Assembly: GCA_033442325.1 (NCBI GenBank)
Contig: JAWQFM010000002.1
Coordinates: forward strand, 395,841 to 459,840
Direction of reading: 5' to 3'
Source of the DNA: Salpingoeca rosetta
Lineage: Eukaryota > Protista > Choanoflagellata
Length of the DNA stretch: 64,000 nt
Part shown: piece by piece, positions 1 to 64,000 of the stretch
Layout: every line of letters begins with the position of its first letter
How positions within the stretch are numbered: position 1 is the first letter of the stretch
The notes under the pieces: generated by a model
Database searches by the model: none
The model's input: the letters and a program-made list of their open reading frames with translations, nothing else
What the model was told of the DNA's origin: nothing
Made by a program: the position numbers and the translations under genes

Positions 1-104
<104 letters not shown>

Positions 105-208
105 GAACGTGAGAACTTGAACACGACAAAAGCAGAGCAGTGCAGCAAATTCACGCACACCCACACCCACCACCACCACACACATACACAGCAACCGCCA
201 CAGCTCAC

Positions 209-2513
209 CATGTCCAGGGCCAGCCAAGCGTGCTCCTTCTGTGCCGCTGGGCAGCGGACCCACAGATCAATGCACGTGTCGCTCACAATGCGGCCCAAGC
301 ACTCAGCAGAGGCCAGCAGGCCAAAGAACCCCGTCTGCCACAGGCTTGTGGTGTAATCCAAACACTGCACAATGCGCGACTGTACACGCGGGAACACGCC
401 AGGGGGGAAAATCATCCCGTGGTGTTGCGCAATCTGCAGGCGGCGGCCAGCAAACACTTCAACAGACCCATCTTCTCCCCACAGACGCTCTGGGCGCCAC
501 TCCAGCCGCGACAGCAGCATGAAAACGCGCTCATCACCGTCACCATCACTTCCGTGCATGGCGGCGTCCTCTTCGTAACACAGCAGCATGCTGCTCAGCA
601 CGTCCACCACGAGGTCTGGATCCAACACCCGCCCAAACACGCGCTGCATCTCCGAGAACACCACACGCCCTTCCGTTGCCCGCAAGTGGACGGGGAAGTG
701 GTCCGGTGCCAGCGCTGGGCCAACCACTTTGCTCAGCAGCCAGGAAGGGGAGACGAAGATCTGGTCGGCAAGCGATGGAATGGACTGGAACCACAGAACA
801 TCTCCACGCACGTGTAGGTAGCTGAATGAGGAGGCGGTGTGGGTATGGGGGATAGTGGTGAGCATTGGTCGTAGTAGGTGTTCGCACAGCGACCACACTC
901 ACACACACTCACACACTCACACCCACACCCACACCCACAAGCACACCCACAACACATACCACACATACACTCACACACATACACACACACACCTGAGCGC
1001 CTTGCAGAAGATGTCCTCGTTCAAGCCGGGAATGCGCGCCAACTCCCCCACGTGCTCGAGGAGGAACGAAAACAGCCGGTGCAATGCCCATGGGCCTTCA
1101 TCTTCCTTTCTGCACAATGCAAGCCCCTCGCCGATCAATTCCACCACTTTGGGCACTTGAATGTCTTGCTGCACGACCTCCAGCCACGCAGCGTGAAGCA
1201 AATCGCGCAAGTGATGCATGCAGGCACCGCCCAACTCGTGGCAATTGAGAGGAATCACGTGTGGATGGATGCGCATCGTGTCACCAAACCACTCCTGCAG
1301 CTGGCGGCTCTGCAACAGCGCGTCGCCACTCGGAAACTGCATTGGCGGCAAAGAGACGCCAGAAGCATGTGGTATAGCTTCTGCTGTCGTCTCCACCAGC
1401 GTGTTGTGCTCGAGTGGTTTGTCTGCCTTGGTGCCAACAATGAACACGTGCGGTGGATGCGGTGAACGGTGCACAGCTTGGTGCAGCCGCGTCTTGATGA
1501 AGCGAAGCCAGTACAGCACAGCCTCCTCCACGTTGGCCATGTCCTTGGACAAGTCCACGCACACGACGAAGACGGCGTTGTGGTCCGCAAACAGCAGCTC
1601 GTGCACCACGTGGTACTCCGTCTGCCCAGCGAAATCATACACCCGCAGCTTGCACGACGGGAGCGTTGTCTCGTGACCGGATGAGTCTTCGGTCCCTCCT
1701 GCTGCGCCAGCTGGCGATGGTGTGAGGGAGACGCTGCCAGATGACCCGCCTCTCTTGAGTGCGAAGTTGTGCATCTCAACGCCGGGAGTACGTTGATCTG
1801 GGCGGTCGGGCTCGTCGTACGTTTTGCGACGACGGCGCACCATGGTGTTAATGACATGTGGAGACGACTGCAGCGTGTTGATGAGGGTGGTTTTGCCGAT
1901 GCCATAGTGCCCGCATACAAACACCTTGGCTGTTGAGAGCGGAACAGAGCCGTGTTCGAGGAGGGCTTTCAATTCTTGCGTGCGGGAGGCAAGCTTCCGG
2001 TTTCGCTCAAGCGCAGACTTGATGCGAGCCATAAGCTTGTCCGGCACCCACTCGGTAAAACTAAATTCGAACCACAACTACAGTGAGAGAGTGGGAGTAA
2101 GAAGAGAGGACCAAGGTGAGAACAGGGATGGTCTGGAGTCTTAGGAGCAAGTGCTATCGACGACAACAACCCTAGAACGTGCTCGTCAACGCGTGCACAC
2201 GCCCCTCAGGATGCATAGAGCACCCACACGCGCAAAGGCGTCATAAGAACAGCTTCGTCAACTACAGCCCCGATGCGGAGACACAACCACACATACAGCT
2301 CACAGCAAACACCTCTTTGGCAGAGCACTGACACCTGCAGTCCAGCACAATATCACCCAAATCGAATACCCATGCACTTTGCCATTCCACACACTCATTG
2401 GACACTGCAGCCACCACATACAGTACATAACCTTGCGTCGTCGCAGCATTGGCGAGCTGAGTTGCCATTACGCATGTAAGGGTAAACCCAAGAAGCAAGA
2501 CATGGTACATTAG

Positions 2514-2583
<70 letters not shown>

Positions 2584-2858
2584 TCAGACAAATCCTATCT
2601 GAGTTTGCAGACGACAGCTAAGGTCCCAACAGAGCGGTATATTCCTACAACACACAAAAGACACTCCTGATGGTCTTTTTTAGATCTGTGCGCGAAGATA
2701 GTAGACTTTGAGACACCAAACGGATTAGCATTGGTACATCCGCTTTACTGCAGGACCTGGCATGAGAAGATGTCGCACTGTTTAAAGTGGGGTACAAAAT
2801 AGTCAAGCCTGGGTGACTATGCCGAATATCATCGGTGGGGATACCGTGATCTATAGTA

Positions 2859-2929
<71 letters not shown>

Positions 2930-5900
2930 GGAAGGGCAGTGGTTCAGTCGAGGAAGCTGAGAGAACATACTGCAATAATGAGCACAATTCATCACATCTA
3001 GACACTTCGTTTGTCTCTCCACGTTTCAAATAGCACTCAAACCGACACGAGCACTCTCGCAGCTCCATCATTGCAATACAAACAGCCGAGTACAAGAAAA
3101 AAGGAGAAAGAAAAGATGCCGCGAAGCTTATCATACACTAAGCCACCCGTCATACACACCCAAGCCAATACCAACCCCAGAACTTGAAGCGTTGTATTGA
3201 CTGTCAGTGCCTCCGCAAAGGCCACGGCGCTCTCAGCGTAGGCCAGGCTGCGTGGTGTGGTTGTGGAGTTGTCGTAATTGTGGTGCAAGTGACCCGCAGT
3301 CAATCGCATCATAACCGCACAAACACAAACACACAAGCATCCTCGCCCACTGCCCTCCCCGCAGCCTTCATACCCCTGTCAAATAACCGCAACTAGCAGC
3401 CACGCCTGATCCTGATACAACACAGAAGTACCACCGCCCCCTCTCCTCCCACACCACAACTGTCCTTATGACACGCGCAGAAAGCGCCTCAACGTAACAT
3501 GTCTCAGTCACCAACAATGCCTCGGTGCACACAAGCACCCACACTCACTAGAGCGTTGTCAGCGTCGTGTTGACCTTCAATGCCTCCGCGATCGCCTTCC
3601 TGCCTTCGGAGCCAACATTTGTCTCCCACAAGCTTCGTAGCATCGACGAGAATTGTGTGACACAACGTAAGTCTGTAACAGATATGGCAACAGCACATCA
3701 CCCTTTTCACGCAACGTGCAACGCAGATATTCATGTCCCCACGAAAACGACAAACACAGTCATGTCACACCCAAAACACAATGCATCCCATCGCCAAAGA
3801 CAAAAGTAATGCAGTGCAGGACAGCAACATGGAACACGCGCAAACATCACACACTTCAATGTTCCCACCACACAATTTTCAGTGCCATATCACATCAAAA
3901 ACGCGAGGCCACAGCACAGACACGCATACCATCGCACCAGGCGTTGGCAAGCCACCGCAATCCTGCGCGCAAGCTAAGACGATAAAACACAGTCAGCCAA
4001 CAATACCAACAAATTACATACCCCAGTAACACGAGCGTTGTGTTCACGTTCAGTGCCTCCGCAAAGGCCACGGCGCTTTCAGTTCCAACGTCGTCATTCC
4101 CCAGGCTGCGTGTGTTGTGATGGTTGTAGCGCATGTGGTACGCCGTTAGTCCACGCATCGCATAAAGTTCAAGAACGTTGCACCGCAATCATATCCAAAC
4201 CAGCATGCATAGTACACAGCACACGAGCCCGCAACACAGTAGCTACCATACAAGCCAGCAACCACGCCTGACGTGACAGAACGAATGCCGTCACACGCAT
4301 ACAGACACCACACACCACAACTATCCAAAATCATCACACACGTACGCACATGCAGGAAATGTAGCAGCACACCTCCTTTCAACACGACACAGCACAATGT
4401 GCCTCTGCAACACGAACGCACATTCACACAAAATCACATACATTCATACTCAGGCCCGCAATGAAACAACTCACTAGAGCTCCATCAGCGTCGTGTTCAC
4501 CTTCAGTGCCTCCGCAATTGCCTTCCCACCTTCAGGTCCAAGACCGCTCCACGCCAGGCTGCATGTGGTTGTGGTATTGTTGTGGTTTGTAGTGTGGGTG
4601 TGTGCAATCTTGAGTGCATGACACATGGCATCAGACAATCCACTACCTGAGCATCGAGCGGCAAATCCCTACCCTCAACATGCGTGTTCAAAACGAACAA
4701 CTACGTCACATCCAACACTTACACACACAACACACACCCACAAAGCACAACCCTCATAGTGTGACAACATCAACCAAACTCAATCTCAGGACCTCATCAC
4801 ACACAGCCACCACTGTGCGATGACCGCAGACCCATCACAACGTATATGCACGCGCGTGATATAAACTGGTATCCTTTCACGTCTATCAAAGCAGCACGTC
4901 ACTGCCTCATCCATACCAACCATCAGAAAACCAACCACTCACACCACATCAGCAGCACGATGTGCCTCTGCCACACAAACGCATATTCACACAAAATCAC
5001 ACACATTCATACTCAGGGCCGCAACGAAACAACTCACTAGAGCTCCGTCAGCGTCGTGTTGACCTTCAATGCCTCCGCAATTGCCTTCCCGCCTTCAGGT
5101 CCAACATGGTTGCCTACCAGGCTGCATGGTGTTGTAGAACAGGTTCATTGTGGTTTGTAGTGTGGGTGTGTGTGTGCGTGTGCGTGCGTGCGTGTGATGT
5201 GGTTATCGTGTATGGGTGTGCGTGTTTGTTTGGGTGTGTGAGTATGCACATCGCATGAATTAGCTACTGTAGCCTGTTCAAAATGACTACATGAAACTTA
5301 AGGCCGAAACTCAGCATGAGCCCATTCATGTTCATTTCTTGTCATCCGCTCCGTACTCACTTGACCTGGTCGCCACACGTGTTGTTCCAAATGATGAGGA
5401 TCTTTGCTTTGAGCAATTCATCTTCGACCTTCTCCAGATACTCCCTGAACAGCGCTTCATCTGCGACACCCTCCCGCACAGGCGGTGGCGTGTCACTCCA
5501 TTGCTGTTGCTGTTGAATCATCCCCTGTTCTCCTTCGTCGCTCGCCTCAACTTTCACCTTCTCATCTGCCTGCCTTTCATCTTCGTTGTCACGCACCTCT
5601 TCTGTGCCATCCACCTTCGTATTATCCTCATTTCCCATTTCGTTCTTGCGCCACGTCCTCGCCTTGCATGCTCGCCGGAACCTGGCAATCTCTGCTGGCT
5701 TCAACTTCCTTTCTCGCATCAGCATTCCCTCATGCAGCTGTCGCACGCCCTCTGTTGGCTTGGGTTCGCTGCCCTGCTGCCCTCGCTTTTGCTGTTGTTG
5801 TCGCCGTTTTGCAAGTGCACGCGTTCTCGGATTCCGCATGGCCTCTGTTGCCTGTTCCAGCTTGTGGAGACCTGTGATGTTATGCTTCTCAAGCACCAGC

Positions 5901-6505
5901 CCCATGGAGGACAGCATGTTGTAGCGCTGCAGCCACTGTGTCAGGTCAGCGTCCAGCGTGGTTGGTAGCTGCCGTGTGATGACGGAGGAGTGACCTTTGC
6001 CGCCCTTGCCGTCGCCGTTCGAAGTGCTGATGTGGTTGAGCTTGTCTGCAATGGCTGGGGCGAGATCATGTGGTAGGGACATGGATTCTGGATCGCTTGA
6101 AGCAGGGATCCATGGAAAGTAGGAGATGGAATCGGGAAGGTGGAACTGGGCGAACTCCTCCTCAAAGTCGTCACACATCTTGATGAAGAAGAACGGCTTC
6201 TGCCTTGCCGTGATGAAGCGCAGCTCCTCATAAGTGCTGAAGGTGGACGGCGTCTTCTTCCCGTAAGTTTTGGTGCCCATGATGACAGCCAAGTCACAGG
6301 CCGCGAGAGCCGTGATGATCTCTTCTTCCATATTGCCACCAGGCTTGACGTCACACAGGAACACGTCCAAGCCGTGCACCTGCTCCAGCTCACGCTTGAG
6401 CAGCTTGCCTGCATGCCCGGCCTCTCCAAACCGCAGCGAAATGAACACCTTCTTGCGACGGCTGCGTTGGGATGCCTTCTTCCGTACCGGCTTTGGTGAG
6501 CTCAT
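209..6505 (-). CDS. TIR-(SAM-like)-LRR-ROC-COR (Roco family) protein, multi-exon, 3' end beyond the window start
   Basis: Exon 6505-5361: TIR-like (KKVFISLRF...DVFLCD...CDLAVIMGTKTYG...STYEELRFI), then a SAM-like segment and NNTCGDQV. LRR exons 5121-5038, 4558-4475, 4105-4022, 3632-3549 (84 nt each) and 3247-3176/3172. Exon 2077-993: ROC GTPase (GHYGIGKTT, RTPGV, YDFAGQ, VGTKAD). Exon 821-209: COR-like (YLHVRGDVLWF...IFVSPSWLLSKVVG). GT-AG junctions were read directly. Confidence 0.85.
2516..2927. repeat. (CA)n microsatellite interrupted by a ~280 bp unique segment (about 2582-2861)
   Basis: Pure CA runs at 2516-2581 and 2862-2927 flank non-repetitive sequence inside the Roco intron. Confidence 0.9.
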
Positions 6506-6775
6506 CCTGGCAGGGAAAGAGGGAAGGCTGGGAGGGGAGGTGACTCTGGTCTTCTGGTGAGGGTGACTCCCTCCTCCGCAGGACAGCAGGCTAGCAGGAC
6601 CTCAGGACAGCACGTCGATCTCGATGTCTGTCTTCTCGTCGTCTGGTTGTTGTGGGGTGTGGCGCAAAGCAAAATAAATGTGGGCTTGCGAATTTTCATT
6701 GAAAATATGAACAAATACTCCACCTCAGGCCAAAACATAGTTCTTGTGTACAATTTCTGCCTCCGGCACCAAAAA

Positions 6776-6848
6776 GGGGCTGTAGCTCAAGTGGTAGAGC
6801 GCTCGCTTAGCATGCGAGAGGTACCGGGATCGATACCCGGCAGCTCCA
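6776..6848 (+). tRNA. tRNA-Ala (anticodon AGC)
   Basis: GGGGCTG acceptor stem pairs with CAGCTCC-A (G3:U70); D arm TAGCTCAAGTGGTAGAGC; anticodon arm CTCGC-TTAGCAT-GCGAG; T arm CCGGG-ATCGATA-CCCGG; 73 nt. Confidence 0.97.
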
Positions 6849-6855
6849 CGGTGAA

Positions 6856-6862
6856 TTTTTTT
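6856..6862 (+). terminator. Pol III oligo-T terminator of tRNA-Ala
   Basis: T7 run starting 8 nt after the tRNA 3' end. Confidence 0.8.
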
Positions 6863-7095
6863 CTGTCCACTCCGTTCACGTCGGGCAACACTCACGCTTG
6901 TCGCTGCGGTGTTGCGCCAAATGACATGGTGGTTTTCTTTTTGACGTGAAGGTTTACTGTGCAACGTCCACAAACACACAACTACCACAAATGCACCACG
7001 CAATACACACACGCACACACACACACATACGCACACACACACATACACACATACACACACACACACACACACACAACACACGCCCTTCCCCTTCA

Positions 7096-8993
<1,898 letters not shown>

Positions 8994-9110
8994 CTTTGCT
9001 TGTCGGCTGCTCTGTCGCTGTCGTTCACATTAGTCCTGCGCAACACCACAAAATGCAGAGAAAAAATCGTGTTTGTTCGTGTTTGTGCTGTGGGCGCCAG
9101 CCACATTCAG

Positions 9111-9122
9111 TTTCGCGCCAAA
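9111..9122. promoter_or_regulatory. Overlapping double E2F-type site TTTCGCGCCAAA in the RBMX2/RPA1 bidirectional promoter
   Basis: TTTCGCGC on + and TTTGGCGC on -, about 50 nt upstream of the RPA1 ATG at 9174. Confidence 0.6.
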
Positions 9123-9173
9123 ACACACAAGCAGCAAGCAACGCACCACCACCGGATACAGAACAAGCAGACG

Positions 9174-13407
<4,234 letters not shown>

Positions 13408-13442
13408 GTGAGGCTGTTGAAACCCTCAAACTGCACACACAC

Positions 13443-13485
<43 letters not shown>

Positions 13486-13884
13486 GGCGAAAGCAACGCA
13501 AGCACCTGTCTGTTCTACCTTAACTGCTTCCCGCTTGATTGCCTCAGTTTGTCTTTTCCTTCCCCTTAAACAATGGACGAAAGACAGCATGTGTGCGTGT
13601 GTGCGTGTGTGCGTGACACAAGGCTTGTGTTGGTCGGCAACACACAGCAACTGCAAAAGCCCTGACCATGCTTCACGCCACAAACAACACAGTGTCCACG
13701 ACAACAACAACACATGCACGCACACATGCACGCACACACAACACGCGCAAGTCACTGGCGTCCTGCCTGACAAACGCGCTTGAAATGCCGGTGTGTTTTT
13801 TCATTTTGTCGCTGTTGTCAAGCACGCCCACCACCTTTCACTGCCACCCGCCCCTTCCAACACGCTCTTGTCTCCTTGTAACAA

Positions 13885-13972
13885 CAGCCACGCGCAGCCA
13901 CACGCAGCCACACGCAGCCACACGCAGCCACACGCAGCCACGCGCAGCCACACGCAGCCACGCGCAGCCACA
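13885..13972 (+). repeat. 10-bp tandem repeat (CACGCAGCCA/CGCGCAGCCA), about 8-9 copies, upstream of the TRP gene
   Basis: Visible directly in the sequence. Confidence 0.85.
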
Positions 13973-14015
13973 CCGCCAACGCGGCACATTTCCCAGCGTG
14001 CCACCCCCGTGTGTG

Positions 14016-18518
<4,503 letters not shown>

Positions 18519-18727
18519 GCTTGTGTGTGTGTGTAGTTTTCTTGCGTGTTCGTTGCGTTTTGTTTGGTTCTCTCTTCTCTTGCTGTACATGTTTGTTGAA
18601 ATTGAACTACATGGCTGGTGGAACTACGAATTAAACGGCTGAAGGGCTGAAGGAAGGGAGGGAAGAAGGCCAAACGGAAGAGGCGTATTGGTGTCTCGGG
18701 TGTCTGGTACAACAGAAGAACAGAACA

Positions 18728-18774
<47 letters not shown>

Positions 18775-19159
18775 GCGCGCGCGCGCACACACACACACAC
18801 ATGATTCGAATACGCCGCGGCACTCACTTTGCGCAAAGCGACGCCATAAATTAATTGGTGTTGGAAACACACAAACAAACACATTTCGCCATGATCAGTC
18901 TCAAGCAACATGGAGCCTCACCTTCATCACGATGCGTGTTGCTTCGCCAACGCTCAAGCAAGGCAAGCAAGTGAAGCAAGGCGAGAACTTGCCATGATGT
19001 GATCCCCACACACCATTCGCAGCAGTCGTTCTTCTGTCTCTGTCGTGCCTCCATCGCCGTTCATTTTTTTCTCAAACCAGCAAGACACCCAGACGGCCCG
19101 CAGGACCCCACGCAAGACTTTGACGCCCAACCAACCAACCAGCCGACCGACCGCGCACC

Positions 19160-19702
19160 ATGTCGATGGCCGTGATACCGCCTGCGCATGGCAGGGCAGG
19201 GAAGGAGAAGGCGACGCAGGAGGAGCCGCTGATCAAGCCGGAGGAGAAGAAGGAGACGCGCGTTTTGGTTGAGCCCGCAAAGTCGAGCCGGTCGACGTGC
19301 CGCCGGTGCAAGGACACGATTGACCGGGGCGAGACACGCATCGGCATCATGGCGCCGAGCCGGTACTCTGGCGAAACTCCAGCCTACGACACGACGTGGT
19401 GGTTCCACGTGCCGTGCTTCATCACGCGCCAGCTCCGCTCCCGCGAGTACACCCCCAAGGTGCGGGAGACGAGCGACCTGGAAGGGTTTGACGACCTGGA
19501 CCCCAAGGAGCGCCACAAGCTCGAGCAGACACTCAAGGACTTCAACAGGCAGTATGCCGAGCGCCTGGAGCGGCGCAGGGCTCGACGCGGCCGCCTCACC
19601 AGCGACGAGGAGGAAGAGGATGAGTCGGAAGAAATCGAGCAGAAGCTGGAAGAGGAAGTCCAAAGCCACCGTGCCGAGCGCCGCGCCCGGCACGCCAAGT
19701 GA
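19160..19702 (+). CDS. Stand-alone PARP-type zinc finger protein (180 aa, intronless)
   Basis: VEPAKSSRSTCRRCKDTIDRGETRIG...WWFHVPCF...DLEGFDDL matches zf-PARP CX2C...HX2C; acidic/basic tail; own stop codon. Confidence 0.85.
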   Translation: MSMAVIPPAHGRAGKEKATQEEPLIKPEEKKETRVLVEPAKSSRSTCRRCKDTIDRGETRIGIMAPSRYSGETPAYDTTWWFHVPCFITRQLRSREYTPKVRETSDLEGFDDLDPKERHKLEQTLKDFNRQYAERLERRRARRGRLTSDEEEEDESEEIEQKLEEEVQSHRAERRARHAK

Positions 19703-19725
19703 CACAATTGACACAAACTGCGCGC

Positions 19726-19797
<72 letters not shown>

Positions 19798-20105
19798 TTG
19801 CTTCTCTCAACTCGCCGACTTGCTTGCTTGCTTCTTATCCCTCCAAAAACGCAGTTCTCTGTCTGCTTTCATATCCTTGTGTGTGTCACCCCTAACTGAA
19901 AACTGCTGACATCAGCAACAACGATCAACGAACAAGCAACAAGCCAAGACAGGCAACACAAGCGAAGCAAAGCACCACTGTTCCAACACGCACCTTGCCT
20001 CATTTATCCCATCACGTCCCATCGCAGAGCACATCCAAACACACACACACTCAACACAACACACACACAACACGACACGTGTGTGCCTTCATTGCGTGAG
20101 CGCGC

Positions 20106-26832
<6,727 letters not shown>

Positions 26833-26849
26833 CGTGCCGATCCGCGTGC

Positions 26850-26894
<45 letters not shown>

Positions 26895-26898
26895 GCTG

Positions 26899-26937
<39 letters not shown>

Positions 26938-27602
26938 CCCTCTGTCTCACACACAAACACACACGCACACACACACCCTCTCTTTCTGTCTCTCAATCTG
27001 CATTCCCTTTCTCCCCTCCTCTCACTCTGCCTGTTAACTGTTCCCTATTCGTTGTGCATATTTGGTGAAGGTGCATGACGAGAAGATGGCTGCTGTATGT
27101 TTGTAGTTGGTGTTCATGCAAGCTTGCAACGTCACTGTCACGGCACCCAGTTGTAGTAAAACCGCACCTTCAAGTCGCCGTTGTGTGTGAATGGGGAGAC
27201 GAAGACAAGACACAAGCAAGACAGATGAATGGACATGTAGGAGAAAGGGGGACAGGCAACGCGAGAACAACCATATATCAACGGGAACAGAGAGAACGAA
27301 CACGAAGAGGATATGAAAGCGAGCGGAGGGACTGGGGGGGGGGTGGAACATGAAGGAAGGAAGGCTGATTAACGATGGAGTTGGAAAACGGTTGTTTAGG
27401 GGAGATGCAATCGAGTGTGAATGAGAAAACGAAGACGCAGACAAGACAAGGGACGCAGACAGCAGCAAGGGATGAAAGCAACGCGCAAAACCCCATAAAA
27501 GGAAAAACACCAACAAAGGCAACAAAGGGGGAAAACCCCCGAAAGAGGGAGAATGGAACATCCCTTTCTCTCCCCCCTCTCTGTCTTGTGTGGCGGCTCA
27601 AG

Positions 27603-28539
27603 TTACGAGTAGATGTCGTTCATGAGGTTCTTGAGGAAGTCTGTGACGAGACCCTTGTCCGGCATCTTTTCCACCATGCCGTACATCGCAGCAACGCCCT
27701 CAGCGGACAGCTCGTGGTTCTTCACAGCCGTCACAGCCTGTGTGTGTGTGTGTGCGTTGACCGGTGGAAGGGGGGGTTGTGACGGTGAGCATTCATGCAT
27801 GAAGTGATGAATGTACGCACGAGAGACGTGCGACTTGCTGCAGCATGACATGGTTGTTCTCGGAAGGAGCAGCAACAGTAGTCACAGAGACAAACACGTC
27901 CATCGTACTTACACACATACACAAACACACAAACACACACACACACACAGCATGCAGACGCACTCACGCCCACATGCCAACCCCAAATCCCCGCTCCCTC
28001 CCAACTCACGTCCTTGAGGGCCTGGACGAGGTCGTCGGCGGCGTTGGCGTGGTGCGGCATAATGCTGAAGTGCAGGCACGTCGGGTTCTGCTGCCGCTCA
28101 ACCTTCCAGTTCTTGCTCTCCATCACATCTGCCACTGCCTGGATGTCGACGCTCGGGTTGGTGGAGATGACGGCGAAGGCGGTCATGTTGGGTTCGCCAA
28201 CAATGTCGAGGTCGTCCAAGGCGCGGATGGCGGTGATGAGCTTGGTGGTCGTGGTCATCGTGTCGCGGGCAATGCGCATGAAGCCGTCCTTGCCCTGCGC
28301 TTTAAGGGCCGCCCACGAGGCAGCAATTGTGCCACCTGCAGCACGTCATGGTGATGGTGTTGGTGGTCGTTGTTGTAATCGTGGTTACCTTACATGGGCC
28401 CCAATAACGAACAGTTGACATTCACGCACACGCTTGCTCAACGAGAACACAACCACACACACAACCTGTTTCATTGTCACTCACACATGTGCATACATGC
28501 ACACAACACAAGCACACAAGCACACACAGAGGCACACGT

Positions 28540-28598
<59 letters not shown>

Positions 28599-30406
28599 TA
28601 CACATCCACGCATAAAAACACGCACCTGGGCGAGTTCCGGCCATGCTTGGGGAGACAAAGAGGCCACCGGGCCACTTGGAGTAGGCGAAGATCATGTGCT
28701 TACGGATGGACTTGTTGCGGAACAGCACGCACGACGCGCCCTTGGCGCCCCAGCCGTACTTGTGGATGTCGGCAGACATGGAGGTGACGGCTTTCACGCG
28801 GAAGTCAAACACGGGCACCTTATAGCCGAGCTTCTCCACCCACGGCAGCATGAAGCCGCCAAAGCACGCATCGACGTGCAGGGGCAGGCCGCGTGCCTCC
28901 GCCAGCGCACCAGCAGCCTCAACAGGGTCAACAATGCCTGGAAGAGAGGGGGGTTGTAGGGAATGAGGAGGGCATAGTGGTGGGTGGAGGGGAAAGGGAC
29001 GTGTGAGCGTGAGAGGGACGCCATGCGTGAGCACGTGAGCAGGGAGTGTGATGCAGATGCGCAAATGCTGTTCACGTTGCGCACAGCTCGCACACACACA
29101 CACACATGCACACAGCTCGCACACGCACACACATGCACACAAACACACATACACTTGCACGCAGCATAGTGTAGGCTTGGCAGTACCGTGCGGGTACTGC
29201 GGGGCGGAGACGGCAAGGGCGATGGTGTTGTGGGTGATGGCTTTGGCCATGGCGCTGACATCTGCGCGCATGTTCTTGTCCACGGGCACTGTCACGATGC
29301 GCACGTTGAAGTACGCGCCGGCCTTCTGAAACGCAGGGTGGATCGTGATGGGGCACACCTGCCAATGATTGTAATCGTGTGGCATGCACTGGTTAGGATG
29401 TTGGCCAACAGGATGAAGTCGCATACCCAGCAGCACGCACATGCACGCAAGCATACACATACATGCATGCATGCATGCATGCTGCATGCACACGCACACT
29501 GAGACACACACAAGCACAGACATACAATGCACGCAAATACAACACACAAACACACACACACACACACACACAAGCACAGACACACACACACACACACACA
29601 CAAGCACAGACACACACGTGCACGCACGCAAATAAAACACACAAACACAGACACGTGCACGCAGGTCACACGCCACAGCGCAGCACACAGAGCAGTGAAC
29701 ACACAATCTCCGGGTCGGTGATGCTTGGGCGTAGGGTGCGAGCCATATCGCGGTACGTCTTGACGGCCATGAGGATGCTCTCCGTGCCGCCGGAGGTGAG
29801 GTTGCCAACGACGTTTTCGTCACCGTTCAACATGTCCGCAATCATGCTGCACGTCTCCGTCTCAAAGAGGCGAAGGCTTGGGAAGGCGGCCGGGTTGAGC
29901 CCGTTCTCGTGGGAGAAGATGTTGTAAGCCTGGGTCACAAACGCGTCCATGGACTCATCCGTAAGGCCATACTTGTCCTTGAACATGGACTGTGCCTTGC
30001 GAACGGCCTGCATGTGCTTGTCCTTCTCCGTGGTGTACACAAGGGCAAAGAGGCGCCCATGGTCTGCGTCGGCGTCCTTGTTCTTCAGCTCCCGCATGCG
30101 CTCGAGCAGTTCCTCCACGGGAACGCCCTTCTCCGGCAGGGTGACGCGCTCCGAGATGGCCTTCTTTTCCGCGCCGTCGTCGCCGTCGCCGGACTTTGGC
30201 ATGAGCTTGCCCACGGCGTCATGTGCTTCACGCGCGATGACAAAGGCCAGGATGGCGTTCAGGCCGGGGATGGCTGCTCGCAGGGCGGCGATGAACTGCG
30301 CCGTCGCCGCCTGCGCACCGGCCTTGACATACGTGCGCACCAGCGCCGTCACAAACAGCGCAGTGACCACGTAAGCCACGCAGCTGACAATCCCACACAG
30401 TCCCAT
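27603..30406 (-). CDS. SGPL1: Sphingosine-1-phosphate lyase
   Basis: N-terminal TM segment; FSHENGLNPAAFPSLRLFETETCSM; GNLTSGGTESILMAVKTYRD; LHVDACFGGF; PLP lysine motif SMSADIHKYG; WPGGLFVSPSMAGTRPG. Confidence 0.95.
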
Positions 30407-30616
30407 CGTTGTTGTTGCTGTGTGAGTGGTGATGTGATCGGATCGACGATGAGATGGAGAACGACGAACAACCTTGGTTTGGTGGTTGTTGTTGGTCAGT
30501 GCCTTGTTTGTGTGTGAATTGAGGACGATTGTATGAAGATGTTCACAAAACTTCTCAAATTGCGCTCCAGCCGACAACAAGCAACATTGCAACACACACA
30601 CACACACACACACACA

Positions 30617-30652
<36 letters not shown>

Positions 30653-30707
30653 ATACACATACACACATACACACACTCGCACACATACATACACACATAC
30701 ACACAGC

Positions 30708-31383
30708 ATGGATGTTGAAGTGGCTGGCAGTGGTGAGGATGAGAAGGCACGTGTCACGACGGGTTTGGATGTGGGGAAACATGTGACGGGGATGCGACGC
30801 GTGTACAAGGGAGAGCCCGTGAGCGCAGCTAGCCTGCATGAGGACCCGCTGAAGCAGTTCAAGCTGTGGTTGCAAGACGCCGTGGAGGCGGAGGAGAATG
30901 AGCCAAACGCCATGACGCTGGCCACGGCAGACGAGGACGGCGTGCCTAACGCACGCATGGTGCTGCTCAAGGGCGTGGACAAGCGCGGCTTCCGCTTCTT
31001 CACCAACTACGACTCGCAGAAGGGGAGGGAGCTCACGGGAAACCCGCGCGCAACCCTGGTGTTCTGGTGGCAGTCGCTCAGCCGCTCCGTGCGTGTGCAC
31101 GGCCAGGTGGAACGGGTCCCCGACGCTGAATCTGACGAGTACTTTGAAAGCCGGCCCATTGGCAGTCAGATTGGCGCCATCATCTCCACTCAGAGCAAGG
31201 TGCAGGGACTGTGTGTGTGTGTGTGTGTTGTGTGTGTGTGTGTGTGTTCTGTCCTACCGTCTCTCTGCTGCTCTTCTTTGTCGCTCTGCTTTTGTTGCCT
31301 TGGCTGACACGTGCACCTCTGTAGCTCTCTTGAAGCCCAGAGTCACACGCACACCCACACACGCACACATGTTGCACAAACGG

Positions 31384-31435
<52 letters not shown>

Positions 31436-31763
31436 ACAAATACACACACTCACTCACTCACACCCCGCGCACGGCATGCGCTGGCTTCTGCAGCCGCTGC
31501 ACAGTAGGAGGGAGCTGAACGAGGAGTATCAGCGACTGATGGCCGAGTGCGCAGAAGGCCGCTATGTTCCTCGCCGTCCCGCGCACTGGGGCGGTTTCAT
31601 CGTGCGGCCTCTCTGGATCGAGTTCTGGCAGGGCCAGCCGAGCCGTCTGCACGACCGCATCCGCTACACGCGTTGCACCACCACTGACGCGCCCCCTTCG
31701 ACCGACGGCGACACTGAAGACGTGGCCTCCCCTGCTTTCACCAAGGAGGCTCTCTACCCTTGA
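30708..31763 (+). CDS. PNPO: Pyridoxine/pyridoxamine 5'-phosphate oxidase
   Basis: [10 protein letters not shown]...ARMVLLKG...[13 protein letters not shown]...[13 protein letters not shown]|...RPAHWGGF...[17 protein letters not shown]; one intron, 31200 to about 31492. Confidence 0.96.
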
Positions 31764-32806
31764 TCCAGTGCAAATTGCTTGCTCGCATGCGCAACAAAAG
31801 GGGCCAAAAAGAAAGGAGGAAGGAAGAGGAGGGAGATAGTGGATTCGCCCGTTTGTTGTGTTGTGTGTGCGCGCATTGTTGCGCTGCTTTCGAGGCTGCT
31901 TTGAGGTGCTTGCCTTATGTTTGTACAGCGTGCCCCTCTGCCCTTTGCCGAATAATTGACCTGTCGGATAGAATTGTGTGATGCGACATTCATATGTAAA
32001 ATGTAATCTGACCATTTTAAACGCCTTGGACGTGATGCTGCGTACACTTCGACACGTCTGCGGATAACTGGATAAGGTTGTGATGTTGTCCTGTTGTCGT
32101 ACTTCTGGCGCCTTGAGAGCTGGGTGACTGCGCTCGCGCGAGAGCATGATGGCCCCCGACAGCTTGTCCAGAAAACCCTGCAGCAACCCGAAACAAGGAA
32201 ACAAGAACAAACCAACACCCTAACACCACTTGATCTCTGGAGTCACTGGATCACATCGCAAGAAGGAAGGAAGAACAACTGAATCACCATCTTCCCCTTC
32301 GTTCCCCCCAATCTACACCTAAGCTCTACTGCCATCCCGCATGTCACACGTGCATCCTCACACCCAACACACCGCATCATAGGACAGGAGAAGGAAGGGA
32401 GGCAGGGAGGCAGCCAAGAGCTACAGGACAGACAGACTTCTTCTTTCTCTCTTTCTCTGTATTCGCTTGCTTGGGGTGCAGCGCTGAGGTGCTTGGGCAA
32501 TTTTCACTTTCAAATTTGCGGTTGGGTGTGCACACAAACAAACAAGAGGAAGCAAGACAAGCAAGAAGAAAAACCAAACTGGAAACAGCAGACTGCGACA
32601 ACAGCGCACCCAGCCCACCCACCTGCACCAGGAAGCCGCGTTCATCGTCGCGTTCATCCTCCCTTCCTTCCCTCCTCGCTCCTTCGTAGGCACCAACCGC
32701 CAGAGACACAACAGAGCACGCCACACACCACACAACTCAGCAGATACACACGCACATATCCAACACAACATCACAGCACAGCACAGCACGCAGCCACGTC
32801 GGCAAG

Positions 32807-33532
32807 ATGCAGATGGACTCGCGTGCAGACGAGTCAGACCTTCCGTCACGGCTCAATGCCAAGGATAGATCTCTCTTGCTGGAGGTTGGTGCTGTTTTCT
32901 CGCACACCTGTGTTCCTTGACAAGCACACACACACACACATGCACACACACACATGCACACATGCACATGCACACACATGCACACACATGCACACACACA
33001 TGCACACACACATGCACACACACATGCACCCATACATGCACACAGAGGCATCCACACTCGAGCGCGACCACGCACCTTTGCGCGCGTCCTCACTCCACAA
33101 CCCTCCCGCCCTTTCTCCTCACACCTGTCGCAGGTATCCCTGAAGTACCGCGTCAAGTATGTGGGATCGCCGTCCGCGGAGGGCGACGAGGCGACCGTCA
33201 GGTAACGCATGGAGCCATGCGCTCGCACAAAGCGCTCGCATGAACTCATGCTAGCCAGCTCGCTGGTCAGGTGTGAGTGACACGTGTGCGCCGTGTCCTC
33301 ACGCCACCAACCACCATGCGCACGCAACAACTGGCAACTGCAACTGCAGGGCGGACAAGCCCATCCCCGTGGAGAGCTCGGTGTATTATTTCGAGGCCAC
33401 GGTCCACACGCGCGGCGAGCCAGGGTGAGCGTTGTATGCAGAGGCGTGCTGACTGTTCTGTCCAGCTCTGAGAGCACACGATGCAGGCGACCTCACAACT
33501 GTCACACACATACACAAATACACATACAAACA

Positions 33533-33575
<43 letters not shown>

Positions 33576-34586
33576 CACACACACAATGTTGCAGACGCAT
33601 GTGCGTGGGGTTTGTACCTGCGGGCAGTTCATTGGGCAAGCTGCCGGGCTCCGATCAGGGCTCAATCGGGTACTCGGACGACGGGCGCGTCGGCGACGGC
33701 ACCGGGTTTGAGCGGTATGGCCCTTCCTATTCGGTGAAGGACGTCGTTGGGTGCTGCATCAACTTCTCCAAGAAGACCATCTTCTTCACCAAGAACGGCG
33801 AGCAGCTCGGTAAGCACACACATGCACACGCGCACGTGCACACGCGCGCACACGCACACACGCACACGCTCAAGCAGCAGACAGCGCGCGCAGGCATACT
33901 CTCGTTGTCAATCCACCTACAGATCCATCTTACAGGCTCGAAACGGGAGACACACGCACACACACGCACACGCGCACACATGTTGCATGTTCTCATCATT
34001 GACGCGTTTCTCGCTCCCCCCCTTTTCCCCACCGCAGGAGAGGTGCTGCTGCCTGCGTCGGTGTCCAAAGGCGTCGCATTCTACCCCGCAATCGGCCTCA
34101 CAAACGCTCGCAGGGAAGTACACGTCAACTTTGGTCAGGACCCGTTTGTCTTCAACATCGACCACTACAAGGCGGTGCGTGTGCCGCGCGTGCACGGTGT
34201 TGTTTGGTGCCGGCGGTGGGGCTCGTGCATGTGTGTGTGTGTGCGCATGTGTGTGTGCGCATGTGTGTGTGCGCATGTGTGTGTGCATGTGTGTGTGTGC
34301 ATGTGTGTGTGTGTGTGCGCATGTGTGTGTGTGTGTGTGTGTGTGCGTGCTTCGAATGCGCAGGGCACCGAGAGAGAGCACAGCGTGCCATGCAGCGCCA
34401 CACCACCTCACGTGTCTGTTGTGCACATGTTCAGGAGTTGCGATCGGCAACACACGAAGAGATTATGCAGACAGAGCTGCCGGAGCAGACACATGCGCGG
34501 TTACACGAGGTGGGCAAGGAGGAGGACGCGCTGTGGCATATGTGCATGCACTTATTTTGACTTAAGACGAGCGAAGTGCACGTGCG

Positions 34587-34629
<43 letters not shown>

Positions 34630-35316
34630 CAGACGCACACACAATCACACAGACACAGACGCAGACACAGACACTCACAATCACTCACTCACATTCTTCT
34701 CTGTGTCCTTCACTCACACATTGCTCTTCACACACACGTAGATGGTGCTGGAGTATTTGGAGCACATGGGATATCTGGAAACAGCGAAACAGCTGGCACA
34801 CAGCTCACACACCACCATGGCTTGCAAGGAAGAAGACATTCGAAACAGACAAGGTTTGCTCTAAGATGCTGGTGTTGCTGTTGGCGATGGTGGGGATGTT
34901 GGGGGATGGGCTTGATAAATCGGCTGATGGTCGCTCGAGCGTACCAATCTTCTCACGCAAGCACACACACACACACACATCAACGCACGCGTACCCTTGG
35001 TTGTTGGTTCATTGTGTGGTGAACAGTGGTGCGGCAACACATCCTGGGCGGAAATCTGACGGAAGCAATTGCAAGCATCGAAGCGCTCTTTCCGTCACTG
35101 CTGGAGCGAAACACAGACCTCACATTCAAGCTGAGATGCCGGCAGTTTGTGGAGATGATCCTCACGACACAAGGTACGCGCGCACGTGTGTGCTGGTGTG
35201 TTTGTCACAACAATGACATGAAGAAGGTGCTTATATCAGCCTTTAATGACATGAAGAAGGTGCTTATATCAGCCTTTACTCACGCAGTCACACACCCACA
35301 TACATACACACACAAC

Positions 35317-35354
<38 letters not shown>

Positions 35355-36281
35355 CACACAACCACACACACACACACACAACCACACACACACACACACA
35401 TACACACATCACAACCACCACCACCACGCCAATATCCATGACTGACTGCTGGACTGCAGATCAATCGGACGAGTCGCTGTCTGCAATTCTTGCTGTCGGG
35501 CAGGGCCTGTATGAGCTGAGCAGACGCGAGGACACGCACAGCGACGAGAACGATACGCTCTTTGAGGTGTGAGTCTGTATGCATGTGTGTGCGTGTGGGG
35601 GGGGGGGGATTGCGTGCATGTTGTGTGCATGGGTCCTTGTGAACGACGTGGAAAAGACTTGCAGTTAAGAAGCGACAACAGTCAACACAGCGACAAGTAC
35701 GCCTTCGCACTCGCTCACCGCCCTTTCTTTGTCGTGCGCATGTGTGTGTGCGTGTGTGTGTGTGCGCGCTGCAGGATGCATCGTCACTGCTTGCGTTTTC
35801 GGACACATCCAACGAGACGTACGCGCGACTGTCGAGTCAGGACCGCCGCGTCGAACTCGCAGATATCGTCAACACAGAGCTCCTCCGTACGTCCTGTTGG
35901 GCCATGTCTTGCGATCTTCACGTGGCGTGCTTTGCGATGTTGTTTCAATTTCAAGTGCACCGAGGCACACACACACACACACACACACATACATGCTTGT
36001 GTCGATTGCCACAGGTGCACAGTCGTGTAATCCGGAGCCGATGCTGCTTCGAATCTTTGGCAACATCGAGGTGCGATGAAAATTGACGCCACCACTGTGA
36101 CGCACGTTCATGCATCACAATTCACGCTCATTTCTCCAACCGCACCTCACTCCCGCACCACGCTTTATGACACATCTCTCCCACCACTTTTGTTTGTTTG
36201 CAGACGTTTATGCAACGCATGCGCGAGCACCGAATGGGCCTGACGGCGCTCCTGGACATCCCACGCTTGCTCGAGTCCTGA
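32807..36281 (+). CDS. RANBP9: Ran-binding protein 9/10-like (SPRY-LisH-CTLH-CRA; CTLH/GID complex)
   Basis: SPRY: [47 protein letters not shown]; LisH: [18 protein letters not shown]; CTLH: [14 protein letters not shown]; CRA: DASSLLAF. Confidence 0.88.
35212..35277 (+). repeat. Perfect 33-bp tandem duplication in a RanBP intron
   Basis: AATGACATGAAGAAGGTGCTTATATCAGCCTTT x2. Confidence 0.95.
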
Positions 36282-36728
36282 CGGGATGTGCTACTTCATC
36301 CACTCACGCACGCGCACATACGTCGCTGTCGTTGTTTGTGTTGTTGTGCATGCGTGTGCACGTGCAAGTTTATGTATGCGTCATGCTTTGCTTGATCGTG
36401 GAGATGGCCATTGCATTCGTGTGTGTGTGTGTATGTATGTGTGTGTGTGTGCGTGCGTGTGTGTTTGTCCTTAACAAACAATCGTTACACCCTTTTCATT
36501 ACAAAACAAATACACTGTATTGTGTCAGCAGCTGTTACCACGCCGCATCTCACACACACACCCGCGTGCCAGCGCGCTTTCATCATGGAAGATAATCAAA
36601 TACGTGTGCACACAAAGCACAGGAGGTGAGCGACATGTGCACACACACATCGCAGCAAAATAAACAACAAAAGCAGCCCTGCACCACCCGAGTCCAAAAG
36701 GCCGGTACATCACACCACAGCCAATTCG

Positions 36729-44674
<7,946 letters not shown>

Positions 44675-45074
44675 CTTGGTGCTGCTGTTGTGTGGGTGGT
44701 GTGGGTTGTCGTTGTCCTTTTTGCTTGGCAACAACGGAAAATTGCACAAAGATGCCCACAAATCTTCACAACTGGTGGTGTGTGAGTTTGTGTGTGTGTG
44801 TGTGTTTGCATGTGAGTGTGTACGTGTGTGTGCGTGCGTGTGTGAGTTTGTGTGTGTGTGTGTGTGCACGTGTGTGTGTGTGTGTGTGCATGTGTGTGTG
44901 TGTGCGACACAAGTGGCTTGCTGGGCTTGCTTGGTTTTGGTTGTTTTCATTGGTGACACAGTTGTTCTCAGGCTAGTCATGTAACGAAAGCGAACACGGA
45001 GCAAAAGCAACAAGGGTCGGTCAGTCAGTCAGTCAGCCAGTCGGTCAGTCCGCCAGGCTGGTCGCTGCAAGCTT

Positions 45075-45477
45075 CTACTGCACGTGCTGATGGTTTGATT
45101 CGTTGACCACGACGGCATAGGTGCAGCATAGCTTGTGCTCGCCCCAGTGCTGGCGCTGGCAGGCGGGGCTGCAGTAGTATGCCTGATAGCATCCAGTGCA
45201 GCAAAACTCGGCGTGTTGGCCACAAAGCACACACGCCGGCACGCGAACCTGCGGCACGCCGTCGTCGCCAACGCCCGCATAGGCTTGGTGCTGTGTTGTG
45301 GGGACATACGGCTGCTGTGGAGGCAGGGACGGAGGCAGGGGTGGAGGCAGAGTTGTTGGTAGATAACGGGGCTGGATGGATGAAACATCCGCCCGCACAG
45401 GATAGTACCCAACAGGGAAAGGTTGCTGCTGCTGCTGCTGCTGCTGCTGGTGGTGGTGGTGGTCGTATTGATATTCG

Positions 45478-45565
<88 letters not shown>

Positions 45566-47180
45566 GCCGCTGCCTGAACGTTGTTGTGGGTGCTTGCGGA
45601 CACTTTCTGCGCGTGTGTCCCTGGCACCGGCAGATGCTGCACGTTGGCGGGCGTCGCTTCTTCTTGACCCGCAGCTGCGCTCCAGGGCTCTCCGCCACGT
45701 TGGTCGCTGACAACGGCACCGTGTGCCCCTCTCGTGCTGCTGGAGGCAGCTGTNNNNNNNNNNNNNNNNNNNNNNNNNNNNNNNNNNNNNNNNNNNNNNN
45801 NNNNNNNNNNNNNNNNNNNNNNNNNNNNNNNNNNNNNNNNNNNNNNNNNNNNNNNNNNNNNNNNNNNNNNNNNNNNNNNNNNNNNNNNNNNNNNNNNNNN
45901 NNNNNNNNNNNNNNNNNNNNNNNNNNNNNNNNNNNNNNNNNNNNNNNNNNNNNNNNNNNNNNNNNNNNNNNNNNNNNNNNNNNNNNNNNNNNNNNNNNNN
46001 NNNNNNNNNNNNNNNNNNNNNNNNNNNNNNNNNNNNNNNNNNNNNNNNNNNNNNNNNNNNNNNNNNNNNNNNNNNNNNNNNNNNNNNNNNNNNNNNNNNN
46101 NNNNNNNNNNNNNNNNNNNNNNNNNGTTGCATTGGTTGTTGTTGCATTGGTTGTTGTTGTTGTTGCATTGGTTGTTGTTGCATTGGTTGTTGTTGTTGTT
46201 GCATTGGTTGTTGTTGCATTGGTTGTTGTTGTTGCATTGGTTGTTGTTGCATTGGTTGTTGTTGTTGCATTGGTGGTTGCTGCTGCATTGGTTGTTGTTG
46301 CTGCTGCTGCTGCTGTAACTGCCATTGCTGTTGCTGTTGCTGTGGATGCTGGAGGTGCACAGCATCATTGCCTGTTTGCCCCTCCCCTTGCTGCAACTGC
46401 CATTGTTGCTGCAGCTGCTGCTGTGGTGCATCGCTTGTTCCCGGTCCGTCAGTGACTACCGGTGACGCTGTGTGTTCGCCCGCCTTCGCCGCCACGACTT
46501 CACGTACATGCGCGTCGATTCTGCTCAAAGCCGTCATATCATCAGCAGCAGCAACAGCTCCACCAGTGCCAACGCCCCGCTGTGCACCTGTCATCTGCAC
46601 CACAGCTTCTTCGCTCAGCCCACCACCACCGCCATCAGCGGTGGTTCCGGCAACCCGTGCATCAACACTGCCGTCACGCTCGGCACGCGCGTGCGCGCCG
46701 GTGGTTGTTTGCTCGTTGCCATCGGGTAAATCCCCCTCGTCGTCGTCGCCGTCGCTGCACGCCTCCATCGGCACGGGAAGCAATTGGTCTGGCCGTTGCT
46801 GGCTGCCAGCACCATCGTGTACAGTGCCGCTTTCAGGTTGACCGGGGTTTGAGCGAGCGTTCACACGATCATCTTCGCCATCACCACGTTCACCCCGCAG
46901 ACGGCCAGCGCCATCGCTGGCATCGTCGCCATCACAGCCATTGTCTTCTGCCTCGTCTTCATCTCCACCACCGCCACCACCAACATTATCACCGCTTGCA
47001 CTCACTTCATCATGGCCACCATCATCGCCATCATCGCGGAGGTGCGTGTGCTGCAGCACTGCCACGACCTCGACCTCATACTGACGCCTCCACGCCGCTC
47101 GGGGCGCCGCCGCACACATCCACTCCTCACAGCTCAGCACACGCACCCAGCCTGAAGGGGATGGCAGGCAGCCAGGCACA

Positions 47181-47212
<32 letters not shown>

Positions 47213-48635
47213 ATCATGTTGAGGCCGCTGCTGTTCGTGCTGTTGTTGGTGTTCGTGCTGTCGGTGTTCGTGCTGTGGATGGTGTTCGTGCTGTTGGTGT
47301 TCGTGCTGCCGCTGTCCGACGTCAGCCACGTTGCCATGGTTGTCCGAGTCTCTATTCCCGCCAGTGCGCTCTTGCAACCCTCCTCCTTCGAATTGCTGCT
47401 TCGATGACGCAAGTGTCCTCACCAACGTTACAGCGCCATCATCACCGCGAACAACAGCCGCCCCACTACCCCTTCCACAACCAGCGTCATCATCATCATC
47501 ATCATCATCATCATCGTGGTCGTCGTCATCATATTTACCAGCAACATCATCATATTCACCACCATCATCATCATCGCCATCGGTCAGCAATGCAGCCCTG
47601 CCATCTCCACTGCCAGGACGACTCTGCCACACGCGACGCGGATGGCGACGACGACGACGATGATGATAATGATGATGATGACGACGGTGGTGGTGCGTGA
47701 CTGCGGACAGGAGCATGGTGAGCTCCTCGGCAGGGGTGATGGCGCTGTCAAACAGCACCGCATCTGAAGTCGCAGGGAGCGAGGCAGTCACATCATGCCC
47801 ATCGCCACCATCGCCACCATCATCGACGCTGCGGTCCTGTCTGGCGTGGCTGGCCTGTGTCGACGCATGCTCTGCTGCGCGTGCACCGTCACGGCTGTCC
47901 GGTTGTATGGCTGATGTCTGAACATCACGCGCCATCATGCTCGCCTGTCTCCTCGCATCTTTTCCCACAGTCACTTGGTGTTGCTCCGCTATCGAATACC
48001 CTACCACCTCATCACCATCACCGCCGCTCTTGCTGCTGGCGCGTGGCGCTGGTCCAGTTGTGGATGGCATCGACGATAAAAGTGAAGCAGCATGTTTCCC
48101 GCCAACTTGCTCTCTATCTGTTGCTGATACGCTTGCTGCTTCTGACTCCCCAGCAGGTTTCTGTCGAGAGCTAATACGCACGTGCGAACGGATCCGGTGA
48201 GATCGTTCCCAAGATGACGTGTGTGTGTGTGTGTGTGGGGGGGGGGAATGGGAGGAAGAGAGCAGCTCAAAGCAAAAACAAAGCACAGACACACACACAC
48301 ACACAGACACACACAGACACACACACACACAGACGCAGACACACACACACACACACATACACACAAACAGACGCAGACAGACATACACACACAGACACAC
48401 ACAACCGTGCTTACTCTGGATAGTGGTGCTGCATGGTGCATTTGCTGGAGCAGAGCAACCCGCCGCCATCGTGCGCGGCCCATCCAAACTCTATGCACCA
48501 CATCACAGCCAACAGCAATACCAGCACCCAAGCAGTCGCAAACACACGGCCAGAGCAGCAGCATCAGCGGCACACACGCACAGACATACAGGAACAGGCA
48601 AAGGAGTGAGTGTGCTGCAAGTGCGTTGCTGTTGC

Positions 48636-48696
<61 letters not shown>

Positions 48697-49417
48697 GCTG
48701 CTTCTGCCTCGAAGCAATGATGAGCATGACTGCATGCGTGCTTACCGCCTGAGCGAAAGCCTGGCGAAACTATCTGCCCTGCTTTGTTGAGGTCGAGCCG
48801 AGTGATCTCCGTTTGCATGTGGCGCTGACAAAAACAAGAAGTTTGGGCAGGGGTGAGTGTGAAGTTCAAACAGCAAGGGGAAAGGCAGCTCGGAGAGCTG
48901 TCGTCTTTTTGATTCTTCTTTGAACATGATTACACGCACTCATAAGCACATGCATCCACAAACGCACACCCACACGCATACGCAGATGCACGCACGCATA
49001 CGCATACGCACGCACGCACACATCTGACCATGACTGAGAGGTTGGAGGACAAGACGCGCTGGCAGTAGTAACATTGCGCTGGCGTGCCAAGCTGAAGGCG
49101 AAACCGTGTCGATCTGGTGCAGTGTCAGCAGAAGAAGCAATATGCACGAGGAGGTGAATGCAATTGAGGGTGGAAGCAACAATGATTGGAGGAATCCACT
49201 TGAGTTGAATGTGAACGTGAGTGGATCGAGGAAAAGAGACCCAGGGGTCAAACATGGGCTCCGTCCATGCACACACAAGTGAATCAAATGCTGGATGGAA
49301 AACTTCACACACACACACACAATGCGTGCCATCCATACAGTGTCTCGCCAGTGTCTCGCCAGTGTCTCGCATTGTTCGTGCTTGATCACTTGCCTGTGCA
49401 TGTGCATGTGCATCGAT

Positions 49418-49506
<89 letters not shown>

Positions 49507-49696
49507 CGCACGTACGTATATAGGCATACCTGAGATAGGGCGTTTTGTTGACGTGCTTGCGGCACCAGAACCCCTTTTTCGAACATCCTTTGCAGCTGGC
49601 CACGCTTTGCATCAGCTTGGTCAACATGGCCTCGCGCTCACCAAACTCCATGGCCGTTGTTGTTGTTGTCGTGCGCTCCTGGCTGGTGGTGGTCAT
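45075..49696 (-). CDS. Low-complexity Q/D/H-rich protein with C-terminal CCHC-like and MYND zinc fingers
   Basis: Phase-consistent exons at about 49696/49651-49529, 49113-49023, 48824-48746 and 48170-45075 (gap 45754-46125 lies in a QQQPM repeat); CSICRCQGHTRRKC; MYND CVLCGQHAEFCCTGCYQAYYCSPACQRQHWGEHKLCC. Confidence 0.7.
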
Positions 49697-49861
49697 ATCC
49701 GCTACAGATTATGGTGTCGGATGTCATTTCCTTGCGAACAGCAGCCAGTCAAACAGCGAGCGACCACCCTTCCGCCCCATCCACCCCACCCATTCTCCTC
49801 CTGACCGTGTGTCAGCTTGGAGTGAGGCTCTCCGACTACCGCCCCCACCAACACCAACACC

Positions 49862-51016
49862 ATGGGTGAGCGCAAGGTGCTGAACAAGTACTACCCGCCG
49901 GACTTTGATCCGGCGAAGCTGCCGCGCATGCGGTTGGGCAAGGACCGGCAGTTCAAGGTGCGGCTGATGGCGCCCTTCAACATGCGCTGCAAGACGTGCG
50001 GCCACTACATCTACAAGAGCACCAAGTTCCTGGCCATGAAGGAAACAGTGCAGGACGAAACATACCTGGGGCTGTACATCTTCCGCTTCTACATCAAGTG
50101 CCCAACATGTTGCGCAGAGATCACGTTCAAGACCGACCCAAAGAACTCCGACTACGTGTGCGAGCACGGCGCGACGCGAAACTTCGAAGCGTGGCGCATG
50201 GCTGACAAGCTCGGCACCATCGACGACGAGCTGGAGGAGGAAGAGGAGGAGAACAACCCCATGCGCGCGTTGGAGGAGCGCACAAAGGAGTCGCGGCGAG
50301 AGATGGACATCCTCGACGCGCTGGAGGACATCCGCGACCTGAATGCGCGGGCGGCGCAGGTGGACATTGACACGCTCGTCGCCTCGCGGCAGAAGGAGGA
50401 TGCGCATGAGCAGCTGACGACTGAGGAGCAGTTGCGGAAAGAGGAGGACGAGGCCATCGCCGCCGCGTTTTCCCGCGACAGGATCGTGCGGCGCCTGGAA
50501 GATGAGCCATCTGAGGAGCCCTCATTCTCTTCTTCGGCTACAAAGAACGCAAAGGCGAAGGCAAAGAAGAGCAAGAAGAACAAGGCGAGGACAACAGCAG
50601 CATCGCCATCGTCATCGTCGTCATCATCATTATTATCATCATCATCATCAGCGAAGCGGCGAGCAGCCGGAACGGCGTCGTTTGCAGAGACAGACACGGA
50701 CCCAACGACCAGTAGCACAGCCACGACAACAGATGGGGCCACCTCGACTGCCAGGAGCGGGCCATCCTCATCTGCATCGAGCAAGCGGCCCAAGATGGTG
50801 CGTGCGCAGGACAAGAAGATTGGCACGCTAGGTGGCGGGCCACTGGCGGGGCTGGTGCGTGCAAACAAGAAGCAGCCAGACACAAAACAGCCAGATGCAC
50901 AGCAGCAGCGGGCGTCACAGCAGGGCAGTGTGGGAAGGAAGAATGGCGGCGGTGGCCTGGGGTTGGTCGGTTACGGCTCCGATGACTCGGATGATTCAAG
51001 CGACGACAGTGACTGA
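49862..51016 (+). CDS. YJU2: Splicing factor YJU2/CCDC94, intronless
   Basis: [17 protein letters not shown]...[15 protein letters not shown]...[35 protein letters not shown]. Confidence 0.96.
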
Positions 51017-51098
<82 letters not shown>

Positions 51099-51350
51099 TG
51101 TGTTTGTGTTGGGAGAGAAGTTGAGTGAATGAGTTTTGCGTGTGTGTGCCCTGCTTTGTTGGACGCACGCTGTGCTGTTCCGTGTTGCCTGTGTGTCACA
51201 CATAAGTCATGCTTATTCATTGGTTTGATAAANNNNNNNNNNNNNNNNNNNNNNNNNNNNNNNNNNNNNNNNNNNNNNNNNNNNNNNNNNNNNNNNNNNN
51301 NNNNNNNNNNNNNNNNNNNNNNNNNNNNNNNNACACACACACACACACAC

Positions 51351-52937
51351 CTGTTTTGTGCCATTTCGAGGCCACTGACTGCGACGCCTCCTGCGTTCGC
51401 CGCCTTTGCGGGCCCAAACGCCACGCCGGCACTGTCACCAACACGCAATGTGATGAAAACGCAGCTTTAGCAGCGAAATATCCAACACACGTGCCTGCAA
51501 GCAACACGACACGACGAACACACACACACACACACACACACATGCACACACACATACAAATATATGCATGACTGTCGTACCTTTCAATACGCTTGACAGC
51601 TTGGCTTGTACACGGCATGTTTGCGCCTTCGACCAACGCAACGAGTCCGTTCTGCGCAGAGGTGGTGAAGCGACGCGTGAGACAAAGTCGTTGTGTACAC
51701 ACGATTGTGACACAAGGCAGACAAGGTGGGCAAGATGGACAGAGAGAGCAGGCGAGATCGGCAAGATAGGCAAGCCTCGATTGATCACACCCGGCAGCCA
51801 AGCAACGCGATGCAATGCGTGCCATGTCTTGGCTCACCTTCACGAGTGTCTGCGCATCTTCCTCTGTAACCTCGTTCTGCGTCGCACACGGCAATGCCAC
51901 GTCCGCCGCCACCTCCCACGGCTTCTTTCCCTTGAAAAACTTAATCTGGTAGACGCGGGCAAGCGAACTCGTAAGTGATGCAAGCATGGTGAATGACATC
52001 AACGAGCAAAGGGCCTTGGTAGCCGTTGGTGGCATCACACTGGAAACAGGACACTCATGCACCAAAGCACTTGAGCGTTGCAATAAAGACGAGAAACAAC
52101 AGCGTACAAGATCACCCCCCCACCCCTCCCCCCCCCCCACACACACACACACCACGACCTGGTCAAACTTGTCGGCCATCTCTGAAATACGGCCCCGTCG
52201 TCGCTGCTTGAGGTCGAAGAGCTGCAGTTGCGAGGGAAAGTCATGTCAAGAGAGTTTGGTCGCATGAGGTGAACAAGTAACACCGGAAGATCACGCCTGG
52301 GAATTGCAAACGTATCGCAAGCACGAGCACATGTGCATGTACACGCGTTTACGCACCTCCTGAAGCATCTCCTTTGTCATTCCCGATGGGACGTGAATGT
52401 ACCCCGAGCTGTCTGACATGGTGACAACTTTTGCGCCGCCTTGCAGCAGCTGATATGATGTGACATCAATGAAAAATTGCGTGACTTGCGTGAGTTGGTG
52501 AGTGTCAACGAGTCAAGGGGTAGGAGAGGGAAAGGACGAAAAGGCACGCGTGTGCATTCATGTGGCAGGATTTGCTCAGCGCAACCCAGAATACGCTGTT
52601 CCACCACATCGTTACACAAACACACACACACACAACCACAGCATACACAGGATTCACACCTTTTCGCAGCAATACTGCGCGACGTTACCGGAGCCGGAGA
52701 TGAGGCACGTTTTTCCCTCCAGCGACGTGTCGAGGTCAGCCATGACGTGGTCGGTGAAGTACACAACGCCATAGCCAGTGGCCTCTGATGTCATCCAAGC
52801 AACAAGCAAGGACAACCAGCGGACATGTCTCTGTTAGATCGAACGAACGCTTCTACAAGCAGGCAAGCAAGCAAGCATGCATGCAAGCACGCACGCAAGC
52901 AAGCAAGTGGGCGCATGTTGCCAAATCCACCCATCCA

Positions 52938-52984
<47 letters not shown>

Positions 52985-53257
52985 CACACACAACACACAC
53001 TCACCTGTGCGCAGGTAGCTGCCTCCCCATTTTGTGTTCTTCCCCGTCATTGTGCCCTCGAATTGGCGCTGCAAGTGGCGCAAGCACAAATGCACGAGCA
53101 CGAAAAGCGTGAACGGTGGGACGTCAGACAATGACACATGACTGCTTGTTTGTCCAACACCAGTGGGTAAGTGTACAGCTATGGCCAAACACCCACGCAC
53201 ACCCACGCACACCCACGCACACCCACACACCCACACACCCACACCCACACACACACA

Positions 53258-53316
<59 letters not shown>

Positions 53317-54116
53317 GTGTGACATACCGTGAGACGCTTGTACATGCCATACATGTATCCAATCTCGCGAGAGCCCACGCCAATGTCACCCTGCAAGCAT
53401 CAACGGCAGAAGCAAGCTTTAGAGGTGCGGCAATAAAACGCTGTAAACTTGTCGTGTAGGAAGACGCACATTGACGGGAAAGATGGCATCAAGGCATATG
53501 CGTAGACCCATCCACGTATTGACCCAAACACCCACGCATCCCCCTACAGCAGGAATGTCCTGGCTTGGTCCGATGTGGTGAAAGAGGGAGGTGATGAAGC
53601 TCTGGCAGAACCGAAGCACCTCGCCATCGCTCTTGTTCTTTGGGTCGAAATCCGAGCCGCCCTTACCGCCACCGAGCGGCAGCCCCGTCAAGGAGTTCTT
53701 GAAGATCTGAAGGCGGAGCACACAGGAATTGAGTGTGTGCGTGTGCGGTGTGAGAATGGGGTGTGTGTGTGTGCTCATACAAGAGGCACAAAGCCCATGA
53801 ACGCGACACGAACGCCTGCAAGATCCTATCACACAACACACACACACACACACACACACCTGCTCGAAACCAAGGAACTTGACAACGCTCAGGTTCACTG
53901 ATGGGTGGAAGCGAAGGCCACCTTTGAACGGGCCGAGCGCACTGGCCGCATGAGCAGTTGCATTGCCCATTGCACACACGCGCGCAACGTGAGAACACGA
54001 GAGAGGATGTCGCTCACAGCTCGAGGATTGCGGATGTACAGGGACAAATACACAGACACAGACCCATACACACAGACACAGACACACAGACACAGACACA
54101 CACACAGACACACACA

Positions 54117-54153
<37 letters not shown>

Positions 54154-54352
54154 CACCCTGTACCTGGAATACTGCACACGGAACCCGCGGTTGACTTGCT
54201 GGCGGCCGTTGTCGTCAATCCATGGCACGCGGAAGTAGTGCACCTGTTCCGGCTCGGCCAGCGTTTCCAGCACCTGATGAGGGCAGGGCACAAACACAAA
54301 ACTATCAGATGTGGTCTGCAACACCTCAGCATACCTGCATGTATGCAAGCAC

Positions 54353-54383
<31 letters not shown>

Positions 54384-55062
54384 CAGGGCGAAAGCTACTA
54401 GGCAACGCACGTCAATGTAGTATGGATGCTGGGTGAGGACGGGCTTGAGGCTCACGATGACTTCCTCGAGGGCTTGCAGGAACTCTTTCTCATGCGGATC
54501 TCGCGCTTTGACCCTAGTTGCATGAAGCAGCGCGTGTGCGTGAATGAGTGAGGTGGGTCGATGAGGGAGGTGGGTCGATGAGGGAGGTGGGTCGATGAGG
54601 GAGGTGGGTGGAACAACCCCAAGCGACCGAGATGGACACCACACAGCACAAACACACAACACAACCACACAACACACACACACACACACACAACACAGAC
54701 ACAACCACACAATACAACCACACACACACACACACACACAGACACACACACACAGACACACACACACACACACACACACACGCAACACGAACACACACAC
54801 ACGCACACACATACACACATGCACACACACACACACACACACACCTCTTGAGGAGGTCCTGGATGGCTTCGTCAATGTTGACCGACTTGGAGACACAGAA
54901 CCTGAGAAGGGACCAGCGGTTCGCACAAGCGGGCGTCAGCCAACATCAGGTCATCACACAGAGGTGCAAGACTGCACACCCTCGCTCGCACGCAAACACA
55001 ACAGCGGACCTGTGCGAAGGGTCGCACACCAGGTCGTCTGCGCTTGGTCCGTGCGAGCTCAT
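51351..55062 (-). CDS. gdhA: NADP-specific glutamate dehydrogenase (GdhA/GDH1 type); C-terminus lost in gap 51233-51332
   Basis: [11 protein letters not shown]; FRVPWIDD...[10 protein letters not shown]; [27 protein letters not shown]|[23 protein letters not shown]; DIPA|[11 protein letters not shown]; EATGYG; [10 protein letters not shown]; ALPCATQNE; VEGANMP; [18 protein letters not shown]. Confidence 0.95.
54550..54609. repeat. 17-bp tandem repeat (GAGGTGGGTCGATGAGG), about 3.5 copies, in a GDH intron
   Basis: Visible directly in the sequence. Confidence 0.85.
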
Positions 55063-55570
55063 ATCCGGCAGCAACAGGGAAGCAGGACCAACGGAAGGAA
55101 GAAGGAACAGCAAGCAGAGCTACTGTGCTGGGTTGCGGTCAAGCGTGAGTGCTGCAATGGATGTCGTGGTGAACGCATGCATGAATGCCTGAATGAATGC
55201 ATGCACGAACGCTGCGTGGGTAAAGTGGTTTGTCATCATTTCATTTCATCCGCAACTGTCACCGCCTTTTGTTTTGATTTTGTGGGCAAGAAGAATTGCG
55301 TCATGTTGGTGGTGGTGGTGATGGTTGGCTTTGGTGCTATTCGTGATCGTTCACAATCATCATCTCGTCCTTTCTTCCCTCGCCCCCTTCCCTTGTTGCG
55401 TTCTTCTTCGATTGGTCGGTTGTTCATGTCAGTTAGGCAGACAGACTATCAGCATGCATGCCATCATGTGACGCATGCTGATAAGCCCGACAGCCTCACA
55501 TGCATCACACACACACACACATCACACATGCATCACGCACACACACGGAGCATCAACCAGCATCGGGCTA

Positions 55571-57739
55571 TCATCTTGCACGCAAGACAAGGAGGGCGTC
55601 TCGCTTGTTGATGCGAATGAACGGCCACGAGGACGTCGTGGACACACGATCAAGGCCCTGCCAGCAGTAGTAGCAGCAGCAACGCAAATGCAGCGCAGAG
55701 CACACATGCACACGTGAGGATGGGTGTTCATGTGTCTGGTCAATACAACCCGCGACGCAGGCTTCACACCACCACAAAGCACCGCACCTGAATGGCGGCA
55801 ACGCGCTTGTGTGAAGCGGCGTATTGTGGCTCATCTGTCGCAGTCAACGACAAGCAGGCGTGTTGTGATGAGCAAGGAAGGACTTTTCATGGCAGAAGAT
55901 GACGACAGCAGAAAGCGACGCACTGGACACAGACACACACAGACGCAGACACAGACGCAGACACAGACACAGACACACAGACACACACACACACACACAC
56001 ACACACACATCACGCACCTTTTGGTTCTGCAATGAGCCAAGTAAAGTTGCGCCACGACAGGTCATCTGTCCATTCCTCTGCTTTGGAGTACCTGAAAGAC
56101 ACAGCCAGTCACATGCAACAATTACGTGCTGTCCACCCAGCGACAACACAACAAACGTGCTCGAAACGTGCATGCACTAGGTCAAGCCTACAATTGCGCG
56201 TGTGTATGCATTCACGTGTGCGTGCGTGCTTGGTACCTGAAGTGGGGGTTGGTTTCACCAAAGCGCGACACGCCCGTCTGCGCAGCCAAATTGCACACAT
56301 GCACGGACACGGGCGCCGTCGCGGATCCGCACGCATCATCGCAGTTGGCATGCAGCCACCGGAAGGCATGGCCTCCTGGCACGTGCGCGGGTGTGAGTGT
56401 GAGTGCGTGAAAGGGTGAAGGCGTGAAAGCGTGCGATTGAAGCGAGCATTCGAGGCGTTGATGCAAGTACATTGCAATCACAGAGCGTTAGATCAATGTC
56501 ACACGCCCAGACAGACAAACGGACACACTCGCAGACAGGCAGACAAATACACACACATGCACGCACCTGGGTAGTTCTCCCTGCTGACGGCTGTGAAAAG
56601 GGCTGTGCTGAGGATGCAGCCGACAAACACGCCGACAACAACAGCGCGAGCAGCAGCGCTGATTGCCCGCTGCACAGCACCGTGGCCACTCCTCACACGC
56701 CACCTTTGTCATGGTTAGATGAACACGAGCAAGGAAGCCAGGGCGGCGTGCAGGATGAACGGTTAGATGGATACACTCACAGACACAGGCACATGCACAT
56801 GGACGCACGCACATACACAGACACAGGCACATGTACGCACGTGTATGCACAGACAGACAAACGTGGGTAGAAACACGGACATGTACGGACAGCGGGCGTA
56901 CAAGTAGTCTGCGCCGGCGGCTGCGGCGATGGTCAGCATCGGAACTGCATAGAGGACAAATCGAAGCTCCTGCACACCAGCGAGCACGGACAGCAAGTGG
57001 TGACGTGTTCAGCGTGGATGCAACACTTGCCAATGTAACAACAACGGGGCAGCCGAAGAGCAAGCAACAACAAGCAACAACAGGCAACAACAACAATTAG
57101 AAGAAGAAGAACAGCCAACCAACAAACAAACACCACCACCACCAACAACAGCAACGACAGCAGCACCTTGTGTGGGAGGAAGGAGTACAGGAAGACAAAC
57201 GCGAGAACGGGAAGAAGATACCGTCTGTTCACATCATTCCATCGCAGTTATCATGTCACCACAAGGGAAATCGCATGAGCGAGCAACCATGACACGCCAA
57301 ACCCCACAGGGCAACTCCCGTGTCTTGCGTGGCATCAACTCCTACAAGCACCGCGATGCTGGCCAGAGCCGTTAAGTGTGTGCGTGTGTGAACTCACAGC
57401 AACTTGCGCTTGGCAAAGATACCCACAGGGACCAGCAGCAAACTGACACGAACAGTAGTACATACGCAGGTTGGAATTGCAAACGTGGTGAGCGAATACC
57501 AAGCTCGGCTTCATGCGCGCGCGCGTGTGTGTGTGTGTGCGTTTGGACTGATGGTAGACGTTCTTACAAGCAGGAAACACACACACACATACACACACAC
57601 ACACACACACTCTCTCTCTCTCTCTCTCTCTTTCTTTCTGTGCTGTACCTGGCGCTGAGACAGCGGGGGAGTGCGGAGTAGAAATACCACAGGAACGGCT
57701 CCGTCTACCACAGGACAACCATCAGATGAATAGGGAGAG

Positions 57740-57771
<32 letters not shown>

Positions 57772-58087
57772 TGTATGAATCGGTGGGTCGACACAAGCAT
57801 GCGTGTGCAATCATCAAAGCATCCGCGGTCTCGATCGGTACGCACGCCGTAGTTGCTGCTCTTGTTAAGGATGGTGTTGAACCAGAGCACCTCGCCCTCT
57901 GGCCACAGCAGCCGCTGCCAGAAGAATGAGTCCACGCCAACAGAGACGGCTGGGGTGTGGCGGATACAGGACGGGGGAGTTGCAGTTGCAGTTGGTGTGC
58001 AAACAGTTGCATAGGGAAGACGAGGACAATTGCGATGGAGGCAAGGGAGGTGGTGGGGTGGAGAACAAAGCGTGTACGGTGCCGCAT

Positions 58088-58168
<81 letters not shown>

Positions 58169-58633
58169 CCCACCTATGCTGAGCAAGCCAGCAGGAATGC
58201 CGGTGAGAAGGAGGCGAGAGAGCGAGATGTTGCGCTGTAGCATCTCCGACAGCAGCACCGGGCCAGCCAGGACAACAAGCTCTGTACCCATTGCGGCACA
58301 TATGGTGGTGGTGCCGGTGGTGGTCATTGTTGTTGTTGTGCATGCATGCGCATGTACGGCGGTGAGCGGGTCAAGTGCTTGCCATGCGTTGACGAATGCA
58401 AGGTGCGTAGATGCGTGGATGTACCTGCTCGAAAAACGGGGGCGGCGATGGCAAACATAACAACGGTTCGCTGCAGCTTTGACTCCAGCCAGTACGAAAA
58501 CGCCAGCAACACTGGGCAGGCACGGTTGTGTGGGGAGGGTGAGCGAGATGCAAAGCGCAAACGCAGCGGCAGGCAGAGGGGCAGGCAGAAGGAAAGGCAG
58601 AGGGACAGGCAGAGGGACAGGCAGAGAAAGACC

Positions 58634-58708
<75 letters not shown>

Positions 58709-59909
58709 ACACAGACACACACAGACACACACAGACACACACACACACACACGCAAACACGCAAACACACACACACACACAGACACAGAAACACACAGCC
58801 GTCGGACCTAGGGCCAAAGCAAAGGTGTTGGGGAGGGTGCGTGACATGTAGAAGACAAGGTGGAACTGCACAGCGGTCAGAGCTGCCATGAATGTCGCAA
58901 TCTGGGGCGAGAAGCGGGTCTGAACAGCACGATACAGCCGCCACAGCGCCAGGCAGTTGAATGCCGCCAAGCTAGCTCTTGCTGATCCGTGCGTGCGTGT
59001 GTGTATGCCATGTGTGAGTACAAGCATTCGGTTAGTGAGACATGGGCTCAGCGTGAAGTGGAAGAGAGCGGCAGTGCTCCGCCATGGGCGGTGTGGGACA
59101 GACAGTTGCGACAAGTATGTGATGGCTGTGAAACCAGCAGACATACCGATGACAAGCCCTAGCTCCTTGGAGGCGTGCGGCGACAGGGCTTCGTGCGCCA
59201 TTGTCAGCAGGCTGGTGGGCAGCGCGACCATCAAGCTGCCAAGGAACGTTCGCGGCACGACGCCAGGAAAGTCCAGATGGTCATACTGACAATCGTTGGA
59301 CGCAGAGGAAGAGGGGGGGGGGGGACAGAACGGTGTGTGCATGTGCATGAATGTACGTGTGTGAGCCAGTGAGTCCGTAAGTGTGTGCATGAGTGCGTGC
59401 GTGCTTAAGGAAGGCGAGGAGCGCAGGGGGGGGGGAAGAAGTCGTATTGCATGGCGATGCGTACGTGGCTGATGTTCTCTCTGTGGTGGACGAGATCATG
59501 GATGGCTTGCAAGTTGAAGCTCTCCTCCACCTGCGCGTGTTGGAGCGGACAGCGCACGCGTGAGTGTGAGGGGTGCGTGCGTGCGTTTGTGGGTGGGTCG
59601 GTGTCTTGGTGTAGGGGGGTCTCTTGGTGTCTCACTCACTCACTTTCATAGGCGCACAGACACACACAGACACACACAGACACAGACACAGACACACACA
59701 GACACAGACTCAGACACACACAGACACACACGCACACACACAGACACACGCAGACACACAGACACACAGACACACACACACACACACAGACACACACACA
59801 CACACAGAGCCTTGCCTTGCCATACCTTGGTAAAGGGAACTAGAACGACCGAGACAAGGCAGGCAGCCCACACCAGCCACATTGCCAGTGAACCACTCAT
59901 CATCGTCAT
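55571..59909 (-). CDS. ALG12: Dol-P-Man alpha-1,6-mannosyltransferase ALG12
   Basis: PFTK|[12 protein letters not shown]; [16 protein letters not shown]; [18 protein letters not shown]; [30 protein letters not shown]; LYSFLPHK|ELRFV; NYPG; [11 protein letters not shown]. Confidence 0.94.
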
Positions 59910-59963
59910 TCTCTCGCGCGCAAGAAGAAGAGAAGAAGAAGAAGAAGAATCAGCAACGAAGAG

Positions 59964-60220
59964 ATGGCGATGAGGGGTGGGTGGCGTGTGGCTGCGCGGC
60001 GTTGGCGTGAGGTGACGGCTGCAACAGGGGTGGCGCGACAGAACAGGGTTCCTCAGTGCCGTGGCCACGCACGTGTCTGCAGTCGTGAGTACAGCAAGCA
60101 AGCCCGGCCGCTGGTGCTAGGCATCGAGAGCACCTTTGATGACACGGGCGTGTGCATTCTGGACAGCACTGGCCACGTGCTTGGAGAGTCGCTGCTCTCC
60201 CAACGCGAGCACCACGTCAA
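59964..60220 (+). CDS. OSGEPL1: First exon of mitochondrial t6A threonylcarbamoyltransferase (OSGEPL1/Qri7/TsaD-like); remainder in gap
   Basis: Arg-rich leader followed by [36 protein letters not shown]|gtgag. Confidence 0.82.
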
Positions 60221-60227
60221 GTGAGCG

Positions 60228-60310
<83 letters not shown>

Positions 60311-60418
60311 NNNNNNNNNNNNNNNNNNNNNNNNNNNNNNNNNNNNNNNNNNNNNNNNNNNNNNNNNNNNNNNNNNNNNNNNNNNNNNNNNNNNNNNNNN
60401 NNNNNNNNNNCAAACACC

Positions 60419-60479
<61 letters not shown>

Positions 60480-60546
60480 GCACGCACACGCACACACACA
60501 CACACGCACGCACGCACACGCACACACACACACGCACACGGCATAC

Positions 60547-61429
60547 CATTTCGTTGAGGCAGACGACCATTGAGCCGAGGACGGAGAGTTCGCAGAGGTA
60601 GAGTTTCGGCTCGCGGCTCGCCCAAGTCAGCGCAGCCTGTGAATGGCATGAGAGACAGAGGGAGCAACGAGGGGAACCGTCACTGGTGTGCAGGGCGGAG
60701 CAAAGGAGGAAACCGATGCAAGAATGCCAGAACTCTACACAATACAGCACGCGAACACACATACACACACAAGCACACACATACACACAAAACACACGTG
60801 CATACACACACACAGGGCACCTGGAAGCACTGCCCAAGAACGGCCATTGCGCCAGAGTCGTGGCCCTTTGCAAGCTGCTGCATGAGCTGGTCGTGTGCTG
60901 GCGGGGCGCTCGCCTCCCAGATGCGGCCCATTGCATCCCACGCCTCAAGCACCTCCGCGTGCGACTCAAGCTCCCCGTTTGAATTTCGCGGCGCACTCTC
61001 CAGCGCGGCGGGCGTGTTGTCCACCAGATTGCTCAGGTTTGTTGCAAGCAGGTTCACCATCTGCCCAGTGGCAAAAAAGGGGCGGGGTAGGGGAGGGACG
61101 AACGATGTGGGATGGAATCGTGTGCATGCGTGCGTGTGGTTGTGTGAACGTGCTTGTGTGTTTGAACATGCGAAGAGAGCAGACGAACGTTTATCACAAC
61201 AACCACGACCACAATCAGAATCGCAAGGCAGAACAACGCAACGTACGGCTGTGGGAAAGTGTGTGCTGATGAGGCTGAGGATGGTGAGGGCCTGGCTGCG
61301 GTACACGGAGAAGAAGCTGTTCCACTCCTCCAAATCGCTGAAGTCCTGCTCGCTGAACACAGCTGCAAAAGGTGTGTCGCGTCGTGGGTGAGAGTGCAAG
61401 AGAGGAACACGCGGCAAGCTGTGTGTGCG

Positions 61430-61460
<31 letters not shown>

Positions 61461-63123
61461 ATACAACACACGAAGACAAGGAGCACCACCACACGGCCAC
61501 TGCTCGTCTGGGTTGCTTGTGATGCTTGTGATGGTTGTGGTCATGATGATGATGATGATGACGACGATGACGTACCGGACTCGCCGAAGAAGCCGACCTC
61601 GGGATTGCCGCGCCGCACCATCCTGAATCGAAGGGAGAGGAGCGGCGATGCAGGGGGCGATGATGAAGGGGGGATGAATGCACAAGCAATATTGCACCGC
61701 ACACCACAATTGAAGCACAGACACGCGCGCAGAGACAACCACACAGAACCACCACCACCACCAGCAGCAGCATTATGCCGCTGGTACGCACTTGTCGCAG
61801 AGGACTTCGGCGAGCGGGAGCTGGAGGCGCTTCATGACGTCGGTCTGCTTGAGTACGTCGTTCCGTAGCATGGTTGCCCAGCACACGAACGTCAGCGACG
61901 ACACCACCGCGCTGCCGACGGGACAGTGGAACGAGGAAGAAGGGATGAAGGAGGGAGAAGGGAGGAGGTGCAGGAAGGAGGGAGAGATAAAGGAGGAAGG
62001 AGATGCATGTGGCGTAAAGGGGGGGGGTATGAGCACACGTACAGAAAGCGGAAGCAGCCATAATACATACACGCACAGCACAACGCAGCACACGACAGCA
62101 CGAGGCAACCCAAACATAACATTCATGCGTGAGACCTTGGGTGGAGGGTGAATTCGTAAAGGACGCGGACGTAGTCGTCAAAGTTCTTTGGGGGTTCGCG
62201 CTTGATGGACCCGGGCCCGCACAGACTGCACAGCTGGTTTGTCCCCAGCACCGTGATCACCTGAACGTGCGTGAGTGCGGGGTGTGGGTGTGTAATTGAG
62301 TGGGCACTTTGCAAGTGACTTTGTGTGTATGTGCGTGTGTGTATGTATGTGCGTGTGCGTGTGTGCGATTCCCGCCAAACGGGAGTCAGTCAAGGGCGCG
62401 CTCAACAGACCTGTGCTAGGCGCTTGACGAACGTGTACACGTCCTCGTTGTCCATGCTCGACTGCGTCAGCGCCTCCACTGCAAATCCAACAACACATCC
62501 CCGCACGTGAGGTGCACACCGCCAAAGGCGCATGGTCTCAGACACACATAAGCAAACCAAGCGGAGCAACACACCAAACGACACAACACCAAAAGACACA
62601 ACACCAAGCGACATGTGCGTGTGCGTGTGGGCGACCTGAGGCGACAATGGGCCCGAGGTGCTGGAGAATATCAAGCAGCGGGGCGCGCTCGTCACGGGGG
62701 CCCTTCCGCTCGACAATGAGGAGGAGGCAGTCTGCTGCAGCCTGGCGGTGGGGCTCCACGCTCAGCAGCTCGCACAGCATCAGCAGGAGGTTGTTCTTGT
62801 ACAGCGCCTTGAGCGGCACCCAGTCCACAAACGCAGCGAGCGTCTTCAGCAGCATGCGCACCACCATATCTGGTGCATTGGCGCAGCGGGAGGGGGGTGT
62901 TAGGCTGGGGGGGGGGACGATGTGCAAGAAGGAACATATTCACAAGTGGAACGCATGCAAACACGGGCACGCATGTGCACAACCTGCACGCCAACGCAGC
63001 TCAAGTGCAAGAATACAAACACAACACAACGCAACATACAACAACGCGCGTGCAGACACACACAAATACGCGCACACGCACACACGCACACACGCACACG
63101 CGCACGCACACACACACACGCAC

Positions 63124-63198
<75 letters not shown>

Positions 63199-63323
63199 GA
63201 GCACGCACAGTATTCCTGGCGCTGTGCTTCGTCGGCGTTGTCTGTTTCCTGGGGGATGCAGGTGACGAGCAGGTTGGAGAAGAAGGGCAGCAGCGACGGC
63301 AGGCACGCGCTCAGGCCTTGCAC
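60547..63323 (-). CDS. XPO5: Exportin-5 (internal exons only; both ends in gaps)
   Basis: LKTLAAFVDWVPL...LCELL...AAADCLLLIVERKG; YTFVKRLAQ|VITVLG; PPKNFDDYV...FTLHP; QDFSDLEEWNSFFSVYRSQ resemble XPO5/Msn5 segments. Confidence 0.8.
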
Positions 63324-63420
63324 CTGGTTGTTGGAGGGAGGCGGGAAGAACGCAGAAGATGGGGAGGAGGGGAATGCGAGGGAGTGAGAGGGTGAGCTGA
63401 ACGAGACAGGCACGTGAAGC

Positions 63421-63524
<104 letters not shown>

Positions 63525-63624
63525 NNNNNNNNNNNNNNNNNNNNNNNNNNNNNNNNNNNNNNNNNNNNNNNNNNNNNNNNNNNNNNNNNNNNNNNNNNNN
63601 NNNNNNNNNNNNNNNNNNNNNNNN

Positions 63625-63838
63625 ATGCGTCGCCGCCAGTGCCGTCCCCGCGCACCAGGGAGAGGCGGTGGCGGTTGCGGATGGAGACGGCCGCGATGAC
63701 CTGGCCCGCATTGCGCGTTGTGAAGATGGACCAGCGCTGTTCCACGCTGCGCGCAAGCACGAAGCTGCACGCACCGGGAAAATCGGCATTGAGCCCGTCC
63801 ACGGTGAGGAGGTAGCGCGAGTTGAGCAGCCTGCACGT
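63625..63838 (-). CDS. von Willebrand factor type D (VWD) domain fragment on a small contig between gaps
   Basis: TCRLLNSRYLLTVDGLNADFPGACSFVLARS resembles the VWD start consensus C...HYxTFDGxxYxFxGxCxYVLA. Confidence 0.6.
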
Positions 63839-64000
63839 NNNNNNNNNNNNNNNNNNNNNNNNNNNNNNNNNNNNNNNNNNNNNNNNNNNNNNNNNNNNNN
63901 NNNNNNNNNNNNNNNNNNNNNNNNNNNNNNNNNNNNNNNNNNNNNNNNNNNNNNNNNNNNNNNNNNNNNNNNNNNNNNNNNGGCAGAGCTCAATGTACGG

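What the first reader, a model, noticed from the sequence alone, without database searches (positions are those of the whole stretch)
209..6505. TIR-SAM-like-LRR-ROC-COR receptor: candidate NADase-coupled immune sensor in a unicellular holozoan
Seen: one spliced reading frame joins a TIR-like domain, a SAM-like segment (DLTQWLQRYNML...ITGLHKL...KPAEIARFRRAC), an LRR N-cap (NNTCGDQVNL), RI-type LRRs, a ROC GTPase with all G motifs and a COR-like region. The TIR has Glu in STYEEL, at the position of the catalytic Glu (SxWCxxEL) of NAD+-cleaving TIRs such as SARM1, plant TNLs and ThsB. Known: Roco proteins such as LRRK2 and DAPK dimerise through ROC-COR. Inference: this is an NLR-like switch in which ROC-COR replaces NACHT/NB-ARC and drives TIR oligomerisation. 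I do not recognise this domain order from characterised proteins.
Basis: partly seen in the sequence, partly recalled or inferred. Interest (0 to 1): 0.8.

Follow-up and report, generated by a model that had tools for sequence, protein, structure and literature searches.

The report
Choanoflagellate TIR-SAM-LRR-Roc-COR receptor-like gene
This is a real, spliced and transcribed gene of the choanoflagellate Salpingoeca rosetta that puts a TIR domain, a SAM-like helical domain, five leucine-rich repeats and a Roc-COR GTPase in one protein; it looks like an immune-type receptor, but no function has been tested.

Summary
On the minus strand, nine GT..AG exons (6505 to 209) give an open 1092-aa frame. 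RNA contigs and reads confirm the joints 5361|5121, 4022|3632, 3549|3247, 3176|2456 and 2432|2077.
- A 25-nt micro-exon (2456-2432) lies between the last LRR exon and the Roc exon.
- The last COR exon lies left of the window, in unreadable N.

Domain identities:
- **TIR:** firm. VIA-align Z is 12-14 to TIR structures only, and the profile hits only Roq1, SARM1 and RUN1. A Glu (E94) conserved in at least 90% of relatives opens helix C.
- **SAM-like:** rests on predicted fold only (Z 7.2).
- **Roc:** passes Pfam.
- **COR:** below threshold but conserved.

The gene is one of at least 7 paralogs with this order in S. rosetta. LRR exon numbers vary among them, and the TIR is under purifying selection (dN/dS 0.08-0.22). 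The public model of this gene is mis-built.

The NLR-like mechanism is inference. TIR+Roco fusions are already noted in mollusc and Roco surveys, and a 2026 preprint shows cADPR synthesis by another S. rosetta TIR that lies next to a Roc P-loop. This scan has already flagged paralogs of this gene on other DNA of the same genome.

The parts
5361..6505 (-). Exon 1 (381 codons plus 2 nt). ATG at 6505, donor GT at 5360-5359.
   Evidence: Open frame. It is the first in-frame ATG after a stop at 6602-6604. Joint 5361|5121 is seen in RNA. Paralogs start at the same Met.
6011..6451 (-). TIR domain, aa 19-165.
   Evidence: Pfam TIR_2 E 4e-4, 21.3 bits, below the cut-off of 28. Atlas: 10/10 top families are TIR_2. 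Family profile against the PDB hits only Roq1, SARM1, RPV1 and RUN1. AF2 pLDDT is 89-98 over the domain. Foldseek and VIA-align top 50 are all TIR, Z 11.6-14.2.
6224..6226 (-). Codon of Glu94 (in STYEEL), the candidate catalytic Glu at the start of helix C.
   Evidence: At least 90% conserved in 88 family members; E28 is invariant. Helix 91-100 in the model. Residue-level equivalence to SARM1 E642 / Roq1 E86 is not shown.
5642..5956 (-). SAM-like helical domain, aa 184-288, with a disordered basic/Gln insert (about aa 243-258).
   Evidence: AF2 pLDDT 72. In the VIA-align wide search, 21 of the top 24 chains are SAM domains, Z 7.2-5.2, rmsd 2.2-2.7 over 60-66 residues. No Pfam, PDB-profile or Foldseek hit. 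Found only in the seven TIR-Roco paralogs.
5474..5641 (-). Acidic, low-complexity linker, aa 289-344.
   Evidence: Composition read from the sequence. Fast-evolving among paralogs, dN/dS 0.25-1.0.
5361..5473 (-). Conserved helix plus the IWNNT motif before the first LRR (LRR N-terminal cap), aa 345-381.
   Evidence: I369, L370, I372, W373, N374, N375 and T376 are invariant in four paralogs.
5038..5121 (-). LRR exon 1 (84 nt, phase 2).
   Evidence: Pfam LRR_6 E 2.9e-4. Joint to exon 1 seen in RNA.
4475..4558 (-). LRR exon 2 (84 nt, phase 2). Its use in mRNA is not shown.
   Evidence: AG/GT sites and frame. LRR_6 E 0.021. The only contig here runs unspliced across the acceptor (record 5).
4022..4105 (-). 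LRR exon 3 (84 nt, phase 2).
   Evidence: Joint 4022|3632 in an RNA contig of depth 15.
3549..3632 (-). LRR exon 4 (84 nt, phase 2).
   Evidence: Joints 4022|3632 and 3549|3247.
3176..3247 (-). LRR exon 5 (72 nt, shortened repeat).
   Evidence: Joints 3549|3247 and 3176|2456.
2432..2456 (-).
   Evidence: Joints 3176|2456 and 2432|2077 in one 504-nt RNA contig, plus one raw read. It restores the frame.
993..2077 (-). Exon carrying the LRR C-terminal linker, the Roc GTPase (about aa 571-815) and the start of COR-A.
   Evidence: Pfam Roc 38.5 bits, above the cut-off of 27, E 1.6e-9. The best PDB matches are all LRRK2 Roc, E 1.2e-5, aligning the P-loop and DFAGQ. G1 at 1889-1912, G3 at 1622-1636, G4 at 1421-1432.
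209..821 (-). COR exon (rest of COR-A, start of COR-B). Donor GT at 208-207.
   Evidence: COR-A E 4.5e-4 (20.6 bits, below 35.3) and COR-B E 0.095. 93%, 88% and 63% identical to paralog COR exons. The terminal exon is unreadable.

Best explanation
**Shown.** One S. rosetta gene encodes a cytosolic protein with no signal peptide. Its order is TIR, SAM-like domain, acidic linker, five 28-residue RI/NLR-type LRRs (one per phase-2 exon), a Roc GTPase with G1, G3 (DFAGQ) and G4 motifs, and COR. It is transcribed at a low level from the minus strand and spliced as modelled. It belongs to a family of at least 7 paralogs in this genome. LRR exon number varies among them, while TIR, SAM-like and Roc are under purifying selection.

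**Inferred.** It works as a receptor-switch:
1. The LRR arc binds a ligand or holds the protein closed.
2. The Roc-COR module, which dimerises in known Roco proteins, changes nucleotide state or conformation.
3. This brings the N-terminal TIR domains together, helped by the SAM-like domain.
4. The TIRs then cleave NAD+ (ADPR/cADPR-type products) through the conserved Glu94.

This is the logic of a TIR-NLR with a Roco GTPase in the place of the STAND ATPase.
For: **Gene and transcript:**

**TIR fold and enzyme-type relatives:**
- only Roq1 (E 2.6e-4), SARM1, RPV1 and RUN1 are hit.
- top hits are RPPT, RPP1, SARM1 and AbTir.
- Z 14.2-11.6; SARM1 561-700 aligns to model residues 17-157.
- The FISxR strand A motif aligns to SARM1 FISYRR and Roq1 FLSFRG.
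- E94 is at least 90% conserved and sits at the start of helix C.

**Other domains:**
- SAM fold, including SARM1 and TIR-1 SAMs.
- Roc.
- COR.

**Family expansion:**
- Conserved order at C2, C17, C19 (twice), C29, C1 and C26.
- Variable LRR exon counts.
- dN/dS for TIR is 0.08-0.22 at dS 0.4-0.6.

**Precedent in the same organism:** the TIR of F2UB80 makes cADPR in a Glu-dependent way (10.64898/2026.04.20.719644). Its exon is at C13, 2.5 kb 3' of a Roc P-loop on the same strand.
Against: - No assay exists for this TIR subfamily.
- The window's TIR scores under Pfam's cut-off.
- The Glu equivalence is not shown residue by residue. An ungapped continuation of the Roq1 alignment would put Ser90, not Glu, opposite E86, so a 4-residue loop insertion must be assumed.
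- A profile comparison with the validated S. rosetta TIR class was uninformative.
- The SAM-like call rests on a medium-confidence model and a middling Z.
- COR is below threshold and its last exon is unread.
- Only five LRRs make a small sensing surface.
- Expression is very low in the three RNA runs (depth about 0-5).
- Roco proteins of Dictyostelium and animals mostly act in cytoskeletal, developmental or kinase signalling, not as NLR analogues.
Confidence: 0.5

Rival explanations
1. The architecture is the same, but the TIR is a non-catalytic adaptor. The protein signals by TIR-TIR contacts with some of the 30 or more other proteins of the same TIR subfamily in this genome, as TLR/MyD88-type TIRs do. 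These other proteins carry ARM, ankyrin, WD40, PDZ, helicase or Ras-like modules.
For: - At least 31 loci in the genome carry this TIR subfamily.
- Relatives have diverse partner domains.
- The best single VIA-align match is a Toll-related receptor TIR from Hydra. MAL, MyD88 and IL-1R family TIRs are also at Z 12-13.
- The catalytic equivalence of Glu94 is unproven.
Against: - Sequence-profile matches go only to enzyme-type TIRs: Roq1, SARM1, RPV1 and RUN1.
- Glu94 is nearly invariant across the subfamily.
- The 2026 preprint reports that many TIRs once taken for adaptors are catalytic.
Confidence: 0.25
2. It is a Roco signalling protein with a non-defence role. Examples would be sensing bacterial cues that steer S. 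rosetta feeding, rosette development or mating, or regulating the cytoskeleton. In this reading the TIR tunes NAD+/cADPR second messengers rather than killing or arresting the cell.
For: - Known Roco proteins (LRRK2, DAPK1, Dictyostelium Rocos) act in such pathways (established knowledge; PMC11378527).
- Most catalytic eukaryotic TIRs in the 2026 preprint made cADPR without depleting NAD+.
- Expression is low and constitutive in unchallenged cultures.
Against: Lineage-specific expansion and variable one-repeat-per-exon LRR cassettes are hallmarks of recognition receptors (brown-algal parallel in PMC11378527). Nothing here ties the gene to development.
Confidence: 0.17
3. It is an annotation artefact or a decaying copy. 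Either the TIR exon and the Roc-COR exons belong to separate genes, or this copy is a pseudogene truncated at its 3' end.
For: - The terminal exon cannot be read.
- The public model runs from COR into a neighbouring t6A-synthase gene.
- The LRR1>LRR2>LRR3 joints were not observed, and one contig is unspliced there.
Against: - The 1092-aa frame is open with nine canonical exons.
- RNA joints link exon 1 to LRR1 and LRR3 through to Roc.
- 40 of 50 X13 reads match at 99% or more.
- dN/dS is far below 1.
- The same order occurs in six other loci.
Confidence: 0.05

Closest known systems
S. rosetta paralogs PTSG_12838 (F2UM66), PTSG_12575, PTSG_07288 and PTSG_08667 (F2UKC0), and the public model of this very gene (P0170, 'hypothetical protein, variant')
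   Same: They have the same order: TIR, SAM-like, LRR, Roc, COR. Overall identity to my model is 92% (P0170), 76%, 74%, 47% and 39%.
   Different: None has been studied. The public model of this gene has three faults: it has a chimeric LRR1/LRR4 repeat instead of LRR1-4, it uses intron-derived filler instead of the micro-exon, and it is fused at its 3' end to a t6A synthase (PF00814). UniRef names it after that synthase.
S. rosetta proteins with a Roc P-loop followed by a C-terminal TIR, e.g. F2UB80, whose TIR makes cADPR (bioRxiv 10.64898/2026.04.20.719644)
   Same: They are from the same organism and combine a Roc-type P-loop and a TIR in one locus. The catalytic Glu is experimentally required for F2UB80. 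Its TIR exon is 100% identical to C13:~1706000-1706650, with a Roc hit 2.5 kb upstream.
   Different: The order is reversed, with the TIR at the C-terminus, and the TIR belongs to a different subfamily (LLEW motif). No meaningful profile match to this one was found. Only the isolated TIR was tested.
Plant TIR-NLRs (Roq1, RPP1) and SARM1
   Same: The TIR fold and strand A motif match, and the N-terminal TIR plus a nucleotide switch plus LRR gives the same logic as TNLs. The pairing of TIR with SAM domains resembles SARM1/TIR-1.
   Different: The switch is a Roc-COR GTPase, not NB-ARC. Pfam NACHT matches only the P-loop, at 15.6 bits. The SAM-like domain is single, follows the TIR and carries an insert. 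There is no ARM domain.
Roco proteins: LRRK2, C. tepidum Roco, brown-algal LRR-Roco candidate receptors; Aplysia 'TLRs'/MyD88-like proteins with ROC-COR
   Same: They share the LRR-Roc-COR core. The best PDB sequence matches are LRRK2 Roc. One LRR per phase-2 exon is the same as in brown-algal ROCOs (PMC11378527). TIR+LRR+ROC+COR is listed in Aplysia (PMC9334734).
   Different: There is no kinase. The LRRs are 28-residue RI/NLR-type on 84-nt exons, against 24-residue repeats on 72-nt exons in brown algae. The N-terminal TIR-SAM-like module is not described in those papers.

Membership tests
TIR domain superfamily | Five-stranded parallel sheet with five helices (flavodoxin-like TIR fold) | tested here: met
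   The AF2 model has pLDDT 89-98 over aa 19-165 with the order bA-aA-bB-aB-bC-aC-bD-aD-bE-aE. The VIA-align top 50 are all TIR, Z 14.2-11.6, with 121-140 residues aligned. Foldseek gives TM 0.57-0.66 normalised to the target.
TIR domain superfamily | Sequence-profile membership (Pfam TIR_2 gathering score of 28 bits) | tested here: inconclusive
   The window scores 21.3 bits, E 4e-4. Relatives of the same subfamily pass: P0143 at 28.8 bits and the C29 paralog at 29.9 bits. The subfamily profile hits only TIR chains in the PDB.
Catalytic (NADase) TIRs | Glutamate in helix C at the position of SARM1 E642 or plant E86/E100 | tested here: inconclusive
   E94 is at least 90% conserved and lies in the first turn of helix C. 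The HMM alignment to Roq1 stops 5 residues before its Glu. hhalign against the validated S. rosetta class gives probability 2.8%. No superposition was available.
Catalytic (NADase) TIRs | NAD+ cleavage or cADPR-isomer production abolished by Glu mutation | not testable with these tools
   This needs an enzyme assay.
SAM domain | Compact five-helix bundle of about 65-70 residues | tested here: inconclusive
   The predicted fold matches SAM domains (p73 Z 7.2, EphA1 7.0, tankyrase 6.3, SARM1 6.0), covering 60-66 of 61-69 target residues. The model pLDDT is 72, Z is under 8, and Foldseek finds nothing.
SAM domain | Sequence-profile match to SAM families | tested here: not met
   No Pfam hit at E up to 10. 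No SAM hit with the profile against the PDB. Atlas features score 0.82-0.84 for SAM clusters, below the 0.9 lead level. I therefore call it SAM-like, not SAM.
Roco family | Roc GTPase domain with G motifs | tested here: met
   Pfam Roc scores 38.5 bits, above 27. LRRK2 Roc chains are the top PDB hits. G1 GHYGIGKT, G3 DFAGQ and G4 TKAD are present. The G2 and G5 assignments are tentative.
Roco family | COR domain directly C-terminal of Roc | tested here: inconclusive
   COR-A scores E 4.5e-4 at 20.6 bits, below the cut-off of 35.3, and COR-B scores E 0.095. Paralogs give similar sub-threshold COR-A hits and are named COR-domain proteins by UniRef. The last exon is unreadable.
Roco family | COR-mediated dimerisation and GTP binding/hydrolysis | not testable with these tools
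   This needs biochemistry.
NLR / STAND receptors | NACHT or NB-ARC ATPase between effector domain and repeats | tested here: not met
   Only a P-loop-length NACHT match was found (15.6 bits, residues 52-70 of the exon). The NTPase is Roc. It is an analogue of an NLR, not a member.
RI/NLR-type leucine-rich repeats (Pfam LRR_6) | Tandem 28-29-residue repeats with the LxxLxLxxNxIGxxGAxxLAxAL pattern | tested here: met
   There are five tandem repeats of 28 (the last 24) residues. Single exons give LRR_6 E 2.9e-4, 0.021 and 0.15. The paralog P0001 gives LRR_6 E 4.3e-13.

The most novel reading that the evidence does not exclude
Choanoflagellates, the sister group of animals, built their own intracellular TIR receptors on a Roco GTPase instead of a STAND ATPase, and did so in two orientations: TIR-SAM-LRR-Roc-COR, as here, and Roc...TIR. 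In this reading GTP-state-controlled COR dimers and SAM-like contacts assemble TIR NADase sites. That would be a third, independent invention of 'effector-NTPase-LRR' immunity and a new way of gating TIR enzymes.
Probability: 0.3. Interest if true: 0.75.

Novelty: new variant of a known kind. Interest (0 to 1): 0.55.

Why it matters
**Possible NLR counterpart.** Richter et al. 2018 report that choanoflagellates lack the NLR family. A family of TIR-Roco proteins with variable LRR cassettes could be their functional counterpart.

**Link to known TIR chemistry.** If so, it would tie Roco GTPases, the LRRK2 family, to TIR/NAD+ signalling seen in bacteria, plants and SARM1.

**Testability.** S. rosetta is genetically tractable, so the idea can be tested.

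**Annotation.**
- The public model of this gene is wrong and hides its nature.
- The TIR subfamily is large: 799 cluster representatives, and at least 31 loci in this genome.
- It mostly scores under Pfam's TIR_2 cut-off, so domain-based TIR censuses probably miss it.

Tried and rejected
- **Complex prediction** on two copies of the TIR (aa 15-170): no verdict. It is not evidence either way.
- **Residue-level mapping of Glu94:**
  - hhalign of the subfamily (A3) against 15 S. rosetta TIRs of the experimentally validated class (A5) gave probability 2.8%.
  - phmmer of relative P0143 against the PDB gave nothing useful.
- **SAM-like domain by sequence:** no Pfam hit, no PDB-profile hit, no Foldseek hit, and Atlas features below 0.9.
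- **Reading the 3' end:** G000:C2:388403-395840 is all N. The terminal exon of paralogs finds no copy on C2.
- **** used a query one base out of frame, which was my slip. It was redone. One search failed for the same reason and was redone.
- **dN/dS for C19b in the Roc exon** is invalid because my coordinates were out of frame. Those rows are ignored.
- **The COR-exon dN/dS** planned was not computed. The script only printed the translations, and my C19a coordinates were out of frame.
- **The 2026 preprint's supplements:** I looked for F2UM66, F2UKC0 and two relatives and found none. The files are stored cut, so this does not show absence.
- **Orthologues outside S. rosetta:**
  - A word search with the Roc-COR half of P0001 returned only five S. 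rosetta proteins.
  - Among the best 150 TIR-profile hits, only the two S. rosetta paralogs carry the SAM-like domain or Roc-COR.
  - Only 8000 candidates were scored and only 150 of 799 hits listed, so absence elsewhere is not shown.
It only skipped simple repeats (889-997, 2508-2590, 2852-2939).

Full report
**Where and what.** The window is G000:C2:395841-459840 of a 55.4-Mb, 68-contig genome. The gene's exon 1, Roc and COR translations read the same as the NCBI protein P0170 of Salpingoeca rosetta over those segments. Four paralogous S. rosetta proteins also match. The organism is therefore S. rosetta.

**Gene model.** Six-frame reading of the minus strand and a script give nine exons:
- 6505-5361
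- 5121-5038
- 4558-4475
- 4105-4022
- 3632-3549
- 3247-3176
- 2456-2432
- 2077-993
- 821-209

All introns are GT..AG. The frame is 1092 codons and has no stop. The five LRR exons all start in phase 2. Four are 84 nt and the last is 72 nt.

**RNA evidence.** I laid 5,996 bases (625-6620) against three stranded RNA-seq runs and one contig set.
- Reads lie almost only with the first mate on +, as expected for a minus-strand mRNA in a typical stranded library.
- Depth is low, about 0-5. In X13, 40 of 50 reads match at 99% or more. In X12 and X14 most reads are 95-99% alike, so they are probably from paralogs.
- The joints seen are 5361|5121, 4022|3632, 3549|3247, 3176|2456 and 2432|2077.
- One 504-nt contig runs Roc, micro-exon, LRR5, LRR4.
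- The 3172/3176>2077 junction is wrong in one respect: a 25-nt micro-exon lies between, and the donor is 3176.
- The joints LRR1>LRR2>LRR3 were not seen. One low-depth contig (4532-4682) is unspliced across the LRR2 acceptor. Because all cassettes are in phase, skipping LRR2 would keep the frame.

**3' end.**
- Position 209 is a donor (ATG|GTGAGC), not a stop.
- Six paralogs have one more exon of about 90 aa some 230 nt downstream. At least the C29 copy ends in a stop.
- For this copy that place is left of the window, where C2:388403-395840 reads N.
- The public model jumps from COR into a t6A-synthase gene.

**TIR.**
- Pfam gives only a sub-threshold TIR_2 hit (21.3 bits).
- A profile of four paralogs found 799 cluster representatives: 480 at E up to 1e-10 and 127 at E up to 1e-30.
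- These define a conserved subfamily with the consensus FISLRF.EA ... PG.DI ... GT.TYG..T...FSTFEELRFI ... KMCD.
- Members combine with ARM, ankyrin, WD40, PDZ, ZZ, a SecA-like helicase, a Ras-like GTPase or extracellular NHL/LamG modules.
- One relative passes Pfam TIR and TIR_2.
- The 88-sequence profile hits only TIR chains in the PDB: Roq1 at 2.6e-4, then SARM1, RPV1 and RUN1. FISxRF aligns to FLSFRG and FISYRR.
- The AF2 model has pLDDT 85 overall and 89-98 in the domain.
- Foldseek puts RPPT, RPP1, SARM1 and AbTir first.
- VIA-align gives Z 14.2-11.6, TIR only, with SARM1 561-700 aligned to residues 17-157.
- Atlas features give 10 of 10 TIR_2.
- Glu94 is at least 90% conserved and opens helix C (91-100). 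Glu93 is not conserved, since one paralog has Gln there.
- I could not show residue-level equivalence to the catalytic Glu.

**SAM-like domain.**
- Residues 184-288 are conserved in all seven paralogs around a variable basic/Gln insert. The C1 copy lacks much of the middle of the domain, including the insert, and is about 75 residues long.
- Sequence methods find nothing.
- The AF2 model (pLDDT 72) matches SAM domains in an all-against-representatives search. The hits include p73, EphA1/A2, tankyrase, CASKIN2, SARM1 and TIR-1. Z is 7.2-5.2, and 60-66 residues cover whole SAM domains.
- Foldseek finds nothing.
- I call it SAM-like on fold prediction only.

**LRR, Roc and COR.**
- The repeats are 28-residue RI/NLR-type (weak LRR_6 per exon; 4e-13 in the paralog P0001).
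- Roc passes Pfam, and its best PDB relatives are LRRK2 Roc.
- G1, G3 (with Gln) and G4 are present. A low-complexity insert of roughly 35 aa sits between switch I and strand 3.
- COR-A and COR-B are below threshold but 63-93% conserved among the four closest copies, and down to 51% in the C1 and C26 copies.

**Family and selection.**
- The genome holds at least 31 loci of this TIR subfamily and at least 20 COR loci.
- TIR, Roc or COR, and the terminal exon are co-linear at C2, C17, C19 (twice), C29, C1 and C26.
- LRR exon counts differ between copies.
- Among the four close copies, dN/dS is 0.08-0.22 for TIR, 0.19-0.40 for SAM-like and about 0.25 for Roc, at dS 0.4-0.6. The acidic linker is nearly neutral.

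**Context in the same genome.**
- Canonical TIR_2 hits lie 2.5-3 kb 3' of Roc P-loop hits on the same strand at 12 or more loci.
- One of them, on C13, encodes a stretch identical to the F2UB80 TIR fragment that produced cADPR in E. coli. That paper reports that a catalytic-Glu point mutation abolished cADPR production in all cases tested (10.64898/2026.04.20.719644).
- Earlier notes of this scan describe that reversed class and further TIR-SAM-LRR-Roc-COR copies on other DNA of the same genome.

**Literature.**
- TIR+LRR+ROC+COR proteins are listed for Aplysia (PMC9334734).
- A Roco survey mentions N-terminal TIR and TPR-ROCO-TIR, and describes one-LRR-per-phase-2-exon ROCO candidate receptors in brown algae (PMC11378527).
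- Richter et al. 2018 list TIR partners in choanoflagellates without Roc and report that they did not detect the LRR-containing NLR family there.
- In the held library only the 2026 preprint holds choanoflagellate, Roc, COR, TIR and LRR together, and only in a figure legend.

**Verdict.**
- The architecture is real, expressed and conserved.
- The NLR-like, NADase-coupled mechanism is a reasonable but untested inference.
- It is a new variant of known kinds (Roco proteins and TIR-NTPase-LRR receptors), not a categorically new system.
- Its relatives were already flagged by this scan.

Noticed in passing
window 6776-6849 (+): There is a tRNA-Ala (AGC) gene 270 bp upstream of the gene's ATG, on the opposite strand. 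The same tRNA-like translation (…AVAQVVERSLSMREVPGSIPGSS…) also appears about 0.7 kb downstream of the C19a paralog.
   Followed up: partly
G000:C2:388403-395840 (left of window base 1): A 7,438-base block reads N and ends exactly at the window start. It hides the gene's terminal exon. Judging from the public fused model P0170, it also hides a t6A-synthase (PF00814) gene.
   Followed up: partly
window 209-6505 versus protein P0170: The public S. rosetta model of this gene is mis-built. It has a chimeric LRR1/LRR4 repeat, which suggests repeat collapse in the older assembly. It uses intron-derived filler instead of the 25-nt micro-exon. It is fused at its 3' end to the neighbouring gene.
   Followed up: yes
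G000:C13:1706000-1709300 and at least 11 similar loci (C23, C4 x2, C29, C14, C26, C36, C28, C30, C1, C8): A Roc P-loop hit lies 2.5-3 kb 5' of a canonical TIR_2 exon on the same strand. The C13 TIR exon is identical to the F2UB80 fragment shown to make cADPR. This is a second, reversed Roco-TIR class.
   Followed up: partly
window 4532-4682 and the joints 4742>3318 and 4742>4292: An unspliced RNA contig crosses the LRR2 acceptor. A few reads 'go back' between the duplicated LRR introns with CA-rich letters in between. This could be intron retention, cassette skipping or repeat mis-laying; which one is undecided.
   Followed up: no
window 1-100, 889-997, 2515-2580, 2870-2930, 6990-7060: Long (CA)n/(GT)n microsatellites sit inside most introns and flanks of the gene. 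The 171-nt Roc>COR intron is almost entirely GT-rich repeat.
   Followed up: no
window 7096-7977 (-): The next ORF upstream encodes an Arg/Ser/Asp/Lys-rich protein tail preceded by '...LAGRTLRVDHVRDYEAPE...'. It looks like the end of an RRM splicing-factor gene.
   Followed up: no
proteins P0007, P0051, P0076, P0118 (relatives, not in the window): The same TIR subfamily is fused elsewhere to several other modules: a SecA/DEAD-like helicase (S. rosetta PTSG_06287), an NHL-LamG extracellular receptor, a Ras-like GTPase, and a 10-blade WD40 array.
   Followed up: partly

What the first reader, a model, noticed from the sequence alone, without database searches (positions are those of the whole stretch)
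3172..5121. One-LRR-per-exon cassettes with duplicated flanking introns and changes focused on the ligand face
Seen: four exons of exactly 84 nt plus one of 72 nt, flanked by phase-2 introns (the last donor is ambiguous), so skipping or shuffling keeps the frame. There are two exon classes, A (GxEGxKAIAEALKVNTTL) and B (ESAVAFAEALxVNTTL), in the order A-A-B-A-B. Intron flanks are duplicated with the exons (4400-4474 resembles 4963-5037; 4559-4605 resembles 5122-5170). Between exons 5121-5038 and 4558-4475 I count 8 differences in the 15 nt encoding VGNHV versus AWSGL, changing all five residues, but only 4 in the other 69 nt, 3 of them synonymous. The intron splits a codon in the LxxLxL strand. 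Known: similar exon-shuffled LRR-Roco genes occur in brown algae (Ectocarpus). Inference: a diversifying recognition module, possibly varied by splicing or recombination.
Basis: partly seen in the sequence, partly recalled or inferred. Interest (0 to 1): 0.78.

Follow-up and report, generated by a model that had tools for sequence, protein, structure and literature searches.

The report
Hypervariable one-repeat-per-exon LRR sensor array
This is the sensor region of a Salpingoeca rosetta TIR-like/LRR/Roc-COR gene in which each leucine-rich repeat has its own frame-neutral 84-base exon and the changes cluster in the ligand-facing codons, a candidate immune-receptor design known from brown algae and animal NOD/NLRC genes that I could not find described for animals' closest relatives.

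Summary
On the minus strand lie four 84-nt exons and one 72-nt exon. All have AG/GT boundaries and phase-2 introns, and each encodes one ribonuclease-inhibitor-type LRR. The count for exons 5121-5038 versus 4558-4475 is exact: 8/15 differences in five codons against 4/69 elsewhere and 7/85 in the co-duplicated intron flank.

The exons belong to a gene with a TIR-like first exon, LRRs, Roc and COR. The organism is the choanoflagellate Salpingoeca rosetta, not a brown alga. Six paralogues share the architecture, and at least five further LRR-Roc arrays use the same 84-nt phase-2 exons.

In the youngest paralogue array, introns are 92-98% identical and scaffold codons 72-75/75 identical. The 9 nt for LxxLxLxxN positions 5, 7 and 8 match at only 2-7/9. 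The signalling exons are under purifying selection (dN/dS 0.16-0.30).

Best reading: a candidate intracellular receptor family whose sensor arrays change by exon duplication and diversifying selection on the concave face. Diversification by splicing or somatic recombination is possible but untested.

The design is already known from brown-algal LRR-ROCOs (72-nt exons) and human NOD/NLRC genes (one 28-aa LRR per exon). The scan had already found this design on two other stretches of the same genome (s1-435939, s1-444836).

The parts
5361..6505 (-). Exon 1: TIR-like N-terminal domain, charged linker and the start of a first LRR. It ends with two bases of a codon before GTGAGT (phase 2).
   Evidence: 382-aa ORF. 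Pfam TIR_2 E 0.0018, 19.2 bits, below the cut-off of 28. No PDB sequence match. 33 related copies in the genome.
5038..5121 (-). LRR exon, class A, 84 nt, phase 2; the only repeat with the canonical Asn.
   Evidence: Pfam LRR_6 E 2.9e-4 for the single exon.
4475..4558 (-). LRR exon, class A, 84 nt, phase 2; recent duplicate of 5121-5038 that differs in the five-codon patch.
4022..4105 (-). LRR exon, class B, 84 nt, phase 2, donor GG|GTATGT.
3549..3632 (-). LRR exon, class A, 84 nt, phase 2; AAG acceptor without the A/C-rich flank of the other cassettes.
3176..3247 (-). LRR exon, class B, 72 nt (four codons shorter), phase 2; last separate cassette.
   Evidence: Donor fixed by paralogue homology.
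4942..5172 (-). Duplicated unit 1: 51 nt of upstream intron, the exon, and about 96 nt of downstream intron.
   Evidence: Self-BLASTN match to 4604-4380, 85% over 231 nt. The repeat finder families D2 and D3.
4380..4604 (-). Duplicated unit 2, partner of 5172-4942.
993..2060 (-). Roc GTPase exon. It starts with the last, capping LRR half; both its acceptor and its donor are phase 2.
   Evidence: Pfam Roc 1.6e-9, 38.5 bits, above the cut-off of 27. P-loop, DxxGQ and TKxD motifs read. Acceptor set by homology.
209..821 (-). COR-A-like exon; the gene continues past the window start into a run of N.
   Evidence: Pfam COR-A E 0.0028 here and 6.1e-5 in the C19a paralogue, both below the cut-off. N run seen.

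Best explanation
The five exons are the ligand-sensing LRR domain of a cytosolic TIR-like/LRR/Roc-COR (ROCO) protein of Salpingoeca rosetta. It is one of seven paralogues with this architecture, inside a much larger LRR-Roc expansion.

Shown:
- Every 28-residue RI-type repeat sits on its own symmetric phase-2 exon.
- The intron splits the codon for position 5 of LxxLxLxxN, inside the beta-strand.
- Arrays differ in exon number between paralogues.
- Exon-plus-intron units are tandemly duplicated.
- After duplication, replacements pile up at positions 5, 7, 8 and 10, while scaffold codons, introns and the signalling exons stay conserved.

Inferred:
- Arrays grow, shrink and are homogenised by unequal crossing-over or gene conversion.
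- Diversifying selection on the concave face creates new binding specificities.
- Ligand binding is relayed through the Roc-COR GTPase switch to the TIR-like effector, as in an NLR in which Roc-COR takes the place of the NACHT domain.

The copy in this window is an older, more diverged array. It has lost the Asn ladder in 4 of 5 repeats and carries two B-type repeats, but it is still under constraint.
For: - Exon anatomy and phase.
- Domains: Roc above the Pfam cut-off, LRR_6, TIR_2 and COR-A below their cut-offs.
- Organism and independent splice support: the best database hit of the Roc exon is PTSG_06523 of Salpingoeca rosetta. This is the public model of the C17 paralogue, and it joins my predicted exons e3, e5, e6, e7, e8 and the Roc exon at exactly the predicted phase-2 junctions.
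- Seven TIR-like/LRR/Roc loci, all with 84-nt phase-2 LRR exons and 4 to 9 or more exons per array. Five further LRR-Roc arrays have the same structure: 38 of 38 exons are 84 nt with lead 1 and tail 2.
- C19b array: introns 92-98% identical, scaffold 72-75/75, hypervariable 9 nt only 2-7/9. 7/8 hypervariable columns vary against 59/605 intron columns, p = 9e-7. pN at the hypervariable codons is 0.47 against pS of 0.026 in the rest of the exon.
- Entropy peaks at codons 2, 3, 5 and the split codon.
- TIR-like and Roc exons among the four close paralogues: dN/dS 0.16-0.30, dS 0.39-0.58.
- The AF2 model of the paralogue's array (LRR part pLDDT about 70-84) puts the split codon and codon 2 inside the beta-strands. 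The array matches RI-like proteins, NOD2, RI and NLRPs by sequence and by fold.
Against: - No expression, isoform or binding data are available, so the immune-receptor role is inference by analogy.
- The TIR and COR assignments are below the Pfam cut-offs, and exon 1 has no PDB sequence match.
- The array in this window has lost the canonical Asn in 4 of 5 repeats and has one weak AAG acceptor. This could mean relaxed constraint on this particular copy.
- pN/pS inside the hypervariable codons is unreliable because there are few, saturated sites. No codon-model test such as PAML was run.
- The strongest signal comes from paralogues, not from this locus.
- Arrays in two paralogues are interrupted by N runs, so their exon counts are lower bounds.
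Confidence: 0.78

Rival explanations
1. Diversity is produced mainly at the RNA level. Because every intron from exon 1 to the Roc exon is phase 2, any subset of cassettes can be skipped in frame, giving a set of isoforms with different LRR numbers and surfaces, as reported for brown-algal ROCOs and human NLRP3.
For: - All cassettes are frame-neutral.
- The public model of the C17 paralogue omits an open, AG/GT-flanked, phase-2, 84-nt LRR-like candidate exon at C17:486658-486741.
- The cassette at 3632-3549 has a weak AAG acceptor.
- LRR exon skipping is documented in Ectocarpus ROCOs (PMC11378527) and NLRP3 (PMC6642158).
Against: No transcript data were available. A gene-model omission may be a prediction choice, or the candidate may be a decayed exon. 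Frame symmetry is also the expected by-product of exon duplication and needs no splicing function.
Confidence: 0.3
2. The clustered differences are templated. Short gene-conversion tracts copy the five-codon patch from other cassettes, giving a mosaic as in chicken Ig or a VLR-like donor library, rather than point substitutions fixed by selection.
For: - Within-array homogenisation shows that conversion or unequal exchange does operate.
- The 21-nt helix segment of the B-class exons is closer to the large subtelomeric family (18/21) than to the class A exons (14/21).
Against: - Neither 21-nt patch of exons 5121-5038 or 4558-4475 has another copy in the 55-Mb assembly at up to 3 mismatches.
- All BLASTN and pattern hits of the cassette lie inside intact paralogous genes, apart from one unexamined 1-mismatch pattern hit at C8:1658233; no array of unlinked silent donor cassettes was found.
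- All cassettes are proper exons with splice sites.
Confidence: 0.08
3. The locus is a decaying duplicate. The loss of the Asn ladder, the truncated 72-nt exon and the patchy differences reflect relaxed constraint, not adaptive diversification.
For: Asn is kept in 1 of 5 repeats. One exon is shortened by four codons. One acceptor is weak.
Against: - All five exons are open with intact AG/GT.
- Scaffold codons show pN/pS of 0.33 within the array.
- The TIR-like and Roc exons of this copy show dN/dS of 0.18-0.30 against the paralogues, with no stops.
- Differences are non-uniform (p = 3e-5), which neutral decay does not predict.
Confidence: 0.1

Closest known systems
Brown-algal exon-shuffled LRR-ROCO genes (Ectocarpus, Saccharina; PMC3341825, PMC11378527)
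   Same: LRR followed by Roc-COR. One LRR per exon. All cassette introns in phase 2. Tandem exon duplication. Positively selected or hypervariable sites on the concave face. Proposed role as immune receptors.
   Different: The exons there are 72 bp and encode 23-24-aa repeats, not 84 bp and 28-aa RI-type repeats. No N-terminal TIR-like domain is reported for the brown-algal genes. The lineage is different (stramenopile versus holozoan), so the resemblance is probably convergent. Alternative splicing is documented there and untested here.
Human NOD/NLRC LRR exon organisation (PMC6642158)
   Same: RI-type LRR. One 28-aa repeat per frame-preserving exon, with the exon border at a fixed place inside the beta-strand. 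By sequence and fold the paralogue's array matches NOD2, NLRX1, NLRPs and RI.
   Different: The switch domain here is Roc-COR, not NACHT, and the effector is TIR-like rather than CARD or PYD. I did not compare the exact intron position or phase with animal genes, so common descent of the exon module is open.
Ribonuclease inhibitor (RNH1) and NLRP A/B repeat pairs
   Same: Two alternating repeat subtypes (A and B), growth by exon duplication, and the same fold class.
   Different: In RI and NLRP each 171-bp exon holds an A+B pair of 28 and 29 aa. Here A and B are on separate exons, both are based on 28 aa, and the order is A-A-B-A-B.
Lamprey VLR cassette assembly
   Same: Short LRR cassettes with variable concave residues.
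   Different: VLR uses somatic gene conversion from silent flanking cassettes. Here the cassettes are ordinary spliced exons, and no array of silent donor cassettes was found for this clade.

Membership tests
ROCO proteins | Roc (Ras-of-complex) GTPase domain | tested here: met
   Pfam PF08477, 38.5 bits against a cut-off of 27, E 1.6e-9, on window 2077-974. P-loop, DxxGQ and TKxD motifs are visible in the ORF.
ROCO proteins | COR domain directly after Roc | tested here: inconclusive
   COR-A E 0.0028 (18 bits) on window 820-210 and 6.1e-5 (23.4 bits) in the C19a paralogue. Both are below the cut-off of 35.3. COR-B was not seen; the gene runs into N.
RI-type (LRR_6) leucine-rich repeats | 28-29-residue repeat LxxLxLxxNxIGxxGaxxLaxaLxxNxx forming a beta-strand/helix horseshoe | tested here: met
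   Single exons hit LRR_6 at E 2.9e-4 to 0.15. The consensus of 38 exons fits the motif. The paralogue model P0001 carries PF13516 and matches RI-like proteins at 3e-37, NOD2 at 1e-17 and RI at 6.5e-17. AF2 gives alternating strand and helix, with Foldseek hits to RI-type LRR proteins.
Brown-algal exon-shuffled LRR-ROCO | One LRR per exon, phase-2 introns | tested here: met
Brown-algal exon-shuffled LRR-ROCO | 72-bp exon encoding a 23-24-aa repeat | tested here: not met
   78 exons of 84 nt were collected. The only 72-nt exon here is a shortened 84-nt type.
Brown-algal exon-shuffled LRR-ROCO | Variable or positively selected sites confined to the concave face | tested here: met
   Entropy and variable-column tests. 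Strand positions. No codon-model test was run.
Brown-algal exon-shuffled LRR-ROCO | Alternative splicing of LRR exons | not testable with these tools
   No transcript data. The only lead is the candidate exon that PTSG_06523 omits.
Animal NLR (NOD/NLRC) receptors | NACHT/STAND ATPase between effector domain and LRR | tested here: not met
   The only NACHT hit is a P-loop fragment, E 0.015, inside the Roc exon. The domain order here is TIR-like, LRR, Roc.
TIR-domain proteins | TIR fold, with a catalytic Glu if an NADase | tested here: inconclusive
   TIR_2 E 0.0018, 19.2 bits, below the cut-off of 28. No PDB sequence hit. Exon 1 was not folded here; it belongs to a separate finding (s1-443199).
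VLR-like somatic cassette assembly | Silent donor cassettes without splice sites flanking an incomplete gene | tested here: not met
   All matches but one (an unexamined pattern hit at C8:1658233) are spliced exons inside complete genes. The hypervariable patches have no second copy.

The most novel reading that the evidence does not exclude
The LRR-Roc arrays, mostly near contig ends, act as contingency loci. Ongoing mitotic unequal exchange between near-identical exon-intron units, together with regulated skipping of frame-neutral cassettes, would give clonal or cell-to-cell variation in receptor surfaces. That would be a repertoire-generating immune system in the closest unicellular relatives of animals. 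The 84-nt RI-type exon module would then be homologous to that of animal NOD/NLRC genes.
Probability: 0.12. Interest if true: 0.85.

Novelty: new variant of a known kind. Interest (0 to 1): 0.55.

Why it matters
Choanoflagellates are the reference outgroup for reconstructing the origin of animal immunity. Four full-text searches found no paper describing their ROCO or LRR repertoires in this way.

S. rosetta carries dozens of arrays built from the same 84-nt, one-RI-LRR-per-exon module that human NOD/NLRC genes use. Their hypervariability is confined to the concave face, and they are attached to a Roc-COR switch and a TIR-like domain.

Two conclusions are possible. Either the modular LRR exon predates animals, or three lineages (brown algae, choanoflagellates, animals) converged on the same way of evolving receptors. 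S. rosetta is genetically tractable, so the receptor hypothesis can be tested directly.

Tried and rejected
- VLR-like donor library: rejected. BLASTN of the exon-plus-flank unit and a degenerate pattern found copies almost only inside the four close paralogous genes; the one exception, a 1-mismatch pattern hit at C8:1658233, was not examined.
- Templated micro-conversion of the five-codon patch: no second copy at up to 3 of 21 mismatches.
- Pseudogene decay: rejected on open frames, intact splice sites and dN/dS of 0.16-0.33.
- Simple tandem duplication of a whole 563-bp unit in this window: rejected. Similarity covers only the exon and about 50-100 nt of flank on each side; intron interiors are unrelated.
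- A-B pair duplication: not shown. The introns between exons 3-4 and 5-6 share nothing beyond the exon flanks.
- Origin of the B-class exons from the large 'AVALAEML' family: inconclusive. 18/21 against 14/21 nt in one segment, but overall identity is highest to the own clade.
- Local pN/pS inside the hypervariable codons was uninformative because of few, saturated sites.
- PDB sequence search of exon 1 gave nothing.
- Single-sequence AF2 of the paralogue model was confident only in the LRR part.
- The stretch just before the window start (C2:388403-395840) reads N, so the 3' end of the gene could not be read.
Exons were searched one by one by reference. The fold and the PDB comparison used the public protein of a paralogue (P0001).

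Full report
WHAT IS THERE

The finding lies on the minus strand of a eukaryotic gene.

- Four exons of exactly 84 nt: 5121-5038, 4558-4475, 4105-4022, 3632-3549.
- One exon of 72 nt: 3247-3176.
- Each is bounded by AG and GT. Each begins with the last base of a split codon and ends with two bases, so every intron is phase 2.
- The translations are ribonuclease-inhibitor-type leucine-rich repeats. Pfam LRR_6 hits single exons at E 2.9e-4 to 0.15.

Upstream lies a 382-aa first exon (6505-5361). It has a weak TIR_2 match and ends in phase 2. Downstream lie a Roc GTPase exon (2060-993, Pfam Roc above its cut-off) and a COR-A-like exon (821-209). The gene then runs into a block of N at the window start.

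In the paralogues the Roc exon starts after a ...CAACAG acceptor, in phase 2. The homologous AG here is at 2062-2061, which pairs with the donor 3176|3175. All six introns from exon 1 to the Roc/COR junction are therefore phase 2.

Exons 5121-5038 and 4558-4475 differ at 12 positions.

| Region | Differences |
|---|---|
| 15 nt of codons 2-6 (all five residues change) | 8/15 |
| Rest of the exon (3 synonymous) | 4/69 |
| Co-duplicated downstream intron flank | 7/85 |
| Co-duplicated upstream intron flank | 2/14 |

The patch is 53% diverged against 6-8% around it. Fisher p = 3e-5. The hypergeometric p is 0.004 after allowing for all 70 possible windows.

The duplicated units are 5172-4942 with 4604-4380, and, for class B, 4139-4006 with 3284-3160. 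Intron interiors are unrelated.

WHOSE GENE

- The window is G000:C2:395841-459840 of a 55.4-Mb assembly in 68 contigs.
- The best database relative of the Roc exon is PTSG_06523 of Salpingoeca rosetta, 83% identical.
- That protein is the public model of a paralogue on contig C17. It contains my predicted C17 exons e3, e5, e6, e7, e8 and the Roc exon, joined at exactly the phase-2 junctions I had predicted from sequence alone.
- This is independent support for the exon model. It shows that the organism is a choanoflagellate, not a brown alga.

THE FAMILY

The first exon and the Roc exon each detect the same six other loci.

| Group | Loci | Identity to this gene |
|---|---|---|
| Close paralogues | C19:106-110 kb, C19:338-345 kb, C17:478-490 kb | 75-85% aa |
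| Distant paralogues | C1:485-491 kb, C29:21-27 kb, C26:763-767 kb | 34-63% aa |

In all seven loci the region between the two domains is an array of 84-nt phase-2 exons. I count 5, 4, at least 6, at least 8, 9, about 6 and 5 exons. Two arrays are interrupted by N runs.

A profile of 38 exon peptides finds at least 150 scored single-repeat matches (380 candidates) across the genome. I opened five further arrays next to Roc domains. All 38 of their exons are 84 nt with one leading and two trailing bases, and their introns are about 185-210 nt. The exon design is therefore old and general in this genome's LRR-Roc genes.

WHERE THE VARIATION SITS

The clearest case is the C19:339-344 kb array.

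- Flanking introns are 92-98% identical.
- The 75 scaffold positions of the exon are 72-75/75 identical.
- The 9 nt of the split codon plus codons 2 and 3 agree at only 2-7 of 9.
- Seven of 8 hypervariable columns vary, against 59 of 605 intron columns (p = 9e-7) and 3 of 76 in the rest of the exon.
- pN at the hypervariable codons is 0.47, against pS of 0.026 in the rest of the exon.

Over the 21 exons of the four close paralogues, residue entropy is 3.2 and 3.5 bits at codons 2 and 3, and 2.3 bits at codon 5 and at the split codon. It is at most 1.8 bits elsewhere.

In the motif LxxLxLxxNxL these are positions 7, 8, 10 and 5. A single-sequence AlphaFold model of PTSG_06523 is confident in the LRR part (pLDDT about 70-84). 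It places the split codon and codon 2 inside the beta-strands. The array matches RI-like proteins, NOD2, RI, NLRX1 and NLRPs by sequence and by fold. From established LRR structure, these positions line the concave, ligand-binding face.

The signalling exons behave oppositely. Among the four close paralogues dN/dS is 0.16-0.30, with dS of 0.39-0.58. Cassettes within an array are much younger than the genes (pS 0.026 against dS of about 0.45). They cluster by gene, not by position. This points to repeated tandem duplication or homogenisation after the genes separated.

HOW IT MOST LIKELY WORKS

- Shown: a modular, frame-neutral exon design; differing cassette numbers; duplicated exon-intron units; substitutions focused on the concave face; conserved scaffold and signalling domains.
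- Inferred: unequal crossing-over or gene conversion changes and homogenises the arrays, diversifying selection fixes new surface residues, and the protein acts as an intracellular sensor coupling LRR binding to a Roc-COR switch and a TIR-like effector.
- The array in this window is an older, more derived example. It has lost the Asn ladder in four repeats, carries two B-type repeats, has one shortened exon and has one AAG acceptor. It is still constrained (scaffold pN/pS 0.33).

RIVALS

- Splicing-based diversification is allowed by the design. One lead hints at it: an open phase-2 LRR-like exon that the public C17 model omits. No transcripts could be examined.
- Templated patch conversion and a VLR-like donor library are unlikely. 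The two patches have no second copy at up to 3 of 21 mismatches, and almost all cassette matches lie in intact genes; one pattern hit at C8:1658233 was not examined.
- Neutral decay is contradicted by the non-uniform pattern and by the dN/dS values.

COMPARISON WITH WHAT IS KNOWN

- Brown-algal LRR-ROCO genes have one LRR per 72-bp phase-2 exon, exon shuffling, concave-face positive selection and alternative splicing (PMC3341825; PMC11378527).
- In human NLRs the exon border lies at a fixed point in the beta-sheet. Most NOD and NLRC genes encode one 28-aa LRR per exon (PMC6642158).
- TIR-containing ROCOs have been noted in a broad survey (PMC11378527).
- Four full-text searches found no description of this system in choanoflagellates.

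I therefore class it as a new variant of a known kind. Two earlier follow-ups of this scan, on other stretches of the same genome, reached the same reading. I saw them only after my own analysis, and my tests agree with them.

LIMITS

- No codon-model test, no transcript data and no second choanoflagellate genome were available.
- Exon counts in two arrays are lower bounds because of N runs.

Noticed in passing
G000 genome-wide; e.g. L052 (C34:11001-18000), L053 (C28:970001-977000), L054 (C25:49001-56000), L055 (C27:1039001-1046000), L056 (C2:31001-38000): A large second clade of LRR-Roc genes (scaffold 'GAVALAEMLKHNTT') has arrays of 3 to 11 84-nt phase-2 exons with introns of about 190 nt. 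It shows the same hypervariable codons 2 and 3. At least 150 single-LRR matches were scored genome-wide.
   Followed up: partly
G000 contig ends (positions, contig lengths): By my count 24 of 38 LRR-exon arrays lie within 100 kb of a contig end. That zone is at most 24.5% of the genome (binomial p = 5e-7), a subtelomere-like distribution typical of fast-evolving contingency families. Contig ends were not checked for telomere repeats.
   Followed up: partly
L023:6658-6741 (C17:486658-486741, + strand): An open, AG/GT-flanked, phase-2, 84-nt LRR-like candidate exon lies between two exons used by the public model PTSG_06523, but the model leaves it out. It is either a skipped cassette exon or a decaying one.
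   Followed up: partly
C19:342084-343098 and C17:480731-485904 (in L020, L023); C2:388403-395840 (L016): N runs sit inside two paralogous LRR arrays and directly before the window start. The two C17 exons on either side of the 5-kb run are identical.
   Followed up: no
window 5122-5172, 4559-4605, 4106-4139, 3248-3284; same flanks in L020 and L023: Cassettes of the four close paralogues have an unusual A/C-rich acceptor flank (...ACAACCACA..GCAG) in place of a pyrimidine tract, and a conserved GTGAGTTG donor. Both are conserved between loci about as well as the exons are. Distant paralogues and the Roc and COR exons have ordinary pyrimidine tracts. This could be a shared splicing-control element or just co-conversion.
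   Followed up: no
L054 (C25:51243-53040): The exon types 'LKSSRIGP..' and 'LDNNDIGS..' alternate three to four times, each with its own acceptor flank. This indicates tandem duplication of a two-exon unit.
   Followed up: no
window 4083-4063 and 3233-3213 (class B exons): The 21-nt helix segment of the B-class exons matches the large subtelomeric family at 18/21, against 14/21 for the class A exons of the same gene. This may be a mosaic or conversion trace, but the segment is too short to decide.
   Followed up: partly
window 2506-2591, 2852-2929, 1-100, 8000-8300: Long (GT)n/(CA)n microsatellites lie in the 1.1-kb intron between the last cassette and the Roc exon and elsewhere. A 100-N scaffold gap at about 8061-8160 is flanked by (CA)n and (GA)n runs.
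   Followed up: no
window about 7096-8860 (-) and about 9000-13000 (+): Neighbouring genes, read from ORF translations only: an RRM-like exon followed by an Arg/Ser/Lys-rich tail on the minus strand, and a multi-exon gene on the plus strand whose exons look like replication protein A large subunit.
   Followed up: no
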